The notes beneath the pieces are model-generated. The model did no database searches. It was not told where the DNA came from and saw nothing but the letters and a program-made list of their open reading frames with translations. From the IMG/VR virus record IMGVR_UViG_3300043399_000877, positions 1-64,000 of that record: a stretch of 64,000 bases of DNA. One strand, given 5' to 3'. The position numbers and the translations under genes were made by a program. This document shows, in pieces, positions 1 to 64,000 of this stretch. Within the stretch, counting starts at the first letter, position 1, and every line of letters starts with the position of its first letter.

Positions 1-858
1 GTCTTTGAGTTTTCCACCCCAGAGATCACGAGTTGCTGCATAAATGTCGAAACTGTCCGACACACATGCAAGGATCTTTCCGGGTCCGCCGAAGGTGTTA
101 AGCATATTTTCATATGCATCCACTTCACGATCACGGCCCCAGCTAGTAATAGTGCTATGTTCCGAAGCCGGAATACTGAAGCCAACCACTTCATCAGTGT
201 TGTAGTAGGCCATGACACCTTCGATGGCTTCAAACGTGTCGGTGCCCATGAAGTTGACAAGGTGTCCCATGCCGCCAAGGATTGCCGTTTCTCCCGAGCT
301 CGCACCGCGAGCACCGAAGTCGTGCAGCTTGAACATCAACTGATCCCGAACCGGAACATCAGACGTCTGTTCAAGATACTTTGCAATCACAACCTTCATC
401 TTGCGGCTCTTGGTCGCAACAGTGGAAGGATACCAAACGCCGCGCAGCATAATGGTCTCGATGTAGCTGGTCAACCACCACAGCCGTGGATCAGTGTTGA
501 CGACCTGCACCTGAACGTTGCGGGTTTCCATAACCGTACCTTCTGGCACAGCCTGGATTGCCAAAGGCAGCAAACCGCGGTATTCATTCACAATGATTTC
601 CCAACCAGCACGGTTAAACGGGAGCCCGTGTGCAGTAACAATGCGTTCTGCACGGTCGATGTCAGCCATCGTAATCGGCGTGGTCAGGTAGTCTTTCATG
701 AATGCTTGAAGGCCAAAAAATACCGACCGTTCTTCTCCACCGCGGCTCTCGATATAAGAGCTGATGTGAGTAGTTTCCGGAGGGTATTGCATCCACTGGC
801 TGAATTTGTAGCTATCGGTTCTAACGATAGTGCTGATGAAACTTAGTACTGTTTTCAT
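1..858 (-). CDS. nadV: Nicotinamide phosphoribosyltransferase (Nampt/NadV), truncated by window edge
   Basis: Not in the ORF track because it runs off the edge. Manual translation from ATG 858 (RBS AGGAG): MKTVLSFISTIVRTDSYKFSQWMQYP...SYIESRG...LHDFGARG...GTDT...SIPASEHSTITSWG...VSDSFD, all Nampt motifs. Confidence 0.95.
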   Translation of the reverse strand, partial: MKTVLSFISTIVRTDSYKFSQWMQYPPETTHISSYIESRGGEERSVFFGLQAFMKDYLTTPITMADIDRAERIVTAHGLPFNRAGWEIIVNEYRGLLPLAIQAVPEGTVMETRNVQVQVVNTDPRLWWLTSYIETIMLRGVWYPSTVATKSRKMKVVIAKYLEQTSDVPVRDQLMFKLHDFGARGASSGETAILGGMGHLVNFMGTDTFEAIEGVMAYYNTDEVVGFSIPASEHSTITSWGRDREVDAYENMLNTFGGPGKILACVSDSFDIYAATRDLWGGKLKD

Positions 859-910
859 TTTAGAACTCCTCTAAATGTTATGCGCCTGCTCACTGCTGGC
901 GGCTTTGTTG

Positions 911-935
911 GTGTGGGCGACTCTCTCGCCCACAC
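911..935 (-). terminator. 10-bp hairpin between ORF 938-1492 and nadV
   Basis: GTGTGGGCGA(911-920)/TCGCCCACAC(926-935) perfect inverted repeat; no U-tract on the minus strand. Confidence 0.4.
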
Positions 936-937
936 TG

Positions 938-1492
938 TTAAAGTTCTTCAGTAAGAACCTTAATTCCTTTGAAAGTGCTGTTTGCACCTTTGTTTTTGGT
1001 ATCAACGGCAGTCACCATAGCGATCTCTACCTTATCAGCACCGTTACCGGTATAGATAAGCACATCGCCTTTCTTGAACTTCCCGGGCTCCCCTTGGAAG
1101 TGTTGGTCACGGCCGTTGACGCGTACCTTGAAAGTGTAAGGAACAACCTCTTCCAGCTGAGCTTTGTCAGCAAGGATAATCTCGTTGGTTCCTTTGACTT
1201 CTATCAGGAACTTGTTCTGACTGTTGGTTCCCACATGCACACCGTACACAATGGTACCATCTTCCCTTGTCAGACTATATAGTGTCTTGCTGTCTGCCAC
1301 GTCATTCTCCTCGTAAATCTTAATTCTTGAACAATCAAACCTAACGCTTGTGCCGTTATGCAAGTACTTTGCATTCACATAACCTGTATTACCATATGTG
1401 GTAACATTGTTATAGGCATAGGTAACCTGAGCGGGTCTCTTGCCGTTGTGTGCGATAACAATATCACCTGCTTTATACTTAATGTCGCTCAT
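938..1492 (-). CDS. Hypothetical phage protein
   Basis: 184-aa ORF downstream of a TTGACA promoter-like site (~1540). Confidence 0.8.
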   Translation of the reverse strand: MSDIKYKAGDIVIAHNGKRPAQVTYAYNNVTTYGNTGYVNAKYLHNGTSVRFDCSRIKIYEENDVADSKTLYSLTREDGTIVYGVHVGTNSQNKFLIEVKGTNEIILADKAQLEEVVPYTFKVRVNGRDQHFQGEPGKFKKGDVLIYTGNGADKVEIAMVTAVDTKNKGANSTFKGIKVLTEEL

Positions 1493-1518
1493 GTTCTACC
1501 TCATGTTTATAATGCATA

Positions 1519-1836
1519 TTACGCTGCATTGCTGGTATTGTCAACAGTTATTTCATCTCGCCACTCACTGCCGCTGCGGTATTGTTTCAGAGTGCGATAG
1601 TTTACGGGCCAGTCATTAAGGCCGAGGTCTGTAAGTTCACTACAGCATGGGCATTTGAAAGTCACTGCCGGATCGCGTGATCCCCAGCTATCACCGGGGA
1701 CTCCGGGGTAGTATCTGAGGTCGTCAAAATCCACTTGCAGTAGTGCATTGCAACCTTTACCACCGTTGCCCCAACCGGTGCAACGGTGTTTAATGGTCCA
1801 GTTTTCACCACGTATTCCAGGTTCAAGAATTTTCAT
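1519..1836 (-). CDS. Hypothetical protein with two CxxC-like motifs
   Basis: Likely start MKILEPG at 1836, overlapping the upstream gene stop; C-T-G...C and CPCC. Confidence 0.7.
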   Translation of the reverse strand: MKILEPGIRGENWTIKHRCTGWGNGGKGCNALLQVDFDDLRYYPGVPGDSWGSRDPAVTFKCPCCSELTDLGLNDWPVNYRTLKQYRSGSEWRDEITVDNTSNAA

Positions 1837-2050
1837 TTGATTGCCCATCCACAAAAGCGACACACAGGTCTTCCCAGTATGCAACGTCACTGACGTCCGG
1901 CCCAAAAACGGCCCCATACGCAAGTGCAACCGGTTTGCTGAACAGGATGTCGCCACCCTGTTCAATTTCTAGTTTACCAGTTGACCCGGATTCTCGAACA
2001 ACCCGGCAATGGTACTGATCATCCAGACGTGCTTCCCAAACTTTTTCCAT
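1823..2050 (-). CDS. Hypothetical protein
   Basis: Likely start MEKVWEA at 2050, directly after the nadM stop. Confidence 0.7.
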   Translation of the reverse strand: MEKVWEARLDDQYHCRVVRESGSTGKLEIEQGGDILFSKPVALAYGAVFGPDVSDVAYWEDLCVAFVDGQSNENS

Positions 2051-2054
2051 GTTT

Positions 2055-3080
2055 TTACCCAATGTTAACAAAATGATCGATAATGTGGAAGTGATCTTCA
2101 AACATAAGTTCTTGTTTCACTTCGTGGAACGGTACCCAAAATGCCTTTTCAGCATCGTCCGAACCTTTGACTTTCGGCAGTTCTTCTGCAAAACCGAGGT
2201 CGATGTAAAACGCCTGAGTAATGGTACGCCCACGTTGGCTGCGGTTCGGAGCATCGAAGGTTCGAGAATCACGGATGCTACCACGCAGCACCGGAACCGG
2301 AACCTTGATCTTAGTTTCTTCACGAAGTTCACGCAGCGCACCGTCTAGCATGGTTTCGCCTTGGTTAAGGAAGCCACCGGGCAGTGCCCAGAGTCCTTTA
2401 CCCGGCATGTCACCGCGCTTAACAAGCAGAATGTGACCGCTTTGTACAACCACAGCATCAACAGTCATGAAGGTCGGCGGGAACGGAGCAACTTTCCACG
2501 CTTCCTTGTACTTCTTAACCATATGGTATTCGTCATACAGAGTGTTGAACCATGAACCAGAAGCGAACGAATGTTGCATTTTAGTAAAAGCAATATCTGG
2601 CATGCTCTTGTAGGCTACAGAAGAATCACCTTCAAAAAGAGCGTTACGAATATCAGTTGCGTTGATACCATCAACGTTAGGAACACTCACGTTGCCCCAG
2701 CCCAGCGGCTTGAAGATTTTCAGGTAGTAGCTGCTTCCGTCTTTTTCGTGGCCAATAAGACCGATACGGATTGGATCGGCACTCCAAGCAAGTGCGCCAT
2801 GAACGACGTTCTGCACTGCGCGAACCCACTTGTTGTCGTCGTACGGGTAATCGCTGACCGGAACAACTTTAACGTTGTTGTCCGGGAACACAGATTTAAT
2901 CATCTGTCTGCGTTCTTCAAATGTAAAGGGATTTCGAATATTTCGTGAAGCAAAGCTGGAACCAACAACAATGATTACTTCTCGTGCTTGCTTGATTGCG
3001 GCATCAATGATTGCCCGGTGTCCATTGTGAAACGGCTGGAACCTGCCAATAAAGACTAGTGCGTCATATTTCATTTGCAA
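2055..3080 (-). CDS. nadM: Bifunctional NMN adenylyltransferase / Nudix ADP-ribose pyrophosphatase (NadM-Nudix, NatV-like)
   Basis: N-terminal FIGRFQPFHNGH (HxGH) and NPFTFEER; C-terminal Nudix box GGFLNQGETMLDGALRELREET. Confidence 0.95.
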   Translation of the reverse strand: MQMKYDALVFIGRFQPFHNGHRAIIDAAIKQAREVIIVVGSSFASRNIRNPFTFEERRQMIKSVFPDNNVKVVPVSDYPYDDNKWVRAVQNVVHGALAWSADPIRIGLIGHEKDGSSYYLKIFKPLGWGNVSVPNVDGINATDIRNALFEGDSSVAYKSMPDIAFTKMQHSFASGSWFNTLYDEYHMVKKYKEAWKVAPFPPTFMTVDAVVVQSGHILLVKRGDMPGKGLWALPGGFLNQGETMLDGALRELREETKIKVPVPVLRGSIRDSRTFDAPNRSQRGRTITQAFYIDLGFAEELPKVKGSDDAEKAFWVPFHEVKQELMFEDHFHIIDHFVNIG

Positions 3081-3151
3081 AAACTCCTTTTGCGGTTAAA
3101 TGCATGCCTCTCTGGCTTGCAGTATATTTATACAGGAATGTCGCACACATG

Positions 3152-3772
3152 TCAAGAAAGATTGTGAAACTTTCCCAATGCAAGTTCATTGATTGCACAG
3201 GTCATTCTGACACCGGCACTGACTTGGCGCCAAAAATCAGCATGATCAGGATCAGCATACTGATTTTGCTCGACTCTCGGCAGCATCTTTCGCATAAACT
3301 CAAGATTTCCGTTCATACAAACCTGCATGTCTTTATCGTAGAGACTCATGCTTTCACGAACTATATTCCCGTGATTCACATAAACCTGCAATGGTTGCGC
3401 GAGTTGATGAAGATCACCGCGCACCATAGCAGCATGCCGCGTATCTGTAATTTCGTGACTGACAGTTGCCATGGTTTCGTAATATACGTCTGACCACAAC
3501 TGGCGACTCATTCCACGATCTTGTGCCAATTCGATAAAGAATTCAGCACTACGAAGTTCTTTTTCTGGTTCGGGATCGTAAACTACATCGTGAACTAAAA
3601 CAGCCCAATCTGTTGATTCACGATATGGTTCAGCCACCGCATCAAAATAATTGTAGATACTGACGATGTGGTTTATATTGTGATAGCGGAGTGAATACCG
3701 TTCGGTATTGTCCTGAATGCGGCCGCGCAACATGGCCGCCAGTTCAGTGTTCTGAATACGACTCCATCTCAT
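3152..3772 (-). CDS. HD-domain metal-dependent phosphohydrolase-like protein
   Basis: RYHNINHI and VLVHDVVYDP...ELRSAE motifs. Confidence 0.7.
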   Translation of the reverse strand: MRWSRIQNTELAAMLRGRIQDNTERYSLRYHNINHIVSIYNYFDAVAEPYRESTDWAVLVHDVVYDPEPEKELRSAEFFIELAQDRGMSRQLWSDVYYETMATVSHEITDTRHAAMVRGDLHQLAQPLQVYVNHGNIVRESMSLYDKDMQVCMNGNLEFMRKMLPRVEQNQYADPDHADFWRQVSAGVRMTCAINELALGKFHNLS

Positions 3773-4266
3773 ACTGGTTCAAACTCAATCTGGTTGCAGT
3801 CTGCAAGCTTCACCCAAAACCTCGGTTTTTTCTTAAAAATGGCTTGTGGGTGTTTTTGCAGGTAGAAAGTAATCGAACTCCAATCGCTGGAACCTTTGCG
3901 AATATATATCCGATCAATTGTTAATTCAGACCCCGCAGGCAATGTTGCATCAATTTTAAAAGTTCTGAAGTTGACGTTATAAACAGTGTTTCTCAAAGTC
4001 TGCATTTCTTCGTATTCTTCTGCAGATAAAATTTGTTTTTGGTATCCGTAAATGTATCCTGCCTTGCGTTCCAGAACGTGCATACGATCACGAAGTGCGT
4101 CACACTCGGCCCGCTTGCGAACAACACCTGGATCCTCGTCTCCTTTAAAGAGGTCCCAGAGGCTTCGATTGCGGTACTCTTCAATAAGTTCAAAATTCCA
4201 GTCTTGGAGAAGACGGAAACCATCACCAATTTCAGGAATATACATTTTCATTTGAAAAAGTCCCAT
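3769..4266 (-). CDS. Hypothetical phage protein
   Basis: 165-aa ORF overlapping its neighbours in operon fashion. Confidence 0.75.
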   Translation of the reverse strand: MGLFQMKMYIPEIGDGFRLLQDWNFELIEEYRNRSLWDLFKGDEDPGVVRKRAECDALRDRMHVLERKAGYIYGYQKQILSAEEYEEMQTLRNTVYNVNFRTFKIDATLPAGSELTIDRIYIRKGSSDWSSITFYLQKHPQAIFKKKPRFWVKLADCNQIEFEPV

Positions 4267-4541
4267 GTTTTGAGTTTATGCCAGTATGTATAGTAATCGT
4301 TTTCCAGTTGCACAAAGAATCTCTTTATCTTATGGCAAATGGTATTTGGCCTCAGAGATTTTTGATTCCAGTCCCTAGTTACTGACTCAATTGCCTCGTC
4401 TTCGGTTTCTTCGACAAACGTTCCGCCCTGAGCTGCACAGTGCAAACACCGGGCATGTGCTTCAAAATCAAGCCCGCACACATATCGAACTATTTCAATT
4501 TCATCAGATCCGCAAAACGGACAAAAATCAAGGTTTTTCAA
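4248..4541 (-). CDS. Lar-like (restriction alleviation) Zn-ribbon protein
   Basis: LDFCPFCGS...ARCLHCAAQG...WNQ pattern. Confidence 0.65.
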   Translation of the reverse strand: MKNLDFCPFCGSDEIEIVRYVCGLDFEAHARCLHCAAQGGTFVEETEDEAIESVTRDWNQKSLRPNTICHKIKRFFVQLENDYYTYWHKLKTWDFFK

Positions 4542-5536
4542 TATTCAGCCGCCATGTCCTTGCCGAGATAGATACCAACCATACTAAACAGGTCATCTTC
4601 CCCGTCGTCATCGTCGTACTCGGATTCACGAGCATTCATAACATCGTTCATAACCGAGTTCAAGAACCGGTATTCCGGGTACTCCTCACTCTGACTACCC
4701 ATGTGCATGACCGGAAGCCAAGTTTTACGAGTGCATTCCATCATGCTGTTGACCATTACACCCACCATAAACGTGCGAATGAACTCCACAGCTTCGTCAA
4801 GTTTTCCTTCTTCGATAAAATTGAAAATGCACTCGCGACCATTGAGCAAGTCCCAAAACTCGAAGTTCTCAAATGCGCGGAAAGTGCTACTGAGAATGTG
4901 TTTTTCAGACGCAAAAAAGTCTCGTCTAAAATAACGAACGATCATCTTGTCTTCTTTGCCCAGAGCGGCAACAGCCGCGGCTGCACTAGCAACAAAATCG
5001 GGCAGCAAGGCCGCCAGTTTTGCATAGGTAACGTTTTTAATGTAATACTGATCAGATTCAAAACCGGCAGGAACGACCCCTTCTTTGCCCTTCCACATAT
5101 CAAATGTCCATTCGTTCCACATACGATCCACAACATCCTTGCGAATCATAGTGAAGTAAACCGGTCGATCAGTCCCACCAAAGCCGCGAACAAACAACCG
5201 ATTTTCGTGGACAGCTTCAAAAAACTTTTCATCGTCAAAGTCGTCACGTTTGACGGCAATGTCGTGATACTGGTTTTCACCAACCTCAAGTTCAACCAAT
5301 TCACGGCGAAGTTCTTCCACGATAAATTTGAGAGCGACACCGTTACAGCCTTCAGCGCCGCCATAGTCGTTGTATTTGGCAGCAAACGGGACCAGAACCG
5401 GTTGGTACAGAGCAGTACTGTAGCAGTGGCTACGATACTTACTCAAGTCGCGTTCACGAATAGGAAATACGTAAACTTCTTCCCCGGAGATAATCGGCAA
5501 ATTGGTAAGTCCGCAAGTGTTATTCCAGCTGCCCAT
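4538..5536 (-). CDS. Hypothetical phage protein
   Basis: 332-aa ORF starting MGSWNNTCGLTNLPI; ATGA overlap with the downstream gene. Confidence 0.8.
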   Translation of the reverse strand: MGSWNNTCGLTNLPIISGEEVYVFPIRERDLSKYRSHCYSTALYQPVLVPFAAKYNDYGGAEGCNGVALKFIVEELRRELVELEVGENQYHDIAVKRDDFDDEKFFEAVHENRLFVRGFGGTDRPVYFTMIRKDVVDRMWNEWTFDMWKGKEGVVPAGFESDQYYIKNVTYAKLAALLPDFVASAAAAVAALGKEDKMIVRYFRRDFFASEKHILSSTFRAFENFEFWDLLNGRECIFNFIEEGKLDEAVEFIRTFMVGVMVNSMMECTRKTWLPVMHMGSQSEEYPEYRFLNSVMNDVMNARESEYDDDDGEDDLFSMVGIYLGKDMAAEY

Positions 5537-5580
5537 GGCATCCTCGTGTTGCTAATGTTTAAAAGAAAACTACAGCATGT

Positions 5581-6135
5581 TTATGCTGTAGTCAATATTT
5601 TATTCGCTTTCTCAGCAAGTTCTTCGATCGGGACCGGCCGGTATCCAACTGCTTCAACACTCACGTTAATGTATCTGCCTTCCGGGCTGGGATTTTGATG
5701 TATATGTCCGTGGACGTTTACCATAAAATTGCCACTGCCCGGGGCACCGGTTTCGTGTTGGCTTTGATGCAGCGGAATATGGCTTAAGTGCAATTTGAAA
5801 TCACGGAACTTACGTTCCAGATAAATGCTCTTAAAAAATCCACCGCTGGCCATAAACTTGATGTCGTCGTGATTTCCAACGATTAAGTTTTTGCTGCCGT
5901 TAAATCGCGGCCAGATGCGTTTAAATTTATCCCTATCACCTATAAAAACGTCTCCGAGGTGATAAACTTTATCACCGGGTTTTACAACGCTGTTCCAGGT
6001 ATCCAGCATAAACTCGTCCATTTGATCTACATTGTCAAATTCCGGACGAACTCGTAAGCCGGTCTTACTATCTACAAAATTCAGTATATTTGCGTGATGT
6101 AAGTGTGTGTCTGATATTACGTAGATATCTCCCAT
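5581..6135 (-). CDS. Calcineurin-like metallophosphoesterase
   Basis: SDTHLHH, HLGDV, GNHD and HGHIH motifs. Confidence 0.9.
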   Translation of the reverse strand: MGDIYVISDTHLHHANILNFVDSKTGLRVRPEFDNVDQMDEFMLDTWNSVVKPGDKVYHLGDVFIGDRDKFKRIWPRFNGSKNLIVGNHDDIKFMASGGFFKSIYLERKFRDFKLHLSHIPLHQSQHETGAPGSGNFMVNVHGHIHQNPSPEGRYINVSVEAVGYRPVPIEELAEKANKILTTA

Positions 6136-6638
6136 GTTTCCATTCCATACATATTATATTTGACCACACGGTCAAATCCTTCACTGAGAGCCGGTTCCAC
6201 ATAGCTGTCGCACATGCTCTCGATAATGTGTCCCGGGATAGTCTTTCCCGGGCGATTCTCCAGTCGCCACTGCCAGTCACTGATCTGACTGTCACCCTGC
6301 GGCGGTTCAACAACCCAGCACTCGCGACGATATTCGCGAGGGAACCGGTTCAAAATGCTTTCACGCTTGCGAGCGCTGAGATTGGTCTGATCCCAGATAA
6401 CATCTTGACCAGTTTCAATAGCAGTACGAAGGCGACCGTTCATTTCAGTTGTTGCTTTTTTGATGTACTTGCTAAATGCAAAATCATAACTCCAACCCTG
6501 CCCGGCAGCCCATTCTTCAATAAGATTGTCGGTGCTGTAGACAAAAGTGCGGTCTCCACGATCGCGCAGGACAGTGTTCACCAAGGTGCTTTTGCCGGTA
6601 CCGGGAAGACCGACCATAACATAGAGCGTGGGCAACAT
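6117..6638 (-). CDS. AAA_33 family P-loop kinase (polynucleotide kinase-like)
   Basis: Walker A GLPGTGKST, STD, WDQTNL...R motifs. Confidence 0.85.
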   Translation of the reverse strand: MLPTLYVMVGLPGTGKSTLVNTVLRDRGDRTFVYSTDNLIEEWAAGQGWSYDFAFSKYIKKATTEMNGRLRTAIETGQDVIWDQTNLSARKRESILNRFPREYRRECWVVEPPQGDSQISDWQWRLENRPGKTIPGHIIESMCDSYVEPALSEGFDRVVKYNMYGMETWEIST

Positions 6639-6641
6639 TTT

Positions 6642-6887
6642 TTAATCCTTTATCATGTATCTGCCATATTTCATAGACAGAAAAGTTTGCTCTCGTTCAG
6701 TAAACTGGCTCCAGTCTATCTGGGAAACCCATTCATCGTAACTCATGGGCGTGTTGTTTAGATAAAACGCTGAACGACCATCTGGGAATATCACTGCTGG
6801 CCCAGTTTCATTATGTAGCCCACCACGGGCTACATAGAGAACGGAACCGTCACTTGTTGTTATTGGCGTTGCGTTTTTTCCATTCAT
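6642..6887 (-). CDS. Hypothetical protein
   Basis: LHNETGPAVIFPDG repeat-like motif common in phage proteins; start uncertain. Confidence 0.6.
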   Translation of the reverse strand: MNGKNATPITTSDGSVLYVARGGLHNETGPAVIFPDGRSAFYLNNTPMSYDEWVSQIDWSQFTEREQTFLSMKYGRYMIKD

Positions 6888-7212
6888 CTTCTTTGAACTT
6901 TTTTACATCAACTATTGCTGCTTTGAGGGTTTCGGCATAGTTAAGTGCCGATTGCTCTTTAAGAACAATAGTAGTTTCCATTTCAGCATAGCCCTTTGTA
7001 AGAATCTGCCAAATTTGACTCCAGCGATTACGCTGCCACCATTTGGTATGATTTTTCATATACACATTAACTTGTACACCAAAATCATCTGCTTCAACTT
7101 CAACTTCATGGCTGCAAACGTCATTACCACAATCGCAGCGAACATGGTACCACTTGCTGTCGCCCCACTCGTTGGTTTTAAGAATGCCTTCTGCTGGCCG
7201 TTGTGCTCGCAT
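6850..7212 (-). CDS. Hypothetical protein
   Basis: 120-aa ORF in operon context, CDCGNDVCSH motif. Confidence 0.7.
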   Translation of the reverse strand: MRAQRPAEGILKTNEWGDSKWYHVRCDCGNDVCSHEVEVEADDFGVQVNVYMKNHTKWWQRNRWSQIWQILTKGYAEMETTIVLKEQSALNYAETLKAAIVDVKKFKEDEWKKRNANNNK

Positions 7213-7215
7213 CGT

Positions 7216-7587
7216 TTACTCCAAAGGAACTTCTGTCAGTCCGTGTTCACGGTCCAGGTATTTGTATTCTACCTTGACTGGCTCGAATTGCTCGAGATAG
7301 CGGAAGATTATACTGGTATCCAAAGGACCGCAAGTATAAACATCCAGTTGCAACAGTCCGGGATCGGTTTCGTCCCACACATGCATGGCTACATGACTGG
7401 TCTCGATAATTGCAGCAACAGTGAGACCACGATTGCCCACGACATCCAGGTATTTTGCAAAAGGTCCAATCAAGACCTTCATGCCGATATCTCGAATGAG
7501 ATCCCCGATCCATTCAACGATCCGCCCTTCGTCACGGGGAGGATTTTTAACTTCTGCTCTAACAACCAAATGCTTATGTACTAACAT
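7216..7587 (-). CDS. speD: S-adenosylmethionine decarboxylase proenzyme
   Basis: IETSHVAMHVWDE...LQLDVYTCG, AdoMetDC self-cleavage and catalytic motifs. Confidence 0.85.
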   Translation of the reverse strand: MLVHKHLVVRAEVKNPPRDEGRIVEWIGDLIRDIGMKVLIGPFAKYLDVVGNRGLTVAAIIETSHVAMHVWDETDPGLLQLDVYTCGPLDTSIIFRYLEQFEPVKVEYKYLDREHGLTEVPLE

Positions 7588-7595
7588 TCTATCTC

Positions 7596-7796
7596 CTAAT
7601 GAACTGTATAAACGCCATAATGGGTCTGGATTTTACCGGCTATTGCGTCATATAACCGATCTCGGACAGCCAGTATTTCATCGTCACTTACCCATTTAGC
7701 TTCGAGTTCACCATCGATTACTGCCTGTATTCTTTTTATGTCAATGTCGGTCAATTGATGTTCGACATTGGTCTGTTTTGTTGAGCGTTTCTTCAA
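7596..7796 (-). CDS. Hypothetical protein
   Basis: Small ORF; its TAG stop overlaps the AGGAG RBS of speD. Confidence 0.65.
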   Translation of the reverse strand: MKKRSTKQTNVEHQLTDIDIKRIQAVIDGELEAKWVSDDEILAVRDRLYDAIAGKIQTHYGVYTVH

Positions 7797-7804
7797 ATCT
7801 TCAC

Positions 7805-8287
7805 CTAAATATATACTCTTACGTCAGTAATACCGCTAGTGCCAACACTATAGGAGTCGCTGAACTTTGTCAATACATTTTTTAGTTCTGCATCAGAAAC
7901 GCGATATAGTTCGCGTTGTCCTTGACTGCCGACAAAATGATGGTCTTTTAACAACTTGTGAAATACAGATTCTAAATGCCAGCTGTCACGATCAGTTTCA
8001 ACCATTATTTGTGCATATATTCTAAAATCTATACCGGATTGATTCCGTCCACGAGCTATGGTTTCTGTATATTTTGCTCGTCCCATTTTCACAGGGCCGC
8101 GAGCAAGAATTCCAGTTTCATGATCGTGTAAATGCGCTCTACCAATGTAAACGCAGTATTCTGCGTTTTCCGGCGTCTCAGTTCTACCTGCTGGTATCCC
8201 TTCGTCAAGTCTTCGTTGTTTTAACTCTTTATACCCTTTGCCTTGCATCACCATACCATTTACTATACCCCAATTTTTCAAATACAC
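7805..8287 (-). CDS. Hypothetical protein, GIY-YIG/T5orf172-like
   Basis: VYIGRA...VKMGRA...LESVFH...RELY pattern. Confidence 0.55.
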   Translation of the reverse strand: MYLKNWGIVNGMVMQGKGYKELKQRRLDEGIPAGRTETPENAEYCVYIGRAHLHDHETGILARGPVKMGRAKYTETIARGRNQSGIDFRIYAQIMVETDRDSWHLESVFHKLLKDHHFVGSQGQRELYRVSDAELKNVLTKFSDSYSVGTSGITDVRVYI

Positions 8288-8882
8288 TGTCCGGTATTGA
8301 GGCGTTGACTATTGCCACTTGTTGAGCAGTAAGTCTGACCGGTCTTTGATCGAGATAATACTCAATCATACTATCCTGAAAACCCTCGGACATAAACAAC
8401 GATCCGGGTTCAGGAACTTGCCAAATCACGCGATCGCGGGAAACTGGCAAACGTTCTCTAAGGCGCTCACGGCCTTGATAGGTTACTATGTCCTCGTAAC
8501 GCAGCAACAGCACGTTGGGCTTGTCAGCGAGCGCGAGCCAGCGCTCTGCGTGTAGGGCGTACAGTGCAGCTAGCCTGCGCAAGTTAATGCTGTCGTGCCC
8601 AGCTAGAGCCTCTGCGTCTGTGCTGTCTTGCAGCCCATAGTCATGAAAACAAACCAGCATGTCTGCTGGTTCTCTAAAAACCACACTCTCTGTCCAAGTG
8701 TAGGGGTTTTTGTATATTAACAATACTGTTTCTTGAGTTTGTTTTATCTCTTCTGGAACTTCTAGACTGTGTTTCCAGGTTCCAGGTCCATTGAGCCAAC
8801 CGGCTGAGAAAGTATTTCTCAGCAGGTGGTCTAAGAAAGTTGTTCCTGAACGTTGTAATCCGAAAGTATAATGTTTAAACAT
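8229..8882 (-). CDS. Sulfotransferase-like protein
   Basis: PAPS-binding-like FGLQRSGTTFL, YKNPYTW, LRYEDI. Confidence 0.7.
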   Translation of the reverse strand: MFKHYTFGLQRSGTTFLDHLLRNTFSAGWLNGPGTWKHSLEVPEEIKQTQETVLLIYKNPYTWTESVVFREPADMLVCFHDYGLQDSTDAEALAGHDSINLRRLAALYALHAERWLALADKPNVLLLRYEDIVTYQGRERLRERLPVSRDRVIWQVPEPGSLFMSEGFQDSMIEYYLDQRPVRLTAQQVAIVNASIPDSVFEKLGYSKWYGDARQRV

Positions 8883-8902
8883 GCATTATTTATTGTCGGT
8901 TA

Positions 8903-8989
8903 TGGTGCCCGTGGAGGGACTTGAACCCCCACTCCTGTTACGGAAACGGATTTTGAATCCGCCGCGTCTACCAATTCCACCACACGGGC
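8903..8989 (-). tRNA. tRNA-Leu(CAA)
   Basis: Cloverleaf GCCCGTG...GCGGA-TT-CAA-AA-TCCGT, long variable arm, encoded CCA. Confidence 0.95.
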
Positions 8990-9235
8990 AAATATTTTTC
9001 GAAGCCGGTATCAGCTCAATCTCTAGTAGAAATTTAACGGGCCCAGCTGCTTTCTGACAACTATGTCGTCTGTTTTTCCACCGTTTAAGTCAGTCCTAGA
9101 ATAGCAACCGCATTGCGGTATCCTGACTTCACTTCGAAATTTGTTTAGTGTTGCACGAGCTAAAACTTATAGTTTATTGCCGGATTCTTGTGCACCATCG
9201 TCCTCACACCCCCCTAGGTGCGGCGCAACACTATC

Positions 9236-9313
9236 TTGGCGACCTGTACGGGGATTGAACCCGTGATCTCTAGCGTGACAGGCTAGCGTCTTCAACCACT
9301 CGACTAACAGGCC
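9236..9313 (-). tRNA. tRNA-Asp(GTC)
   Basis: CTAGC-CT-GTC-AC-GCTAG, T-loop TTCAAT, CCA. Confidence 0.95.
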
Positions 9314-9318
9314 AATTT

Positions 9319-9409
9319 TGGCGGATGGTGGAGGATTCGAACCTCCGCCAGGCTATTAACCTGGACTCCCTTTCCAGGGGAGTATAATAAGCCACTCTAA
9401 CAACCATCC
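9319..9409 (-). tRNA. tRNA-Ser(GGA)
   Basis: CTCCC-CT-GGA-AA-GGGAG, long variable arm, GCCA end. Confidence 0.93.
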
Positions 9410-9416
9410 TGAAATC

Positions 9417-9492
9417 TGGTGCGGGATGAGGGATTCGAACCCCCGACATTTTCGGTGTAAACGAAACGCTACTACCACTGAGCTAATCCCGC
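9417..9492 (-). tRNA. tRNA-Val(TAC)
   Basis: TTTCG-TT-TAC-AC-CGAAA, CCA. Confidence 0.95.
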
Positions 9493-9519
9493 GTTATATT
9501 TAACATACACTAGACACGC

Positions 9520-9795
9520 TTAGTTGTCTAGTGTTTTTTCACTTGCAGTTTTATACTTTTCCAAGTATTCGTAAACCTGCTCGTAGGTCTCAAACATTCG
9601 TGTTCCCTGTTTTGACATCACACGAACGGTGGACCCAAAACACTGTATTAGGCCAAATCCCGGATATCTTCCGTTACCCAACCGTCTAGTGTTCCATCTA
9701 TTGCGTCTAGGAACCGGGTCCCTAAACTCGTGTTCTATGTTTAATAGTTCTGCGCATCGGGCGTAGAACGCTTTCTTCTCTTCTCTCGTTTTCAT
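9520..9795 (-). CDS. Hypothetical protein
   Basis: True start MKTREEKK at 9795; the longer track ORF begins inside tRNA-Ser. Confidence 0.7.
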   Translation of the reverse strand: MKTREEKKAFYARCAELLNIEHEFRDPVPRRNRWNTRRLGNGRYPGFGLIQCFGSTVRVMSKQGTRMFETYEQVYEYLEKYKTASEKTLDN

Positions 9796-9797
9796 CT

Positions 9798-9887
9798 TGG
9801 CGGACAGGGTGGGATTCGAACCCACGGTACCCTTGCGGGTACGCTGGTTTTCAAGACCAGAGCCTTAAACCACTCGGCCACCTGTCC
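9798..9887 (-). tRNA. tRNA-Ser(TGA)
   Basis: CTGGT-CT-TGA-AA-ACCAG, long variable arm, GCCA. Confidence 0.95.
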
Positions 9888-10643
9888 TTATCTTTTATTT
9901 ATCAAATCCTCGACATAGCATCTATCAACATAATGATTAACACCAGTATCTACCGTAAAATGTGTCCTCGGTTGGTTCTTCATTATCCATAGCTCGTATG
10001 CATGCCTCTCTGATTCTGCTATTACTTTTGTGGGAGTGTAGCTGTATATATCAGTGGGTTTTGGAAGTTTACGTATGTAATCGTTCCTTGCCCACCATAC
10101 ATTTCCACTTGTTATAGTGTCCCCAGTTTCTTTAGACTGAAGATCGCGAACACAGACAACATCATGATCTACTAGATGCTTTATACATCGAGTCCATTCA
10201 GTTATTGTAAAATGGTCTAATACCTCTCGCCAATTCCACACATTGGTACTGGTACCAGTCATACCTTTGGAATGTGTATATAAAACATATCCATCGTTAT
10301 TTTGGCAGTGTTCATGCAAATAGTCTAACGTCTGTCCTTCGTAAAGATTCTTTTGACTTATGTCCCTGACTTCTAAGACTCTTATAAACGGATATCTGGC
10401 GTTAACGTAGTTGACTACTTTTTCACAAAACGGTATATTATCTCCACCGTTTTCAGGAAAAAATCCACCGCCGTATTCGTCAGTTTCCCACCACATGGGC
10501 ATGCTTACACACAAATTCAAGTCAGCTGCCTCGTGCAATCGTGCTTGTGTTATTAGACGCATTTGCGCATCAAACATCCAGTGCCAGCGTAGTCCGCGGC
10601 TATCTGGCGGAATAAACAAATGGTAAAACAATTCTATTTTCAT
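9888..10643 (-). CDS. Hypothetical protein, possible glycosyltransferase-like
   Basis: YVLYTHSKG and SGNVWWARNDYIRKLP motifs seen in phage glyco-islands; AT-rich. Confidence 0.55.
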   Translation of the reverse strand: MKIELFYHLFIPPDSRGLRWHWMFDAQMRLITQARLHEAADLNLCVSMPMWWETDEYGGGFFPENGGDNIPFCEKVVNYVNARYPFIRVLEVRDISQKNLYEGQTLDYLHEHCQNNDGYVLYTHSKGMTGTSTNVWNWREVLDHFTITEWTRCIKHLVDHDVVCVRDLQSKETGDTITSGNVWWARNDYIRKLPKPTDIYSYTPTKVIAESERHAYELWIMKNQPRTHFTVDTGVNHYVDRCYVEDLINKR

Positions 10644-10657
10644 TACGATATTTATTT

Positions 10658-10781
10658 TGGCGCCGGGCGGGGATTACTGCCTCCTGACTTCTCATCGAAG
10701 GGTCATGACCCTCTCAAAGCCATTTTCTCCATTCGCCTTTGGGTCATGACTCCCATCAGCCACACCTATGTGATACCCAGC
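10658..10781 (-). ncRNA. tRNA-like RNA with enlarged central domain
   Basis: GCTGGGT/GCCCGGC 7-bp acceptor + G + CCA, degenerate T-arm, central stem built from two GGGTCATGAC(C/T)C palindromes. Confidence 0.55.
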
Positions 10782-10862
10782 TAACTTAATTGGAAGAACA
10801 GTCTCGGAATCGGAGCAGTGCCAGCACCGCGTCCAGTGGGTCGGTAACACGAAAACTGTTCT

Positions 10863-11489
10863 TCAAGTTAAGTTTTTTAGTGCAGTTATTATCTGGTCTC
10901 TAGTCCAAATACACACATTTCGTTTTACAAACGACGGAAGAGTGTCATTTATAGAAAACACTGGATCAGGAAAATTAAATGGGTGTTTTTTAAAGTTAAG
11001 CTCTGCATAACCGCCAGTCGTTATGTTTACATTTTCTGCAGGAGTATCGTGGCAGGTAGTAAACAGAAGTGGCGTACCACTTCTTAAAAAATTATTTAAC
11101 GTTGCATATATGTCTTTGAAAGACATATGAAACATGCAATCTCTACAAAGCATCATATCTGCTTGCGGTAACGGGTCAACTGTTATATCCATAACTCTAA
11201 GATCCAGGTTTGGAAACTTAGCCCGGTTTTTTTCTATCAAAAAATCAACTACGTCGGCACCGATATACTTTATATCAAGGGTGTCAACTAATGTTCCCAT
11301 CCACGTAAGGTCACCACATCCAGCATCAAAAAGTGTTTTTACATTAAACTGCTCGATTATGCCGGGAAAGGCTGATCTTAATTGTTCTGTGTACCATAAA
11401 GAAGATCCGGGACCACTCAAAGGTGTATCACCCTGTCCGCCCCATTCTTCATTTTTGTATATTTTTGAAAATATTTCTTTATTGCTCAT
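10863..11489 (-). CDS. Class I SAM-dependent methyltransferase
   Basis: SGPGS, LFDAGCGD, YIGADVV, DMMLCRDC motifs. Confidence 0.85.
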   Translation of the reverse strand: MSNKEIFSKIYKNEEWGGQGDTPLSGPGSSLWYTEQLRSAFPGIIEQFNVKTLFDAGCGDLTWMGTLVDTLDIKYIGADVVDFLIEKNRAKFPNLDLRVMDITVDPLPQADMMLCRDCMFHMSFKDIYATLNNFLRSGTPLLFTTCHDTPAENVNITTGGYAELNFKKHPFNFPDPVFSINDTLPSFVKRNVCIWTRDQIITALKNLT

Positions 11490-11508
11490 ACAATATTTAG
11501 TCGTTTTT

Positions 11509-12520
11509 GCATAGCTTGAGATTACAGCATGCTTCGAGTGCCTTTCTGGAGTACCACCGGCCTTGCGAGCCGTGTTGCCAGTTTATCCACTAAAGCCAGT
11601 TACGGTCATTCAGTATCACTCATGGTCGCCTTGTTGAGGAGTGGCATTTCTCCTGTCGCACGTTGCTATTCGTCCATCAATCCTTCGCCTGCCTTGCGAG
11701 CAGTTCACTTCCGCTAAGAAGTTACGCTATCTTTCCGAACAACTACATCAGCCTTGCGAGCATCCGTAGACCACATTCTCTTTCGAGTGTGGTATTAGAC
11801 CACTTTCACAACGTACCGGGACAGTCTTTCGCTTTTGAGTCAATAGTAGGACTTGAACCTACAGTCGACGGTTCCATAAAACCGTTGCATTACCATTATG
11901 CAATATTGCGAACCTACTTCGATGTGCTGTCCCAGTTGCACCATGTCTTGTTAGACACAGTATACAACACACCGACTGTCTTTCAGCTTGCGGCTTACTC
12001 AACCTTACTTCACGAGTCCGGGGCCTAACCCTTCTTCGCTTGTAATGCTACCTAGCCTTTGCTTGCGGGCTCAGACAGTGTAGCTACCTGTTGATATTCA
12101 GCACTCGTTAGTTTGGCTGAAAGCTGTTCGGGCGCCAACCCTCTTACCACTCACCGACTGGCTCTGTGGCTATCCTTTCGGACAACTCTCCTAACTTAAT
12201 GCCTACCGCCATTCTACTGACGGGACTTGCTTTCGCGTCATTGCGAGTCAAGTCTAATCCAGGCTTGTATGAACGAACCATTGCTGGTGCCAGTTTATAG
12301 GAAACCTGGCCTTGGGTGTGTTACCACACTTATTCTAGTGACGTCATACCGCCAATCTTTAACACAAAGCCCACGTTTCACAACGTTAACTTTGCGAGTC
12401 TCTGTTTTTAACTGTACCCCAAAACGTTGCCAATTGACTGGCTGGTTATACCTTGTTGGGTAGGATACGGATAAACTCCGTTTTTTGCCACATACAGTTA
12501 AAAACAGAGCGTTTACTCTG
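11509..12520 (-). ncRNA. Large structured ncRNA, GOLLD-like candidate
   Basis: ~1 kb with no credible minus-strand ORF, many GNRA-capped hairpins (GCTCGCAAGGC three times, CCGAAAGG, CTCGAAAG), perfect 17-bp stem 12400-12416/12493-12509, embedded tRNA-like domain, own promoter + boxA. Family identity not confirmed by a covariance search. Confidence 0.6.
11839..11910 (-). tRNA. Degenerate tRNA-His-like element embedded in the large ncRNA
   Basis: D-arm GCAT-AATGGTA-ATGC, ACGGT/ACCGT stem with 8-nt loop TTTATGGA, T-arm GTAGG-TTCAAGT-CCTAC; weak acceptor, no CCA. Confidence 0.6.
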
Positions 12521-12524
12521 TTTG

Positions 12525-12542
12525 CTAAATTTTCAAAGAGCG
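12525..12542 (-). promoter_or_regulatory. rrn-type boxA antitermination element
   Basis: CGCTCTTTGAAAATTTAG vs E. coli rrn boxA TGCTCTTTAACAATTTA, ~25 nt after the promoter. Confidence 0.7.
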
Positions 12543-12568
12543 TGTAACTACTGTTACGTTATGTTGTT

Positions 12569-12596
12569 AATATAGCAGCTAGTGCAGCAATGTCAA
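12569..12596 (-). promoter_or_regulatory. Sigma70-type promoter for the large ncRNA
   Basis: GTTGTTGACA-N16-TATATTAACAAC; nearly identical flanks at 12755-12782. Confidence 0.75.
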
Positions 12597-12754
12597 CAAC
12601 TATTTTGGTCTTGTTGCGGACTGTGTTTTTCTTTGCACAAAAATGTAAGGAACAGTCTTTGCAACGTCGTTTTAGTATACCGCGCAGTGTGTTTTTTCAT
12701 CCAAAGAAAGTATTTTAAGGAACACTGTTTGCGGCGTCGTTTTGTCGTGTTGTT

Positions 12755-12782
12755 AATATAGCAGCTCTTGCAAGTTTGTCAA
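12755..12782 (-). promoter_or_regulatory. Sigma70-type promoter driving hairpin units 3-4
   Basis: GTTGTTGACA-N16-TATATTAACAAC. Confidence 0.75.
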
Positions 12783-12791
12783 CAACTAAAT

Positions 12792-12875
12792 TGGTACACA
12801 CATCGTCTGCAGAATTGAACTGCGATCAGTCCCTATAGGACTAGCACGACCTTTGTGCTATGAACGATGTGCGTA
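12792..12875 (-). ncRNA. tRNA-like RNA with 12-bp acceptor-like stem and ACCA end
   Basis: TACGCACATCGT/ACGATGTGTGTA-CCA, T-arm GCAG-TTCAATT-CTGC, two internal hairpins AGCAC/GTGCT and GTCC/GGAC. Confidence 0.65.
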
Positions 12876-13020
12876 TAATTTAACTTGCGGCGTGTGTTTT
12901 GCTGATTTAAAGGTCAATTATTAAGGAACACGCTATGCAAGTATTGTGTAACCGGGCCGCGGATTGTGAGTTTTTTCCAAATAAAAATATAAGGAACAAT
13001 CTGTGCGGCCCGGTATTCTG

Positions 13021-14757
13021 TTAGTTCAGCAGCAGGTTTTCCAACCGGTCGTAGCTGAAGCTGCCGTAGCTGAGATCGTGATCGTATTCTACACCGTCTG
13101 CGCGATCCAAGTCGTAGCTGATGCCGGCGGCATCCAACAGTTGGCTCACAGTCCAGAAACGGCTGGTACCACGAGCAACAACAGCAGTTGACTTGTTGTC
13201 CACACTCCAACGGTTATCGTTGAGACGACCCTGGTAGACAGTGAAGGTGTTGTTGTTGACAAAACCGATCACATTACCGCGGCTATCCAGCGAACCCTTT
13301 TCGCGAATTACGACGTCCTCAATCCAACGATCCTTGCCGTCACGACCCACGACCAGTTCAAACCCAGCACCGTTGTTACCACTGAAGATGTTAACAAACA
13401 GGCCGTATTCGACACCGGTACTGGTCATGAATTCCATAGCACCGTTGCGAGCGCTGGTCATATCACCACTGAAGGTAACCGGATTGCTCTTGCTGTAACC
13501 ACTCCATGCACCCCAACCAGTACGATGACCGCTGCGGTCAATAGTGCTGAGATCGAGGTCATGTGCGCCCCAGTCGTCTTGCCAGTAAACACCGGCGCTG
13601 ATACGTCCACCACTCACGGTGATGTTGGTACCGTAGGGCAGGTTACCCAGTGCTTGCTTGCGGCTGATCGGAAGACCGTAATCAACAGTGCTATCCAGCA
13701 AAATACGCTTGCCCTGAAGACCAGCAAGATCGCGGCGGAGGCTAGCAACAATCATGTCACGGACACGATTCAGTCCAGCAGTATCACGAACCGCGCGGCC
13801 TGTTTCAAGATGCACTTTACCGTTGCGAACAATAAATGCGTCGGTATCCTGACCGGTGTGCTTGTACTCGATCAAGTTCAGGATCTTGAAGCGGTCACGA
13901 AGGCTAACCTTCTCAAGCGCCGTCTGGTCTGCACGACCAGCCAGTGCCAGTGCAAGGAACCGCTTGCCGATCGGTTCGTGAACCGGGACATGGTTGCGCT
14001 TGCTGAGTCGGGTGATACGGTTAATCACGTTACGATTGACAGCTCGCTTTGCAGCAAGGATCAACGGCTTGTGGCGGTTGAACACCTGTGCCAGCGGCAT
14101 TTCGTGTGCTTCTAGAAACTTGGTAGTAATCTGGCTGCAAACTTTGATGCTGTCAATAACCTGACGGCTCTTGATCAGCAGGGTTTTTCCGGTTGCAACC
14201 TTCACCATATAACGAACAGCGTCGTCACCGTTGTTGAAACGGTCGCGATTGGGATTGAACAGTTCAACCCGCAGTTCGTTATTACGAATCTGGTTTACAT
14301 CGTAGTCGATGTTGAAGTCCTGGATGATCTGACGAACAAGATCAGAATCTTTAACCGGAGCATTTGCATAAATCAGTGCGCGAACACGATCAGCAAGTTG
14401 CTCAACAGTGATACCCTGAACATAGGTCATAACCATAACCTGGCCTTCTTCAACTTCCAGGTCAAACAGGCCCGGACGATTGAGACCGTAAACTTCCACG
14501 TAGTGGAGCAGTTGCTTGGTCACCAGCTGAACAAGGCTGGCAGTATCACGCTCAACACGCCCGAAAAGGGTGCGAATAGCGAGCGGACTGCGGGTTGCCA
14601 TCAACACAGCCCTATGAACCGAGTTGGGTTCAAAGTCGGTGACAACAGCCAGTTTTTCAACCAACGAAGTGTTAACCACGCCGGTCGTCGCTCCGGGTTC
14701 TACAACCAGAGCATTGAACAGTTTAAGAACGTTTGCTTGTGCAGTCTGATTGTACAT
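13021..14757 (-). CDS. Conserved large-phage protein, helical N-terminal region with TerD-like C-terminal domain
   Basis: Start MYNQ at 14757 (RBS AAGGAG); C-terminal GVYW...HDLDLS...TGW...VTFSGDMTSARNGAMEF resembles TerD-family motifs; GC-richer codon usage typical of highly expressed genes. Confidence 0.6.
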   Translation of the reverse strand: MYNQTAQANVLKLFNALVVEPGATTGVVNTSLVEKLAVVTDFEPNSVHRAVLMATRSPLAIRTLFGRVERDTASLVQLVTKQLLHYVEVYGLNRPGLFDLEVEEGQVMVMTYVQGITVEQLADRVRALIYANAPVKDSDLVRQIIQDFNIDYDVNQIRNNELRVELFNPNRDRFNNGDDAVRYMVKVATGKTLLIKSRQVIDSIKVCSQITTKFLEAHEMPLAQVFNRHKPLILAAKRAVNRNVINRITRLSKRNHVPVHEPIGKRFLALALAGRADQTALEKVSLRDRFKILNLIEYKHTGQDTDAFIVRNGKVHLETGRAVRDTAGLNRVRDMIVASLRRDLAGLQGKRILLDSTVDYGLPISRKQALGNLPYGTNITVSGGRISAGVYWQDDWGAHDLDLSTIDRSGHRTGWGAWSGYSKSNPVTFSGDMTSARNGAMEFMTSTGVEYGLFVNIFSGNNGAGFELVVGRDGKDRWIEDVVIREKGSLDSRGNVIGFVNNNTFTVYQGRLNDNRWSVDNKSTAVVARGTSRFWTVSQLLDAAGISYDLDRADGVEYDHDLSYGSFSYDRLENLLLN

Positions 14758-14831
14758 CGTTGTCTCCTTTGTATGCACACTTTATAACAGTTGTCGCGTG
14801 TTGCGTCAAGTGTTATTTTGAAGTCTTTATT

Positions 14832-15227
14832 TTAGTCTTTATGGTGTTGCCAAAGTTTGTCTGAACCACCTAGGTGACCCCAGTCAGAGTCGACAACCAT
14901 TTTTGAACTAATACCGCCGCGCGGGCGGAAAGTAATTTCAAGACGAATACGAAATGGATCGTAGGCTTCCATCAAATGCTTATACATCACGTCTGTAGCC
15001 CTCTCGTATGAAATTACGGTATCTCGATATTGTATCAGATACTCTTTGAGAGATTTTAGTTCAATTGTTTTTTCTTTACCATGAAACCAAATCTTGATAT
15101 GTCCAAAGTCTGGTTGGTTTTTCACCCCAAGAAATGTAAATTCCGGAATATCAATCTGTTGTTCATATCCAGCGGCAGCATTTGGTAAAGATTTTAGTGT
15201 ATTTTCAATTGTATTCCAAAGTTTCAT
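14832..15227 (-). CDS. queF: QueF-like T-fold protein (catalytic Cys replaced)
   Basis: PEFTFLGVKNQPDFG, ELKSLKEY QueF motif, ISYE, FRPRGGISS. Confidence 0.75.
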   Translation of the reverse strand: MKLWNTIENTLKSLPNAAAGYEQQIDIPEFTFLGVKNQPDFGHIKIWFHGKEKTIELKSLKEYLIQYRDTVISYERATDVMYKHLMEAYDPFRIRLEITFRPRGGISSKMVVDSDWGHLGGSDKLWQHHKD

Positions 15228-15802
15228 TACTGCTCCGTTTTGTTATTGAGTCTTTGTTTGAGTCTTTTCTTATAAGTTTCTGTATTGCAATAAGGCTCAA
15301 TAGCCGCAATTACCGCAGTTTCAACATCGCTGATGGTTTTTGGATCATCTGACATGTTCCAAACCAATACCGGAATATCGGAAATTTTAATCAGCGGTTG
15401 ATACTGATGTTCTGTTATTACAGGTTCTACTCGACGGCGTCCAACCGTCTTATAGTATTCCGGATACTCTGGCATGTCTGAATAAATGAATCGGGCGACA
15501 CCTTCGCGCCATCCCTGAGGTGTTTCAATCCTGGGTTGCACTTTGGGTTTCAAGGGCCCGTACAACTCAGCGGGATTTGCTCTCAACTTACTACCATGGT
15601 TTTTATAAAACCTTCCAAAAACTGTCGCCGTTGGCGAGTGACACTTACCAAAGTAAAAATTCACTTCAGGATAAATGTAATAGAGTCCGCGATGCACACC
15701 GTGCAGGCCTGCTTCGAGGGATCCTACAGTAGATTCATAAGGACGTTGTTTACGTCCAGTGAATCGTTCAACGAGATTGATAATTGTGTCTACGTGTTGC
15801 AT
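15227..15802 (-). CDS. Hypothetical protein (GIY-YIG-like)
   Basis: GLYYIY...FYFGK...ETAVIAAIEPYCN. Confidence 0.55.
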   Translation of the reverse strand: MQHVDTIINLVERFTGRKQRPYESTVGSLEAGLHGVHRGLYYIYPEVNFYFGKCHSPTATVFGRFYKNHGSKLRANPAELYGPLKPKVQPRIETPQGWREGVARFIYSDMPEYPEYYKTVGRRRVEPVITEHQYQPLIKISDIPVLVWNMSDDPKTISDVETAVIAAIEPYCNTETYKKRLKQRLNNKTEQ

Positions 15803-15846
15803 TTTGCTAATCTAGCAGTGCCGTCAGCAAATGTCAACAAGTTTTA

Positions 15847-15922
15847 TGGTGCTGCTAGACGGGTTCGAACCGCCGACCTGATGATTACTAATCAACTGCT
15901 CTACCAGCTGAGCTACAGCAGC
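15847..15922 (-). tRNA. tRNA-Thr(AGT)
   Basis: GCTGCTG...TTGA-TT-AGT-AA-TCA, Thr-type body, ACCA. Confidence 0.88.
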
Positions 15923-15927
15923 GTTAT

Positions 15928-16002
15928 TGGAGCGGGCGATGGGATTCGAACCCACGACCTGAGGCTTGGCAAGCCGCCGCTCTACCCCTGAGCTACGCCC
16001 GC
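15928..16002 (-). tRNA. tRNA-Gly(GCC)
   Basis: GCGGGCG...TT-GCC-AA, U73 discriminator + CCA. Confidence 0.93.
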
Positions 16003-16613
16003 ATATTTTTATTTAGTTCTCTCATTTTCATCAACGTCTTTTTTGGACCGCCAGATGAGTGTAAATGAATTATGTTTTTGCTATAGTCTATACCAGTAAA
16101 TTTTTCATATATCGGAGCCTGTTGAACAATATCAGTAATTGCCTTTCCTGAACGATACATGCTAATATAGATATCTTGTTCATAATCATACTTGTTATAA
16201 TTCCATTTACTGACATGCTCAAAAACCTGGTCCCATATGCTACTATCCATATCATGCGGGAAATATCTTACTCCACAGTTATGTCTACAACCAGCCACAA
16301 AATCTTCATTAAAAACCTGTGTAGGTTTTATACACAGTGTGTCTGGATCGGTATAAAGTATGTTGCATTTTTCATTTTTCCATATTTTATACGTTTTCTC
16401 GAGAGTAAAAATAAAAGATTCTTGGAGAGTGTCTTTAGTACCGGTTAAATGTATTAGAGACCACTCTCCGAGAAGGTTTTCTTTAAAAGAGCTTATACTT
16501 AACTTTTGCATTTTTTTATAATCTTTGTAATTAGTTAAACCAAAAACAAAATCATCAAAAACGGCTGTTTCACCAGGAATTTCATATGTGCTCTTTAACA
16601 TGTAGTTTTTCAT
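15993..16613 (-). CDS. Putative GT-A glycosyltransferase-like protein
   Basis: ILYTDPDTL (DxD), IIHLHSS; very AT-rich. Confidence 0.55.
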   Translation of the reverse strand: MKNYMLKSTYEIPGETAVFDDFVFGLTNYKDYKKMQKLSISSFKENLLGEWSLIHLTGTKDTLQESFIFTLEKTYKIWKNEKCNILYTDPDTLCIKPTQVFNEDFVAGCRHNCGVRYFPHDMDSSIWDQVFEHVSKWNYNKYDYEQDIYISMYRSGKAITDIVQQAPIYEKFTGIDYSKNIIHLHSSGGPKKTLMKMRELNKNMRA

Positions 16614-16616
16614 ATT

Positions 16617-16838
16617 TTATTTATCTATATCCAACACGTCTAATTCTTGACCGCCAAGAGTCAGTAAAAACAGTGTGTTTTTATTGTCAGGATACAGATA
16701 TATAATGTATTCATTGCCCGTTCTTTCAAACGGGCCATGCCGTAGGCGATACCTTTTTATAAGGTTCTGGACTGTTCTAAGACTGTGATATGGAACTTTA
16801 ATTCTCATATAGGTCATCATAGTCATCAATCTCGTCAA
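16617..16838 (-). CDS. Hypothetical protein
   Basis: Small ORF, start uncertain. Confidence 0.55.
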   Translation of the reverse strand: MTRLMTMMTYMRIKVPYHSLRTVQNLIKRYRLRHGPFERTGNEYIIYLYPDNKNTLFLLTLGGQELDVLDIDK

Positions 16839-17331
16839 GCCAATCGTCTCCGGTCAGTGCCGATCGATCGTACTGCTTGTAGTAATCCTCGTTTGGTTTA
16901 AGGATTCTCACATCTGGTATTTGCATTTGCAGAATCAAAAAATGCCGCATGCTTGGAATATCGGTGATATACCAAGTCGTCCCACATCCGCCACCTGCCA
17001 GTTTTATGGCGCCGTGTGCCATGTTGGCGACGGCAGTTCTAAGTTTACTACCGTATTCGGTAATAACCCTCACTGTTTGACTTTTGACATATGCTGCATG
17101 ATCCTCGGCCGTTGCAGGCCTAATTGTTGCGCAATTATCGTCGTCGATTGTTACTGTACAATCTCGGACTTTAATTGCTCCCTTGGTGTGTGCGTTATCC
17201 GGCGTCTCTTTTGTACTCCACGGAACCGAGCAGTCCACATGGTTTACATAAAAGGTTTCCCCTCGCAATTTAAGCACCCACATCGGGATAGTTGCATCTT
17301 CCAGATGTTTTTTGTTGAAGTGGAAAACCAC
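16798..17331 (-). CDS. Hypothetical phage protein
   Basis: VFHFNKKHLED.TIPMWVLK...YVNHV conserved phage-type N-terminus. Confidence 0.75.
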   Translation of the reverse strand: MVFHFNKKHLEDATIPMWVLKLRGETFYVNHVDCSVPWSTKETPDNAHTKGAIKVRDCTVTIDDDNCATIRPATAEDHAAYVKSQTVRVITEYGSKLRTAVANMAHGAIKLAGGGCGTTWYITDIPSMRHFLILQMQIPDVRILKPNEDYYKQYDRSALTGDDWLDEIDDYDDLYEN

Positions 17332-17687
17332 GTCTCTACAAGGTATAGCAATCTACGACATTTCTTTCTCCTTTTGTCATATATGGTGACAGCCTAACAG
17401 TCGATCTTAATGGGTATTAGCACTGGCAGGTTCCCATTTCCTGCATCTCTTCGCTTTCGCTACTTTACCGTTTCTGGTGTGTGAGGCGGGTGTTCTCACC
17501 TCAGTGCCGCAGGGTTTCTGGTTTGCTGTCTCTACTACAAACCCTTTTTCGAATTGGCGACCACTGTTAGCCGCTGTTGCGACCCCCAACACGTTGTCCT
17601 GCCCCATCGGGGGCCTTGGCGTGTTTTTGTATTGGGATTTAGCATCCAAGTATCCAATCGCGACAGTGGGGGCGCATGGATACTGAT

Positions 17688-17762
17688 TGGCGCGTGTGGA
17701 GGGACTCGAACCCACAACTGTACGCTTTAGAGGCGTCTGCTCTACCATTGAGCTACACATGC
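17688..17762 (-). tRNA. Amber suppressor-type tRNA (anticodon CTA)
   Basis: GCATGTGTAGCTCAATGGTAGAGC-AGACGC-CT-CTA-AA-GCGT...GTGGGTTCGAGTCCCTC-CACACGC-G-CCA. Confidence 0.85.
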
Positions 17763-18095
17763 ATTATCTTGTAAGGCAAGTTCTTAAACCCGTGATACAG
17801 GTTCGGCTTGCCCGCCCGTGGTTTTCACACCACGGACTTGACCACTGAGTTATCAGCCCCATTTTTATACACCCTGGGTCTAAAGCAGGGTGTTTTACAA
17901 CACCGGTCCTATGCCGGTGAGCCGCAGCCGGACCGGCGGACTATTACCCCCTGCCCTCCCGAAACTATATTCCGGTACATTGAGCGGCGTTGTAAAAGTG
18001 GAGTTGGCAAGGGTTCCGACCCCTACTTTAGTTGCAACCTACGCCTGCCCGGCGATCCTAGCTGCAACTGACAATCCGTGTCAATCCAACATAAT

Positions 18096-18172
18096 TGGTC
18101 TGTCTGAGAGGACTCGAACCTCCGACCTATGGTACCCAAAACCATCGCACTACCAGGCTGTGCTACAGACAG
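18096..18172 (-). tRNA. tRNA-Pro(TGG)
   Basis: ATGGT-TT-TGG-GT-ACCAT, C1-G72, ACCA. Confidence 0.93.
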
Positions 18173-18190
18173 TCTATATAATTATCCATG

Positions 18191-18871
18191 TCAACAATTT
18201 TTTGTAACTTTAAAAAACAATTGCATTTCGTTGTCTTTTAAAACTTGTATATCACCTGATATAGTGTACATATCTAACAAATTCCTCAAGTAAGGAACAT
18301 CTGCGTCGTCAAATAACACTACGTCATTGGGAGCGGCTAAATCTATCACATTGGAGATATCTGCATTAGCATCATGCACAGTATGTGATCCATCAATTAC
18401 CCATCCAATTTTTTTGTTTCTAATTTCTGGATAAAAATTAAAAATATTTGGTAACACATTTTTTGAGTCGCCAATTCTTAATTCAATTCTATCGCCATAG
18501 ATCTGTTTTAGGTAATTGAAGCACGGAACTGTATATCTGTGAATGCCAACATCTATGCCCACATAGTTCAAAGATTTATTTGCAGTTAGGGCCAACATGG
18601 CGCTGTGTCCACCGTTAAATCCAATTTCAACCACAACATCACATACAGATGCAAACATTGCATAAAGTTTACGTTTATCAGAAAAACCTTTATGTAATGA
18701 TGATCTATCTTTTTCTAGATCATAATAAAAAATATTTCCTTCTAAAGGTTCTTTTGTTTTTGATATTGTTTTGTTTAACCCATGTAGTATTTTTTTATAC
18801 TCTTGATAAAAAACTTCTTCATGGTTACATTGTTCATTTAACAGATGGCGTATTTCATTATTAATAATCAT
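18191..18871 (-). CDS. Class I SAM-dependent methyltransferase (Methyltransf_24-like)
   Basis: VEIGFNGGHS, GIDVG, GDS, VIDGSH, LFDD; AT-rich. Confidence 0.8.
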   Translation of the reverse strand: MIINNEIRHLLNEQCNHEEVFYQEYKKILHGLNKTISKTKEPLEGNIFYYDLEKDRSSLHKGFSDKRKLYAMFASVCDVVVEIGFNGGHSAMLALTANKSLNYVGIDVGIHRYTVPCFNYLKQIYGDRIELRIGDSKNVLPNIFNFYPEIRNKKIGWVIDGSHTVHDANADISNVIDLAAPNDVVLFDDADVPYLRNLLDMYTISGDIQVLKDNEMQLFFKVTKNC

Positions 18872-18889
18872 TTAAAATTCCATAGTAAG

Positions 18890-18961
18890 AAGGATATTTG
18901 GATTCGAACCAAAATCACATGAATCTAAATCATGCCACTCTATCCACTTGAGTTATATCCT
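18890..18961 (-). tRNA. Atypical short-arm tRNA with TAG anticodon (possible pseudo-tRNA)
   Basis: AGGATAT/ATATCCT acceptor, D-loop AGTGGATA, CATGA-TT-TAG-AT-TCATG, short variable loop, no CCA. Confidence 0.6.
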
Positions 18962-18991
18962 GTCACTATGTATTTACGCAGATTATATAAA

Positions 18992-19066
18992 TGGCTGGGG
19001 ATGGAGGGGTCGAACCTCCGTATGTCGGGACCAAAGCCCGATGCCTTACCACTTGGCTAATCCCCA
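18992..19066 (-). tRNA. tRNA-Gln(TTG)
   Basis: TGGGGAT...TCGGG-CT-TTG-GT-CCCGA, GCCA. Confidence 0.95.
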
Positions 19067-19073
19067 AGAATTT

Positions 19074-19265
19074 TTATCGACGGTTCTCTACTACGTCTTT
19101 GACAGTCTCTAATACTGCATCCAAGCTAGTAAGCACCAGCTTTGCACTTTGCCAATCTTCTTGATCATCTTGTCCGCTGTATTCAACAACGAACCCGTTA
19201 TCGGCGAAGCTGATGCTAATATCAGTAACTCCGCTGACGATTTCATTCTTACTACGTTTCCCCAT
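19074..19265 (-). CDS. Hypothetical protein
   Basis: 63-aa ORF with AGAGGA RBS, between tRNAs. Confidence 0.7.
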   Translation of the reverse strand: MGKRSKNEIVSGVTDISISFADNGFVVEYSGQDDQEDWQSAKLVLTSLDAVLETVKDVVENRR

Positions 19266-19280
19266 ATTTTCCTCTTGTTA

Positions 19281-19365
19281 TGGTGCGGGTGGAGGGACTT
19301 GAACCCCCACGCCTTGCGGCGCTTGAACCTAAATCAAGTGTGTCTGCCAATTCCACCACACCCGC
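19281..19365 (-). tRNA. tRNA-Leu(TAG)
   Basis: CTTGA-TT-TAG-GT-TCAAG, long variable arm, ACCA. Confidence 0.95.
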
Positions 19366-19371
19366 GTTCTA

Positions 19372-19569
19372 TTATTGCTTAACACTAACACCCATTGGCG
19401 TATCTGTCAAGTATCTTAATACCAAGTTAGCAACACCAACCGCCAGTAATACAAGTGGGGTATACTGTGGTGCTATTATGTTGATCAAGTCAACATATTG
19501 TGCAAGACCTGCTATGATCACTGCAACGTTAAATAAAGTTGTTCTCCAACCTTTTAAAAAGTTCTTCAT
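19372..19569 (-). CDS. Small two-TM membrane protein (holin-like)
   Basis: MKNFLKGWRTTLFN..., two hydrophobic segments, GGAGG RBS. Confidence 0.55.
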   Translation of the reverse strand: MKNFLKGWRTTLFNVAVIIAGLAQYVDLINIIAPQYTPLVLLAVGVANLVLRYLTDTPMGVSVKQ

Positions 19570-19598
19570 TTCGATGCCTCCCGTGTGCATCGTATTTA

Positions 19599-19674
19599 TG
19601 GAGGCGCGTCGGGGAGTTTAACCACCGTCCTTGGCCCTTGCACAGGCCACGCATTAACCCTTTGCTAACGCGCC
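19599..19674 (-). tRNA. Atypical tRNA-Cys(GCA)-like
   Basis: GGCGCGT/ACGCGCC-T-CCA as in bacterial tRNA-Cys, but 8-nt anticodon loop TGTGCAAG and bulged T-arm with TTAAACT loop. Confidence 0.7.
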
Positions 19675-19780
19675 ACTGTTTAGAAGATAACAGCAGGGTA
19701 CGCAAACTCCCTGAAGGGCCCACTTCAAAGCGAACTCAATCACCCAAGCCCCGGCTGTGTACTGTTATCTTCTAAATAGT

Positions 19781-19863
19781 TGGTACCCGCGGCCGGACTC
19801 GAACCGGCACACCTGTGGCGGGAGATTTTAAGTCTCCTGTGTCTACCGTTCCACCACGCGGGC
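19781..19863 (-). tRNA. tRNA-Leu(TAA)
   Basis: GGAGA-CT-TAA-AA-TCTCC, long variable arm, ACCA. Confidence 0.95.
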
Positions 19864-19867
19864 ATAT

Positions 19868-19944
19868 TGGTGCTCCCACAGGGACTCGAACCCCGAACCT
19901 GCAGATTATGAGTCTGTCGCTCTAACCAATTGAGCTATAAGAGC
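19868..19944 (-). tRNA. tRNA with CAT anticodon (Ile2 or elongator Met)
   Basis: ACAGA-CT-CAT-AA-TCTG, non-initiator body, ACCA. Confidence 0.9.
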
Positions 19945-19951
19945 AGTATAA

Positions 19952-20027
19952 TGGTGCCGCCACGAGGGCTTGAACCCCGGACATCCTGATTACAAATCAG
20001 GCGCTCTACCAGCTGAGCTATGACGGC
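19952..20027 (-). tRNA. tRNA-Thr(TGT)
   Basis: CCTGA-TT-TGT-AA-TCAGG, ACCA. Confidence 0.95.
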
Positions 20028-20036
20028 TTAAGAAAC

Positions 20037-20111
20037 TGGAGCGGGTAGCCGGCATCGAACCGGTCCTCATCAGCTTGGAAGGCTGAGGCACATCCCCTAT
20101 ACCATACCCGC
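20037..20111 (-). tRNA. tRNA-Gly(TCC)
   Basis: TCAGC-CT-TCC-AA-GCTGA, TCCA. Confidence 0.95.
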
Positions 20112-20279
20112 AGTTCGAGGGGTAAGCCGGTCGCTAGCAATTACCCTCGTTAAACACCTTCACGGCTCGAATGTTCCGTGCAAGGGACGCCTAAAAATGC
20201 ATAAGTGGCGGGGAGCGTATTTGACACTGTAGTAGTGTCCTTGCCGGCCATATCCCTCTTATCTAACTGCCACTTATCT

Positions 20280-20354
20280 TGGCACCGGTGGAAGGAATCG
20301 AACCCTCTACGCGCGGTTTTGGAGACCGCCGCTCTACCACTGAGCTACACCGAT
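20280..20354 (-). tRNA. tRNA-Trp(CCA)
   Basis: GCGGT-CT-CCA-AA-ACCGC, G73, CCA. Confidence 0.95.
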
Positions 20355-20355
20355 A

Positions 20356-20544
20356 TTATTCTGATGGTGCTGTTGATGTCACCGAGTCTGTTATTTGTGG
20401 GTCAACTGTTGTTGACTCTTCTGTCGTGTAGTTAACATAATTAACTGTTACGAACTCCACAACCGTATCGTAAAACACTGCAAATGCTGCCAAAAACGCA
20501 GCAGCCAAAGTGCTGATTATTTTTCCTTTGTGTTGTGCTAACAT
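20356..20544 (-). CDS. Small membrane-anchored hypothetical protein
   Basis: Start MLAQHKG (GGAG RBS), one TM segment, S/T-rich tail. Confidence 0.6.
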   Translation of the reverse strand: MLAQHKGKIISTLAAAFLAAFAVFYDTVVEFVTVNYVNYTTEESTTVDPQITDSVTSTAPSE

Positions 20545-20587
20545 TATATCTCCTTGTATTTTATCTGGAGTATTTAGCATTTAAATT

Positions 20588-20663
20588 TGGTGGACCCTAC
20601 CGGTTTCGAACCGGTCGCCTCCTGCTTGCAAGGCAGGCGCTCTCCCAACTGAGCTAAGAGCCC
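20588..20663 (-). tRNA. tRNA-Ala(TGC)
   Basis: GGGCTCT with G3-U70, CCTGC-CT-TGC-AA-GCAGG, ACCA. Confidence 0.95.
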
Positions 20664-20758
20664 GAAATTCCGCTGGTTCTCACGTTTTGAACCGAATGTT
20701 GTCCGGAATTTCGACCACTGTTCGATAGGCAAGCTATCTTGGTACCCGGATCAAACTC

Positions 20759-20848
20759 TGGCGGAACGTACAGGATTCGAACCTGTGGGCCCCTTTCGGG
20801 GCCGATGGTTTAGCAAACCACTGGTTTAAGCCACTCACCCAACGCTCC
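20759..20848 (-). tRNA. tRNA-Ser(GCT)
   Basis: TGGT-TT-GCT-AA-ACCA, long variable arm, GCCA. Confidence 0.95.
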
Positions 20849-20855
20849 AGTATCT

Positions 20856-20932
20856 TGGTTGCGGGGACAGGATTTGAACCTGTGACCTCTTGGTTATGAG
20901 CCAAGCGAGCTACCGGACTGCTCTACCCCGCA
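20856..20932 (-). tRNA. tRNA-Met(CAT), initiator-like body
   Basis: GCGGGGTAGAGCAGTCCGGTAGCTCG fMet-type D-arm, CTTGG-CT-CAT-AA-CCAAG, AACCA. Confidence 0.9.
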
Positions 20933-21033
20933 AAAATCGTGTATACAATGGAGTACCGAGTGCTGATAGCGAATCAACTTCCTAGTAATTTGCGTGTTAA
21001 GAATGTCTCTACTCTAACACAACCATCGTATTT

Positions 21034-21109
21034 TGGCTCCCTGACCAGGGCTCGAACCTGGGACCCGCTGATTAACAGTCAGCTGCTCTACCTACTGAGC
21101 TATCAGGAA
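21034..21109 (-). tRNA. tRNA-Asn(GTT)
   Basis: GCTGA-CT-GTT-AA-TCAGC, GCCA. Confidence 0.95.
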
Positions 21110-21114
21110 ATATA

Positions 21115-21580
21115 GTTGTTGGCTCTAGCACCTAATTGCCGACTTAGCTTCGTAAAGGTTAACACGAAGTACCGTTATGCTTGCGGCTTACGGGTTCAGC
21201 ACCCTGCGCTAGTTAGTATAATTCGCGCCTCGGTGTAGCCTAGGCTGCTACAAATGGTCACTTAAGACGTTGCAACCTCAGTTGCTTATGGCCTTTTTAT
21301 TTTAGTATCCGATATTTGTATCGGGCGCGAATCATTCTGTTTTCAGCTACACTGCGTCCGGGATTCGAACCCGGCTTGCTCCCGAAAGGCGTCGCCCAAG
21401 GAGTATTATGGATTCAGGCCAGCCACTTGGCCCCAACCACAGTGTATGTGAAAACAGAATTGTTAACACTCTTGCGAGTGTCTTCAACGAGGAACTCACG
21501 GGCACATTCGCCAGTTTGTTCTTCTGTTTCAGCCCTGTCATCGCTTACGCTCGGGGCCGGTCCTGTTTCCAGGAACAACT
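21115..21580 (-). ncRNA. Uncharacterised ~470-nt structured ncRNA with embedded tRNA-like domain
   Basis: No credible ORF; many hairpins (ACACTC-GCAA-GAGTGT, CCGATA/TATCGG, GCAAC/GTTGC, TGTAGC/GCTACA); tRNA-like domain 21351-21443 closed by 12-bp stem 21334-21345/21449-21460; follows promoter + boxA. Confidence 0.65.
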
Positions 21581-21582
21581 TT

Positions 21583-21600
21583 CCAAATTTTTAAAGAGCG
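21583..21600 (-). promoter_or_regulatory. rrn-type boxA antitermination element
   Basis: CGCTCTTTAAAAATTTGG, in a leader homologous to 12525-12570. Confidence 0.7.
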
Positions 21601-21636
21601 TGTAGCTTGCGCTACTGTTTGTTACGTTATGTTGTT

Positions 21637-21665
21637 AACATACTGTATCTCTACTGCGTTGTCAA
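21637..21665 (-). promoter_or_regulatory. Sigma70-type promoter heading the tRNA/ncRNA operon
   Basis: GTTGTTGACA-N17-TATGTTAACAAC. Confidence 0.7.
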
Positions 21666-21916
21666 CAACTTTTTCATGCTTGCTGCAAAAACTTTCTTTT
21701 GGAACGTTGTTTGCTGCGTTGTCCTGTGTTTATATAGTGTGCTGCCGCTGCTGTCAACTGTTTTTTTGGTCTAGTCCAAACAACTTGTTTATTCTATCCC
21801 ACAGTGGGAGTGTCAGTTCTACATATGTCAGATAGTCTATCTCGCCTTGATTATATTGCCTTAGTATCTTTTTGTATTCTTGTAGTGCTTGTGTCTGTTC
21901 TGGTGTGTACAATGGA

Positions 21917-21946
21917 AAAACCCTCCCGTTTTACTGGGAGGGTTTT
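21917..21946. terminator. Intrinsic terminator (bidirectional shape)
   Basis: AAAACCCTCCC-GTTTTACT-GGGAGGGTTTT. Confidence 0.8.
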
Positions 21947-22113
21947 GAAACTTTTGAACTTTCGCCGTTCTTAGCTTCGCAATCCCCCCAGGCACTTGGT
22001 GCTACCTGGATTTGAATCCTGGCCCCATCCTAATGCTATTACTGTTGCGAGTGCGAAAGTCATCGACATTTTCATTCCTTTAATTGTATTTTATTTATCT
22101 TTTTGGTTGTATT

Positions 22114-22308
22114 TTATTTATCTTTTCGAATGAATTTCGGTGTAGAATTTGTAAATTTTTTCTTTGGCCTCGCAACGCCGTTTATTACTATCATTTCCTC
22201 CGATTCTTTCGGAATATCCACAGGGTCTTTGTATTTTACATCTTTTGCTTCTGATGTTTTTATATACCCCAAAACTCTTAACAAATTACCTATAATTTTC
22301 ATGTTCAC
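22114..22308 (-). CDS. Hypothetical basic protein
   Basis: 64-aa Lys-rich ORF. Confidence 0.6.
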   Translation of the reverse strand: MNMKIIGNLLRVLGYIKTSEAKDVKYKDPVDIPKESEEMIVINGVARPKKKFTNSTPKFIRKDK

Positions 22309-22330
22309 TCAACCAGGAAAACCGTGCAAT

Positions 22331-22840
22331 TTAATGCACGGTTACATTTAACATCACACGATCACCTACCTGATAATTATCACGATTTGTGACAAAACTT
22401 CCGGTAACGTCCTTCCAACGATAATACACTCGCCAGCCGGCGATTTCCTGGTAGTTATTGCGGACATATTCTGTTCGGCACTGTTGTTCTAACTGATACC
22501 CAACAACTACATCGCGACCGCGGCGACCGGCAGCATCAGCGCCGAGAATGACTCCCAACGCTGTGGCCAAATCTTGGCCATCTCCGCTACCAAACTGGTG
22601 GCCGATGGCTCCGCCGACAATAGCACCAACAACCACATCTCCGGGTTGTGCTGGACCACGACCGTAAACCGGCACCTCTACCTGATGGCAATAAGTGCGC
22701 GGTTCGTCTACAGGTACATTTGTGTATATGGGATCAACCGCAGTAACCCGGCCTGTGACTGTGGTTGTCTGGGCAAAAACCGGTACTGACAAAAAAATCA
22801 GTACGATTGCAATTAAACACAGTAAGGGTGTTATACGCAT
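22331..22840 (-). CDS. Secreted glycine-zipper 2TM protein (YcfJ-like)
   Basis: Signal peptide, GAIVGGAIGHQFGSGDG...ATALGVILGA glycine zipper. Confidence 0.8.
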   Translation of the reverse strand: MRITPLLCLIAIVLIFLSVPVFAQTTTVTGRVTAVDPIYTNVPVDEPRTYCHQVEVPVYGRGPAQPGDVVVGAIVGGAIGHQFGSGDGQDLATALGVILGADAAGRRGRDVVVGYQLEQQCRTEYVRNNYQEIAGWRVYYRWKDVTGSFVTNRDNYQVGDRVMLNVTVH

Positions 22841-22907
22841 GTTAGATCCTCCGCGTTATGTATATACACTATATATACCTGACGGCTGTGTCAAGTGCAA
22901 AAGCGAA

Positions 22908-23498
22908 TTAACGCCGTTGCACAATCGTATCAACCAGTCCGTAGTCAAGAGCTTCTTGTGCGCTCATAAATGTGTCGCGGTCCATGTCACGCTCAAAGTC
23001 AGCATAGGTCTTACCGCGTGTATTGTGCTGGACATACAGTTCGGTAAGCATCTGCTTCATCTTGGTGATTTCACGATATTGAATCTCAATATCACTCTGC
23101 ATACCACGGGCGCCGCCACTTGGTTGGTGAATCATATGACGAGCATAGGGCAGCATGTAACGATGCCCGGGTTCACCGGCTTGTGCAAGGAAACTGCCCA
23201 TGCTGCAAGCCTGTCCGATAACAATTGTATGCACCGGAGGTTTAACAAACTGCATGGTATCGTAAATTGCCATGCCGGCAGTGATAACACCGCCCGGGCT
23301 ATTGATGTAGAATTTGATCGGACTGTTGGGATCTTGACTTTCCAGAAACAGCATCTGAGCAACAATCAAACTTGCACTGTGATCGTCAACACCGGTGTCC
23401 AGCATGACGATGCGATCTTTGAGCAATCGACTGTAAATGTCGTATGCACGTTCGCCACGGCTTTCACTTTCAATAACTGTAGGGATTAGATTAGGCAT
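22908..23498 (-). CDS. clpP: ATP-dependent Clp protease proteolytic subunit
   Basis: Start MPNLIPTV; [24 protein letters not shown] (Ser), MIHQPSGG (His), MDRD (Asp). Confidence 0.97.
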
Positions 23499-23913
23499 TT
23501 TTTTCCTCTTGATTTGCGACCAGACCGGCCACTGTTTTATAGCGTTCCCAGGCGTTTCTCGCTGCCGGGTTTGATTCATGTAATTCTGCTGTAAGCACTA
23601 GGTCGTACCATTCGTGCTGAGTTCGTAACGGATATGCACCGAACTGTCGCGGCTGATGTAATTTGCCATCGCGCTTGAGACGTATGCTCATTTCACGAAA
23701 TTCAGCTTCCTGTTCTTGATGGTTGATCCATTCAGGGTTGCTCCATAGTCCACCAACTCCGTCACCGGCGTAGCCTCGCCAAATTCCCGTCCATTGCGCG
23801 TCGTCCTCGGGATCAAAGTCGGTGCGGGTCACAATAACCATAACATCGTTGTAATCGACTTTACCGTCAACCAGATCGCGGACGCAACGACTATAGCTGG
23901 TTCCTACTTTCAT
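23491..23913 (-). CDS. Hypothetical phage protein
   Basis: [19 protein letters not shown] conserved phage-type N-terminus. Confidence 0.75.
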
Positions 23914-24161
23914 GTGTGTTTTCCTTGCAGTTTGATGTTTAGTACAAAGTTTTCAACCAGCAATTTGGTCATGCTGGCCATGGCTATCAGTAATTTACGA
24001 TCGTCCGGCAATCCGGCAATCTGATCTATAACAGTAGCAGCCATGAGATTGTAAGCCTGACGTTCTTCAATGCTGAGCATGCCCCAGTCAATAGGGTCTG
24101 CTATCTCTGCTTGCATAGCAAGATCTACGAGAGTGTCAACAGTTATCTTAGTAGAGTTCAT
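23910..24161 (-). CDS. Hypothetical protein
   Basis: 83-aa ORF in operon. Confidence 0.7.
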   Translation of the reverse strand: MNSTKITVDTLVDLAMQAEIADPIDWGMLSIEERQAYNLMAATVIDQIAGLPDDRKLLIAMASMTKLLVENFVLNIKLQGKHT

Positions 24162-24888
24162 AATTTTTTCCTAGATGATAAAATTGGAAGTCGTTGTAGC
24201 CGGTTTCACGATAAACTGTTACATTTCCGCGAACTCCCATACCATCGGATTTATTAATAAAGTAGTTGATCATAGGCAGAAATTGGCTTTCATTCTCAAC
24301 TCGTATGCATAGCAGATTGTTGTTGCTGTTACGGAAATAATACCGATGGTATGGATTCCTGCGATTTACTCGAGAAACCCGATCCACATAATAAAAACGC
24401 TCGTCAATATCCACCAGCGTTTTATCTTTGTCCAATGACTGATGATTTTTGAGAAGATTTTCCATAACTTGATCTTCCAGATAAAAGTCCGGCAGGCGCA
24501 ATATTACTGGTATATCTGAGTCCTGTAAGGCGTTGGGATTATCCACAACTTCAGTAACTCTCTGTCTGAAACTGCTAACCGTATGACCACGCAAACTGGT
24601 GATCATTAACTTATTTTTAAAATGTCTGCGAATGTCATCAGCTTGTTTGACAAATTCAGGCTCTATATCCGCTTTTAGGTATTCTCCACCGCGAACAGTA
24701 TTTCCAAAAATCATGTTTGCGTATCGAGTGTTGTTGGGATTGTCTGCCCGCAAACGCATAAGCCATGCCAGCGCATCAAAATCCAGATGGTGAACTTTGG
24801 TTTCCGGTAGTGCTATATTAACATCAAATTCATCAGATGCTAAATCTGAAAACCAATCCGGAAATTTAACAGTGTTGCTTGTTGTCAT
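24148..24888 (-). CDS. Hypothetical protein
   Basis: Likely start MTTSNTV at 24888 after the upstream stop. Confidence 0.7.
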   Translation of the reverse strand: MTTSNTVKFPDWFSDLASDEFDVNIALPETKVHHLDFDALAWLMRLRADNPNNTRYANMIFGNTVRGGEYLKADIEPEFVKQADDIRRHFKNKLMITSLRGHTVSSFRQRVTEVVDNPNALQDSDIPVILRLPDFYLEDQVMENLLKNHQSLDKDKTLVDIDERFYYVDRVSRVNRRNPYHRYYFRNSNNNLLCIRVENESQFLPMINYFINKSDGMGVRGNVTVYRETGYNDFQFYHLGKNYELY

Positions 24889-24890
24889 AC

Positions 24891-25613
24891 TTAATCCCAC
24901 AATGATTGATAGTACTTGCCGAAGAGTCGAAAGCCGTTCTGGATACGGTTTGCATAAGCCCGGCGGGCATCCCAATCAGTAACCGCCGTGTGTCCGGGAC
25001 CTTCTACCATTTGACTGGTCCCGTCTTCGCTAATCTTTTTAAATCTAAAGTCATGTTCACCAGTGGTAAACTGATCTTCCCAATCCTGCAGATCACCAGC
25101 TTCGGTCTCGAAAGCATGGATCATTTCATCAAGAACCCAATCCCAACGCTTAAAATGATTGTCGTCAGTGTCCCATTCGTTCTCTTTGGGTGGCGCTGCG
25201 GTGCTGCGCAGATGTTCCGGGACGTCTTCGTCATCAACATACGGCGCACCGTGTGTGGTTGCTTTCAGCTGTTTGAGCATGGGGAGGATAATATAAGCAA
25301 GAGTGTTGTCCATGCTCCAGGTATCCCAGCGATCAATATGGACCGAGATCTTGCGCTTTTTCTTTTGGTCAATCCACAGCAGCAAACGATATAGCCAAGT
25401 GTTAGGACGGTCGTCACGCAATCCTGAAACATCACCAACAGCAGGTTCAGGAAGTACACTGCCATGTGCCAGCCATTCGCCAAATCGATGAACACGATCA
25501 GCAGTATGCGGGAACCCGTATTCATCCTTTTCTTTAGGAACCCAAAACATGATTTTTTCAGCCAGCTGATAAGGGCCGAACCAGTTCTTATAAGGTCCAA
25601 TTTTTACCCGCAT
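24891..25613 (-). CDS. Hypothetical phage protein
   Basis: 240-aa ORF with GGAG RBS and a TTGACA promoter just upstream (~25660). Confidence 0.8.
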   Translation of the reverse strand: MRVKIGPYKNWFGPYQLAEKIMFWVPKEKDEYGFPHTADRVHRFGEWLAHGSVLPEPAVGDVSGLRDDRPNTWLYRLLLWIDQKKKRKISVHIDRWDTWSMDNTLAYIILPMLKQLKATTHGAPYVDDEDVPEHLRSTAAPPKENEWDTDDNHFKRWDWVLDEMIHAFETEAGDLQDWEDQFTTGEHDFRFKKISEDGTSQMVEGPGHTAVTDWDARRAYANRIQNGFRLFGKYYQSLWD

Positions 25614-26153
25614 GTATTTCTCCTTTTCTATAAGCTAACATCTAACTGCCGGGTTGTCAATCAGTGTTTCAGTCAGAATTATCACAAACCTCAGGTAGTT
25701 TGGTGATATTCTTGGTTAGCTAACGCTAACCAGTTGTTTACTTCATTTCGCTCTTAGCATCGCTCATTCAGTCAACAACGATTTTTTATCTGATCTTTTT
25801 CTAGATTCCAATTCACACTTAGCCTTCCGACGGCCGAGTGCAAAATGACTTTTTCTGAGTTCGTCATCACAGTCATATTCAAAAACCTATTAACGTAAGG
25901 GAAAGGCGGTTACGCGGTACCTTTTTACTTTGTGCTTATCATAGCGCAGACAAAGACCAACAATAACATGACCAACTGTTGATCGTCCGTAGGATCCAAG
26001 TGTCAGGAGAGCCTACTCATTCGCTCCGGTCAGGGAGCCACGAAAGGGGACATACAAGGCGTGCTAAACCCACGCCAGGAAACAACACCAGATCTGCTCG
26101 CCGGTCAGGCTAGCTCAAGGTGGCCACTGGGCAACGATTGTTTTTATATAGCC

Positions 26154-26420
26154 TTAGTGTGCCTTTTCATTGGAATAACGAGTCAGTGCCTGTTCAATAA
26201 ATGTTAGTGCCTGTTCTTCTGACATCCAGCCGGCCTCAAACGGTTCATCACCGTAAGGCTCGCCGTAAGTCCATGCGTCAACTGTAAATGGATCTGGATT
26301 GCCTATATAAACTGTCCAACTGTTGCCTCTTGCCCTGAAATAAAATTTTGTGCCTTGAAATGTGCCTTCAGCTTGCACTGGACAAACTCCGCCGATCCAG
26401 TCCAACGTGTATTCTATCAT
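26154..26420 (-). CDS. Hypothetical protein
   Basis: CPVQAEG...FYFRARG motif. Confidence 0.7.
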   Translation of the reverse strand: MIEYTLDWIGGVCPVQAEGTFQGTKFYFRARGNSWTVYIGNPDPFTVDAWTYGEPYGDEPFEAGWMSEEQALTFIEQALTRYSNEKAH

Positions 26421-26830
26421 TTTATGTCTTCCAATATTCTCATAACACCGTCACGCACCAGAAGCGTTACAAAGGATCCTCCGCTGGATCGTGTATATTC
26501 GCGCCCGCCGTCAATAAAAACACTGCCATCGGGACTTTTGTTAAAGTGGTGGCGATAAGCACTGTATATTACATCTCCGTTATCTGCCATTATACCGGTA
26601 ATCTCCTGTTCTTCAACGAAAGCACCGTTGGTGATCATTAGAGTTCCAGCATTGTCACGATATAGTGCAAAATAACGACTGTTGCTCACCGGATGTGGTT
26701 CGGCGCCGTAGAAAACTGCAACGTGAATTCCTTTGTGTTCGGTATCGCATACATACGTTGCGTTGCGCACACTCTCAATTGCGGCTATGTTTTCTGCCGA
26801 AAACAACAGGCTTTCATTTATCAGTTTCAT
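26417..26830 (-). CDS. Hypothetical phage protein
   Basis: YSAYRHHF...FIDGGREYTR motif. Confidence 0.75.
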   Translation of the reverse strand: MKLINESLLFSAENIAAIESVRNATYVCDTEHKGIHVAVFYGAEPHPVSNSRYFALYRDNAGTLMITNGAFVEEQEITGIMADNGDVIYSAYRHHFNKSPDGSVFIDGGREYTRSSGGSFVTLLVRDGVMRILEDIK

Positions 26831-27296
26831 TGTTCAATCCTTGTAGGTGTTCGAAGTTGCGATACTTGTCCAGACGACGATGGTATTCGTCAGCAGCTTC
26901 TTTGAGTTTGGGATATTTAGATTCAAGATTGAAATCTCGATTTATAATAACAGCCAAACTACGTTGAATATCTTCCAACGTTCTCTGATACTGCAAAACC
27001 GGGTCCAGCTTTTCTCTATCCACGTCGTCAACTTTTGTATACCCGTGTGCTGGGCCCGGGAGGTAACTGCCCGTGGGAACCACACCGACGTCAATCCAGT
27101 TGCGCTTTGCTTCATTTATGCCTTTGTGATCATGATAGTCAGGACGGTCGTCAGTGTGACGTCTTGCCCCGCACTGACATTTGTAAAATCTCTGATTCCA
27201 ATTGCGAGTTTTTCCAGTATCAGTATAGTTGGTCTGGTACTGATCGTTGACTGCCATCAGTTCCCAAGTATGGGTATGAAAAAACTTACTGAGCAT
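26814..27296 (-). CDS. Hypothetical protein
   Basis: 160-aa ORF in operon. Confidence 0.7.
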   Translation of the reverse strand: MLSKFFHTHTWELMAVNDQYQTNYTDTGKTRNWNQRFYKCQCGARRHTDDRPDYHDHKGINEAKRNWIDVGVVPTGSYLPGPAHGYTKVDDVDREKLDPVLQYQRTLEDIQRSLAVIINRDFNLESKYPKLKEAADEYHRRLDKYRNFEHLQGLNNETDK

Positions 27297-27891
27297 CTTT
27301 CAAGACCTTCTTCTTAACAGTTTTGTAAATCCCGGGATTTACTTTTAGTACGTGCGGCATCATTTGGTGCCGAATATAGTTCCTAGTATAGCGCAAATCA
27401 CCGTTGCTGTCATCCTGAATAAATGGGATATTTTGACTTGCTGCCCACAATTCAATGTCGCGTTTACGATTTAGTCTGAATGGGCGAATTACGTTTCCGT
27501 TGCGGTAAGGAACAATTCTACCATAACCGTGCAAACTGCTCCACACCCAAGTCTCAACACAATCATCCAAATGATGTGCTGTAACCACCGGTCGCCCCTG
27601 ACATCTATCTTCAAAAAATCGATAACGCTCGTTACGCCAGTGTTCCTCTTGGCTCATGCCAATCGGTGTTTCGGCGTTTTCAATAGTACCGTGAATGCAT
27701 TTGATGTTGCGTTGCAAACAGTGTTCACCAACAAATTGCTCTTCATACAGGCTGTAGTGGTTTCCATGATTAAAATGGAGAACTGTAACGTCGTGGTTCT
27801 TACGAAGAAACTCAAGAGCCACCATGCTGTCAACACCGCCGCTGACAGCAACACAAATTTCTCTAGGCAAGCGCCCTTGCAGCTTGATCAC
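27286..27891 (-). CDS. tilS: tRNA(Ile)-lysidine synthase (N-terminal PP-loop domain only)
   Basis: VAVSGGVDSM PP-loop, RNERY, TAHHLDDCVET, IRPF, DDSN...YTRNYIRH. Confidence 0.9.
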   Translation of the reverse strand: MIKLQGRLPREICVAVSGGVDSMVALEFLRKNHDVTVLHFNHGNHYSLYEEQFVGEHCLQRNIKCIHGTIENAETPIGMSQEEHWRNERYRFFEDRCQGRPVVTAHHLDDCVETWVWSSLHGYGRIVPYRNGNVIRPFRLNRKRDIELWAASQNIPFIQDDSNGDLRYTRNYIRHQMMPHVLKVNPGIYKTVKKKVLKDAQ

Positions 27892-28169
27892 AGCTTGTCT
27901 CCGTCGTATAGCCTGCTGCGTAACTGTACTATAAAAAACTCGCGCATGTCAACAGGAATTTGCTTCGGGTTAAAAGGGGTTGTTCTGTTTTTAAGATAAA
28001 ACACCGTGTCATCGCATTGCATCCATGCTCGATCGCTCATATACATTAACTGTTGTTTAAAAGTGTAAGATCTGGGAATTCGTGTCTCATGAGAATACCA
28101 ATAGCGAACTCCGCCAAACCTTTCAGCTGCTGCTGGTGAAAGCTCATAATACACTACAGTTTTATCCAT
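27888..28169 (-). CDS. Hypothetical protein
   Basis: Operon-coupled ORF. Confidence 0.65.
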   Translation of the reverse strand: MDKTVVYYELSPAAAERFGGVRYWYSHETRIPRSYTFKQQLMYMSDRAWMQCDDTVFYLKNRTTPFNPKQIPVDMREFFIVQLRSRLYDGDKL

Positions 28170-28551
28170 GTTCTTCTACTCGGATTCCTTGAATCCGCAT
28201 CAATGTCACGTGTTTGGGTTTAAGCCATTTTACTGTATATTTTGGTTCCTGCTTGGTCACAATATCGTCAAAAATGACTTGATATACTGTTGGATAGAGA
28301 TACTGCAAAGAACTTCCACCCACCACATTAAGAATTCTGGGTGATCGACCTCGGCCCCGCAAAACTCGACCGTAAGATTGCAAACCGTACTGTCCATTTT
28401 TTGCGATCTTGTCCGCTTTCTTTTCAGGCTCATATACGCGGTATTGCTGGTATCCGATCTTGGGCATCCGTAGTGCATCTGTGGCAGAACGACTTTGTGC
28501 TAGTCGCTCCTGGAGATCGACTTCAAAACGGATAGTCTTTTTCTTTGACAT
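28162..28551 (-). CDS. Hypothetical protein
   Basis: Operon-coupled ORF. Confidence 0.65.
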   Translation of the reverse strand: MSKKKTIRFEVDLQERLAQSRSATDALRMPKIGYQQYRVYEPEKKADKIAKNGQYGLQSYGRVLRGRGRSPRILNVVGGSSLQYLYPTVYQVIFDDIVTKQEPKYTVKWLKPKHVTLMRIQGIRVEEHG

Positions 28552-28879
28552 TGGCAGTGCCCTTCATTAGTTTCAGTAAACGCCGATTACGACATTTTTG
28601 TTCTGCTTTTGGACGAGTTTTGGCAGTTCTCAGTCCTATCCGAGTGTCGTAATCTCTAGCCCATTCAATCCCATACAGGAATGATTCAACTTGCTCTAGA
28701 TCTCCACCAAATACTGAAAGTTCTTTATTAAAAACTGGAAGACTGTCTTCGTCTTTGGGCTTTAATAGAAATATGTCCTCAGTTCTGTTGTAGTTTCCAC
28801 TAAGTCTAAATCCCAGGCGTTCGGCAGACGTTTCCAACTTTTTAATTCGTTCGTATGTGTTAAAACCCACTTTGCTCAT
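28523..28879 (-). CDS. Hypothetical protein
   Basis: Operon-coupled ORF. Confidence 0.7.
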   Translation of the reverse strand: MSKVGFNTYERIKKLETSAERLGFRLSGNYNRTEDIFLLKPKDEDSLPVFNKELSVFGGDLEQVESFLYGIEWARDYDTRIGLRTAKTRPKAEQKCRNRRLLKLMKGTANVKEKDYPF

Positions 28880-29223
28880 TTGATCCTCTGCTCACCCGCT
28901 GGAGTTGTTCTAAAGACATTTGTACCGTTTGCGCGAATTAGGTCCACCAGGGATTGCGGATTTTCTTCAGCAACTGTACGAAGTGTTTCTACATCCACTG
29001 TGCTGTTAAACACCCAAATTTCCGGATTGCGTTGTGGATTGAACCTTGCTCGCAAAGTCATGTGTTGGAGATTCGGCGCGGGTGATGGATCACGTCCGGT
29101 TAAATCTTCCAATAACCGAGTACGCTCGTAGCTTGTCATGTCAAAGATTGTTTCAAATCCCAGACAATCCCAATATGCCACAAACGTATGCAGTTTTTCG
29201 TTGTGTTCAGAATCTGTTGTCAC
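28876..29223 (-). CDS. Hypothetical phage protein
   Basis: WDCLGFE...LRARFNPQRNPEIW motif. Confidence 0.75.
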   Translation of the reverse strand: MTTDSEHNEKLHTFVAYWDCLGFETIFDMTSYERTRLLEDLTGRDPSPAPNLQHMTLRARFNPQRNPEIWVFNSTVDVETLRTVAEENPQSLVDLIRANGTNVFRTTPAGEQRIK

Positions 29224-29473
29224 CGGGTTTTAACTCCAAAAAGCTTCCGTATTTCATTACAAAGTAAGTATACTTTTTCTCACTGTAGAAGTCAAGACAT
29301 ATACAGTGCTTGTACTTTCCAGTGATTTTATCGTAGTCTCGAAATTCGCGATCGACAAACCCCAGATGTTTTTTCATACGTTCGCGTACTAGAATGTAGC
29401 TGGGACGATAATCTTTGCGCAATTGCTCTTTGAGCGAGGCCCATTGCGGAAGTGTGAGTTCTACGGCTTTCAT
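29207..29473 (-). CDS. Hypothetical protein
   Basis: Operon-coupled ORF. Confidence 0.7.
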   Translation of the reverse strand: MKAVELTLPQWASLKEQLRKDYRPSYILVRERMKKHLGFVDREFRDYDKITGKYKHCICLDFYSEKKYTYFVMKYGSFLELKPGDNRF

Positions 29474-30186
29474 AGTGGTTTCAACTTTACATAATTGATT
29501 CTGCTTTTGGGAACCTTGGTAAATTCACAAGAATCCTTCGCAGAAAACTTTGCAGTAATGTGAAACTTGTCTCCGGGCTTGTGTTTCTTATCATGCATAA
29601 ATGACACAAGGTTTCCGTTGATACCACCAGTATATGCATATTTCTCAAAACGTTGGATGTAAAACGTCCGCAGAATTTCGACAACACCTGTAACACGGCC
29701 AGCCAAATATTCACTTTCGGCAAACTCGGTCTTAAGACGCTTCCGCAACTGTGCTTCTGCATCCTCGCGATTATACAATTCCGGAATGTACCCAACAATG
29801 CCCAGTTTGTGACTTGGTGCTGTTTCTTCGCTGATGATGTTCAGCACGTCACGCTTAAACGGACTAAACTCGCCAGTCATAGCATCGAGGGTGTATCTCT
29901 TAAAGAACTTGATAGCAAGTTCCGCATTTTCAAGGTCTTCTTCAGTTACCTCAAGTGGAACAAACTTTTCAGGAATCCAGTTTTTTTGAACTGAATTGGG
30001 ATCATTTTCCATATGAGCAAGCGTATAGAAAATTTGTTCTTTGTTACAAAGAACCCGTTTTCCTTCTTCGCTAAAGGTTTGTTTGATGTATTTGCCACCG
30101 TTTGCGCGGTATGCAGCAAAGGACAATGCTATTACGAACCGGGTATTGTAAGAACCATCGTTTTGTTTAGCAGTATGCAGATTCAT
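29470..30186 (-). CDS. Hypothetical phage protein
   Basis: 238-aa ORF downstream of a TTGACA promoter (~30243). Confidence 0.75.
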   Translation of the reverse strand: MNLHTAKQNDGSYNTRFVIALSFAAYRANGGKYIKQTFSEEGKRVLCNKEQIFYTLAHMENDPNSVQKNWIPEKFVPLEVTEEDLENAELAIKFFKRYTLDAMTGEFSPFKRDVLNIISEETAPSHKLGIVGYIPELYNREDAEAQLRKRLKTEFAESEYLAGRVTGVVEILRTFYIQRFEKYAYTGGINGNLVSFMHDKKHKPGDKFHITAKFSAKDSCEFTKVPKSRINYVKLKPL

Positions 30187-30274
30187 CTTGTTGCCCTGAT
30201 CTAAGTTACTCGCTTACAATAGCAGACGACAGGTGCGTTGTCAAGAGCTGTTGATAAAAAACATCATAACTGCA

Positions 30275-30493
30275 TCATAGGCGATGTATTATTCTGCCCT
30301 TGGTTAAATCATAGGGAGTCATTTCAACTCGAACGCGGTCACCCATGACCAACCGTATTTTGTGTTGTCTCATTTTTCCACCAGTGTATGCTGTTATCTG
30401 GTGCTCGTTGTCTAATTTTATTCTAAAAGTTTGATTTGGTAAAACCTCGATGATTTCACCTTCGTAGTCAAGCATGTCGTTAGCCTTGGCCAT
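30275..30493 (-). CDS. infA: Translation initiation factor IF-1
   Basis: [31 protein letters not shown]...[17 protein letters not shown]. Confidence 0.97.
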
Positions 30494-30710
30494 TTTGGTC
30501 CTTTGTGTTCAATGTAGAGTCCTTTCTTTTTCCACCTCTTCTCCTATATATCATTTTTTTACGATTTTCTAAGTCGTCTAGCACTTTTTTCTTTTGAGCA
30601 TCAGAAAAAAATTTCCATTTGGAAATTTCCTCTCGAGTCCGATAACATCCTACACAAATGTTTTCAACAGTGTGTATAACACATATTTTAACACATGGTG
30701 TCGGCGTCAT
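30480..30710 (-). CDS. DUF1289 family Cys-rich protein
   Basis: TPCVKICVI...[14 protein letters not shown]. Confidence 0.8.
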
Positions 30711-30880
30711 TTTTGGCGGCCCGTTAGCTTCCTTGGTTTTGGACCCCAAGAGTGAAACCTCTGCTGATGCAGAATTTGTAGATTCGCGCAGTAGTCCGCG
30801 ACGGGCCAACCGCGGCGCCCTACTGTCAACAAATATTTAGCAAACAGAACGGCGACTGTCAATAAAAAATAAATATTTTT

Positions 30881-31315
30881 ATGATGATTAATGACATTTA
30901 TATTGAAGCTTTTAGAAATGTAATTCATGAAACCGAGCGAGTCACGGGTTATACTGTACCTGAACCGGTCAAGACATATGTAGTAATGCTGTTGTCAAGT
31001 TATATGGATCGTACGAATTTTATGCCCAATCGTGCATTTATTGAAGAGTTGTTATCTCTGTACAGTCATCGTAAGGCCAAAGAGCTCGGAGATACGTGTC
31101 TGTTTTTAACCGGAGTTTTTCCAGAATACGGAAAGCGATACGGTATTGATAAAAACTACTACATGGGAATTGGCATGGAAAGTTATAACATTGCATCACG
31201 ACAGTTAAATGATCAATTGCTTAAAATGCTATCGGATAATTTTTCGTACTTGCAACGTTTTATTGAAATAAGCACTAAGCCGAATATATTACGAGAAATA
31301 AGCATTTGTAGATGA
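30881..31315 (+). CDS. Hypothetical protein
   Basis: 144-aa plus-strand ORF ending at a convergent hairpin; KAKELGDTCLFLTGVFP motif. Confidence 0.75.
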   Translation: MMINDIYIEAFRNVIHETERVTGYTVPEPVKTYVVMLLSSYMDRTNFMPNRAFIEELLSLYSHRKAKELGDTCLFLTGVFPEYGKRYGIDKNYYMGIGMESYNIASRQLNDQLLKMLSDNFSYLQRFIEISTKPNILREISICR

Positions 31316-31340
31316 ATGAAGCGGGCCTGGCCCGCTTCAT
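31316..31340. terminator. Hairpin between convergent genes
   Basis: ATGAAGCGGGCC-T-GGCCCGCTTCAT. Confidence 0.6.
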
Positions 31341-31525
31341 CTTTCAGTAAATTTTTCGTAGAGTGTTACAATTACACCGGCGTATCCGCCTATGGTGAAA
31401 AACGCAAAAGTCAAAAGCCATTCACCCAGCGTTTCGTCACCCCTCCGGGCTGCATTGAAGTATTCATACAGAGCATGTAAGAATCCCACTACAAACCAAG
31501 ATATGACCCAAAAAGATAAACTCAT
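31337..31525 (-). CDS. Small membrane protein
   Basis: Two hydrophobic segments. Confidence 0.6.
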   Translation of the reverse strand: MSLSFWVISWFVVGFLHALYEYFNAARRGDETLGEWLLTFAFFTIGGYAGVIVTLYEKFTER

Positions 31526-31568
31526 GTTACCTCACAGTAGTGGGCCGGGGTCTCCCCCGGCCGACCTA

Positions 31569-32159
31569 TCAGAAGCTAAACTTCACACCAAGGTGTGCTT
31601 GGGTGTTATCAGCAGCAGCACCGTCGAAGTTGTAACGGACGCTGGGAGTGATTGCGATGTTTTCGGCAACCGCAAAGTCAACGCCGACTTCAGCAAGTCC
31701 GCCCTGCTTTGCCCAGTCGTTGGTAGCATCCCAGGTGTAACCAACTTCACCCCAAACAGTGACAGCTTCGGCAGCAACGTACGAAGCACCGAGGGTCGGG
31801 GTCACAGCCAGCACTTCGCTGTTAACGAAGTATTCGGCATCAGCACGGCCGTAGAGGCTAAGTGCATCACGAGAGTAAGTCATGGTGTATTCAGCACCGA
31901 TCGAAAATTCGTCATCTGCACGATGAGTAGTTGCATACACATCGAGAGCACCGGTGGCGTTAGCACCAGCGTCGTAGGAAAGTGCTTCGTAGCCCACAGT
32001 CAGGCTATCATAACCATTATCAGCAGTACCTTCCAGCACAAATTCAAGTTTACCGGTTTCAGCAGTCAGCGTGACGCCAGTGTTGTCGAAGTCGTTGGCA
32101 GAAGCGACAGTGGCAGAGACGGCCATTGCGGCAGCGGCAACAAAAACAGTTTTCATCAT
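31569..32159 (-). CDS. Outer-membrane beta-barrel protein (alphaproteobacterial Omp-like)
   Basis: Signal peptide MKTVFVAAAAMAVSATVASA, alternating amphipathic strands, C-terminal HLGVKFSF (BAM signal ending in Phe). Confidence 0.8.
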   Translation of the reverse strand: MMKTVFVAAAAMAVSATVASANDFDNTGVTLTAETGKLEFVLEGTADNGYDSLTVGYEALSYDAGANATGALDVYATTHRADDEFSIGAEYTMTYSRDALSLYGRADAEYFVNSEVLAVTPTLGASYVAAEAVTVWGEVGYTWDATNDWAKQGGLAEVGVDFAVAENIAITPSVRYNFDGAAADNTQAHLGVKFSF

Positions 32160-32255
32160 CTTGTATAGTTTCCTTTTATGTTAAGCACAATTGCTTATGC
32201 ACTATAATTAGCACGAATGTTTCTATAATGCAACAAAAATATTGAGCTGAACGTG

Positions 32256-32933
32256 TTAGTGGGCTCTAGATGTTGCATTTATGCAACGCAATTTTTGGTC
32301 TATAACTGATACTGTTTGGTCAGAACAAACAACTTCGTAATGATTTACTGGAATTTCTACAATTTCCATCTTATCTTCGAGATATCGCATGCTTTCAATG
32401 GTTACCACACTGTCGTTTGGTTCGTTCATCCACGGGGCATGACCGCGAGTTGTAACTATCTGCGTCCAAGGAATATTTGAAATATCTACTTGTTGTGCTT
32501 CGATAATTGGGGCGCTCTTTCTACCGATGTCTTTAAATAACTGATACTTTGGAACGATGTACCTAGCCCAATCGGCCATGCTGGATCCGCGAAACGGAGT
32601 ACTTATGCTTATTCCCCCAATCACATTGAGATGTTTAGCCATATGCAATGCGTATATTCCACCTAGGCTGTGTCCAACAACAAATATTGGACCACGATCT
32701 TGAAGGTGACTTAGCATTTCATCTAAATTTTTATAAAAACCGTTATAACTTGAGTATTCAACAAAAGTAGAAGGAACGTGTGGAAGTTTTTCTTTTATGT
32801 ATTTAAAACTCAAACTAGACTGGTTAGCACCGTGCAACCAAACAACGTGCGGATATTCTACTGTCTCCGTTTGACTTAAAACAGATTCAGTTTCAACTTG
32901 TTTTGGTTTTAGTAAGTTTAGCAGCCAATTCAT
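32256..32933 (-). CDS. Alpha/beta hydrolase
   Basis: LHGA, VGHSLGG nucleophile elbow, STPFRGS, NDSVV, NHYE. Confidence 0.85.
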   Translation of the reverse strand: MNWLLNLLKPKQVETESVLSQTETVEYPHVVWLHGANQSSLSFKYIKEKLPHVPSTFVEYSSYNGFYKNLDEMLSHLQDRGPIFVVGHSLGGIYALHMAKHLNVIGGISISTPFRGSSMADWARYIVPKYQLFKDIGRKSAPIIEAQQVDISNIPWTQIVTTRGHAPWMNEPNDSVVTIESMRYLEDKMEIVEIPVNHYEVVCSDQTVSVIDQKLRCINATSRAH

Positions 32934-32941
32934 ACAATTAT

Positions 32942-33625
32942 TTATATGTCTGGAAACAGACATTCGCGAACAAACAGGTCAACATCAGCCTCATTGAGGC
33001 CCAACGCTTTCATAGTTTTTGGTGTGTGCGGATTTTGTTTTTGATAATGTGCGTAACGATTTTGCAGTTTTTTGCCAATTTCTGGATCGGACCGGTTATT
33101 ATAAGTTCCGATATCCATCAAATAGTTCGTTATACTTTCGTTACTGAAGTCAAAAAGTTTTTGAAGTTCTTCCGGATCGTTTATATTACCGGCAGCAATC
33201 ATCGATTCAGTAAAAATTTGTTTAGCCCAATCCGGAAGTTCTCTAGTTTTTTTCCAAACAGTTGAATCCGTAGCAACAGCAAAATCATCTATCATTTGAT
33301 GATGTGCATTTGTTGTGGGAGAATAATCGTGAAAGAAACCGGTAATCTTATGTTTACCGGCTATAACATCTAAACCGAAAATAGGACCGTCATTGTGCAA
33401 GTGTGGAAATACGCAACAATGCATCATCCACAATCCTTTAGATTGCCTTGCATCAACTACATCAACGTGAGCACGTCTATAACTATCACTAGTCCAAACA
33501 CGATTTACCCAACCCGGTTGGTTAAATCTCTCCATCCCGGGTTCTGATATTTCAGTTCCGGTTCGGTCAAAAGCTGCTTCCAGATTATTCTGGAGTAGTA
33601 TCAGTGTTTTCCATATTTCCATCAT
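32942..33625 (-). CDS. pcyX: Ferredoxin-dependent bilin reductase, PcyX/PcyA-like
   Basis: RRAHVDVVDAR.SKGLWMMHCCVFP...FGLDVIAG...HDYSP...QKQNPHT. Confidence 0.85.
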   Translation of the reverse strand: MMEIWKTLILLQNNLEAAFDRTGTEISEPGMERFNQPGWVNRVWTSDSYRRAHVDVVDARQSKGLWMMHCCVFPHLHNDGPIFGLDVIAGKHKITGFFHDYSPTTNAHHQMIDDFAVATDSTVWKKTRELPDWAKQIFTESMIAAGNINDPEELQKLFDFSNESITNYLMDIGTYNNRSDPEIGKKLQNRYAHYQKQNPHTPKTMKALGLNEADVDLFVRECLFPDI

Positions 33626-34148
33626 CAAGTTCTTCAAACAATCTAATGGCAAAATTGAAACACACTATTGCTTCGTCAGCCATTTCATCTTTAAGCATAG
33701 AACGTATTTTACGTTCTAGTTCTTCTCTGTTTTCAAATTCATACATTTTTCCCGACCCCGGGCTCTTTTTCTTAAGAATTTGACCACCATACATATCACC
33801 GAAGTGACGCACATATACATGTGCCAATAACCCATCGTGGTCCAGTGTATGAACATGCCGTTCGTATTCTCTTACCAATGGAGAAATAATATCCATGGTT
33901 GCGTGTGGGACTCCGAACTTATTTTCAAGTTCCATTAAATCCTCGTACATCTTGTTGCTTCTGCAAACTTCGCGTATACTCGGAATTTTGTTATAAACGT
34001 ATGTTTCTAATACGGAGTATATAAGATACTGATTATACAGATATCTGTAGTACTCTTCCGGAGTCAGTCCACGGATAAGCTTTCTTGCAAACGAAGTTCG
34101 TTCTGCTTTTTTATGTACTTCCCAGGTAAGTTCTTTTAGTTTACTCAT
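33585..34148 (-). CDS. hemO: Heme oxygenase
   Basis: LKELTWEVHKKAE (proximal His), LAHVYVRHFGDMYGGQIL, CFNFAI. Confidence 0.92.
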   Translation of the reverse strand: MSKLKELTWEVHKKAERTSFARKLIRGLTPEEYYRYLYNQYLIYSVLETYVYNKIPSIREVCRSNKMYEDLMELENKFGVPHATMDIISPLVREYERHVHTLDHDGLLAHVYVRHFGDMYGGQILKKKSPGSGKMYEFENREELERKIRSMLKDEMADEAIVCFNFAIRLFEELDDGNMENTDTTPE

Positions 34149-34450
34149 GAATCTTCTTCTACTTTTATCTTTAACGGAAAACCGTTCTCTCTACTTATCC
34201 CAGTGGCCTCTAGAGCTTTTTGTTCTGCAATTTCATAACTGTAAATACCAACAACGCCACTGCCTTCTTCGTGAATACGAACTGTAATTGTACGAGCAAC
34301 TTCTTCGGTGTGCTTAAACAATTCAACAAGCAAACTTACAACAAAATCCATAGGAGTTTTGTCATCATTTAAGAACACAATTTTGTATTTTTTTGGTTCA
34401 GAAACAGTAATTTTTATTTTTTCGTCAAGTAAAACATCAGTAGCAGTCAT
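34145..34450 (-). CDS. clpS: ClpAP adaptor protein ClpS
   Basis: YKIVFLNDDKTPMDFVV...VRIHEEG.GVVG.Y.YEIAE.K...FPLK. Confidence 0.92.
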   Translation of the reverse strand: MTATDVLLDEKIKITVSEPKKYKIVFLNDDKTPMDFVVSLLVELFKHTEEVARTITVRIHEEGSGVVGIYSYEIAEQKALEATGISRENGFPLKIKVEEDS

Positions 34451-34470
34451 TATCATCTCCGTTTGAAAAT

Positions 34471-34493
34471 GGGGCGGCCAGCAGCGCCGCCCC
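34471..34493 (-). terminator. Intrinsic terminator after hsp20
   Basis: GGGGCGGC-GCTGCTG-GCCGCCCC-ATTTT on the minus strand. Confidence 0.65.
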
Positions 34494-34500
34494 AACTTGA

Positions 34501-34950
34501 TTAGCCTTCGATTAGCTTTGTTGAGTTTATGGCTATCTTTTTGGGTTGTAGTTCTTCTGGAACATTTCTCTTTAAGTGAATGTTAAGAATGCCCAGCTCT
34601 AGTGTAGCATTAGCTACTTCGATATGATCTGCAAGTGTAAAACTTCTGCGGAAATTTCTGTTTCCGATTCCCTTGTGCAGATACTTTACGTCCTCCCCGC
34701 CTTTGGGCGTAAATCCTTCAACAGTTAAGACGTTTTTGTCTAGCGTTATGTCTAGATTATCCATTCCAAATCCGGCAACAGCAACGCTAATCATCCATTC
34801 GTCGTCGTTTATCTCAGCGACGTTATACGGAGGATAATTTGTGTTTTGGCTGCTTGCAAAGCTTCTTTCGATTTCATCAAACAAGCGTTCAAAACCTACT
34901 GCTGTGCGGGTGATTTGTGGAAAATCTAAAGTTAGTGTTCTTGGTGTCAT
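34501..34950 (-). CDS. ibpA: Small heat-shock protein (IbpA/Hsp20)
   Basis: VGFERLF, NYPPYNV, AVAGF, YLHKGIG.RNFRRSFTLADH, LELGIL.IHL. Confidence 0.95.
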   Translation of the reverse strand: MTPRTLTLDFPQITRTAVGFERLFDEIERSFASSQNTNYPPYNVAEINDDEWMISVAVAGFGMDNLDITLDKNVLTVEGFTPKGGEDVKYLHKGIGNRNFRRSFTLADHIEVANATLELGILNIHLKRNVPEELQPKKIAINSTKLIEG

Positions 34951-35044
34951 TTTCATCTCCTTTTTAAGCAAGAATCCGTAAAACCCTTTATGGCGTTTTA
35001 CATTTTATTTATACAGCTATTATTCAAAAACGTCAATTTTTATT

Positions 35045-35269
35045 TCATTCTTCGCGTTTTTGTTGATTTTTCTTATAACGACGGATTGATGCAAGGCGAG
35101 CGAGCCGGCGCTTGGTCCCTTTGCTTTGATAAAATTCTCGTTCACGAAGTTCTTGCATAACCCCTTCTTCAAGAATTTTCTTTTTAAGCTTTCGCATTGC
35201 ACGACCGATATCATTGTTGTGAACTGCCACTTTAAGACCATTAATCGGGAGTTCGTTACGATTATCCAT
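35045..35269 (-). CDS. rpsU: Ribosomal protein bS21
   Basis: VHNNDIGRAMRKLKKK...EG..QELRERE.Y.SKG.KRR...RR. Confidence 0.88.
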   Translation of the reverse strand: MDNRNELPINGLKVAVHNNDIGRAMRKLKKKILEEGVMQELREREFYQSKGTKRRLARLASIRRYKKNQQKREE

Positions 35270-35657
35270 TATTATCCTCTTGTTTAAAAAAATTTGGCAA
35301 CCAACTTAGGTCATAAATTCTGTTGGTGCTAACCATATTATATGGCGTAAAATTGTCATTTGTCAAGTAAAAAACGTTTGGATACGAAATTAAATACGTT
35401 GCAAACGTTTTTATAAGTGAAGTGGTGTTGTCTATATCAATAATCACACAGTCTGCGATTTTAGAGATCTTCAATATCCAGTCAATACTTTCAACTTCAA
35501 TTTCAGGATCACAGAAGTACACATTCATAGGATTTGGATATTGCAGAAGAAAATCCTGCAATTGATTTTTTAAATCTTGATTGGGTGATACTATTAATAT
35601 TGATTTAGAACGATTATAAAGCACATCAGGCGGTGTTATTACCGTTATGTTGTCCAT
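35262..35657 (-). CDS. Hypothetical phage protein
   Basis: 131-aa ORF starting ITVITPPD. Confidence 0.7.
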   Translation of the reverse strand: MDNITVITPPDVLYNRSKSILIVSPNQDLKNQLQDFLLQYPNPMNVYFCDPEIEVESIDWILKISKIADCVIIDIDNTTSLIKTFATYLISYPNVFYLTNDNFTPYNMVSTNRIYDLSWLPNFFKQEDNNG

Positions 35658-37275
35658 TAGCTTCTCTTATTCTCTTCCATAAACTATCAGGGCCCTGCTC
35701 TGAGTTTTGCACGTAATCAGTATTATAATCAACATACTGAGCCCAAGGCAATTCATCTATAACCCCATTTATATAGTCATCTTTGAATGCTTTTAAGTTC
35801 AAACCGGGATTTTGTTCTTTCCAGAGTTTTTTTGCATTTTTCCAAGCATCATGAGCTTCATATTCTTGTAATAGTTCTTCACGTTTTCTTTGCTCTTGCT
35901 CAGTGACTATTTGCGATATTGATTCTGCTGTTCCCGTTTCTTCTGATCGATCCAGGTCCGTAACTCTTCCATCTGTTTCTTTAGAAGCGGGTGAATCCGC
36001 ACTGGTGGGACCAGCATTTTTAGTAATTGATCTATCATTATAGTTTCCAACGTCAAAACTTGTATTGTTACCAGATCTGAGTGCAAATGTTTGTTGGCTG
36101 GCTATTAACAACAATACGGCCAGTGGGTCAAAAACAAATATAATCATTATTATAACCCATCTAACCGCCTTTTCAAGCAATGCTTTATCAGACGAGTCAC
36201 CATAAATAAATTCTGCAACGTATTTCAGAGGACCAACTTCAGCTTCCACCTTTTTATATTGAGTTTCCAAGTTTATTTTTTGTTCGGTAAGTGTGTTAAC
36301 GGATTGAGTAGTTGATGCAATTCTCTCCCGAAGATCAGTTATTTGCCCAACAGTTTCATCATTGTTGGTTTGTCCTAGCTGGTCCCGTAAGCGGTTAACG
36401 AGAGCATTACTATCGCTTACCTGTTGATCAACACCTTCTCGTATTCTTGTAATTTCATCACGTGATCGAGCAATTATTTGTTCAGACTCAGCCCTTAATG
36501 AACTAATTCTTTCCGATAGTGCTGTGCGATTTTGTTCTTCAGATTGACGATAATCGTCAATAGCACGTTCAGTTGCTGGTCCCAAACTACCATCCTGCCT
36601 CACACCGATAATTGCCTGTGCTGCTCTAACGTCGTTGGATGCAAGAGCAGAATCTAGTGCGGCGATTCTCGCCAAACTTGTTTGTATCTCGCTTTCGACA
36701 GACGCAATAAGTCGTTCAGATCTCTGAGTTTCTTGGTCTATTAATGCAGTTTGTTCATCGATTAATGGTTGAACACGAGCATATGCGCTGTCAATTCGAG
36801 ATTGTTCAGCATCAATTTGAGCCTGAATTTCACTGTCTCGGGTAGTGGGGGCGGATTCTAATCGTGCAATTTCACTTTGCCAGGATTCGATTTGTGATTC
36901 CTGTCTAGCTATTTCGGTAGTTATTTGTTCAATTTGAAGTAGAGATGATTCTAAATTTGAAGTTTGCTCGATATGCGCTTTACTTAGGAAACCAAAAATT
37001 CCCATACTGGTGATTAACATAAGAGTCACAACTGCAACTGACAAATATGTCTTTAACCACCAAACGGCTTGCCGCCAATATCGATGTAACCATACTGTGG
37101 TTACAAGTTTTGCAATTTCTAGAACCGTTCCCATTATAATGATTGGGATTGCAGATGCCGGAAATATAGCTACTAAACCAGCCACACTATAGAATATAGC
37201 TACAGACGATATCGAAAGAGCTGTAATTAAAACTAAAATACCCAGTAACATGATACAATATTTATTCTTTTTCAA
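35626..37275 (-). CDS. Membrane-anchored coiled-coil protein with internal peptidoglycan-binding-like motif
   Basis: 3 N-terminal TMs, long coiled coil, AQAIIGVRQDGSLGPATERAI, C-terminal TM IIFVFDPLAVLLLIA. Confidence 0.7.
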   Translation of the reverse strand: MKKNKYCIMLLGILVLITALSISSVAIFYSVAGLVAIFPASAIPIIIMGTVLEIAKLVTTVWLHRYWRQAVWWLKTYLSVAVVTLMLITSMGIFGFLSKAHIEQTSNLESSLLQIEQITTEIARQESQIESWQSEIARLESAPTTRDSEIQAQIDAEQSRIDSAYARVQPLIDEQTALIDQETQRSERLIASVESEIQTSLARIAALDSALASNDVRAAQAIIGVRQDGSLGPATERAIDDYRQSEEQNRTALSERISSLRAESEQIIARSRDEITRIREGVDQQVSDSNALVNRLRDQLGQTNNDETVGQITDLRERIASTTQSVNTLTEQKINLETQYKKVEAEVGPLKYVAEFIYGDSSDKALLEKAVRWVIIMIIFVFDPLAVLLLIASQQTFALRSGNNTSFDVGNYNDRSITKNAGPTSADSPASKETDGRVTDLDRSEETGTAESISQIVTEQEQRKREELLQEYEAHDAWKNAKKLWKEQNPGLNLKAFKDDYINGVIDELPWAQYVDYNTDYVQNSEQGPDSLWKRIREANGQHNGNNTA

Positions 37276-37298
37276 TAGAGAAAACTATGCGAAGGGTA

Positions 37299-37670
37299 TT
37301 ACCCTCTTCGCATAGTGCTTACTTCAATAGCCTGTTCTTTATTCAAAATAGGAACAGCATTACTCTTGTGCATCGTAGCGATGCCTTTGATAAGAGTGCC
37401 AGTATAACGTTTTTCAGTAACCTTTGCACCACTGCCGGCAACTGTATTGCTCAGTGGAATTGCTGATTCTACCTGATAATCAGGAATGTCATACAACCCT
37501 ACCCGACGGCCTTTGCGATCTGTAGGAAGTTTGGTCTTGCCAACACCCATGCGCTCTAAAAATCGATCGTGTGCTTCACGAGCGTCTCTGAGTTTTTGGG
37601 TATTGGCAACCTTCTTCTTCGAGTTGTACCTAGTGGTGGTCAGATGTGGACCAACAAGGTGCATACTCAT
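37299..37670 (-). CDS. Conserved T4-like phage hypothetical protein
   Basis: YTGTLIKGIATMHKSNAVP motif. Confidence 0.75.
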   Translation of the reverse strand: MSMHLVGPHLTTTRYNSKKKVANTQKLRDAREAHDRFLERMGVGKTKLPTDRKGRRVGLYDIPDYQVESAIPLSNTVAGSGAKVTEKRYTGTLIKGIATMHKSNAVPILNKEQAIEVSTMRRG

Positions 37671-37673
37671 TGA

Positions 37674-37913
37674 TTACTTCCAACCGGCTTCTTGTGCTGT
37701 CACTCGAATAAAGCGACGGGAAGTGTCATTTTGGTTAGGGTTGGCGATAGTAACCATAACACGCTTGCGCTGGCGGAAAGCACGAAGCTGATTCATGAGC
37801 CTATCGCCGCTCTGCATGTATTCTCGATGAATAGCACCAAGGATACTCTGCTTCACATTGCTGTGAATGCCCTTAGAAGTGTAAGTCTTTCCGGAACTTT
37901 TGCCTTTTGCCAT
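37674..37913 (-). CDS. Hypothetical basic protein
   Basis: MAKGKSSGKTYTSKG...VTIANPN..T.RRFIRV. Confidence 0.7.
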   Translation of the reverse strand: MAKGKSSGKTYTSKGIHSNVKQSILGAIHREYMQSGDRLMNQLRAFRQRKRVMVTIANPNQNDTSRRFIRVTAQEAGWK

Positions 37914-37992
37914 GATATCCTCTTGTATTGCGTTGTATGTGTAAACTTAGCGCACTATCGCTAGTTTGTCAACAACTATATCGCGTCAAGCA

Positions 37993-38637
37993 TTAATAAT
38001 TGGGGTCGCCTTTTTCGATATTTGTTATGCGAGTTTTCCCCCTAAACGTTATCGGTCTAGTTACTCGGACGTTGGTATACTTATCAACGGTGTTTACACG
38101 AGTTTTGTTTAGCAAATACGTCACAATCTTTCTTATTTTTTCGTCTGTAAGAATTTCTTCTTCAACTTCCATCCAGCTTTCGCCGTTGGCTATTCGCTTC
38201 ACTCTGTTGTAGAACGAGATCAAATACTTGTAGTCACCCGGTGGTAAATTTCCACCCAATATTGCTGGGGCACGTTTAACAAATGTTTTACTAGTACCGA
38301 TGTCGTCAATAATATCAAACATGTTATATATTATTTGGTCTTCGTCAGCACCGCCACTGCCGATAACATATTGAACCGTAATTATAATAGGTTCTCCGCC
38401 GGTTCTTTCGGCAACTTCGACCGCAGCTGATTCAGCAGTTTCGCGGTCAGCAGTTAAATAAACTCCCCCATAGCTCTCCTTTCCGGGTTCGTCACTCCCG
38501 TATCCGGTTCCCGGACGGTCAGGCAACAGCCCATGAACTTTGATTGATTGGAGATACACAGAACTGGTACCATGATACATGATCGCAGTTTTTTGTCGGC
38601 CCGGTCGTCCTTCGAATAAAATTTCATAAAATCTCAT
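37993..38637 (-). CDS. ADP-ribosyltransferase-fold (ART/Tpt1-like) protein
   Basis: MYHGTSS...I..HGL.P, GVYLT...A..AA motifs. Confidence 0.55.
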   Translation of the reverse strand: MRFYEILFEGRPGRQKTAIMYHGTSSVYLQSIKVHGLLPDRPGTGYGSDEPGKESYGGVYLTADRETAESAAVEVAERTGGEPIIITVQYVIGSGGADEDQIIYNMFDIIDDIGTSKTFVKRAPAILGGNLPPGDYKYLISFYNRVKRIANGESWMEVEEEILTDEKIRKIVTYLLNKTRVNTVDKYTNVRVTRPITFRGKTRITNIEKGDPNY

Positions 38638-38814
38638 AACTAACCTCTTTACGAATATTTAGTTAATTATGAAATAGTTCACTTACAGTTTCAGAGTGGT
38701 GCGTTTTGTATGTCCACTATTCGAATCCTGTCGGTGCAGAACCGATTATATCTGCACAAGACTACATTCCCAGCCTCTCAGACTATGTCATCGATTTTTG
38801 CCGTCTGTAAGTAA

Positions 38815-39148
38815 GTGCAACGGTTCTGTTGCTAGGTCCGTTGCCAACCCCCGGTCGCTTATTAGGCGGCCATTGCCATTTCTGGCGCTGCGTTAATATT
38901 TGCAGTTATCATTTTCTTCGCGGTAACGGCGCTTAGATCCCGGTGACTCCATCCTGCCTAGTTCGTACATCGATCCTGTTTCGGCCCCATCAAAGATACA
39001 TGCACATACGTCCTACTCCTGCTTCCAGCGTGTCGCTATCAACATAGGTTTTCGGAAAATCGCTGTACCTAGTATGACATGTATCTATGGTGGAGCCGTC
39101 GGGTACCGCCCCCGAGTCTGTCCCGTGTTCGGTGAACTTCAACGTCAC
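38815..39148 (-). ncRNA. ssrA: Circularly permuted two-piece tmRNA (alphaproteobacterial type)
   Basis: Acceptor piece ...GACTCGGGGGCGGTACCCGACGGCTCCACCA (CCA end at 39088) precedes coding piece GGGGCCGAAACAGGATCGA (starts 38988); 7-bp acceptor with G3-U70; tag ORF 38903-38862 ANINAAPEMAMAA*. Confidence 0.92.
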
Positions 39149-39154
39149 ATGTTA

Positions 39155-39183
39155 TTTATACACTTATTCTATACTAGCGTCAA
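39155..39183 (-). promoter_or_regulatory. tmRNA promoter: sigma70 TTGACG-N17-TATAAA overlapping a TATAAATA late promoter
   Basis: CTTGACGCTAGTATAGAATAAGTGTATAAATAAC. Confidence 0.7.
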
Positions 39184-39400
39184 GATATTTCTTGTATTCT
39201 TCCAATTTGTCTTTTTCCAAAACCTCGTCAAGGACAATATTAGGGTATTTAAGGTAAGCAAAAGTCTTTTCTCGATCAGTCAGCCAAACCACTTTACCAC
39301 CTGCTACTACAAACTTAGAGAGTAGTTTCCAGTATATATAGCATCGTTTTCGCTTATCATTGCTTGGGGGTTTTGGTATCTGTGCTTGCCAGGGTTTCAT
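39164..39400 (-). CDS. Hypothetical protein
   Basis: 78-aa ORF in operon. Confidence 0.6.
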   Translation of the reverse strand: MKPWQAQIPKPPSNDKRKRCYIYWKLLSKFVVAGGKVVWLTDREKTFAYLKYPNIVLDEVLEKDKLEEYKKYLDASIE

Positions 39401-39545
39401 CTTTTTTCGCTATGTTGCGCAATGCATGATTGAGAATCAATCGTTCCTCTTGGCTGAGATTTTTATTGATTTCACTTAGACATTCGTCACAAAAATCTGA
39501 CCCGTATTCTGCACAGTCTCGGCAAACTTCCGGTAACTTTTCCAT
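39357..39545 (-). CDS. Hypothetical Cys-containing protein
   Basis: CRDC...FCDEC, GGAG RBS. Confidence 0.6.
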   Translation of the reverse strand: MEKLPEVCRDCAEYGSDFCDECLSEINKNLSQEERLILNHALRNIAKKDETLASTDTKTPKQ

Positions 39546-39567
39546 GCTAACTTCTCCAAAACAATAT

Positions 39568-39783
39568 TTAGCGAAAACGATAACAGCTTTCGTGGCTAAC
39601 TAGTTCTGGTTCCATGTTCAGGCTTTCAGTGTAATCAAAAACCTGAACCCCACGAAGGCGCAACAAGGTCACGTCTTGCGGTTGCATTAATATTGGCAGG
39701 TTGATTTCCAAACATGGATTAGTTTTTACAGGCCAATCGACATCAACTAAATGTGCCAATACCTTATTTGCTTGTTGCGGCAT
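39568..39783 (-). CDS. Hypothetical protein
   Basis: 71-aa ORF overlapping the upstream stop. Confidence 0.5.
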   Translation of the reverse strand: MPQQANKVLAHLVDVDWPVKTNPCLEINLPILMQPQDVTLLRLRGVQVFDYTESLNMEPELVSHESCYRFR

Positions 39784-40123
39784 AGACAGTATCCATTAAC
39801 TTCATGAGAGGCATGTTTTTTAATTCTGGATCCAAACTCATAAACGTGGACGTTTCCATTTCATTTGTGGAACCCAGAATAACCAAAATATCATTTTCTG
39901 TAAGATGGTCACCTAATTTTTCGGCAGTCCAAAGTACACTCATGATAACAAGGTTTGTTATTTTCCCCTCGTCACGTATGCGTTTTTTGGAAATATACTG
40001 CTTGACTGAACCAATATTTGTGTGATATTGGTTCATCTTTTTGATCAAGTTATTGAAGTAAGCGACTGTATCTTCACTGGGTACCATATCAAAACTTTCT
40101 TTATTACTATTTATTTTATTCAT
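39764..40123 (-). CDS. Hypothetical protein
   Basis: 119-aa ORF. Confidence 0.7.
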   Translation of the reverse strand: MNKINSNKESFDMVPSEDTVAYFNNLIKKMNQYHTNIGSVKQYISKKRIRDEGKITNLVIMSVLWTAEKLGDHLTENDILVILGSTNEMETSTFMSLDPELKNMPLMKLMDTVYAATSK

Positions 40124-40688
40124 TCGTTATTAACTCAACTATCTCACGCCAAGTGTCTACACGATGTAGACGATCATCCTCATAAAATTGATTATGGGGA
40201 TGATTTATAAGTATACTTTTCAATCCCATGTCAGCACCGAGGCTGGCATTTTCAGGTTTGTCTTCAATCCACCATAGTCCGCTATCTCGATAGGGTTCTA
40301 GGGAGTGCTGTTTGTCTCCACCGGTATCCAGGCATACTAGGTCATCAAATGCTTGGTTTCCAAAAACTGAATGTAAATTATGCCATCTTAACCGTTTAGT
40401 GTAAGGGTCAAGACTCACGCTTGTGATACAAGTAAAGTTGAAACCTTTTTCTGCTAGTGATGCTACACCAGTTCTAGAATCTCTAAAAGCTGGTAAGAAC
40501 CCCATCCAGGAACAGTTGTTAAATTCCCTAATAAGTTGCTTGCTTCGATTTCGAGCAATACCGTAAACCAACTCCATTTCATAGTAACCCTGGTCTACCT
40601 GATCATATCCACGGTCACGCATCCATTCATGAAATGGGTTCTCCCAATCAAGGAGAACTCCGTCGCAGTCTGTTAAAATTTTCTTCAT
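40116..40688 (-). CDS. HAD-family 5'(3')-deoxyribonucleotidase-like protein
   Basis: ILTDCDGVLLDW, ITS, WIEDKPEN motifs. Confidence 0.85.
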   Translation of the reverse strand: MKKILTDCDGVLLDWENPFHEWMRDRGYDQVDQGYYEMELVYGIARNRSKQLIREFNNCSWMGFLPAFRDSRTGVASLAEKGFNFTCITSVSLDPYTKRLRWHNLHSVFGNQAFDDLVCLDTGGDKQHSLEPYRDSGLWWIEDKPENASLGADMGLKSILINHPHNQFYEDDRLHRVDTWREIVELITNE

Positions 40689-40751
40689 GTTAAACCCCAT
40701 GCCTAAATACTAAACTACCTAAACAAAGAAGTCAAAGAAAATTTATTCGTC

Positions 40752-41066
40752 TCAAAGAAGGTTGTTGGCCACATCAGTAGATACGCTTATTATAGTGGCT
40801 ATGTAAATGCCATTCTGGCCTACTTCATCGTTTAGCCGGGCAGTTCGTATACCGTCTGCATATGTATCACCGCTGGCTGTTTTTATAGTATCCTTGTGTC
40901 CACAGTCAGTGGTCACTTCATCACCCAGTCTTGCAACACCTTTGCCGTTTACAAAGACTGACGTACTGGCAGATGTTATGGTTCCGCCAGTGGGATTTGG
41001 TACTATGTGTGAAGGATGATAGCAAATGCCATCAGTTCTATCATCCTTTCTAGCAGAACCGCGCAT
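40752..41066 (-). CDS. PAAR-domain spike tip protein (T4 gp5.4-like)
   Basis: SARKDD...HPSH...GTI.SAS.SVFVNGKGVARLGD...CGH. Confidence 0.85.
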   Translation of the reverse strand: MRGSARKDDRTDGICYHPSHIVPNPTGGTITSASTSVFVNGKGVARLGDEVTTDCGHKDTIKTASGDTYADGIRTARLNDEVGQNGIYIATIISVSTDVANNLL

Positions 41067-41356
41067 TATACCAATTTAATCCCAGTTGTGCTGCTGATGT
41101 ATTGTTTGGCCATTTCGCTATCAGTTTTGGCTACAAACAACACTGTATTTGTGTTTAGTTCAATTTTGGTGTCTGGGTTTACTGTAAAAGTAAACGGGCC
41201 CAATCCCAATCCGTTTTGTGTAACCATAATAGCCATCGGCTTGGACAACACTAGCTTTCCGGGTTTTTCTTCAACCAGTCTTGCTATTAACTCTTCTCCG
41301 GTCACTGTTTTTACAGTAACGGTGTCACCAGCCTTATAGGGTGCTTCAATTAACAT
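41066..41356 (-). CDS. Hypothetical protein (Sm-like beta fold)
   Basis: VTVKTVTGEELIARL...LSKPM. Confidence 0.7.
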   Translation of the reverse strand: MLIEAPYKAGDTVTVKTVTGEELIARLVEEKPGKLVLSKPMAIMVTQNGLGLGPFTFTVNPDTKIELNTNTVLFVAKTDSEMAKQYISSTTGIKLV

Positions 41357-41622
41357 TAATCATTTCTCCACATATCGTGTGATTCCATATAGGCCTCGAG
41401 ATTGTCACAAGTGCCTATGTACTCGCCATATAGCCATATTTGCGGTACTGTGCGAGCGTTGGGTGCAACTTCGAGAAGATCTTCTCGAGTCCAAACTCCG
41501 CCATCGGGCCGCTCAGCACCGATGCGACGCTCTTCGTATGCTATTCCTTTGCTTTCAAGAAGCAATTTTGCCCGCACACAATACGGGCAATTGTCTTTAC
41601 TCCAAACAACTGTGTTTGTCAT
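41356..41622 (-). CDS. grx: Glutaredoxin
   Basis: WSKDNCPYC...RTVPQIW, adjacent to nrdB. Confidence 0.95.
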   Translation of the reverse strand: MTNTVVWSKDNCPYCVRAKLLLESKGIAYEERRIGAERPDGGVWTREDLLEVAPNARTVPQIWLYGEYIGTCDNLEAYMESHDMWRND

Positions 41623-42746
41623 AGTTCCAATCCTTTAAATGTATCTGACCCTACATCCTGTTTGATAGCACCGATAGTATAGCTGCTTATCTCAGTTTCT
41701 TGAGGTGCAACCTGTACTTCTGCACCGCTAATCCATTTTTGGGTCCAGGGCAATGGGTTGTTTTTTACAGAATACGGGCTGGTCAATCCAACATTCTGCA
41801 TTCTACGAGAGGCAATCCATTCAATGTACTCATTCAGTAATTGTACATTTAGGCCAATCATGCTGCCGCCTTTAAACAGATACTCAGCCCAAACTTTTTC
41901 CTGATTTACTGCATCTACAAACATTTTAATGCATTCGGCTTCGGTTTCTACGGCGATTCTTGCGTAGTCAGGGTCGTCTTTTTTAAGTATTTTAAGCAGC
42001 ATTTGAGTGCCGGCAAGATGCAGATTTTCATCTCTTGCAATTAGTTTGATGATCTTTGCATTGCCTTCCATCTTTTTGAGTTCGGCAAACGCCCAACTGC
42101 AAGCAAAGCTAACATAGAAGCGAACCCCCTCAAGAATGTTAACACTCATCAGTGCAAGCCATAGCTTTTTCTTGAGATCATAAAGATCAACTACTATTTC
42201 TTTACCGTTAACCGTGTGCTTGCCCGCGCCGAGTAAGTTGTACCAGTGAGCAAGCTCGATTAATTCGTCATAGTTTTTGCTAATGTCTTCGGCGCAATCG
42301 ATAATTTCTTCAATGTCCATAAGTTCATCAAAGATTTTACTTGGGTTGCTGTACACGTTTTTGATAATATGAGTATAGCTTCTGCTGTGAATAGTTTCAC
42401 TAAATGTCCAGGTTTGTATCCAGTTCTCTAGTTCTGGAAGACTGCAAATTGGACTAAAAGCTTCAACCGGTGCTCGTCCTTGCACACTATCCAGTAGAAT
42501 TTGACGTTTTAGATTGCTAGTAAAGATGTGCTGCTCGTGTACCGGAAGGCTACGAAAATCTTTGCTGTCTTTATAAATGTCAACTTCTTCAGGACGCCAG
42601 AAGAATCCCAACTGTTTATCAGTTAGTTGATCCAGCTGTTTGTATTTCATAGTGTCGTAACGCTGGATGGTTGGACCCCCGCTGGGGTCCAAAAATGCTA
42701 AAACTTGAGTATGATCGGCTTTGTTTGATGTATCAAAAACGCTCAT
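41619..42746 (-). CDS. nrdB: Ribonucleotide reductase class Ia beta subunit
   Basis: FFWRPEEVD, QILLDSVQGR, ETIHSRSYTHI, EGVRFYVSF, IARDENLH, VAPQETE. Confidence 0.98.
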   Translation of the reverse strand: MSVFDTSNKADHTQVLAFLDPSGGPTIQRYDTMKYKQLDQLTDKQLGFFWRPEEVDIYKDSKDFRSLPVHEQHIFTSNLKRQILLDSVQGRAPVEAFSPICSLPELENWIQTWTFSETIHSRSYTHIIKNVYSNPSKIFDELMDIEEIIDCAEDISKNYDELIELAHWYNLLGAGKHTVNGKEIVVDLYDLKKKLWLALMSVNILEGVRFYVSFACSWAFAELKKMEGNAKIIKLIARDENLHLAGTQMLLKILKKDDPDYARIAVETEAECIKMFVDAVNQEKVWAEYLFKGGSMIGLNVQLLNEYIEWIASRRMQNVGLTSPYSVKNNPLPWTQKWISGAEVQVAPQETEISSYTIGAIKQDVGSDTFKGLEL

Positions 42747-42798
42747 GTATTTTCCTTTTCTTATAGCTTAAAGGTAGCACAGATTTTACGACTGTCAA

Positions 42799-45105
42799 TT
42801 ATATTGTGCAGCTTTCGCAAACTTCATCTTGACCAGCAGTATCAGTCTCAGATACAGGAGTTTCAAAAACCATTTTGCTTACATCAACTTCGCCGGCGCC
42901 GTCGTTAGTATTGAAATAATACAATTGCTTACCACCGTATTTGTAGAACAGAACCATATGCTGCAACATTACGCTCATCGGAATCTTCTCATCTTCAAAA
43001 AATTGTGGGTTGTAACTGGTATTGACGCTAATGCCTTGATCAATATATTTTTGAAGTACGGCCATAATCTTTAGATATCCTTCGGGACTACGCTGATCCC
43101 ACAAAAGGTCGTACTTGTTTTTAAGGCGCTTGAATTCCGGAACAACTTGTTTAAGCACACCGTGCTTGCTTTGTTTTACACTGATATATGCGCGCGGTGG
43201 TTCAACACCGTTCGTGGCATTTGCAATCTGTGCGCTGGTCTCGCTGGGCATCAATGCCATAAGTGTGCTGTTGCGAATACCGGTTTCTCTTAACTGATTT
43301 CTGAGACCTTCCCAATTCATACGCTCGGTATGCGGTACCAGTTCATCAAGTGTACGCTTGTAAGTCTGATTTGGGGTAACACCTATACCGTATTTGGTTT
43401 CCCAATTGCCCGGGCAGGCTCCCTGTTCGATTGCAAGATCTGCACTGGCTTTGATCAAATAATAACTCCAGGCTTCAGCCCATTCGTCAACCAATGCAAG
43501 TCCCTCGCTGTCTATATTTTGATAGCTAAGACCGTTCTTTGCCATCCAGTATGCAAAGTTAATAATACCAATTCCCAACGGTCTGCGCTTCTCTGTGGAT
43601 TTACGGGCGGCAAGAACCGGGTAATCTTGATACGAAAGAAGAGCATCTAATCCGCGAACAGCCAATGTGCAAACTTTTTCAAACTCCGAGGGGTTGCGTA
43701 TATTACCCCAATTGATTGCGCTGAGTGTGCATAGTGCTATTTCACCATCGGGATCGTTTAGATCATTAAGTGGCTTTGTGGGTAGGTCAATTTCTGCACA
43801 TAAGTTGCTCTGTCGTATTGGCGCTAATTCTGCAATAAAACTACCGTGATCGTTGGCATTATCCACGTTTTGTAGATATATGCGACCGGTTGCTTTTCTT
43901 TCTTCCATAAACGAACTGAAAAGGTCCAGTGCTTTTACCGATTTCTTTCTCAGTTTGGGATTCTTTTCAGCAGCTTCGTAGAGCTTGCGGAATTCATCTT
44001 GATTTGTAAAGAAAGCTTCATAAAGTCCCGGAACATCCTTGGGGCTGAACAATGTTATACTGTCACCAGTAATCAATCGTTCGTACATTAGCTTGTTGAA
44101 CTGTACTCCATAATCCATATGTCGTACACGAGTTTCTTCTGTGCCTTTGTTGTTTTTAAGAACCAGCAAATCTTCTACTTCAAGGTGCCAAGCCGGATAG
44201 TATACTGTGGCAGCACCACCACGAACGCCGCCCTGACTGCAACTTTTAACCGCAGCTTGGAACATTTTATAAAAAGGAATAATGCCGGTATGGTATGCAT
44301 CACCACTCCGAATTGGCGAGCCAATTGCACGGATCTTCCCGCCGCCGATGCCGATGCCGGCCTTTTGACTTACATATTTAACGATAGCACTTGTGGTGGC
44401 ATTAATGCTATCAAGGCTATCATCAGACTCGATAAGGACACAACTGCTAAACTGGCGCTGCGGTGTGCGAACTCCTGCCATAACCGGCGTGGGTAAGCTG
44501 ATATCATGCGTAGAGATCGCATCATAGTAATCCTTTATCCAATGCAGTCTAGTTTCTTTTGGATACCCGTGAAAAAGAGTTGCTGCAATGAGAATATAAC
44601 ACATTTGCGGTGTTTCAAATATCTCACCAGTTACACGATTTTGAACCAAGTATTTTCCACGGAATTGCTCCATAGCTACATAAGTCAAGTTTTCATCACG
44701 CTCGTGTTTAACAAAACTGTTGATTTTTGCCCATTCGTCGTCGTTATAGTAATTAATCAAATCTGGATCGTAAAACCCGCGGGCGATGTTCTTTTCAACC
44801 AATTCTTTTACTGTGCAAGGAAGATAGCCACCATAAACTTCCTTTCTCAAACCGTAATTTATAAGACGTCCACCCACATATTGGTAATTGGGCGTCTCTT
44901 CTGAAATAAGATCTGCTGCTGCCTTGATTAGTGTTTCTTGAATTTCACTGCTTTTAATACCGTTATAAAACTGTATCTGACTTTTGATTTCTACTTCGCT
45001 GGGACTTACACCGGTAATTCCCTCACAGGCAAAAAATACAACCTTGTGGAGTTTTTCAATATTCAATGGCTCCTTAGAGCCATTTCGCTTGGTGACTTGA
45101 ATCAT
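42799..45105 (-). CDS. nrdA: Ribonucleotide reductase class Ia alpha subunit with ATP cone
   Basis: VTKRNG ATP cone, PTPVMAG, FSSCVLI, QSNLCAEI, PSETS, KQLYY, CESC. Confidence 0.98.
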   Translation of the reverse strand: MIQVTKRNGSKEPLNIEKLHKVVFFACEGITGVSPSEVEIKSQIQFYNGIKSSEIQETLIKAAADLISEETPNYQYVGGRLINYGLRKEVYGGYLPCTVKELVEKNIARGFYDPDLINYYNDDEWAKINSFVKHERDENLTYVAMEQFRGKYLVQNRVTGEIFETPQMCYILIAATLFHGYPKETRLHWIKDYYDAISTHDISLPTPVMAGVRTPQRQFSSCVLIESDDSLDSINATTSAIVKYVSQKAGIGIGGGKIRAIGSPIRSGDAYHTGIIPFYKMFQAAVKSCSQGGVRGGAATVYYPAWHLEVEDLLVLKNNKGTEETRVRHMDYGVQFNKLMYERLITGDSITLFSPKDVPGLYEAFFTNQDEFRKLYEAAEKNPKLRKKSVKALDLFSSFMEERKATGRIYLQNVDNANDHGSFIAELAPIRQSNLCAEIDLPTKPLNDLNDPDGEIALCTLSAINWGNIRNPSEFEKVCTLAVRGLDALLSYQDYPVLAARKSTEKRRPLGIGIINFAYWMAKNGLSYQNIDSEGLALVDEWAEAWSYYLIKASADLAIEQGACPGNWETKYGIGVTPNQTYKRTLDELVPHTERMNWEGLRNQLRETGIRNSTLMALMPSETSAQIANATNGVEPPRAYISVKQSKHGVLKQVVPEFKRLKNKYDLLWDQRSPEGYLKIMAVLQKYIDQGISVNTSYNPQFFEDEKIPMSVMLQHMVLFYKYGGKQLYYFNTNDGAGEVDVSKMVFETPVSETDTAGQDEVCESCTI

Positions 45106-45148
45106 TTTTTTACGTTCCTTTAACTATAACAAACAATGGTAAGATTAT

Positions 45149-45574
45149 TTACTGAAGACTAGGCATAATATAAACGGTTTCGACAAAAATGTTTTCTGGT
45201 ATTTCATTTTTATATACAGTTCGTTCCATGTCGTAACCTATTACAAAATCGTCCACATACAGAAGATATTTTACTTCGGAGTCTTCTGCATTGGTACAGA
45301 TATGTATCTTAAAGACGGTGTCCTTAAACCTGTCGGTTAATTGTAAACTATAACAAATACCAAGTAATTTACAAAAATTGCAATATTGATTATCATAGAG
45401 CAATTCCCAGGGATCGGGCCACGTTTTCTGGTCCCATGGATCCGCTTGAATTGATACCAGCGGCGCTCGTTTATAAAACTCTATGACTGAGGAATATGGA
45501 TCATTAGACGTTTCTAGTGTGGAACGAAACTCGCTCCACAAACGCATTCTATCTTCAAATTTTTTATCAAACAT
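45149..45574 (-). CDS. Hypothetical phage protein
   Basis: 141-aa ORF, WPDPWELL motif. Confidence 0.75.
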   Translation of the reverse strand: MFDKKFEDRMRLWSEFRSTLETSNDPYSSVIEFYKRAPLVSIQADPWDQKTWPDPWELLYDNQYCNFCKLLGICYSLQLTDRFKDTVFKIHICTNAEDSEVKYLLYVDDFVIGYDMERTVYKNEIPENIFVETVYIMPSLQ

Positions 45575-45579
45575 TTTTA

Positions 45580-47208
45580 TTACGATTTTAGTCGTATTGT
45601 ATAAGAAAATCTATCGTTTGTCAATCCTGGAATAGTATTCTGTGCTTGTAAAATAATAGTTTCTTTGATACCATTACTGTCTAAATCTTCTAACACTGCT
45701 CTAAATTTTAGTAGTCTACTAAAATTTCCCTCACCGTTATAGGTATAACGATCATTTACCACAACAGTTTCTCTTTGTGAGTTGCACACAAGTTCGATAG
45801 TCCCTTCTCGTACAAAAAATTCATCCCGATATACATAATCTAGATAAACTGTACCATTTTCTGTAGGTGCAGGAACCTTTATTATGTTTCCGTAATCGTT
45901 TCTAAACCCAATAAATGTTGTGTTTGCAAAACGATTCTCGTATCTAACACTGCCTTCTATTTCAGGAATATATCTCACAGTGCTATTTGGTTCGAGCGAA
46001 TCTGCAAATGGTATATCTTTGCTTCTTTGAAAATAGTCTGAATCACTTACGTTGTTGTCGGAATCTAATTTTATAATTGATGTAAGAGTGCTTTCAGCAC
46101 TACCGTCATCGTTACCTACTAGAAGATATCTATTGTTTTTACTCACGTTATATTTGCCGTATGCAACCCACAATGCCTGTAAAGTTATCCTATCAAAAAC
46201 TGAATTTTCTATTGTGTTAAATGACGGGCCGAAGTTCTGAGCAACTGTGCCCTGTAAGCTATCTCTACCAAAAACGATTCCCTGTCTTGCCCATTTAAAG
46301 GTACATCCACTAAACACATTTTCAACAATGTCATCATCACTGTAAACTAGTATACTGAAATGATCCAAGTCAACATTTATAAAACGATTGTTATTTGAAG
46401 ATACCTGTGTGCTTGTACTAGATAATTTGATACCAAATTGTGAAAAATTATCTTCTCCAGGCTGCCAACTTCCGGATATTCGTAAATCTTTAAACACACT
46501 ATCGCGGCATGAATCTAGGATAATTGCCGGATTGTCTCCACTACTAATAATGGTCATACCCTCAATAAGTACATCTCTGGTTTGATTATCAAAAGTGTTT
46601 GATTCAGCACCGCTGTAGTCACCGATTTCGCTTAATGCGTTAACTGTTTGAAAAACAGTAACTTCATCAGATATTAATATTGTACGGCCCTTGCCGGCAC
46701 CGACAATTGACACATAAGGTGGTACAAAAATAGTACCGGTTACGCGATAGGTTCCCGGTGGAATGTGAACCGTTACACGGTTTGTTACAGTAGTTTCACC
46801 GTTTGTTTTATTTTTTAAATAGTGTTGATCTATTGCACGTTGAATTGCTGCTGATTGATCAGTACCGTCACCTTTAGCACCAAATGCCACAACAGAAACG
46901 TAATCATCCAATCTCTCTTGTAGAGTTCTCGATATTTTTAACGCTTCTGTATCACCAGTCTGTATATCCTGATTATTTCTATAAGAATACTTTGCAACAT
47001 AATCCAGCATATTGACGGTGTCGTGCTCGGTCAATAGTCGAGTGTTCCCTACATAAGGAGCACCTTCGGCTACACTACCGTTACCTATGTAAAGTTTTTG
47101 TGTGTCTATGGCCCAGCCAAGTTCACCGCTAGCCAATTGTGGCATTCCGGTTCCTTCTCGCTCTCTGCCACGGCGGTGTTGTATCTTTGAAATCTGTACA
47201 ATAGCCAC
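45580..47208 (-). CDS. Virion structural protein with pectate-lyase-like beta-helix (baseplate/tail-associated)
   Basis: MAIVQISKIQHRRG...GELGWAIDTQKLYIGNG, SVVAFGAKGDG.D.SAAIQRAID, IPPGTYRV. Confidence 0.75.
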   Translation of the reverse strand: MAIVQISKIQHRRGREREGTGMPQLASGELGWAIDTQKLYIGNGSVAEGAPYVGNTRLLTEHDTVNMLDYVAKYSYRNNQDIQTGDTEALKISRTLQERLDDYVSVVAFGAKGDGTDQSAAIQRAIDQHYLKNKTNGETTVTNRVTVHIPPGTYRVTGTIFVPPYVSIVGAGKGRTILISDEVTVFQTVNALSEIGDYSGAESNTFDNQTRDVLIEGMTIISSGDNPAIILDSCRDSVFKDLRISGSWQPGEDNFSQFGIKLSSTSTQVSSNNNRFINVDLDHFSILVYSDDDIVENVFSGCTFKWARQGIVFGRDSLQGTVAQNFGPSFNTIENSVFDRITLQALWVAYGKYNVSKNNRYLLVGNDDGSAESTLTSIIKLDSDNNVSDSDYFQRSKDIPFADSLEPNSTVRYIPEIEGSVRYENRFANTTFIGFRNDYGNIIKVPAPTENGTVYLDYVYRDEFFVREGTIELVCNSQRETVVVNDRYTYNGEGNFSRLLKFRAVLEDLDSNGIKETIILQAQNTIPGLTNDRFSYTIRLKS

Positions 47209-47235
47209 GTTAAATACTCCTATTCTTTAGTGTAT

Positions 47236-47937
47236 TTATCCGTGATTCATATAATACTGTTCCACCCTGTTCCACCAAGCATCGCACCAGTCGTCAAAGG
47301 TTCTACCAAAATATAGGTCTGGTTCGGGTGAAAGATCAAATTGCTGATATTCAAGATCTTTACTACACATGAAAATATGCCCATGTTTTATGTCTGTACC
47401 GTGAACCTCGTTATGTGCTATAGCATAAGCAGTTAATTGCAAGAAGTAATCTTCAATCCATTCGCCTTTTTTTGGTTTGTTTGTCTGTTTAAAATCAAGT
47501 ATTGCATCGTGATTTCTATAAACACCCACAAGATCTGTTGTTCCAGCATATATCTTGGGAAAATACAGCGGAACTTCACTTCCCCATACTTCGCTTATGT
47601 GCGTTATGGCTTGATCTCGAATAAGTGTAGCCATGTTGTGTGCTTGCTGCGCATATGGATTGCTGCCAGCAGACGGCCATACACCGGTTCCCACATAGTC
47701 TTCGAGATACTTGTGCATTCGAGTCCCACGTCCTGCGGCTTCAACAGTAATTTGAGTTGCGGTGCGCTCACCCACACGTTTTCGCCATTCATATATGTGC
47801 GTTTTGTCTTTTGTACTGTCAAGGATTGTTGTAACACTGGGTACCGGAACATCACCGCCCCAATCATAGCGACGTTTACCGTCCACCTCAATTCTTTTTA
47901 GTGGACGGTATGTGTATTTTTCAACTACTAAACTCAT
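47236..47937 (-). CDS. PD-(D/E)XK exonuclease (MGME1/Cas4-like)
   Basis: PSVTTIL, RGTRMH, SEVPL, YAGTTDL, ILDFKQT, QLTAYA. Confidence 0.85.
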   Translation of the reverse strand: MSLVVEKYTYRPLKRIEVDGKRRYDWGGDVPVPSVTTILDSTKDKTHIYEWRKRVGERTATQITVEAAGRGTRMHKYLEDYVGTGVWPSAGSNPYAQQAHNMATLIRDQAITHISEVWGSEVPLYFPKIYAGTTDLVGVYRNHDAILDFKQTNKPKKGEWIEDYFLQLTAYAIAHNEVHGTDIKHGHIFMCSKDLEYQQFDLSPEPDLYFGRTFDDWCDAWWNRVEQYYMNHG

Positions 47938-48269
47938 TTGCTGTCCGGGTCGAAGTCGTCCAGGTAGTCATCAAAATAGTAAGCATCTGAAATGTAAGGT
48001 GCAACTGAACTGAACGGGTCGTCCATACCTTCTACATTTTCAACTTCCGGAATCATGGCCTTGAGGAGATTTTCTATACCATATTTTAAAGTCATAGTGC
48101 TGCTGGCGCATCCACTGCAAGCACCACTCATCTCTAATACAACAGTACCATTATTGTAATCTTTGAATTTAACTTCACCACCGTGTTGAGAAACATACGG
48201 ACCAACATGTGTGGTTAACAGAGATTCTATCTCTAATATAATTTCTTCTTTTGAACGAACTTCAGCCAT
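47934..48269 (-). CDS. nfuA: NifU/NfuA C-terminal Fe-S carrier domain protein
   Basis: VGPYVSQHGGEV...VLEMSGACSGCASSTMTLKYGIE. Confidence 0.9.
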   Translation of the reverse strand: MAEVRSKEEIILEIESLLTTHVGPYVSQHGGEVKFKDYNNGTVVLEMSGACSGCASSTMTLKYGIENLLKAMIPEVENVEGMDDPFSSVAPYISDAYYFDDYLDDFDPDSK

Positions 48270-48458
48270 AAAATATCCCTTTTCTTAGACTATACAATGT
48301 ATTTTGTAAAAGTCAAATGCTGAATATTTATAGCTCTGTGTGGTTTTCTTCAATTAAAACTGTAGTACTATTAACTATCTAAGTTATGCAAGGTCATGCA
48401 CACAACTACACATAGTTTATTGTGTCGTCAATGTTTGTTTCGCTATTAATGTAGAGAT

Positions 48459-48728
48459 TTACTTTTTTAAATCAACGGCCTGCATGGCCATTTGTTTAAC
48501 TTTTGATCCACTTGAATCAACATCTTTGGTAAGATTGTCAATAGAACCTCGACTAAATTCTATAGAATTTTGATCAAAGTTTTTTATTATTTGCTGTAAG
48601 CGTGGATCAGTGTCATATGCCATTTTAAGCATGTCATAATTAAACTCGGGAATCTTACTGTTGCGCATGTACTTAATCAAAGCAGGCAGCGGAACTTTAG
48701 ATTTACCCGAGTTTTTTATTAGACTCAA
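48459..48728 (-). CDS. Hypothetical protein
   Basis: ORF in late gene block, start uncertain. Confidence 0.6.
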   Translation of the reverse strand: MSLIKNSGKSKVPLPALIKYMRNSKIPEFNYDMLKMAYDTDPRLQQIIKNFDQNSIEFSRGSIDNLTKDVDSSGSKVKQMAMQAVDLKK

Positions 48729-48763
48729 TACTTGAAAAACTTTGTCTACACTAGCAGACTCAG

Positions 48764-49699
48764 TTACTTTTTTTTTGAAAGGATCATTCCCAGTCTGCGT
48801 GGGTCTATGCTTTCACGCTTTGGGCGTGGTTCAGTTTCCGGTTCGCTGGCTGCGAGCTCAGCATCCAGATCATCATCGTCAAGCTCGTCGCCACCGGCTT
48901 CTGCATCGAGATCACTCATGCCAGCTTCAGCACCGAGTTCATCTGTGCCCGGTGCCGGCTCAGCCATGCCCTCTTCACCACCCAAAGTATCTTGAGCAGC
49001 CGCGTCACCGGTTAGCAAACCAACACCGGTGGTTAATGCTTTACGGGTTTCTTCCATAACACCGTAGAGACTTTCAAAACTGGGTTTTACAGTATTAACA
49101 AACTGTTCGCTTACTTCACTGCCTAACTCTTCACGAATGCTATCGGCCAATTCTAGCATGGATTGAGTTTGCATTTCAGCAACATCTTCCATCCAACCGG
49201 TTAGTCTTTCTACCATCTGCTTTGCAGCCATGACCAACTCGGCTTCGTCTTCGGTTCCTTCAGCTACATAGGATTCGTTTCGTAGTTTTTTCAATACAGC
49301 ACCGGCAACTTTTTCACCACGTTCCTTGGAACCATAACGACTTGCAGCATCTTTTGCAATTTTGCTAAATTGTTTGCCGGGCTTGCCGATGTCTTTACCG
49401 GCGCGGGCTTTTTTAGCACTGTAATCTCCGGTAGATGCTTCGGTAAATCCACCGCGCTCGGAAATTTCTGCATTTAGCACATCCAAGTACATCTTGGTTT
49501 TTTGATAAACGTCATTGTGAACGCTTTCAAAACTCTCCATAGTTTCGACAGCTTTGAGCTTGGTTCTCAACTTGTTTCTGGTGTCTTCTAGTTGTTCAAG
49601 AGTAAACTTTTCTAGATCAATTTTAGATCCGTAGCGAGCTGCTAGACTTTCGTTTAGCGACTTAGATGTAACTGGTTTTCCGATATCTTTGATTTTCAT
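48764..49699 (-). CDS. Probable prohead core/scaffold-like protein
   Basis: Acidic helical protein with LNES/LRNES motifs typical of gp21-protease substrates; late promoter upstream. Confidence 0.55.
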   Translation of the reverse strand: MKIKDIGKPVTSKSLNESLAARYGSKIDLEKFTLEQLEDTRNKLRTKLKAVETMESFESVHNDVYQKTKMYLDVLNAEISERGGFTEASTGDYSAKKARAGKDIGKPGKQFSKIAKDAASRYGSKERGEKVAGAVLKKLRNESYVAEGTEDEAELVMAAKQMVERLTGWMEDVAEMQTQSMLELADSIREELGSEVSEQFVNTVKPSFESLYGVMEETRKALTTGVGLLTGDAAAQDTLGGEEGMAEPAPGTDELGAEAGMSDLDAEAGGDELDDDDLDAELAASEPETEPRPKRESIDPRRLGMILSKKK

Positions 49700-49726
49700 G
49701 GTTTGTTCCTATGATGTTTGTTATAT

Positions 49727-50152
49727 TTATTTATCTAACAACAAAGATTCCAGTTTTTGTTTTGTGTTGTCGATCACCAATTCACAATTTTTTAAACGAT
49801 CAGTTGCTATAGCCCTGCGTATTTCATTGCGAGTTGTTTCAATCGTATGTTGAAAAAATATGACGTCCATCTCGTTTTTTTCTAAACAACGATCGAGGTC
49901 TAAAACTGCTCTATTATCTCGATTGTTTATGTAGTTTTTTGCATATACCAGAGCTGCATGCTTGCTGTATATGTTGGCAATTTGCTGTTGCTTACGTACG
50001 TCAAAAACCAAGTATCCAGCTGTTTTGCTTTTGCGGATTATGGTATGGCCCAATTTAATTGTGCCACCGTCTTTTTCCGGCAACACATAATCATGGATAT
50101 TGCTATCAATGATGGTCTTAAGTTCTTCAACTGCTACGGTTAAGTCTATCAT
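49727..50152 (-). CDS. Hypothetical protein
   Basis: Late-block ORF. Confidence 0.7.
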   Translation of the reverse strand: MIDLTVAVEELKTIIDSNIHDYVLPEKDGGTIKLGHTIIRKSKTAGYLVFDVRKQQQIANIYSKHAALVYAKNYINNRDNRAVLDLDRCLEKNEMDVIFFQHTIETTRNEIRRAIATDRLKNCELVIDNTKQKLESLLLDK

Positions 50153-50345
50153 CTGGAACTACTACTACCTCACCTTTATAATATACCTTTGAAACTAAAT
50201 TTTTGCGTATTAGATTTTCTAATACGTATTGTTCACGTTCCTGGAAGTTTTTAATATACTCAGGTTCTTTCAATTTGTCAAGAACTATTTTTTCTTCGTT
50301 AGTAATAGCTATTCTGAAGTCTGATATCAGATCATTAATTTTCAT
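50127..50345 (-). CDS. Hypothetical protein
   Basis: Late-block ORF. Confidence 0.7.
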   Translation of the reverse strand: MKINDLISDFRIAITNEEKIVLDKLKEPEYIKNFQEREQYVLENLIRKNLVSKVYYKGEVVVVPDDRLNRSS

Positions 50346-50878
50346 CTTTGGCCACCCATCAGTTTGGCCAACTCATCTCTGGTGAATGTCATCTTGTCGG
50401 GTTCACCACTTAGTTTATATTTGTCTGGATTTTCAATCTCAATGTCGTTTCCAGTTACTTTTGTTACTTTAAAATTTCCCACTCGCCCGGTGGTTGTTGG
50501 AAGATTGACTTTCGCGCCTGGACGGAAATCAATCGAGGGAGACGTTTGTTTTGCTGCGGTCTGCGGTCGTTGCTGTTGACCGGGCCGTACAGTTCCGGCT
50601 GAAGGCTTTGGTTGCATCTGTGTTCCGACCTTTGCATTTGGCCCTTGTTCGGCATCTTCTTCATCATCCGACCCAAAAGCGCCAGCAGCGGCGCCGGCCA
50701 CTCCGGACACTGCCGAACCTACTCCTCTTGCCAACGCACCGGCTCCCTTTAATGCGGCGCGACCAGCCAAACGTGCAGCACCTCCGGCCAATGCACCGGC
50801 ACCGCGAGCAGCCAAGCCGATTAGCGGGAGTATTTCATCCAATTTTTCTTCTTCTTTAATGAAATCCTTGGCTCTCAT
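50342..50878 (-). CDS. Hypothetical Gly/Ala-rich head-associated protein
   Basis: EEKLDEILP motif, Gly-zipper-like tract. Confidence 0.6.
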   Translation of the reverse strand: MRAKDFIKEEEKLDEILPLIGLAARGAGALAGGAARLAGRAALKGAGALARGVGSAVSGVAGAAAGAFGSDDEEDAEQGPNAKVGTQMQPKPSAGTVRPGQQQRPQTAAKQTSPSIDFRPGAKVNLPTTTGRVGNFKVTKVTGNDIEIENPDKYKLSGEPDKMTFTRDELAKLMGGQR

Positions 50879-51162
50879 CTGCTTCGTTTTTTGATACCTT
50901 TGTTTATTCTAACTATACGCTTGTACTGTGGTCTTTTGGTGGTTATGGATCGTTTTATTGCCTGGTGTGCCCGGTGGGTACGACGGGTTTTCTTAAATGT
51001 AGCTGACTTTTTTTGATTTATCGGACTGTTGCAAGTTGCCGGTTTTGATACTACACGACCGGACTTTTTACCACTTGTGCAGCGATACTTTCTTACAGGC
51101 CCATGCTTGCTGCGACCCCATACCTGCGTGTAACCTTCGGAAAGTATCTCTAGTATTTTCAT
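50875..51162 (-). CDS. Hypothetical basic protein
   Basis: KYRCTSG.K.GRVVS.P..C motif. Confidence 0.7.
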   Translation of the reverse strand: MKILEILSEGYTQVWGRSKHGPVRKYRCTSGKKSGRVVSKPATCNSPINQKKSATFKKTRRTHRAHQAIKRSITTKRPQYKRIVRINKGIKKRSR

Positions 51163-51164
51163 TT

Positions 51165-51398
51165 TTAAAACTTCATAATAATAACTACGATGGTACTCAA
51201 TAATCCAGCAATTATAGTTCCGGTTGTTCCTACAATAACTTTGACCAAACTGCTGTTACCAGTTTTAATATCATCACTTATCGACTTAAGTTCATTTTCA
51301 ACATTGGTTAGTCGTTTATCCAGTGCTTCGTATCGCTGGGCGCACAAATCAACATGCGCTTCGAGGTTAGTTCTTTCCAACTCAGTGGGCTTTGACAT
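51165..51398 (-). CDS. Small coiled-coil + TM protein
   Basis: LEAHVDLCAQRY, C-terminal TM. Confidence 0.75.
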   Translation of the reverse strand: MSKPTELERTNLEAHVDLCAQRYEALDKRLTNVENELKSISDDIKTGNSSLVKVIVGTTGTIIAGLLSTIVVIIMKF

Positions 51399-51475
51399 CT
51401 TTATCTCCTTGTTGTCTTTTTGTTTTTTAAATGTGAGCCTTAGATGTGCCTTAATATTTTTATATATTTATCATT

Positions 51476-51868
51476 TTACTCTTGTTTTAAAAAGACAATA
51501 TTTTTAAGGCGAGCATCACGAGATCTAAAAACCCAATCCTCTATTTCTATTTTTTCTTCTAACCCACCGATAACCGGTACTAGCTCAAAGTCTTCTTCGA
51601 GATCTTCTACGCTGTGATACTGGTTTAATCCAAATGAAAAGTCCAGTGTCCAGACTGGTTTGGTTCCTTTAAATTCCGATCCAAAACCTATTTTAGATAA
51701 GTTTACAACTTCTTTCTTTGGTGGTTGGTCTATTTCTGGGTTTGACCGTATACCGATAGTTTGTAATACTGTCAAATAATTTTGTTGTTGTTTTACCAAC
51801 ACCGAATCATCTCCACGACGGGCACCGGTTTCGGTAATGTCTATCAGGGTGTATAATTTGAATTTCAT
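51476..51868 (-). CDS. Hypothetical phage protein
   Basis: YTLIDITETG...QQQNY.T.LQTIG.R motif. Confidence 0.7.
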   Translation of the reverse strand: MKFKLYTLIDITETGARRGDDSVLVKQQQNYLTVLQTIGIRSNPEIDQPPKKEVVNLSKIGFGSEFKGTKPVWTLDFSFGLNQYHSVEDLEEDFELVPVIGGLEEKIEIEDWVFRSRDARLKNIVFLKQE

Positions 51869-51886
51869 AAAGTATTTAACGGTCAT

Positions 51887-51918
51887 AAAAAAAGGCCCAC
51901 CAAAAGTGGGCCTTCTTT
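51887..51918 (-). terminator. Intrinsic terminator
   Basis: AAGGCCCAC-TTTTG-GTGGGCCTT-TTTTT on the minus strand. Confidence 0.85.
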
Positions 51919-51933
51919 GAGTAATTTACTCGA

Positions 51934-52317
51934 TTATGACTGCTTTAGGTTAGCTTGCTTGAATACGGCTACGATTGAAGTAGCTGCACCAGTTACACCA
52001 TGAGCGTCACTTAGGTCAGCAGTGTATTCACCGGTTCCCTGTACTCTCAAGAACACTTCGTCAGTAACGCCTGAAACGAAGTCTGAACCATCAGCAGTAC
52101 CCATACCAGCAACTACGAATGCGCTGTCGCCGGTTCCGTTTGAACCATGGGATAGAGTTAGGTAGCTAACGATAGTGTTTAGTTCTGCATTAGTGAGGTT
52201 AGTCTTTGCAATCTTAACGATAAGCGTGGTACCTGCGTCGCTAGTGAAGATTGTATTCTTGAGGTAGTTAGCACCAACGGTGGTTCCACCAACTTGTAAA
52301 TTTGTTACGTCTGCCAT
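51934..52317 (-). CDS. Probable abundant virion protein (head decoration-like)
   Basis: Strongly biased codon usage, late promoter upstream, terminator downstream. Confidence 0.55.
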   Translation of the reverse strand: MADVTNLQVGGTTVGANYLKNTIFTSDAGTTLIVKIAKTNLTNAELNTIVSYLTLSHGSNGTGDSAFVVAGMGTADGSDFVSGVTDEVFLRVQGTGEYTADLSDAHGVTGAATSIVAVFKQANLKQS

Positions 52318-52422
52318 TTCTTTTCTCCTTGATCGTATGGCACAAAATTGCGCTCCGCAATCTTTGCTATAGATATTTATACAGGAGAGCGAAAAACTAT
52401 TAATAACGCTCGAAAATCGTTA

Positions 52423-53487
52423 TTAATTAGGAACCCATTGCCGGCGTGGTACCAATTTAATGTAAAATCTAGTGGTAACATATCCTTCGCTACCGGGCTG
52501 GCCGTTTACTGTTGACTTAAATGTAACATTATTCTCATCTAACTGCCGTATTAGATCGTCTTTTATATCCATAACTTGATGGTAAATGTCAAACATGAGA
52601 GACATCTGTGCGGAATTCTGTTTTAGCAGGGCTTCTATTTTTCCCTGTTTATTAAAAGACACGCTCGATTGGCTAAGCCAGTCTCTGAAGTTTTCAACAG
52701 ATATAAGATCTATGCTGTGTGCTTTCACCATGCTATTGGTATATTTGTAAATTATTTCTCTAAAATCGGAAAGCCCCGGACGGCTTTCAAACAAGAACTG
52801 ATTTAACGGCAGGTAGTGCTTTTCATCTAAGAGCTCGTCAAGAGCCTTTAATTTTTCGGAATCTAAAGAAATTTTACCTTTGACGGCAGTCTGGCTCATA
52901 ACTACGATGCTGCTGGAATTTTTAAATAGGTTTTCTTGGGGCGGATATCCGTATGCATTTTTATGAAAATCACGATAGTGTTTGTGAATTGCGAGGCCTA
53001 CCGAACTTTTCATTATTGTGTCAGCAAGATCACTGTCTTGATCTATACTGTAAGTGGTCTTGTTTGGGGCAAAATGCAAATGTTTGCCGTCAACTTCATA
53101 AGGCTTTCCCGGATGCCACAATACGTCTGCATAATAGAATCCAGTTTCTGTTTCGGGAAAATTACTTTCAATTATTCTCCAGAGTTTAGCTAAATCCTCT
53201 GCAAACCTACCGCGCCATCCTTCTTGTTTTCCACGTGACATGGTCCAACTAACTAATTCATCAACAGATCCAATCCATTCATGACCCCATCCGTTTTTGC
53301 CCACAAGGGTAAACCTACCACTGTTGTCACGCCCGAAGTATATAGTGGGGTTTCCATCCCACTTTATACTCATATTCACGTTATGAATATTCTTTAGAAT
53401 AAACTGGGCCCGCAGCGCGCCGCGCGTCTCTGTAAAAACCAGATCTTCTGGATGCTGATACTCACGGCCTATTCTTTTTATTCTCAT
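52423..53487 (-). CDS. Hypothetical protein with KxDG ligase-like motif (DUF6267-like)
   Basis: EYQHPEDL, SIKWDGNPTIYFGR, GSEGYV. Confidence 0.55.
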   Translation of the reverse strand: MRIKRIGREYQHPEDLVFTETRGALRAQFILKNIHNVNMSIKWDGNPTIYFGRDNSGRFTLVGKNGWGHEWIGSVDELVSWTMSRGKQEGWRGRFAEDLAKLWRIIESNFPETETGFYYADVLWHPGKPYEVDGKHLHFAPNKTTYSIDQDSDLADTIMKSSVGLAIHKHYRDFHKNAYGYPPQENLFKNSSSIVVMSQTAVKGKISLDSEKLKALDELLDEKHYLPLNQFLFESRPGLSDFREIIYKYTNSMVKAHSIDLISVENFRDWLSQSSVSFNKQGKIEALLKQNSAQMSLMFDIYHQVMDIKDDLIRQLDENNVTFKSTVNGQPGSEGYVTTRFYIKLVPRRQWVPN

Positions 53488-54181
53488 CGTATTCATCCAT
53501 TAGTGATAGACCTTCGTGGCCCAGCGTTTCTTCAGCCTCGGCAATCAACTGTTGCCAATTTGGTTTGCGTTTGACATAATGCATTATACTGTCAATATTT
53601 TCTAAGTCATCCAGTATTGCATCGTTTCCCAACAAATAACCGGGCATTGCAGTTATCTTATCGGAAAGCAGAACACCTTCACGGGTGAGCACACCTTTTA
53701 GTGCGCTCCAACGATATCCACGAGATTTTGCAATACTTGCTAGAAGAATGTGCCGATGTCTGCCTTTAAAACCGTGGGTGCTTTCCCCACGCAGGCTCCA
53801 CTTTAGCCAATCTGGATCGCCAAACATGAGATCAACTTGCACATAACCAAATTCACGATTTCCGCAAATAGGAGTGCGAATGTGAACACAATTTCCGCTT
53901 CTGGCGACCCAGGATTTTAATGGGTCGTCTGGGTACCGGTGTTTTATGTATTCTGATACAGTTTTATACACCGAGTCTTTGCTGTGGTAATCTTCGTTAA
54001 CTGCTAGATCAATGTCGTTTGACTGTTCAGCTTGACCGGCAGACCCTAGGAGATTTTTTGAAAGACCAGGAATTTTTACCAACAGCTCTATCCACATGAC
54101 AGTGCTGGGTATATCATCTCGTTTTATGGGTTGTGTTAATGGTTGTCGTGTCGCGGGATCTTTAAAAACATGGCCACCCAT
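53462..54181 (-). CDS. Pol-beta-type nucleotidyltransferase-like protein
   Basis: MGGHVF, LLGSAGQAEQSNDIDLAV, VQVDLM. Confidence 0.6.
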   Translation of the reverse strand: MGGHVFKDPATRQPLTQPIKRDDIPSTVMWIELLVKIPGLSKNLLGSAGQAEQSNDIDLAVNEDYHSKDSVYKTVSEYIKHRYPDDPLKSWVARSGNCVHIRTPICGNREFGYVQVDLMFGDPDWLKWSLRGESTHGFKGRHRHILLASIAKSRGYRWSALKGVLTREGVLLSDKITAMPGYLLGNDAILDDLENIDSIMHYVKRKPNWQQLIAEAEETLGHEGLSLMDEYDENKKNRP

Positions 54182-54194
54182 GTACAGTCCACTT

Positions 54195-54455
54195 CTATTT
54201 TTTTCTAGATTCGATTATTCGTTCAACACCGGCTCTAAATTTTTTTGGATTTGCGTTTTTAATGGCACTCAAAAAACGTTTTTCCAAATCGATTGCAGTG
54301 TCGGGGTCGTATGTTTCGTGTATGTTTACAAGAAAATTAATGGCACTTTCGATAATATTATTACCAGTGGTAGATAAACGTTCTTCACCATGCAAACGAT
54401 TCATGGAGTTTAATTCTTCTAAAATGCTTCTGGTTCGTTTCTTCATTGGTGCCAT
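54195..54455 (-). CDS. Hypothetical phage protein
   Basis: KRTRSILEEL...IIESAIN motif. Confidence 0.75.
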   Translation of the reverse strand: MAPMKKRTRSILEELNSMNRLHGEERLSTTGNNIIESAINFLVNIHETYDPDTAIDLEKRFLSAIKNANPKKFRAGVERIIESRKK

Positions 54456-54633
54456 CTCCTAATATATTTAGCTTATTAACAACGGCTTGTCAAGACAAAT
54501 TTCGTTTCTGTCAGTTATGCTGCATGTGCATACCGCGATTGCACAGATACCCCTAGATTTCTTTGCTTTCCTGTGTTAAATATAGTGTGCATGTGCAGCA
54601 TTTGCGCATTAATCACACAGGAACATACAGAAA

Positions 54634-54807
54634 ATGATGACAATGAACTTTTTTAACGGATTGGTTAAAGTATTAAAATCCAACAGCGAACGAGATGACT
54701 CAGGGCTTCGCAGTTGGGCGCGGTTAGAATACAAAGGCGATGCGGAATACGCATACAACTATTATAAGTCGACTGGACAGATTCCGGCACTGGGAGTATG
54801 CTCATAA
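54634..54807 (+). CDS. Small hypothetical protein
   Basis: Manual translation MMTMNFFNGLVKVL...LRSWARLEYKGDAEYAY...*; TAATG coupling to the next gene. Confidence 0.6.
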   Translation: MMTMNFFNGLVKVLKSNSERDDSGLRSWARLEYKGDAEYAYNYYKSTGQIPALGVCS

Positions 54808-54977
54808 TGTTCAAGTTACATGAATGGTACAAGAAGCGTAGAATGTTTAAGACAACCTACAACGAACTTAATCGCCTTTCCGATTATGAGCTTGCTGATT
54901 TAGGTTTGGATCGCAGCATGATTGAATACATAGCTAAAAACTCGAGTTATGGGAGCGATAAGAATGTTTTCCTTTAA
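54807..54977 (+). CDS. DUF1127 (YjiS-like) small protein
   Basis: Manual translation MFKLHEWYKKRRMFKTTYNELNRLSDYELADLGLDRSMI (L..LSD..L.DLGL.R signature). Confidence 0.85.
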   Translation: MFKLHEWYKKRRMFKTTYNELNRLSDYELADLGLDRSMIEYIAKNSSYGSDKNVFL

Positions 54978-55134
54978 AAACTGGTTTAAAACAAAAACAG
55001 AACAAGAACGTATTGAAGACTATCTTGCAGATAGCTTGAGCTTGGAAGACCTCGAACGCCGGCAGCGATCGATTAGTCGCGGAGAAGCACCTTGGCAGGT
55101 TCGCGCAAACCTAAATCTCAAAGGATGGGCATAA
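54964..55134 (+). CDS. DUF3563-like small protein
   Basis: ERIEDYLADSLSLEDLERRQRSI. Confidence 0.7.
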   Translation: MFSFKNWFKTKTEQERIEDYLADSLSLEDLERRQRSISRGEAPWQVRANLNLKGWA

Positions 55135-55321
55135 TGTTAGATCCCGATCACAGTTATTTCCGCCAGACTAAGGATGGCAAGAAAGGTGGCAAGTAATGTC
55201 ACATATACCATATTACGGTGAAGACACCAAAGAAGAAAAGAAGTCCAAACCGCAGCCTAAAGAATAATATACTAACTTTTTGATAGCCTCCCGACTAAAT
55301 AACAGTAATCGGGAGGCTATC

Positions 55322-56170
55322 ATGTCATTTACTTTCAATTTTACAGAAGACCAACTAAAACAGATACTCAAAGGAAACCCGGAAGTTTCCGAATGGTACC
55401 GTGCAATGGTGGAGATATTACCCAAATGGGAAATAAACACACCACAACGTGTCGCAGCGTTCCTTGCCCAAACTGCACACGAAAGCCAGAACTTTAAAGT
55501 TCTAGAAGAAAACCTAAATTATAGTTGGAAGGGATTGCGCCAGGTATTTGGCAGGTATTTCCCAACTGACGCGATGGCTAAGGAATACGAGCGCAAACCT
55601 GAAAAGATAGCCAATCGTGTATACGATGATGCAAACCGGTCGTCAAAGTTAGGTAACACATCGCCCGGTGATGGGTGGAAATACCGTGGGCGCGGCATTA
55701 TTCAGCTAACTGGTAAAAACAACTATTCGGCATTCGCCAAGTCTATTGGAAAAACTTTAGACGAGACTATCGCACATCTTCAAACCAAACAGGGTGCTCT
55801 AGAAAGTGCTGCATGGTTCTGGAATCAAAGAAACATAAATCGACCAGCAGACGCGGGTCAGATAGACCAAGTATCAAAACTTGTTAACGGTGGTGACATC
55901 GGTTTAACCGAGCGTCGAAATAATTACAATCAGGCATTGCAAGTTCTAAACGGCAAGACAACTGCGCCAGCCGCTGCGCCGGTCCCCACTACATTGCGAT
56001 TGGGATCACGCGGTGATGAAGTAAAACGTTTACAAGCCGCACTGGGAATCACAGCTGATGGCGTGTTCGGTCCCGGAACTGAACGTGCATTAAAGCAATG
56101 GCAGGCTGGTGCTGGATTGACTGCCGATGGTATAGCTGGCCCAGCAACTTTGAGAAAGCTCTATAACTGA
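55322..56170 (+). CDS. Endolysin: glycoside hydrolase family 19 + C-terminal peptidoglycan-binding domain
   Basis: AAFLAQTAHES, ENLNYS, YRGRGIIQLTGKNNY, VNGG..G; LRLGSRG..VKRLQAALGITADGVFGPGT. Confidence 0.93.
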   Translation: MSFTFNFTEDQLKQILKGNPEVSEWYRAMVEILPKWEINTPQRVAAFLAQTAHESQNFKVLEENLNYSWKGLRQVFGRYFPTDAMAKEYERKPEKIANRVYDDANRSSKLGNTSPGDGWKYRGRGIIQLTGKNNYSAFAKSIGKTLDETIAHLQTKQGALESAAWFWNQRNINRPADAGQIDQVSKLVNGGDIGLTERRNNYNQALQVLNGKTTAPAAAPVPTTLRLGSRGDEVKRLQAALGITADGVFGPGTERALKQWQAGAGLTADGIAGPATLRKLYN

Positions 56171-56631
56171 TGTTTGGCAGTTTTAAACTCATAGGCATTT
56201 TTGCTATCGTTATGGCCGTGACGCTGTCGGGATTCTATTGGTATTATCAAAATTCTCAAAAAACAATAGCAACCCTAACCGGCAATGTTGCGCGACTAGA
56301 GGTGGCAACTCAGATTCAAACTGAAACCATCAACAGTTTACAAGCGGATTTTCAATTGGCAAATCAAGAATTGGCGAAAGTAAACACCACTCTCGCCGAA
56401 ACTCGAGAACAGAATCGTATATTGGTTGATAAATTGTCCGAACACGACCTCGGTTATCTGGCAGAAAGTCGTCCAGGATTGGTAGAGCGAACGATCAATC
56501 GAGCAAGCGACCAGGCCGGGCGATGCTTCGAGTTGCTCAGTGGCGCCCAGTTAACTGAACAAGAAAGCCGGGCAGCATCAGCTAGAGAATTTAATAGTGA
56601 ATGTCCTTGGCTGTGGCCCGGGCAACAATAG
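56170..56631 (+). CDS. Probable inner-membrane spanin (Rz-like)
   Basis: N-terminal TM, coiled coil, follows endolysin. Confidence 0.7.
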   Translation: MFGSFKLIGIFAIVMAVTLSGFYWYYQNSQKTIATLTGNVARLEVATQIQTETINSLQADFQLANQELAKVNTTLAETREQNRILVDKLSEHDLGYLAESRPGLVERTINRASDQAGRCFELLSGAQLTEQESRAASAREFNSECPWLWPGQQ

Positions 56632-56639
56632 GTGATATT

Positions 56640-57020
56640 ATGAAAGCATACATTTTAACAGCGGCGTTACTGTTTGTAGCAGCATGTGGTGCTAAGGCTC
56701 CGGAACCGATTAAGATAAGCACTTCTCCGGTTGAAAGGCCAGAATTAGTGTTGCCGGAGGCTGACCCGTTGAAGTTAAGAGACGTTAAATGGATTGTTAT
56801 AACTGGCGAAAACTACGAAACTGTTTTTAAAGAACTTGCTGATTCCGGAGAAAACATAGTTTTAATCGGTCTCACAGACCAGGGTTATCAAAATCTGTCG
56901 CTTAATTTAAACGACCTGCGCACATACATACAACAGCAAAATGCCATAATACTTGCATACCGGAATTACTATATACGGTCACAGAGTGCTCTTGATGGTG
57001 CTGTCAAGTTAGATCAATAA
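56640..57020 (+). CDS. Probable outer-membrane spanin lipoprotein (Rz1-like)
   Basis: Lipobox LLFVAAC-G, Pro-rich segment, follows the i-spanin candidate. Confidence 0.7.
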   Translation: MKAYILTAALLFVAACGAKAPEPIKISTSPVERPELVLPEADPLKLRDVKWIVITGENYETVFKELADSGENIVLIGLTDQGYQNLSLNLNDLRTYIQQQNAIILAYRNYYIRSQSALDGAVKLDQ

Positions 57021-57080
57021 ACTTGTTGACAGTCTATAAATATTGTGTTACTTTTGTAACATAGTTAAGGAGACACACAC

Positions 57081-57386
57081 ATGCAAGACTACACTAAGCA
57101 AATGCAAGATATGGCTTCGGCTTTTGCCGAGCAGTTCAAGGCAGCGATGCCGAAAGTACACTTCAACAAAAACGGATACGAGATCCGTGCCCAGGTATTG
57201 GAAATGGCACAATCTCAGGTTTGGCAAGACTATCACACCAAGTGTGGCCAGTATGAAACCAGCGTCCGCAAGGAAGGTGACAATATGGTTGTCAGGGTTG
57301 ATCTTCCGCAAGTTCCCGGAGTCGACCAGGTTCTTGAAGCTGCTGAAAAGTTTTACAACTTCGTCAACGGCACTAATAATAAATAA
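57081..57386 (+). CDS. Hypothetical protein
   Basis: AAGGAG RBS, TATAAATA upstream, KNGYEIRAQVLEMA motif. Confidence 0.8.
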   Translation: MQDYTKQMQDMASAFAEQFKAAMPKVHFNKNGYEIRAQVLEMAQSQVWQDYHTKCGQYETSVRKEGDNMVVRVDLPQVPGVDQVLEAAEKFYNFVNGTNNK

Positions 57387-57455
57387 AAGACAGTAAAAAT
57401 TTTATGTAGGTCAGAGCATAGCTCTTTTTAGTATTAAATATTGTATAATGACACG

Positions 57456-57481
57456 CCCCGGTTAGTGCAAACTAGCCGGGG
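57456..57481. terminator. Hairpin between convergent genes
   Basis: CCCCGGTTAG-TGCAAA-CTAGCCGGGG. Confidence 0.6.
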
Positions 57482-57485
57482 TTAA

Positions 57486-58901
57486 TCATTTTACTTCCAA
57501 CCAGCTCAACGATGCTCTTATAGTAGCATTTGATCCAATATAATAACAAATTATAGCAATACACTGACTGTCTGTTGAATCGTAATTTTGATATATAGTG
57601 CTTATTCTGTTGACGACGTCGGCTGTACCGACCACTGCATTATTGTTTCCCTTGGTACCTAATGCAAAATCATCATATAATATATTATAATCTGGCCTAC
57701 TTTGCCAATTTGAATTAAGAGCAGCATTGACAGTATATTGTGTCCATCCTGCCCCGGGGACGTCATTCCAAACCGGAGATCCATCAAAAACGGTAGTACT
57801 GTTTGGAAGTAAAACAATACAATATCTTATGTCGACATCGGTTATTATGTTAAATCCCTTTAATCTAGCCAGTGATCTGTTTGGATGGCCCTGTTGGGTG
57901 TTTGTGAGTTTTAAAGCTATAGCACATTTTCCATATGATTGACTATTTGCTTGAGTTAATGATACCGTTGTTGAACCAGTGCTAACACCACGTTGCCATC
58001 CGGTTTCAAAATCTGACCCTTCACAATAAACACTCCCACAAATCATCATTAGTTCACTGGAACTAGATGTGTCCCCCACATTTTTTATTTCCCATCGTAT
58101 TGGTAAACTGGGCTGAATCATATAAACTTCAGTTACTGAGTTTGCGTGATTAAAATGATGTACATGATGTACCACCCCGTCAACAACAAACCCTATTCTA
58201 ACTCGTCCAACACCCAACCATTGATAGTCTAATGTGAGAATTTGTGCCTTTGAAAAATCTAAATTTACATGGCTTGGGTTTCCTTCAGGATCAGATTCCC
58301 AACTTCCGTCCATTCTATCCATATTCCAATTGTTTTGTGATACAATTTCAGTATCGGTACCATTCTTTCTAATAACAACTTCTGGAACGGTTCCGTTCAT
58401 TCTAAAAAATATTCCATTCAGATCATCAAATGCACCAACTGCCTGTACTAGATTTTCTTTTGCCTGATCCATCACGTAAGTAATAAAAAATAGGTTACTT
58501 GTACCTGAAATGTATGGATGATACTGTTTTGTTTGTCGTACAGCTCGATCACCAGATGCTGTGCCTATAGTAGCTAATGCACACACTCTTGGATAATCCA
58601 CTGTTATACTTGCCGTCCCCGAGGTGAGATCATTCATCTCAAAAAGAGTACCTTCGCCATACATGTATCTGTATTCGCCCAGGATTCTACTATCCGATAC
58701 TCTACCCCTGCCGAATGAAGTTATAGTCGGACTGTCTGCCCAACTTATTCCAACACCGTATGTTTCTGTTCCTCCTTGGACTCGTACAACTGGTTTGCCC
58801 TGTGCGTTGTATTCCATTGCTTTATGTAAATCCCAAAGATTACTTTCGTTTGGGTGTGCATAGGGTGTGCTATTGTTTTCGTTACGGTTTTTCCAACTCA
58901 T
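57486..58901 (-). CDS. Probable virion structural protein (beta-rich)
   Basis: 474-aa track ORF, likely start MSW; RQTKQYHPY..G, DYQWLGVGRVRIGF motifs. Confidence 0.6.
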   Translation of the reverse strand: MSWKNRNENNSTPYAHPNESNLWDLHKAMEYNAQGKPVVRVQGGTETYGVGISWADSPTITSFGRGRVSDSRILGEYRYMYGEGTLFEMNDLTSGTASITVDYPRVCALATIGTASGDRAVRQTKQYHPYISGTSNLFFITYVMDQAKENLVQAVGAFDDLNGIFFRMNGTVPEVVIRKNGTDTEIVSQNNWNMDRMDGSWESDPEGNPSHVNLDFSKAQILTLDYQWLGVGRVRIGFVVDGVVHHVHHFNHANSVTEVYMIQPSLPIRWEIKNVGDTSSSSELMMICGSVYCEGSDFETGWQRGVSTGSTTVSLTQANSQSYGKCAIALKLTNTQQGHPNRSLARLKGFNIITDVDIRYCIVLLPNSTTVFDGSPVWNDVPGAGWTQYTVNAALNSNWQSRPDYNILYDDFALGTKGNNNAVVGTADVVNRISTIYQNYDSTDSQCIAIICYYIGSNATIRASLSWLEVK

Positions 58902-59104
58902 GGTGCCCAAGGTCTTCCAGGTTTTAATCCACCCACGTTTGGATTATCAACTACGTTGTTGGTGTCGTTGTCGTTTTCTGCGTAAACAGTGGGTAGCTGT
59001 GTTAAATCATAGGACTCAGAACGCTTTGCGCTGGCCGCATCTAACTTTGCAATTTGGCGATCACGCTTGTAGGGTAATGTGCTGATCCCGTTTGCGCTCA
59101 TCAC
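58898..59104 (-). CDS. Hypothetical phage protein
   Basis: SANGISTL..KRDRQ.AKLD...LPT.Y...NPN.GGL..GRPW. Confidence 0.7.
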   Translation of the reverse strand: MMSANGISTLPYKRDRQIAKLDAASAKRSESYDLTQLPTVYAENDNDTNNVVDNPNVGGLKPGRPWAP

Positions 59105-59325
59105 AAACCTCCCAGTCTTTTTATATCTTCTAGTTCGTTTTTCTTTCTGCTGTGTTTAACATGCTGCATGATTTCATCGTAATCATCCATGGTTATTACT
59201 TTGTGCTTGCTGAGTCCTGTCACCTTTTCAGTCACAAAGTGCAGTGTCATGTCATCTTTGACTTCTTCTCTAGCCAGCTCAAGCAGACGTAAAAATGTCG
59301 GAACATCTAGTTTTATTATATCCAT
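59101..59325 (-). CDS. Hypothetical phage protein
   Basis: DVPTFLRLLELARE, ends IKRLGGL; TATAAATA upstream. Confidence 0.75.
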   Translation of the reverse strand: MDIIKLDVPTFLRLLELAREEVKDDMTLHFVTEKVTGLSKHKVITMDDYDEIMQHVKHSRKKNELEDIKRLGGL

Positions 59326-59362
59326 TTGTCATCTCCTTGTGGTATTTATAGATAAATAAAAT

Positions 59363-59536
59363 ATGATTAAGCGTTTCTTAAAATGGTTTGACGATTACAA
59401 TCTTGCAATGCAAGAAATGGGGTATCCGCCGGGATATCCGTTTACTTACGCATACGGCGCATACATCATGCCGTTGCCGCCCATTGATGAATTAAAAGAA
59501 CCGACAAAAGATAAAGATGAAAAAACTGGCGTATAG
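59363..59536 (+). CDS. Small hypothetical protein
   Basis: Manual translation MIKRFLKWFDDYNLAMQEMGYPP...EKTGV*; overlaps the next gene. Confidence 0.5.
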   Translation: MIKRFLKWFDDYNLAMQEMGYPPGYPFTYAYGAYIMPLPPIDELKEPTKDKDEKTGV

Positions 59537-59945
59537 AACCCTTGGGATAATATGCGTGGGGTTTGCCTACGTGGGATTGGTCACGCCCGGTATCCCATTT
59601 AGTATATTTTTAGTCATTGCTGCATGGGCTTTTGCAAAAAGTTCGGAAACTTGGCATGACTGGATATACAATCATCCAATCTTTGGTGAATTTTTAACCA
59701 ATTGGAATACAAAAAGAATATTCCCAACTCGAGGAAAATACATAATGATTGCAACTATGGCTAGTACTTTAATCATAACTTGGTTTATGACCGAAAACCT
59801 AAAAGCCATAATGTGGAGCGGTGGGTTTATGGGACTGGTTGCTGTGTGGGCTTGGCGTTATCCGGGAAGCGAAGCTGAATACCAGAGTCGCATAGAAAAA
59901 AACCAGCCCGTAGGCTGGTCTAGTCCACGCGAATGGTTTCGTTAA
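59517..59945 (+). CDS. DUF454 (YbaN-like) inner-membrane protein
   Basis: GFAYVGLVTPGIP...F...AAWAFAKSS..WH.W..NHP.FG..L.NW. Confidence 0.85.
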   Translation: MKKLAYRTLGIICVGFAYVGLVTPGIPFSIFLVIAAWAFAKSSETWHDWIYNHPIFGEFLTNWNTKRIFPTRGKYIMIATMASTLIITWFMTENLKAIMWSGGFMGLVAVWAWRYPGSEAEYQSRIEKNQPVGWSSPREWFR

Positions 59946-60472
59946 AAATATCTATCAACAGCGTTTCTAGATAATTCATTAACTACAAAATCCCATTGTT
60001 CTGGTGCCGGAACGGCGAATATACTGGTGTTGTTCATACTAACCTGTATCCAAAGCTTTTGATCCAACTCTCGATCCAATCTTTCCGGAGTCCACCACAC
60101 ACAACCAGCAACAAACCTATAGTATTCTGGTACTTGATGTATTTTAAATAAATCTATAGCCGAGTTGTCGTTTGTGACTGCAACTTTGTTATAAAACACT
60201 TCGGTTTTTTCAGTTTGCCAATCGGTAGTGTGCAACAACCGAATTTCTCTGGGATTGACTGGTCCTCCCAGATAAACAGGACTGTTTTCGTAATCGTAAG
60301 GCAAATCAAATCCCAGTATGTCAATACCAACTGTGCTTATCTGATTTATTATAACACCAATAATGCGTTTGGAGTTTAGTGAAACTGGCATAACCAAAGT
60401 TCGGTGCCAAGCACTGCCATCTAACTGAGTGCTTGCAAGTAATACTGACCCCGTTGTTATGTTATGTTTCAC
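59942..60472 (-). CDS. YqgE/AlgH (DUF179) family protein
   Basis: LLAS..L....W.RT.V, GVIINQ, VYLGGPV, LLHT, RFVAG...W....LDREL. Confidence 0.8.
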   Translation of the reverse strand: MKHNITTGSVLLASTQLDGSAWHRTLVMPVSLNSKRIIGVIINQISTVGIDILGFDLPYDYENSPVYLGGPVNPREIRLLHTTDWQTEKTEVFYNKVAVTNDNSAIDLFKIHQVPEYYRFVAGCVWWTPERLDRELDQKLWIQVSMNNTSIFAVPAPEQWDFVVNELSRNAVDRYF

Positions 60473-60477
60473 TACCC

Positions 60478-60726
60478 TTAACCTTTATTTGGGATTATCG
60501 GTCCCCCGTATTTTTGAGCTTTTAGTTTTTTACCGGACATACGTACTCTTTTCTTACCGATACGTTGAATTTTTCCACCTTCTCTAGCTCTATAGCCTTG
60601 CCCTTTACAACTTGCAAGAGCACTTGCACCGAGACTTTTGTTGCTTCGGCTGCTTTTGCACAGTGCCTTACTGGCCTTCCATTCTTCGATATCGTCTTCT
60701 TGTGTTAGTACTTCATCTAATCTCAT
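60478..60726 (-). CDS. Hypothetical basic protein
   Basis: LGASALASCK.QGYRAR motif. Confidence 0.7.
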   Translation of the reverse strand: MRLDEVLTQEDDIEEWKASKALCKSSRSNKSLGASALASCKGQGYRAREGGKIQRIGKKRVRMSGKKLKAQKYGGPIIPNKG

Positions 60727-60757
60727 AGGTTTAACTCCATTTATTATATTTATCCGA

Positions 60758-60982
60758 TTAACGATACCTGTCTGCAGGGTTAGTCACTTCACGATCCTCG
60801 TCGGCAGCCAATCTAAATGTTAACGCACTACGAGGTCCACGGGTGGTATTGAGTGATATTTCTCCAGTTTTAGGATGGAACTCAATTTTTGTAATCTGAG
60901 CTGGTCTGTTATTTGGACCTACCAAAATAGTTTGTCCAAGTTCAAGATCTACAGTTATACGATTTAGTGTGCTCATGACCAT
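60758..60982 (-). CDS. Hypothetical protein
   Basis: 74-aa ORF with GGAG RBS. Confidence 0.7.
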   Translation of the reverse strand: MVMSTLNRITVDLELGQTILVGPNNRPAQITKIEFHPKTGEISLNTTRGPRSALTFRLAADEDREVTNPADRYR

Positions 60983-61033
60983 TCTCCTCTATAAATGCGT
61001 ATGCACCGAGTATTTATTTGTATAAATAATTAC

Positions 61034-61348
61034 ATGCACTTGTTTATTAGTAACCTTAACATAACAACTCCACCCTGGTCTGTCAATCAAGTGGATGATG
61101 TTTACGAAATAGTAAACTCAGATCAAACACTTGTTGCGGCTGTCCCGATAGATCCAAGAGAAGATTTATCAAGAATACAAGCGAACGCCGCGGTGTTGGC
61201 GGCTGCGCCAGAGCTGCTGGCAGCTCTTAAGGAGGCGGCGTTTATACTGGAATCACGCGGGGAACCCCTGGGCGAACCGTATTTTGAATTGATCAACCGC
61301 GCAAGTCCAGCGTTGCCGCCTATACCTTATCCGAGACCGCAACGTTAA
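61034..61348 (+). CDS. Hypothetical protein
   Basis: TPPWSV...ANAAVLAAAPELLAALKE motif common in phage proteins. Confidence 0.65.
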   Translation: MHLFISNLNITTPPWSVNQVDDVYEIVNSDQTLVAAVPIDPREDLSRIQANAAVLAAAPELLAALKEAAFILESRGEPLGEPYFELINRASPALPPIPYPRPQR

Positions 61349-63999
61349 TTAAATTTCTCGAAATCTTTAGCTGTGGCATGCCTTATGCTATGGTCGTCAA
61401 AATAAGAATAACCGCCGTTTTTGTTAATTACGGCAATTTCATTAAATGACGATCGCACCACTTGCAATAGGTCTCCGGTTTGTTGTCCTCCGGGTCTAGT
61501 TACAACTATCCAATCACCTGGTATAAATCCAGATTCAGGAGTTTTGTAACGATCCAAGTTTGCTGCAAATACTGTCTGTTTTGGAACCACCTTTTCGTTA
61601 TTGGTTCCTTTTTCCACCAACACATAATTATTATACTCTCGGTCGTCAATAACTATCATGTAGTCTCGGTCGTCGTTTTTGGAAATTTTAACAGTGTCAC
61701 CCAACGCAAAGCCATTGCGTCCTTTGGTAACTGGCATGGCGTTAATGGCATATATTGTACCGGCATAATCATTAGTACCAACGTCTTCTATTTCTATTCC
61801 CGGATCCCCGTAACGATCAACAAGACCGTCTTGAGTAATTTTTGCAAGAATATATTTACCTTGGCGTTCGTAAACAACATACGAGCCGGCTTTTACATCT
61901 GAGTCTTTGGCAAATAACGGGAATTTGCTTCTGTATTTTGCATAAGCAGAGCGGTCACTCATTATGATGGGTTCGGCTTCCGGCCAAGGAGAGTTTAATA
62001 CTTCGATAGCATATGTTGCAGATTTGTCGGGATCTTCTTTTATTTTTTCTTCGCCTGCTGGTATCCTAACATCGAAATACTTTGCATATCTCATATAATT
62101 GCGTGTATTTTTTGCTATAGCTGCTTCGCCCTTTTCAAATCTCTTACCCAGCACATGTATCGCATACCAGGTTGCCTCTTCTGAATCAGTTGCAAGTGCG
62201 GCTTCGCCTTCGGGGAAACTGTGAGCATCATGATCGAACGTCTGCAAATAATATTTTGCAAGTCCAGCGTTGTCGGCAAAACGCATACGCATCTTTTTAA
62301 AGTCATAACCGACATCAAAATACGCTGCACTCTCGGCGGCGTTCATTAGGTCACTTATTTTAGAATTTGGATCTTTTACCAGCTTATCTAGATTGTCTCG
62401 AATTTCTTTCTTAACTGTTGGTGAAATACTTGCAAGTTTGGTAGCCCATTCTTTACTGCGCTTTATAAGTGCCATTTGCAATTTGGGTGATGCAAGTTCA
62501 AGACTACCGTCTTCGTAGTCCCACACCCGCTGATTCTTGAGGTTCTTCTTAAACCAACGCTCGAATGCCACCCGGTCGTAAGACTTTCCGGGACCGATTT
62601 GTTTTGGTAAAACTGGAGCATTTTCAGAGCGGTTGCGTTCGCTGTTGTATATTTTTTCAATTGGAACAATGTACTTCCCGGAAAAGAACACAGCCTGGTG
62701 TGGTTCGTTGCTGTGTATAACACCGGCGCCCCGACTATCGGTTGCGTACTCGTACCCGAGTATTCGCATAATGCGATTCCATTCAACTGTTTTTTTAGGT
62801 GCAGGCTTGCTGCGTCCTTTTTGCCATTCAGTGATCATGTTTTGTACTGGGTCTGCTGATTCTTTTATCTCAATTCCCATTGCTGCGGCTTTTGATATAA
62901 ATTGTTCAACATCATCGGCTGAAACATTATCAGCTGGAAATGCTGCGTCAAGCTCAGCGTATGTTATAACTCCGGTTTGTTTGCCTTTTTTAAGTAACTC
63001 GTTCTTTTTGTCGACACCGGGTGCCGCCGGAGCGGCGGGGGTGTTGCCCAACGGTTCAAACTCAGTCTCCGGTGGTTCTGGTGCTGTTGGGGTGTTAGGT
63101 GCGTAATCCGGATTAGCTTTATAAAAGATCGCAAACGGTCGTTTTAACACGGTGCCATTTTCTTTATTTTTAAGAACAACACCATCCTTCTCGATACCGA
63201 TAACAGTAAAAAGTTTCTTGCCTTTTGGGCTGGTCGCGTTGGCATCATCACCGATTTTAAATTTTAATCCGGTTGTGTCTTTGACGTCGTTTCCGTAATC
63301 TTTGTTGGGATCATACAACTCAACATCTCCGTATGTTAAATCGAAGACCTCAGGGCCGTTATCCATGTCAATTTCTAAAGAACCCGATGATTTATATGCA
63401 TAAGAAACCGTTCCGGTTTTTTTATAATATTCATGACCGGGTTTTGTCACTATAACTTTATCACCATGGTGTATTAACTCCGTTTTTGGTAGGTTTTTTG
63501 GAGGCGCAGTCTTTTTCAGGTATTTGAGCGGTACCTCGATGTAATTGCTTTTAGGAGAACCAACCAAAGCCACTGATGCATGTGGCTGATCCATGTTATA
63601 GTCGTTGCCGTCAAAATGCATGCTCACAACCTTAGCCACAACTTTATCCGGTGCTTGGCTGTTGGACCAAGGTTTACTGTAATCCGTAAAAGCTGGGTTT
63701 ATTTCAACAAAATCACCCTTGCCAAAGTCGACCTTTATATCGCCCATTTTTTTCTTCTTGGCTAATTCCGCACCCATTACGCGAGTCACGTTCCACAACT
63801 TTGATATGTCAGGCCCGGCCTTGTCTTCTTCAAAACTAAATGCATTACTTAATGCTTCTTTTTCGATACGACTATATTCTTCTGGATCAAAGCCCTGTGA
63901 CGTCATATACTGACGCAATTTAGCCATATCGCGTTTGAACTGTTGTTCGGTATATCTTGCAATATCCAGTCCTGCATTGGCGTTACGCGGTGTAAACAC
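61345..63999 (-). CDS. Large multidomain protein (KOW/SH3-like modules, sigma70 1.1-like segment, helical repeats); probably continues beyond the window
   Basis: 884-aa open frame reaching the window edge; GDKVIVTKPG and GDWIVVTRPG KOW-like motifs; LLKKGKQTGVITYAELDAAFP segment. Confidence 0.7.
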   Translation of the reverse strand: MFTPRNANAGLDIARYTEQQFKRDMAKLRQYMTSQGFDPEEYSRIEKEALSNAFSFEEDKAGPDISKLWNVTRVMGAELAKKKKMGDIKVDFGKGDFVEINPAFTDYSKPWSNSQAPDKVVAKVVSMHFDGNDYNMDQPHASVALVGSPKSNYIEVPLKYLKKTAPPKNLPKTELIHHGDKVIVTKPGHEYYKKTGTVSYAYKSSGSLEIDMDNGPEVFDLTYGDVELYDPNKDYGNDVKDTTGLKFKIGDDANATSPKGKKLFTVIGIEKDGVVLKNKENGTVLKRPFAIFYKANPDYAPNTPTAPEPPETEFEPLGNTPAAPAAPGVDKKNELLKKGKQTGVITYAELDAAFPADNVSADDVEQFISKAAAMGIEIKESADPVQNMITEWQKGRSKPAPKKTVEWNRIMRILGYEYATDSRGAGVIHSNEPHQAVFFSGKYIVPIEKIYNSERNRSENAPVLPKQIGPGKSYDRVAFERWFKKNLKNQRVWDYEDGSLELASPKLQMALIKRSKEWATKLASISPTVKKEIRDNLDKLVKDPNSKISDLMNAAESAAYFDVGYDFKKMRMRFADNAGLAKYYLQTFDHDAHSFPEGEAALATDSEEATWYAIHVLGKRFEKGEAAIAKNTRNYMRYAKYFDVRIPAGEEKIKEDPDKSATYAIEVLNSPWPEAEPIIMSDRSAYAKYRSKFPLFAKDSDVKAGSYVVYERQGKYILAKITQDGLVDRYGDPGIEIEDVGTNDYAGTIYAINAMPVTKGRNGFALGDTVKISKNDDRDYMIVIDDREYNNYVLVEKGTNNEKVVPKQTVFAANLDRYKTPESGFIPGDWIVVTRPGGQQTGDLLQVVRSSFNEIAVINKNGGYSYFDDHSIRHATAKDFEKFN

Positions 64000-64000
64000 C

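What the first reader, a model, noticed from the sequence alone, without database searches (positions are those of the whole stretch)
13021..14757. 578-aa helical/TerD-like protein as candidate partner of the hairpin array (Ro60-Y RNA-like logic)
Seen: the gene has its own promoter (~14785-14812) and a strong RBS, and the first hairpin unit starts about 6 nt after its stop codon. The C-terminus carries TerD-like motifs (DLDLS, FSGD). Established: Ro60/TROVE ring proteins are encoded next to their tRNA-mimicking Y RNAs and bind a bulged helix. Inference: this protein and the downstream RNAs form a ribonucleoprotein. The shared ANA/C asymmetric loop and TCCTTA would be its binding site. The TROVE analogy is functional only; I cannot see TROVE sequence motifs.
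Basis: inference. Interest (0 to 1): 0.7.

Follow-up and report, generated by a model that had tools for sequence, protein, structure and literature searches.

The report
Phage protein with its own hairpin RNAs
An unannotated 578-aa phage protein with a TerD-like domain is almost always encoded right beside tandem copies of one conserved, undescribed hairpin RNA, so the two very likely work together, although binding has not been shown.

Summary
The 578-aa ORF (13021-14757, minus strand) has a near-consensus promoter and an AAGGAG ribosome-binding site. The first hairpin starts 6 nt after its stop codon.

- **Protein.** Residues about 380-530 have a TerD fold. Residues 1-350 match no solved structure and are not TROVE. 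No Pfam, PHROG, NCBIfam or PADLOC model matches the protein.
- **RNA association.** A covariance model built from the hairpins finds 209 further units in 918 kb around 83 homologues from other phages. All lie on the gene's strand. About 90% of loci have at least one unit. In six complete phage genomes the motif occurs only at this locus. No protein-coding neighbour is conserved.
- **Motif.** The unit is an outer stem, an ANA bulge opposite a single C, exactly 6 bp, then a loop opening with invariant UCCU. Compensatory changes are abundant. Rfam 15 has no match.
- **Position.** In distant relatives the array ends 7-30 nt before the start codon. In this window's subfamily (10 of 10 loci) it follows the stop codon.
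- **Context.** The module often lies in tRNA/tmRNA islands, and here next to a GOLLD RNA.

Best reading: a cognate protein-RNA pair. Functional coupling is strongly supported. Direct binding and the downstream role are inferred. The Ro60/Y RNA comparison is an analogy only.

The parts
14781..14809 (-). Promoter-like site of the 578-aa gene: -35 TTGACG, 17-nt spacer, extended -10 TGtTATAAA
   Evidence: Read directly from the sequence. The scan does not list it because the -10 hexamer ends in A.
14764..14769 (-). Shine-Dalgarno sequence AAGGAG, 6 nt before the ATG
   Evidence: Sequence.
13021..14757 (-). 578-aa protein (P0001), member of a large unannotated phage family
   Evidence: ORF and translation. 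1127 representatives at 50% identity with E<=1e-3. No Pfam, PHROG, NCBIfam or PADLOC match. AlphaFold2 model has pLDDT 94 and pTM 0.92.
13708..14757 (-). N-terminal alpha/beta plus helical domain (residues 1-350), with no match to a solved structure. Carries invariant R228, K230, N246, H256, R311 and near-invariant Y86, E161, R182.
   Evidence: Domain model has pLDDT 94. The best VIA-align Z is 7.8, over only 68 residues. Foldseek against PDB gives nothing at E<=0.001. Rsr (2nvo) scores E 0.6, probability 0.16. Conservation.
13168..13620 (-). TerD-like beta-sandwich (residues about 380-530) with invariant W392, D400, D402, G431, D432, E442
   Evidence: VIA-align Z 9.1 to 2qz7 and 8.4 to 2kxt. 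Foldseek 2qng probability 0.98. AlphaFold DB 'TerD family protein' clusters. Conservation.
12951..13014 (-). Hairpin unit 1 (10-bp outer stem, ACA bulge, GAUUGU/ACAAUC, UCCUUA loop, C bulge)
   Evidence: z -7.1. Model R1 58.2 bits.
12883..12942 (-). Hairpin unit 2 (AUA bulge). It ends 14 nt before the tRNA-like gene.
   Evidence: R1 53.4 bits.
12800..12869 (-). tRNA-like gene between units 2 and 3. ARAGORN calls it tRNA-Tyr with anticodon ATA. Rfam's tRNA model does not confirm it.
   Evidence: A metatranscriptome contig ends at 12865 with adaptor sequence.
12755..12782 (-). Sigma-70-type promoter (TTGACA, 16 nt, TG-TATATT; 11 of 12 matches) just upstream of units 3 and 4
12679..12735 (-). Hairpin unit 3 (AAA bulge)
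   Evidence: R1 61.5 bits.
12613..12665 (-). Hairpin unit 4 (AAA bulge)
   Evidence: R1 57.4 bits.
12569..12596 (-). Second, near-identical sigma-70-type promoter downstream of unit 4
11504..12382 (-). GOLLD RNA with an embedded tRNA-like element at 11841-11908. It is a neighbour in the same RNA island, not a general part of the module.
   Evidence: Rfam RF02032, 187.4 bits, at 11513-11975. An RNA-run contig spans 11504-12382 at very high depth. GOLLD is adjacent to the module in only 3 loci: the window, L090 and weakly L018.

Best explanation
The gene and the hairpins form a conserved two-part phage module: a protein of about 580-650 aa and tandem copies (1-7) of a roughly 55-nt hairpin RNA transcribed from the same strand.

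Proposed mechanism:
- The protein has a new N-terminal domain rich in invariant Arg, Lys and His, followed by a TerD-fold beta-sandwich that keeps its invariant acidic residues.
- It recognises each hairpin through two conserved features held exactly 6 bp apart. One is the ANA/C asymmetric internal loop. The other is the G-C, U-A closing pairs with the UCCU loop start.
- Because the array is co-transcribed with the gene, protein and RNA are made together.
- In most relatives the last unit abuts the start codon, so binding there would also feed back on translation.
- In this window's subfamily the units sit after the stop codon, and units 3-4 follow a promoter of their own. There they would act as free RNA partners.

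What the complex does next is unknown. Its frequent position inside tRNA/tmRNA (and here GOLLD) islands suggests a role in the phage's translation-RNA pool.

Shown: the co-occurrence, strand, position, structure, covariation and fold. Inferred: direct binding, stoichiometry and the downstream role.
For: 1. Co-occurrence.
- Model R1 was built from 13 units of six phages. It gives 182 hits at E<=1, all on the gene strand.
- Model R2 gives 209 hits at E<=0.01 in 918 kb, both strands searched, all on the gene strand.
- 74 of 83 homologue loci carry the motif, and 4 of the 9 without are cut at the gene's 5' end.
- Four further loci from other metagenomes (51-71% identity) all have 2-4 units starting 9-25 nt after the stop codon.

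2. Exclusivity.
- In six complete phage genomes (98-382 kb) every hit lies at the homologue locus.

3. Independent check.
- A regex scan without a covariance model gives 188 hits on the gene strand, 2 on the opposite strand and 1 in shuffled sequence.
- The bulges were left unconstrained. They are ANA in 170 of 188 units and C in 175 of 188.

4. RNA-level structure.
- 96.6-97.9% of stem cells are paired.
- 9 of 11 and 10 of 11 pairs show compensatory changes, and 0 of 500 shuffles reach the covariation score.
- G-U outnumbers A-C by 23 to 2 in the inner nine pairs.
- Units within one array are as diverged (61% identity) as units from different phages (57%).

5. No conserved protein neighbour in 82 loci.

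6. Evidence for free RNA rather than a pure leader.
- All 10 close-subfamily loci have 3' arrays.
- Units 3-4 in the window follow their own promoter.
- Extra units lie between tRNA genes 2-4 kb away in L001, L007, L065 and L067.
- In Phass-1 the array is about 1.3 kb downstream of the gene.
- In RNA run X14 the unit 3-4 region has contig depth 20.5, against 2-2.8 for the gene.

7. UCCU stays invariant in phages whose leaders have no Shine-Dalgarno sequence. It is therefore not there to pair with one.

8. The protein model is confident, and the conserved basic and acidic residues suit nucleic-acid and metal binding.
Against: - No binding data of any kind. The complex tool did not fold the protein-RNA job.
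- The TerD fold is not an established RNA-binding fold, and the N-terminal domain has no informative structural relative.
- In about 60 loci the array is simply a 5' leader ending 7-30 nt before the start codon. That fits a purely cis-regulatory element equally well.
- The expression evidence for the hairpins is thin. It rests on one contig in one run labelled only as probable RNA, and there was no coverage in the other RNA runs.
- Four loci with complete flanks have no detectable unit: L052, L058, L062 and L069.
- Several loci are near-duplicates, so there are roughly 70 independent loci rather than 88.
- Alignments made by the covariance model lean towards its structure.
Confidence: 0.55

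Rival explanations
1. The hairpins are only a cis-regulatory leader or operator. The protein, or a host factor, binds the unit next to the start codon to control translation or stability of this gene's own mRNA. There is no free RNP.
For: In most loci the array lies in the 5' leader, and the last unit ends 7-30 nt before the ATG, inside the ribosome's footprint. The motif is found essentially only next to this gene.
Against: All 10 close-subfamily loci, including the window, have the units after the stop codon. Window units 3-4 lie behind a tRNA-like gene and a promoter of their own. Some units sit among tRNA genes kilobases away, and in Phass-1 about 1.3 kb downstream. Up to 7 diverged copies are kept by selection, which is more than an operator needs.
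Confidence: 0.2
2. The hairpin is a protein-independent RNA element that merely travels with the gene. It could be an mRNA-end protector or processing signal for an ORF embedded in tRNA precursors, or a small RNA whose CU-rich loop pairs with other RNAs.
For: The gene often lies inside same-strand tRNA arrays: 35 of 80 loci, 305 of 305 tRNAs on the same strand, and inside or beside the main cluster in 4 of 5 complete genomes. UCCUUA equals the last six bases of 16S rRNA (own knowledge).
Against: Other ORFs in the same tRNA arrays lack the motif, and 45 of 80 loci have the motif-bearing gene with no tRNA nearby. Invariant loop and bulge nucleotides at a fixed 6-bp spacing are not needed for a stabiliser. 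UCCU is invariant where leaders lack a Shine-Dalgarno sequence. The exclusive linkage to one protein family would be unexplained.
Confidence: 0.1
3. This is a type III toxin-antitoxin-like pair. The protein is a toxin, possibly an RNase, that is neutralised by and perhaps processes the adjacent tandem RNA array.
For: The layout resembles toxIN, cptIN and tenpIN: a tandem array of short RNA units directly upstream of the protein gene on the same strand (comparison from own knowledge of Fineran 2009 and Blower 2012).
Against: The units are diverged hairpins (median 61% identity), not near-identical direct repeats. The protein is three times larger than ToxN, CptN or AbiQ, and no such fold was found. 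There is no PADLOC hit. The arrays lie downstream in the window's subfamily.
Confidence: 0.07
4. The protein is a divergent Ro60/TROVE homologue and the hairpins are Y RNAs.
For: The gene sits next to small structured RNAs with a bulged helix. The size is similar to Ro60, and the setting is a tRNA-rich locus.
Against: No TROVE or vWA match by Pfam. The best Foldseek match to Rsr (2nvo) has E 0.6, probability 0.16 and TM 0.20, and it is absent from the VIA-align lists. The C-terminal domain is TerD, not vWA. No Y RNA or YrlA family matches in Rfam.
Confidence: 0.02
5. The hairpins are a DNA-level feature: protein-binding palindromes, or single-strand DNA hairpins at the ends of a mobile element carrying the gene.
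For: They are strand-specific imperfect palindromes flanking a gene, as in IS200/IS605 or REP/RAYT systems (own knowledge). The gene appears in many unrelated phage backbones.
Against: The units are usually on one side of the gene only and are not dispersed in the genome. The excess of G-U over A-C (23 to 2) and the absolute strand bias point to a transcript. No transposase or HUH fold was found. A metatranscriptome contig covers units 3-4.
Confidence: 0.03

Closest known systems
Ro60 (Rsr) with Y RNA / YrlA
   Same: A protein of about 550 aa is encoded next to small structured RNAs. Their conserved feature is a helix distorted by an asymmetric bulge. The loci are linked to tRNA-like RNAs, and such pairs also occur in phages (Ro60 points from own knowledge and PMC7824862).
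   Different: No TROVE ring and no vWA domain. The C-terminal domain is TerD. The RNA is a short hairpin in tandem arrays, not a single RNA closed by its 5' and 3' ends. No Rfam Y RNA match.
Type III toxin-antitoxin systems (toxIN, cptIN, tenpIN)
   Same: A tandem array of short RNA units lies immediately upstream of, and co-oriented with, a single protein gene. In those systems the RNA binds the protein unit by unit (own knowledge).
   Different: The units here are diverged, covarying hairpins rather than near-identical repeats. The protein has an unrelated fold and is three times larger. The arrays can lie downstream of the gene. The setting is a phage tRNA island, and there is no PADLOC match.
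TerD-family proteins (PF02342; structures 2kxt, 2qz7, 2qng)
   Same: The beta-sandwich fold matches (Z 8.4-9.1). The DxDxS and SGD motifs and a conserved Glu are retained.
   Different: No sequence-level Pfam match. The acidic GDGDDE calcium loop is replaced. The domain is fused to a 350-aa domain of unknown fold. No ter operon neighbours are present, and the gene is linked to an RNA motif.
Autoregulatory RNA operators (MS2 coat protein hairpin, thrS leader, lambda N with nutL)
   Same: The hairpin or hairpins lie just before the start codon of the gene whose product would bind them. The thrS leader also uses repeated hairpin mimics (own knowledge).
   Different: There are up to seven units. 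The window's subfamily has them after the stop codon and behind separate promoters.

Membership tests
Ro60 / TROVE | TROVE domain (HEAT-repeat ring) | tested here: not met
   No Pfam hit in the query or in 64 relatives. Foldseek against Rsr 2nvo gives E 0.6, probability 0.16, TM 0.20. It is absent from the VIA-align top lists.
Ro60 / TROVE | C-terminal vWA (MIDAS) domain | tested here: not met
   The C-terminal domain is a TerD-like beta-sandwich.
Ro60 / TROVE | Partner is a Y RNA or YrlA (long terminal stem with a conserved bulged helix, tRNA-like module) | tested here: not met
   No Y RNA family reaches E<=5 in 11400-13100. The units are 50-64-nt hairpins in tandem.
TerD family (PF02342) | TerD beta-sandwich fold | tested here: met
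   VIA-align Z 9.1 (2qz7) and 8.4 (2kxt) over 133-134 residues. Foldseek 2qng probability 0.98. AlphaFold DB TerD clusters at probability 1.0.
TerD family (PF02342) | Match to the Pfam profile above its cut-off | tested here: not met
   No TerD hit at E<=1 for the query or at E<=0.01 for 64 relatives.
TerD family (PF02342) | Calcium-binding loop GDN(R/L)TG(E/A)GDGDDE (recalled from the 2kxt paper) | tested here: inconclusive
   SGD-x-T-x-A-x-x-G-A-x-E is conserved (S430, G431, D432, T434, A436, A440, E442, plus D400 and D402). The acidic GDGDDE run is absent. Metal binding was not tested.
Type III toxin-antitoxin | Tandem RNA units directly upstream of the protein gene on the same strand | tested here: inconclusive
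   True for most distant relatives. Not true for the window and the nine other close-subfamily loci, where the units follow the stop codon.
Type III toxin-antitoxin | Near-identical direct repeats | tested here: not met
   Median identity within an array is 61%, against 57% between phages.
Type III toxin-antitoxin | ToxN/AbiQ-type endoribonuclease toxin | tested here: not met
   No such structure appears among the Foldseek or VIA-align matches. No PADLOC model matches.
Any Rfam 15 family (for the hairpin) | Covariance-model match | tested here: not met
   Only sub-threshold miRNA noise on the wrong strand in the window. Nothing at E<=1 on the 7-unit array of L066. Nothing at gathering score at the arrays of 17 other loci.
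GOLLD RNA (the neighbour) | Match to RF02032 above its gathering score | tested here: met
   187.4 bits against a cut-off of 150, full model length, at 11513-11975.

The most novel reading that the evidence does not exclude
This is a widespread, previously unrecognised class of phage ribonucleoprotein. A protein combining a new N-terminal domain with a TerD-fold domain assembles on arrays of a new hairpin RNA. The complex acts on the translation-RNA pool of the infected cell (tRNAs, tmRNA, possibly GOLLD cages). Possible roles include RNA surveillance, protecting the phage's own tRNAs during infection, or sequestration.
Probability: 0.35. Interest if true: 0.88.

Novelty: new variant of a known kind. 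Interest (0 to 1): 0.78.

Why it matters
- **Scale.** The protein family is large: 1127 clusters at 50% identity. It occurs in freshwater, wastewater, estuarine and gut phages and is entirely unannotated.
- **An experimental handle.** Linking it to an equally undescribed, strongly covarying RNA motif gives both a starting point. If the pair is an RNP, it adds a new RNA-binding architecture. It would also be the first RNA-linked role for a TerD fold that I am aware of.
- **Phage RNA islands.** The module is a new player in the poorly understood tRNA/tmRNA/GOLLD islands of large phages.
- **Testable now.** Two cultured cyanophages, S-CRM01 (g174) and S-CBWM1 (gp22), carry the module.
- **Annotation.** Small ORFs called over the arrays, such as S-CRM01 g173c, are probably spurious.

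Tried and rejected
- **Complex prediction.** The protein plus hairpin unit 3 job was not folded by the tool. It gives no evidence either way.
- **Bacterial genomes.** Prophage and bacterial occurrence was therefore not surveyed.
- **Sequence search of solved structures.** Nothing meaningful with the protein or with the family profile.
- **Protein Atlas feature search of the N-domain.** Only an unnamed viral cluster at 0.87.
- **Anti-Shine-Dalgarno idea.** I considered that the UCCUUA loop pairs with the gene's own ribosome-binding site. Rejected, because UCCU is invariant in many loci whose leaders have no Shine-Dalgarno sequence.
- **HEPN RNase idea.** An R-x5-H motif sits at R250-H256. Rejected, because R250 is not conserved and no HEPN fold was found.
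- **GOLLD as a third partner.** Rejected as a general rule.
  - GOLLD occurs in 3 of 50 homologue-bearing records.
  - It is adjacent in only one of those (sub-threshold, 72 bits) and 114 kb away in another.
  - It is adjacent in the window and in L090.
- **Intrinsic terminators.** Rejected: the loops are large and there is no consistent U-tract. In L005 a true terminator follows the units.
- **Double-stranded DNA palindromes.** Rejected on strand bias and the G-U excess.
- **Literature.** Searches on TerD, tRNA clusters, S-CBWM1, S-CRM01 and GOLLD found no description of this protein family or motif.
Full report
**Setting.** The window is the first 64 kb of a 381,886-bp viral record. The region around the finding is an RNA island on the minus strand.
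- ARAGORN tRNA genes.
- Rfam finds a permuted tmRNA, a skipping-rope RNA and a GOLLD RNA.

**The observation.**
- The ORF at 13021-14757 (minus strand) encodes 578 aa.
- Upstream lie a -35 TTGACG, a 17-nt spacer and an extended -10 TGtTATAAA (14809-14781). AAGGAG sits 6 nt before the ATG.
- Six nucleotides after the TAA the first of four hairpins begins.
- The units lie at 13014-12951, 12942-12883, 12735-12679 and 12665-12613.
- Each unit consists of these elements in order:
  - an outer stem ending G-C;
  - a 3-nt ANA bulge;
  - a 6-bp stem ending GU;
  - UCCUUA;
  - a variable A/U-rich loop;
  - the return strand;
  - one bulged C;
  - the outer stem again.
- The minimum-free-energy folds reproduce this architecture.
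- The full motif occurs only these four times in the whole genome.
- Order on the minus strand:
  - the 578-aa gene;
  - hairpin units 1-2;
  - a tRNA-like gene (12869-12800);
  - a strong sigma-70-type promoter;
  - hairpin units 3-4;
  - a second, nearly identical promoter;
  - the GOLLD RNA.

**The protein.**
- No Pfam, PHROG, NCBIfam or PADLOC model matches it or its relatives.
- An exhaustive HMMER search finds 1127 cluster representatives at E<=1e-3. Nearly all are 560-650 aa. Every name given by a source is 'hypothetical protein'.
- With a 64-sequence alignment, AlphaFold2 gives a confident model: pLDDT 94, pTM 0.92.
- Residues about 380-530 have a TerD fold.
  - VIA-align Z is 9.1 to 2qz7 and 8.4 to 2kxt.
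  - Foldseek gives probability 0.98 to 2qng.
  - AlphaFold DB clusters named TerD match at probability 1.0.
They are invariant across 133 diverse relatives (D400, D402, G431, D432, E442).
- The N-terminal 350 residues were folded alone (pLDDT 94). They match no solved structure.
  - The best Z is 7.8, on a 68-residue helical piece.
  - Foldseek gives nothing at E<=0.001.
  - Deinococcus Rsr (2nvo) appears only at E 0.6, probability 0.16.
- This domain carries invariant R228, K230, N246, H256 and R311.
- The protein is therefore TerD-like by fold but is not a TROVE protein.

**The decisive comparative result.**
- tblastn against deposited phages finds the family in Synechococcus phages S-CBWM1 (gp22) and S-CRM01 (g174), and in Phass-1. 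In both cyanophages the gene lies inside the tRNA array.
- A scan of IMG/VR returned 80 loci.
- A strict pattern search showed the same hairpin immediately after the stop codon in the closest relatives L005, L006, L008 and L009. L007 carries TCCTTY variants.
- Thirteen units from six phages gave a clean alignment:
  - 97.9% of stem cells are paired;
  - 9 of 11 pairs show compensatory changes;
  - 0 of 500 shuffles reach the covariation score.
- Covariance model R1 found 182 matches at E<=1 in 928 kb. All are on the strand of the homologue.
- Model R2, rebuilt from those hits, found 209 matches at E<=0.01, again all on that strand.
- 74 of 83 loci carry the motif. Of the 9 without a confident unit, 4 are cut at the gene's 5' end, L015 has only a weak hit 1.8 kb upstream, and L052, L058, L062 and L069 have complete flanks and no hit.
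- Four more loci fetched by exact protein look-up from other metagenomes (51-71% identity) all carry 2-4 units starting 9-25 nt after the stop codon.
- In six complete genomes (98-382 kb) every match lies at the homologue locus.
- A scan independent of the covariance model required only GUUCCU, AC and stem pairing.
  - It gave 188 hits on the gene strand, 2 on the other strand and 1 in shuffled sequence.
  - The unconstrained bulges came out as ANA in 170 of 188 units and C in 175 of 188.
- G-U pairs outnumber A-C by 23 to 2 in the inner nine pairs. This points to a transcript of the gene's strand.
- Units within one array are as diverged (61% identity) as units from unrelated phages (57%). 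Selection therefore keeps the structure, and recent duplication does not explain the arrays.
- No protein-coding neighbour is conserved.
- Rfam 15 has no matching family.
- Caveats:
  - several loci are near-duplicates, so there are roughly 70 independent loci;
  - the first units were selected for pairing;
  - alignments made by the covariance model lean towards its structure.

**Position of the arrays.**
- In most relatives (25-35% identity to the window protein) 1-7 units lie in the 5' leader. The last one ends 7-30 nt before the start codon.
- In the window's subfamily (46-71% identity; 10 of 10 loci) the units follow the stop codon.
- Some phages have units on both sides of the gene (S-CRM01, L038).
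- Others have extra units between tRNA genes kilobases away (S-CBWM1, L007, L065, L067).
- In Phass-1 the array lies about 1.3 kb downstream.
- Many leaders lack any Shine-Dalgarno sequence, yet UCCU is invariant. The loop is therefore not an anti-Shine-Dalgarno device.

**Genomic context.**
- 35 of 80 loci have tRNAs within 5 kb, and all 305 of those tRNAs are on the gene's strand.
- In 4 of 5 complete genomes the gene lies inside or at the edge of the main tRNA cluster, which occupies no more than about 5% of the genome.
- A tmRNA gene is adjacent in L006 and L008.
- GOLLD is adjacent in the window, in L090 (71% identity, same order) and weakly in L018. It is absent or distant elsewhere. It shares the island but is not part of the module.

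**Expression.**
- Contigs from metatranscriptomes cover GOLLD (11504-12382) at very high depth. In run X12 the depth is about 1e5, against 13-41 for the gene.
- In run X14 a 345-nt contig over 12543-12865 (tRNA-like gene plus units 3-4) has depth 20.5, against 2-2.8 over the gene.
- This is weak support that the units are transcribed above the mRNA level. X14 is only probably RNA, small RNAs are poorly captured, and the contigs come from related strains.

**Interpretation.**
- The conserved, fixed-geometry sequence features need a specific reader. The only universally linked gene is the adjacent one.
- I therefore favour a cognate protein-RNA pair with direct binding (confidence 0.55).
- Such binding could also provide translational feedback where the array abuts the start codon.
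- Rivals are a purely cis-acting leader (0.2), a protein-independent RNA element (0.1), a type III toxin-antitoxin-like pair (0.07), a DNA-level element (0.03) and true Ro60 homology (0.02).
- Binding, stoichiometry, processing of the array and the biological role are all inferred, not shown. The complex-prediction tool did not run on a protein-RNA job.

**Novelty.** Neither the protein family nor the RNA motif appears in the curated libraries searched or in the papers found. The general kind, a protein encoded beside its cognate structured RNA, is known. Both parts and the tandem-hairpin arrangement are new.

Noticed in passing
window 11504-12382 (-): GOLLD RNA (RF02032, 187 bits) with an embedded tRNA-like element at 11841-11908. 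Metatranscriptome contigs cover it at depths thousands of times above the neighbouring gene. One contig ends in adaptor sequence at 12382, which suggests the RNA's 5' end. That would make the RNA about 880 nt long.
   Followed up: partly
window 12800-12869 (-): tRNA-like gene between hairpin units 2 and 3. ARAGORN calls it tRNA-Tyr with anticodon ATA, but Rfam's tRNA model does not report it. An RNA-run contig ends at 12865, close to the expected mature 5' end.
   Followed up: partly
window 12755-12782 and 12569-12596 (-): Two almost identical strong sigma-70-type promoters (TTGACA, 16 nt, TG-TATATT) that share flanking sequence. The second is followed about 50 nt later by a terminator-like hairpin (12523-12502). 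It may therefore drive only a very short transcript upstream of GOLLD.
   Followed up: no
window 17688-17762 (-): tRNA with anticodon CTA (ARAGORN 'tRNA-Pyl'; Rfam tRNA 60.6 bits), that is, an amber-suppressor-type tRNA. Stop-codon use in this phage was not examined. One relative carrying the module, Phass-1, belongs to the 'code 15' clade.
   Followed up: no
window 38814-39200 (-) and 17418-17509 (-): A phage-encoded permuted (two-piece) tmRNA and a skipping-rope RNA. tmRNA genes also lie directly next to the protein-hairpin module in L006 and L008, and 2 kb away in L009.
   Followed up: partly
window 14832-15227 (-): The gene just upstream of the 578-aa ORF is QueF-like (PF14489, E 3.7e-19), an enzyme of 7-deazaguanine/queuosine metabolism. 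Methyltransferase-like ORFs lie at 10863-11489 and 18191-18871.
   Followed up: no
L002 4587-4733 (S-CRM01 g173c); L088 5870-6052; L090 5826-5993: Small annotated or called ORFs overlap the hairpin arrays. In S-CRM01 the ORF is antisense to them. These are probably spurious gene calls.
   Followed up: no
L018 4090-4736 (= L087): In a phage whose protein is only about 30% identical to the window's, the order is GOLLD-like RNA (72 bits, below cut-off), a 114-nt tRNA match, two hairpin units, then the gene. This is a second, rearranged co-location of GOLLD with the module.
   Followed up: partly
L003 1-2791 (Phass-1): NAD-salvage genes (nicotinamidase, PRPP synthetase, nicotinamide phosphoribosyltransferase) lie just upstream of the family member in Phass-1. 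L088 also has NAMPT and NUDIX genes nearby. This may be coincidence.
   Followed up: no

What the first reader, a model, noticed from the sequence alone, without database searches (positions are those of the whole stretch)
38815..39148. Phage-encoded circularly permuted two-piece tmRNA with a divergent tag
Seen: the acceptor piece (3' CCA at 39088) lies upstream of the coding piece (5' GGGGCC at 38988), with a G3-U70 alanine determinant and tag ANINAAPEMAMAA*. Established: this permuted layout is characteristic of alphaproteobacteria, whose tags are typically ANDN...AA; the C-terminal AA is the ClpX degron. Inference: the host is alphaproteobacterial. The D-to-I change in the ANDN region and the Met-rich middle may alter adaptor (SspB-type) or ClpA recognition, tuning rescue and degradation for the phage.
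Basis: partly seen in the sequence, partly recalled or inferred. Interest (0 to 1): 0.72.

Follow-up and report, generated by a model that had tools for sequence, protein, structure and literature searches.

The report
Jumbo-phage permuted tmRNA gene
A 382-kb freshwater jumbo phage carries its own complete, circularly permuted (two-piece type) tmRNA gene with the tag ANINAAPEMAMAA, which is a genuine but already documented kind of phage gene whose tag variant is shared with other phage tmRNAs.

Summary
On the minus strand, 39148-38814, lies a permuted alpha-type tmRNA gene (Rfam RF01849 109.6 bits, RF04321 97.8 bits). Its parts are:
- an acceptor piece ending in CCA at 39088;
- a 99-nt intervening hairpin;
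- a coding piece starting GGGGCC at 38988;
- a G3:U70 pair;
- the tag ANINAAPEMAMAA followed by TAA TAA.

The record is a complete 382-kb jumbo myovirus with 42 tRNAs and no integrase, SmpB or SspB.

Thirty related viral tmRNAs show helix covariation, and the tag frame varies like coding sequence, so the gene family is under selection. Expression and processing of this particular copy were not shown.

It is not a new kind of gene. Phage two-piece tmRNAs are published (PMC9004378). Unannotated relatives sit in the cultured phages DSS3P8 (tag ANINNAPMEMAIAA), RcXuper and Phosso.

The tag belongs to a viral family, AN-x-N-x-APEMA(L/M)AA, in which position 3 varies. Non-Asp residues there are more common in viral than in cellular copies, but cells also have ANLN tags.

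An alphaproteobacterial host is plausible but unproven. The phage also encodes ClpP and a ClpA-type unfoldase, which suggests its own route for degrading tagged proteins. That link is inferred only.

The parts
39155..39183 (-). Sigma-70-type promoter candidate: TTGACG (39183-39178), 17-nt spacer, TATAAA (39160-39155). The predicted start is about 39148, the first base of helix H1.
   Evidence: Read. The tool's scan did not list it because the -10 hexamer ends in A. The composite motif TTGAC-N17-19-TATAA occurs 35 times in the genome against about 5 expected from shuffles. The T4-late motif TATAAATA is not enriched.
39088..39148 (-). Acceptor piece (3' half of the tRNA-like domain), made of: helix H1 5' strand GUGAC at 39148-39144; T-arm at 39115-39099; acceptor 3' strand at 39098-39092 (U70 = 39094); discriminator A at 39091; encoded CCA at 39090-39088.
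   Evidence: Rfam alignments and sequence. Across 30 unique relatives the T-arm is 100% paired and the acceptor stem 99% paired, with covariation at 5:68, and G3:U70 is invariant.
38989..39087 (-). Intervening segment of 99 nt, presumably removed from the precursor. It folds into a long closing stem that brings CCA next to G1, and it ends in the conserved leader UUUGAU.
   Evidence: Fold of -29 kcal/mol, z = -2.8. The DSS3P8 and RcXuper segments fold in the same way, with z = -3.0 and -4.5. Viral copies have longer segments than cellular ones (median 72.5 vs 33 nt).
38814..38988 (-). Coding piece of about 175 nt. It holds the acceptor 5' strand GGGGCCG (38988-38982, G3 = 38986), the conserved GAAACAGGAUCGA, the H3 and H1 3' strands (H1 at 38947-38943), the tag frame and the 3' hairpin.
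   Evidence: Rfam. H1 is 97% paired with up to 5 pair types per position, and H3b is 100% paired; slid-partner controls give 0-61%.
38862..38903 (-). Tag reading frame: resume codon GCA at 38903-38901, then 13 codons reading ANINAAPEMAMAA, then stop TAA at 38864-38862. A second TAA follows at 38861-38859.
   Evidence: Sequence. In 15 unique family members, outside codons 3, 5 and 6, pairwise differences by codon position are 74/26/287, with 253 synonymous against 80 non-synonymous codon differences. All three stop codons are used.
38817..38844 (-). 3'-terminal hairpin GCAACGG / CCGUUGC with the conserved loop ACCUAGCAACAGAA.
   Evidence: Rfam alignment end and fold. Relatives keep the loop CCUrGCAACAGAA on stems of different sequence. 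The column-wise count is weaker, 63% paired against 35-49% in controls, because of alignment gaps.
22908..23579 (-). Phage ClpP (223 aa), a possible downstream protease for tagged proteins. The link to the tmRNA is inferred, not shown.
   Evidence: PF00574 at 259 bits; NF001368 at 297 bits, above its cut-off of 249; the head-maturation protease model is below its cut-off. Partner ClpA-type ATPase of 758 aa at genome 314569-316845 (TIGR02639 at 910 bits, full length).

Best explanation
This is a functional phage-encoded tmRNA (ssrA) gene of the alphaproteobacterial permuted type.

Proposed mechanism; every step below is inferred from homology:
1. Host RNA polymerase transcribes one precursor from a sigma-70-type promoter.
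2. The 99-nt intervening hairpin is cut out. RNase P cuts at G1 after the UUUGAU leader, and 3' trimming goes back to the encoded CCA. This leaves an acceptor piece of about 61 nt and a coding piece of about 175 nt, held together by helices H1, H3 and the acceptor stem.
3. Host AlaRS charges the RNA through G3:U70.
4. Host SmpB delivers it to ribosomes stalled on broken mRNAs. The phage has no SmpB of its own.
5. Translation resumes on GCA and appends ANINAAPEMAMAA, a ClpXP/ClpAP-type C-terminal degron.

Together with 42 tRNAs, the gene is part of a translation-support set. This set would keep ribosomes recycling during infection and route truncated proteins to proteolysis, possibly by the phage's own ClpP and ClpA-type unfoldase.

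Shown here: gene anatomy, family membership, helix covariation, coding constraint on the tag family, and the phage context.
Not shown: transcription, processing, charging, tagging and degradation.
For: - Rfam scores are 2x the gathering thresholds, and all tRNA-like-domain invariants are present.
- Across 30 unique viral relatives, H1 is 97% paired, H3b 100%, the T-arm 100% and the acceptor stem 99%, with compensatory changes, and G3:U70 is present in 30/30.
- The tag frame evolves as coding sequence, with third-position bias 287 against 74 and 26.
- The intervening segment forms a closing stem with a conserved leader in three phages.
- The gene lies behind a promoter type that is 7-fold enriched in this genome.
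- It lies inside a complete virus record, away from the contig ends, and the record has no integrase.
- The phage has no SmpB.
- ClpP and a full-length ClpA-type ATPase are encoded.
- The same trio (tmRNA, ClpP, ClpA) is found in the cultured Sinorhizobium jumbo phage Phosso.
- Phage two-piece tmRNAs are documented in the literature (PMC9004378; 79 bacteriophage entries in the tmRNA database, PMC11915505).
Against: - There is no expression or processing evidence for this copy. The metatranscriptome contigs that match come from relatives only.
- ARAGORN does not call this gene.
- Helix H2 of the Rfam model is not supported in this group (23% paired), and H3a has a G-A mismatch here.
- The helix around the stop codon that relatives show is weak in this copy.
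- Clp genes are common across this jumbo-phage supergroup even without a tmRNA (Atu_ph07 has none), so the tmRNA-Clp link may be coincidental.
Confidence: 0.8

Rival explanations
1. The tag has been retuned for the phage. Changes at the variable tag positions (Asp3 to Ile, residue 5) would weaken recognition by a host SspB-type adaptor or shift substrates between host ClpXP and the phage-encoded ClpAP. The phage would then control the fate of tagged proteins.
For: - Non-Asp residues at position 3 (excluding Glu) occur in 12/47 unique viral tags against 15/162 pattern-matched cellular tmRNAs (Fisher p = 0.006). Ala/Val occur in 6/47 against 2/162.
- Positions 3, 5 and 6 are hypervariable while the rest of the tag is conserved.
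- The phage encodes ClpP and a ClpA-type unfoldase but no SspB or ClpX.
- Two other jumbo tmRNA-bearing contigs also carry a ClpA-type gene.
Against: - The viral and cellular samples were drawn with different patterns and are not phylogenetically independent.
- Some 'viral' contigs may be host fragments.
- Most of the nearest relatives keep ANDN (11 of 15).
- Cellular tags with ANLN, ANSN, ANQN and ANKN exist.
- RcXuper and DSS3P8, which are similar phages, differ at position 3 (Glu vs Ile), which looks like relaxed constraint rather than directed change.
- The adaptor's binding determinants in alphaproteobacteria could not be checked in the literature held.
Confidence: 0.2
2. It is a passenger or decaying copy: a tmRNA gene captured from a host or another phage, with little or no function in this phage.
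For: - ARAGORN fails on this copy.
- H2 is absent, H3a has a mismatch, and the stop-codon helix is weak.
- tmRNA presence is sporadic within the jumbo-phage supergroup (present in Phosso, absent in Atu_ph07).
Against: - Every invariant element is intact.
- The Rfam permuted-model score of 97.8 bits is within the range of relatives, 91-121 bits.
- The tag is open and ends correctly with a double stop.
- A strong promoter match precedes the gene.
- The nearest sequences are other viral copies at 77-81% identity, not any sampled cellular gene. The best cellular copy reaches about 70%, and the viral signature motif is absent from 401 genomes. This argues for long residence in phages under selection.
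Confidence: 0.1
3. It is an integration-site remnant (attP) or an SmpB decoy: either a fragment of ssrA carried for site-specific integration into the host tmRNA gene, or a tRNA-like-domain mimic that blocks host trans-translation, as reported for mycobacteriophage DS6A.
For: tmRNA genes are frequent integration targets, and ssrA fragments occur in prophages (PMC9004378; PMC4383910, listed). A tRNA-like-domain-only phage tmRNA that inhibits tmRNA is described in PMC4131195.
Against: - The gene is complete across model positions 1-355.
- No tyrosine integrase is found in the genome.
- The tag frame is present and is constrained as coding sequence.
- The record is a 382-kb lytic-type jumbo myovirus.
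Confidence: 0.03

Closest known systems
Alphaproteobacterial two-piece tmRNA (Rfam RF01849; Caulobacter crescentus ssrA, Keiler, Shapiro & Williams 2000, cited in PMC9004378)
   Same: - Permuted gene order.
- Alpha-type T-loop (GGGGGCGGUACCC) and the GAAAnAGGAUCGA motif.
- G3:U70 and an encoded CCA.
- AUAAnU-GCA resume context.
- AN-x-N...AA tag.
- 3' hairpin with the CAACAGAA loop.
   Different: - Scores 110 bits against 200-316 bits for most cellular copies, mainly because about 55 model positions between the stop codon and the 3' hairpin are missing. One cellular genome is equally compact.
- The intervening segment is 99 nt against a cellular median of 33 nt.
- Ile replaces Asp at tag position 3.
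- It is carried by a virus that has no SmpB.
Unannotated tmRNAs of Roseobacter phage DSS3P8, Ruegeria phage vB_RpoS-V10 and Rhodobacter phage RcXuper (about 147-kb phages of Rhodobacteraceae)
   Same: - An identical 31-nt T-arm/acceptor stretch.
- Rfam scores of 106-109 bits.
- Intervening hairpins of 106-109 nt with the same UUUGAU leader.
- The DSS3P8 tag ANINNAPMEMAIAA starts with the same ANIN.
- DSS3P8 also has a GOLLD RNA.
   Different: - Coding pieces are only about 72% identical.
- Their tags are 14 residues (…PMEMxxAA); RcXuper has Glu at position 3.
- These phages have no ClpP or ClpA.
- They are a different phage type.
Viral-contig tmRNAs with AN-x-N-x-APEMA(L/M)AA tags (IMG/VR loci L120, L078, L114, L106, L103, L037 and others)
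   Same: These are the closest sequences: 77-81% identity over the coding piece, the same 13-codon tag length, the same PEMA(M/L)AA end and the same helices.
   Different: Most have Asp at position 3 and Tyr or Arg at position 5. They are short environmental contigs of unknown host, and some may be host fragments.
Two-piece tmRNAs of marine phages (Melnitz, pelagimyophages; Buchholz et al. 2022, PMC9004378)
   Same: They are phage-borne, complete, alpha-type permuted ssrA genes found in aquatic phages, and they lie behind an early-type promoter. The same proposed roles apply.
   Different: Melnitz couples its ssrA to a glutamine riboswitch, and no riboswitch was detected here at Rfam gathering thresholds. 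The present phage is a freshwater 382-kb jumbo myovirus with ClpP and ClpA.
Sinorhizobium phage Phosso (PV764938.1, 469 kb)
   Same: - It belongs to the same jumbo-myovirus supergroup (terminase 48% and tail sheath 49% identical).
- Its ClpP is among the two closest cultured-phage matches (66%), and it has a ClpA homolog.
- It has an unannotated alpha-type tmRNA scoring 108 bits.
   Different: Its intervening segment is 410 nt, and its tag is ANDNVSTKVALAA, which keeps Asp3.

Membership tests
Permuted (two-piece) tmRNA, alpha type | Circularly permuted gene order: the acceptor 3' half with CCA lies upstream of the 5' half and tag frame, on one strand | tested here: met
   CCA ends at 39088, upstream on the minus strand of GGGGCC at 38988. 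RF04321 matches model positions 1-213 and RF01849 matches 1-355.
Permuted (two-piece) tmRNA, alpha type | Covariance-model score above the curated threshold | tested here: met
   109.6 bits against 50, and 97.8 bits against 47. This is lower than most cellular copies, which score 200-316 bits.
Permuted (two-piece) tmRNA, alpha type | tRNA-Ala-like domain: 7-bp acceptor stem with G3:U70, discriminator A, CCA, and a T-arm | tested here: met
   GGGGCCG pairs with CGGCUCC, followed by ACCA. The T-arm is UCGGG-GGCGGUA-CCCGA. These features are invariant or covarying in 30 relatives.
Permuted (two-piece) tmRNA, alpha type | Helices joining the two pieces, supported by compensatory change | tested here: met
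   H1 is 97% paired with 2-5 pair types per position, and H3b is 100% paired. H3a reaches 64%, and H2 is not supported at 23%.
Permuted (two-piece) tmRNA, alpha type | Short tag frame starting at an Ala resume codon and ending in a hydrophobic ..AA degron plus a stop codon, under coding constraint | tested here: met
   ANINAAPEMAMAA followed by TAA TAA. There is a third-position bias, synonymous changes outnumber non-synonymous ones, and the family uses all three stop codons.
Permuted (two-piece) tmRNA, alpha type | Precursor processed into two base-paired RNAs | not testable with these tools
   The only support is indirect: the intervening closing stem and the conserved UUUGAU leader. RNA-library contigs come from relatives, and contigs carry no end information.
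Permuted (two-piece) tmRNA, alpha type | Works with SmpB; alanylated; tags stalled nascent chains | not testable with these tools
   There is no SmpB in the phage genome, so a host SmpB would be needed. Activity requires experiment.
ssrA fragment serving as phage attachment site | Partial ssrA copy next to a tyrosine integrase | tested here: not met
   The match is full length, and PF00589 finds nothing in the 382-kb record.
tRNA-like-domain-only phage tmRNA (DS6A type, SmpB decoy) | tRNA-like domain without a tag reading frame | tested here: not met
   An intact 13-codon tag frame is present.
Phage ClpAP-type protease pair (context) | Genuine ClpP plus a two-ring Hsp100 unfoldase with a Clp N-domain | tested here: met
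   ClpP: NF001368 at 297 bits, above the cut-off of 249. ClpA model TIGR02639 at 910 bits covering 2-733/734, just under the equivalog cut-off of 993, with Clp_N and two AAA domains. Whether it acts on tagged proteins was not tested.

The most novel reading that the evidence does not exclude
The phage runs a largely self-contained quality-control and proteolysis pathway. Its own tmRNA would append a tag whose variable N-terminal positions (Ile3, Ala5) escape the host's SspB-type adaptor. Its conserved PEMAMAA end would be read by the phage-encoded ClpA-type unfoldase and ClpP. Ribosome rescue and amino-acid recycling during infection would then be under phage control rather than host control. 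The recurrence of tmRNA plus ClpA(P) in distinct jumbo phages (this one, Phosso, and two large IMG/VR contigs) would reflect that functional coupling.
Probability: 0.12. Interest if true: 0.65.

Novelty: new member of a known kind. Interest (0 to 1): 0.33.

Why it matters
The finding itself is a well-supported annotation, not a discovery. Phage-borne two-piece tmRNAs were surveyed in 2022.

It is useful in three modest ways:
1. Standard annotation misses these genes. ARAGORN misses this copy, and the GenBank records of DSS3P8, RcXuper and Phosso leave theirs unannotated.
2. Phage copies form a recognisable group with long intervening hairpins and tags that vary at positions 3, 5 and 6. That gives a concrete, testable question about adaptor and protease recognition.
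3. tmRNA, ClpP and a ClpA-type unfoldase occur together in jumbo phages, including the cultivable Phosso / Sinorhizobium meliloti pair and, for the ANIN tag, DSS3P8 / Ruegeria pomeroyi. These are tractable systems for asking why phages carry their own ribosome-rescue RNA.

Tried and rejected
- **ARAGORN** on the window and locally on the whole genome gives no tmRNA call for this gene. The miss is not explained by intervening length, because relatives with 106-109-nt segments are called.
- **Pattern scans for alpha tmRNAs with ANIN tags.** I ran one scan of viral contigs and one of genome contigs. The 1 viral and 3 genome hits (Aminicenantes MAG, Massilia glaciei, Methanoperedens MAG) contain no tmRNA and are chance matches. 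The same anchor with an Asp codon matched only 6 of 19 cellular tmRNAs, so the negative has roughly 30% sensitivity per species.
- **Sequencing runs.** No RNA run holds this phage. The four metatranscriptomes laid showed only relatives: conserved 31-mers with other intervening sequences, and coding pieces about 90% identical with an ANTN tag. They give no information on processing.
- **Low RF01849 score as a hallmark of viral copies.** Rejected as a strict rule, because cellular genome G049 has a compact 115-bit tmRNA.
- **T4-type late promoter TATAAATA.** It is not enriched in the genome.
- **Helix H2 of the Rfam model.** It is not supported in this group.
- **Pseudoknot.** I looked by eye for a pseudoknot involving the GGGG run before the 3' hairpin and found no consistent pairing.
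- **Host from structural proteins.** One protein gave only 25-40% matches to cyanophage and HMO-2011 proteins, and another gave nothing. Terminase and sheath place the phage equally near Pseudomonas and alphaproteobacterial jumbo phages.
- **SspB-alpha literature.** The papers on SspB-alpha recognition of the Caulobacter tag (Lessner 2007, Chien 2007, Chowdhury 2010) are not held, so statements on adaptor determinants rest on general knowledge.
- **Genome handles** reached through loci carry no taxonomy, so the sampled cellular genomes could not be named.
- **Unpublished genome.** One of the 147 ANDN-matching genomes (G188) is flagged unpublished. The count is 146 without it, and no claim depends on it.

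Full report
**1. The observation**

The window is the first 64 kb of a 381,886-bp IMG/VR virus record that CheckV rates 100% complete. On the minus strand, Rfam finds alpha_tmRNA (RF01849) at 109.6 bits (gathering score 50, 39200-38814). It also finds the general permuted-tmRNA model (RF04321) at 97.8 bits (gathering score 47, 39148-38862). This is the only such match in the whole record.

- The acceptor 3' strand CGGCUCC-A-CCA ends at 39088.
- GGGGCCG starts at 38988 and forms a 7-bp acceptor stem with G3:U70.
- The resume codon GCA is at 38903.
- The frame reads ANINAAPEMAMAA and ends in TAA TAA.

It does call seven close relatives as permuted tmRNAs, with the tags I had parsed independently.

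**2. Anatomy**

- **Promoter.** A sigma-70-type promoter candidate, TTGACG-17-TATAAA (39183-39155), places the predicted start at about 39148, the first base of helix H1. The composite motif TTGAC-N17-19-TATAA occurs 35 times in the genome against about 5 expected. The T4-late motif is not enriched.
- **Acceptor piece** (39148-39088). It contains the H1 and H3 5' strands, the alpha-type T-arm and the acceptor 3' strand.
- **Intervening segment** (99 nt, 39087-38989). It folds into a long closing stem (z = -2.8) and ends in UUUGAU just before G1. DSS3P8 and RcXuper show the same arrangement, with z = -3.0 and -4.5. This is what an RNase P-type precursor would look like.
- **Coding piece** (38988 to about 38814). 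It is compact. Relative to the cellular model, about 55 positions between the stop codon and the conserved 3' hairpin (38844-38817, loop ACCUAGCAACAGAA) are missing.

**3. Comparative support**

A pattern for the alpha-type T-arm and acceptor fetched 120 IMG/VR loci. With cultured-phage and cellular loci added, I extracted 120 permuted tmRNAs. The nearest to the window are all viral contigs, at 77-81% identity over the coding piece. The best cellular copy in my sample reaches about 70%.

Across 30 unique viral relatives:
- H1 is paired in 97% of cells, with up to five pair types per position.
- H3b and the T-arm are paired in 100%.
- The acceptor stem is paired in 99%, with covariation at 5:68.
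- G3:U70 is invariant.
- Slid-partner controls give 0-61%.
- H2 of the Rfam model is not supported (23%).

The tag frame behaves as coding sequence. In 15 unique 13-codon tags, outside codons 3, 5 and 6, pairwise differences fall 74/26/287 on codon positions 1/2/3. Synonymous codon differences outnumber non-synonymous ones, 253 to 80. TAA, TAG and TGA all occur as the stop. The gene family is therefore under selection both as a structured RNA and as a translated tag.

**4. The tag**

The tag is not private to this phage.
- Roseobacter phage DSS3P8 carries ANINNAPMEMAIAA, and RcXuper carries ANENFAPMEMRLAA. Both genes are unannotated in their GenBank records.
- The nearest viral copies read ANDNYAPEMAMAA, ANANRAPEMAMAA, ANANIAPEMALAA, ANDNYAPEMALAA and ANTNAAPAMAIAA.
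- The 'Met-rich middle' is therefore the family norm, and only positions 3 and 5 distinguish this copy.

In 401 genomes sampled from the class that holds typical alpha tmRNAs:
- An ANDN control pattern matched 147 genomes. One of them, G188, is flagged unpublished, and the count is 146 without it.
- Codon 3 starting with A, C or T matched 13 genomes. Their tags were ANQN, ANNN, ANLN, ANSN and ANKN.
- Ala, Gly or Val at position 3 matched at most 2 genomes.

Among 52 unique viral tags of AN-x-N form, position 3 is D 35, E 5, A 5, I 2, S 2, N 1, V 1 and T 1. Excluding Glu, non-Asp is 12/47 in viral tags against 15/162 in cellular tmRNAs (p = 0.006). The two samples were drawn differently and are not independent, so this is suggestive only. 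Hydrophobic ANLN tags in cells show that Ile3 has precedent.

A whole-collection scan for ANIN tags in 185,579 species genomes gave only chance hits. The pattern's sensitivity is about 30% per species.

**5. The phage and its host**

The genome has 41.9% G+C and 42 tRNAs. It encodes a large terminase and a 1105-aa tail sheath, and no integrase.

- The terminase is 56% identical to Pseudomonas phage PA5oct relatives, 48% to Sinorhizobium phage Phosso and 51% to Agrobacterium phage Atu_ph07.
- The tail sheath is about 50% identical to all three.

It is thus a jumbo myovirus of that supergroup, and core genes do not settle the host class.

Evidence favouring an alphaproteobacterial host:
- The tmRNA is of the alpha type.
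- It shares an identical 31-nt tRNA-like stretch with Rhodobacteraceae phages.
- The only cultured-phage ClpP proteins above 60% identity are those of Phosso and Atu_ph07.

Against certainty, the published Melnitz phage carries an alpha-type tmRNA while infecting a non-alphaproteobacterial host. The source sample is freshwater, and near-identical DNA occurs in estuary and wastewater runs.

**6. Clp context**

The phage lacks SmpB, SspB and a ClpX zinc finger. It does encode:
- a genuine ClpP (window 22908-23579; NF001368 at 297 bits, above its cut-off of 249);
- a full-length ClpA-type unfoldase (758 aa; TIGR02639 at 910 bits over positions 2-733/734);
- a second Hsp100-like ATPase.

From general knowledge (Gottesman et al. 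1998, cited in PMC8138137), ClpAP as well as ClpXP degrades ssrA-tagged proteins.

Co-occurrence elsewhere:
- Phosso carries ClpP, ClpA and an unannotated alpha tmRNA (108 bits, 410-nt intervening segment, tag ANDNVSTKVALAA).
- Two other large tmRNA-bearing contigs carry a ClpA-type gene, and one of them also carries ClpP. They are not close relatives of this phage.
- Atu_ph07 has the Clp genes but no tmRNA, and PA5oct-type phages also carry the ClpA homolog. The co-occurrence may therefore simply reflect the supergroup's gene set.

**7. Verdict**

- The most likely function is ordinary trans-translation supplied by the phage, using host SmpB, AlaRS and RNase P, as part of a translation-support module.
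- Retuning of the tag, and coupling to the phage ClpAP, are possible but untested.
- The kind of gene is already described (PMC9004378, PMC11915505), so this is a new member of a known kind.
- No evidence on expression or processing of this copy could be obtained.

Noticed in passing
window 11513-11975 (-); L002 1758-2191 (-): There is a GOLLD RNA (RF02032, 187 bits) with a tRNA-like gene nested inside it (11837-11910, odd 4-base anticodon call) at the edge of the tRNA array. DSS3P8 also has a GOLLD RNA, directly upstream of its tmRNA. GOLLD next to tRNA clusters, with a nested tRNA, is a known pattern (PMC6582537).
   Followed up: partly
window 17418-17509 (-): A skipping-rope RNA (RF02924, 51 bits, gathering score 36.7) lies inside the tRNA array.
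   Followed up: no
window 17688-17762 (-): A tRNA with anticodon CUA (amber suppressor, labelled Pyl by ARAGORN) is present. TAG is the rarest stop among ORFs of 150 aa or more (47, against TAA 207 and TGA 133). This may mean TAG read-through or recoding of some genes. The tmRNA tag ends in TAA TAA and is unaffected.
   Followed up: partly
window 22908-23579 (-); genome 314569-316845 (-) and 376731-378866 (-): The phage encodes a genuine ClpP, a full-length ClpA-type unfoldase and a second Hsp100-like ATPase. The closest ClpP proteins (66-67% identity) are in the jumbo phages Phosso (Sinorhizobium) and Atu_ph07 (Agrobacterium).
   Followed up: yes
KT870145.1 (L002 1201-1587), OP186293.1 (L003 1191-1607), PV764938.1 349553-350242: Complete permuted tmRNA genes in the cultured phages DSS3P8, RcXuper and Phosso lie in DNA with no annotated feature in the records as held. 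Phosso's intervening segment is 410 nt, long enough to hold something else.
   Followed up: partly
whole genome (G000); example at window 39155-39183 (-): The sigma-70-like motif TTGAC-N17-19-TATAA occurs 35 times against about 5 expected, so the phage appears to rely heavily on host-type promoters.
   Followed up: partly
window 41619-45105 (-): Class Ia ribonucleotide reductase small and large subunits (phrog_86 and phrog_84, very strong matches) lie about 2.5 kb upstream of the tmRNA gene on the minus strand.
   Followed up: no
genome 75375-75675 and 354392-363326: Besides the 24 tRNA genes in the window, there are 18 more in two further clusters, giving 42 in total.
   Followed up: no
L192 3020-3347 (-) (cellular genome G049): One sampled cellular genome has, as its only alpha-type match, a compact low-scoring tmRNA (115 bits, tag ANDNVVMDARLAA) that lacks the same post-tag region as the viral copies.
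   Followed up: partly
window 38904-38921 (-): The six codons upstream of the resume codon (GCG AAG AAA ATG ATA ACT) are in frame with the tag and contain no stop. The resume codon is therefore assigned by homology to the AUAAnU-GCA context, not by an upstream in-frame stop.
   Followed up: no
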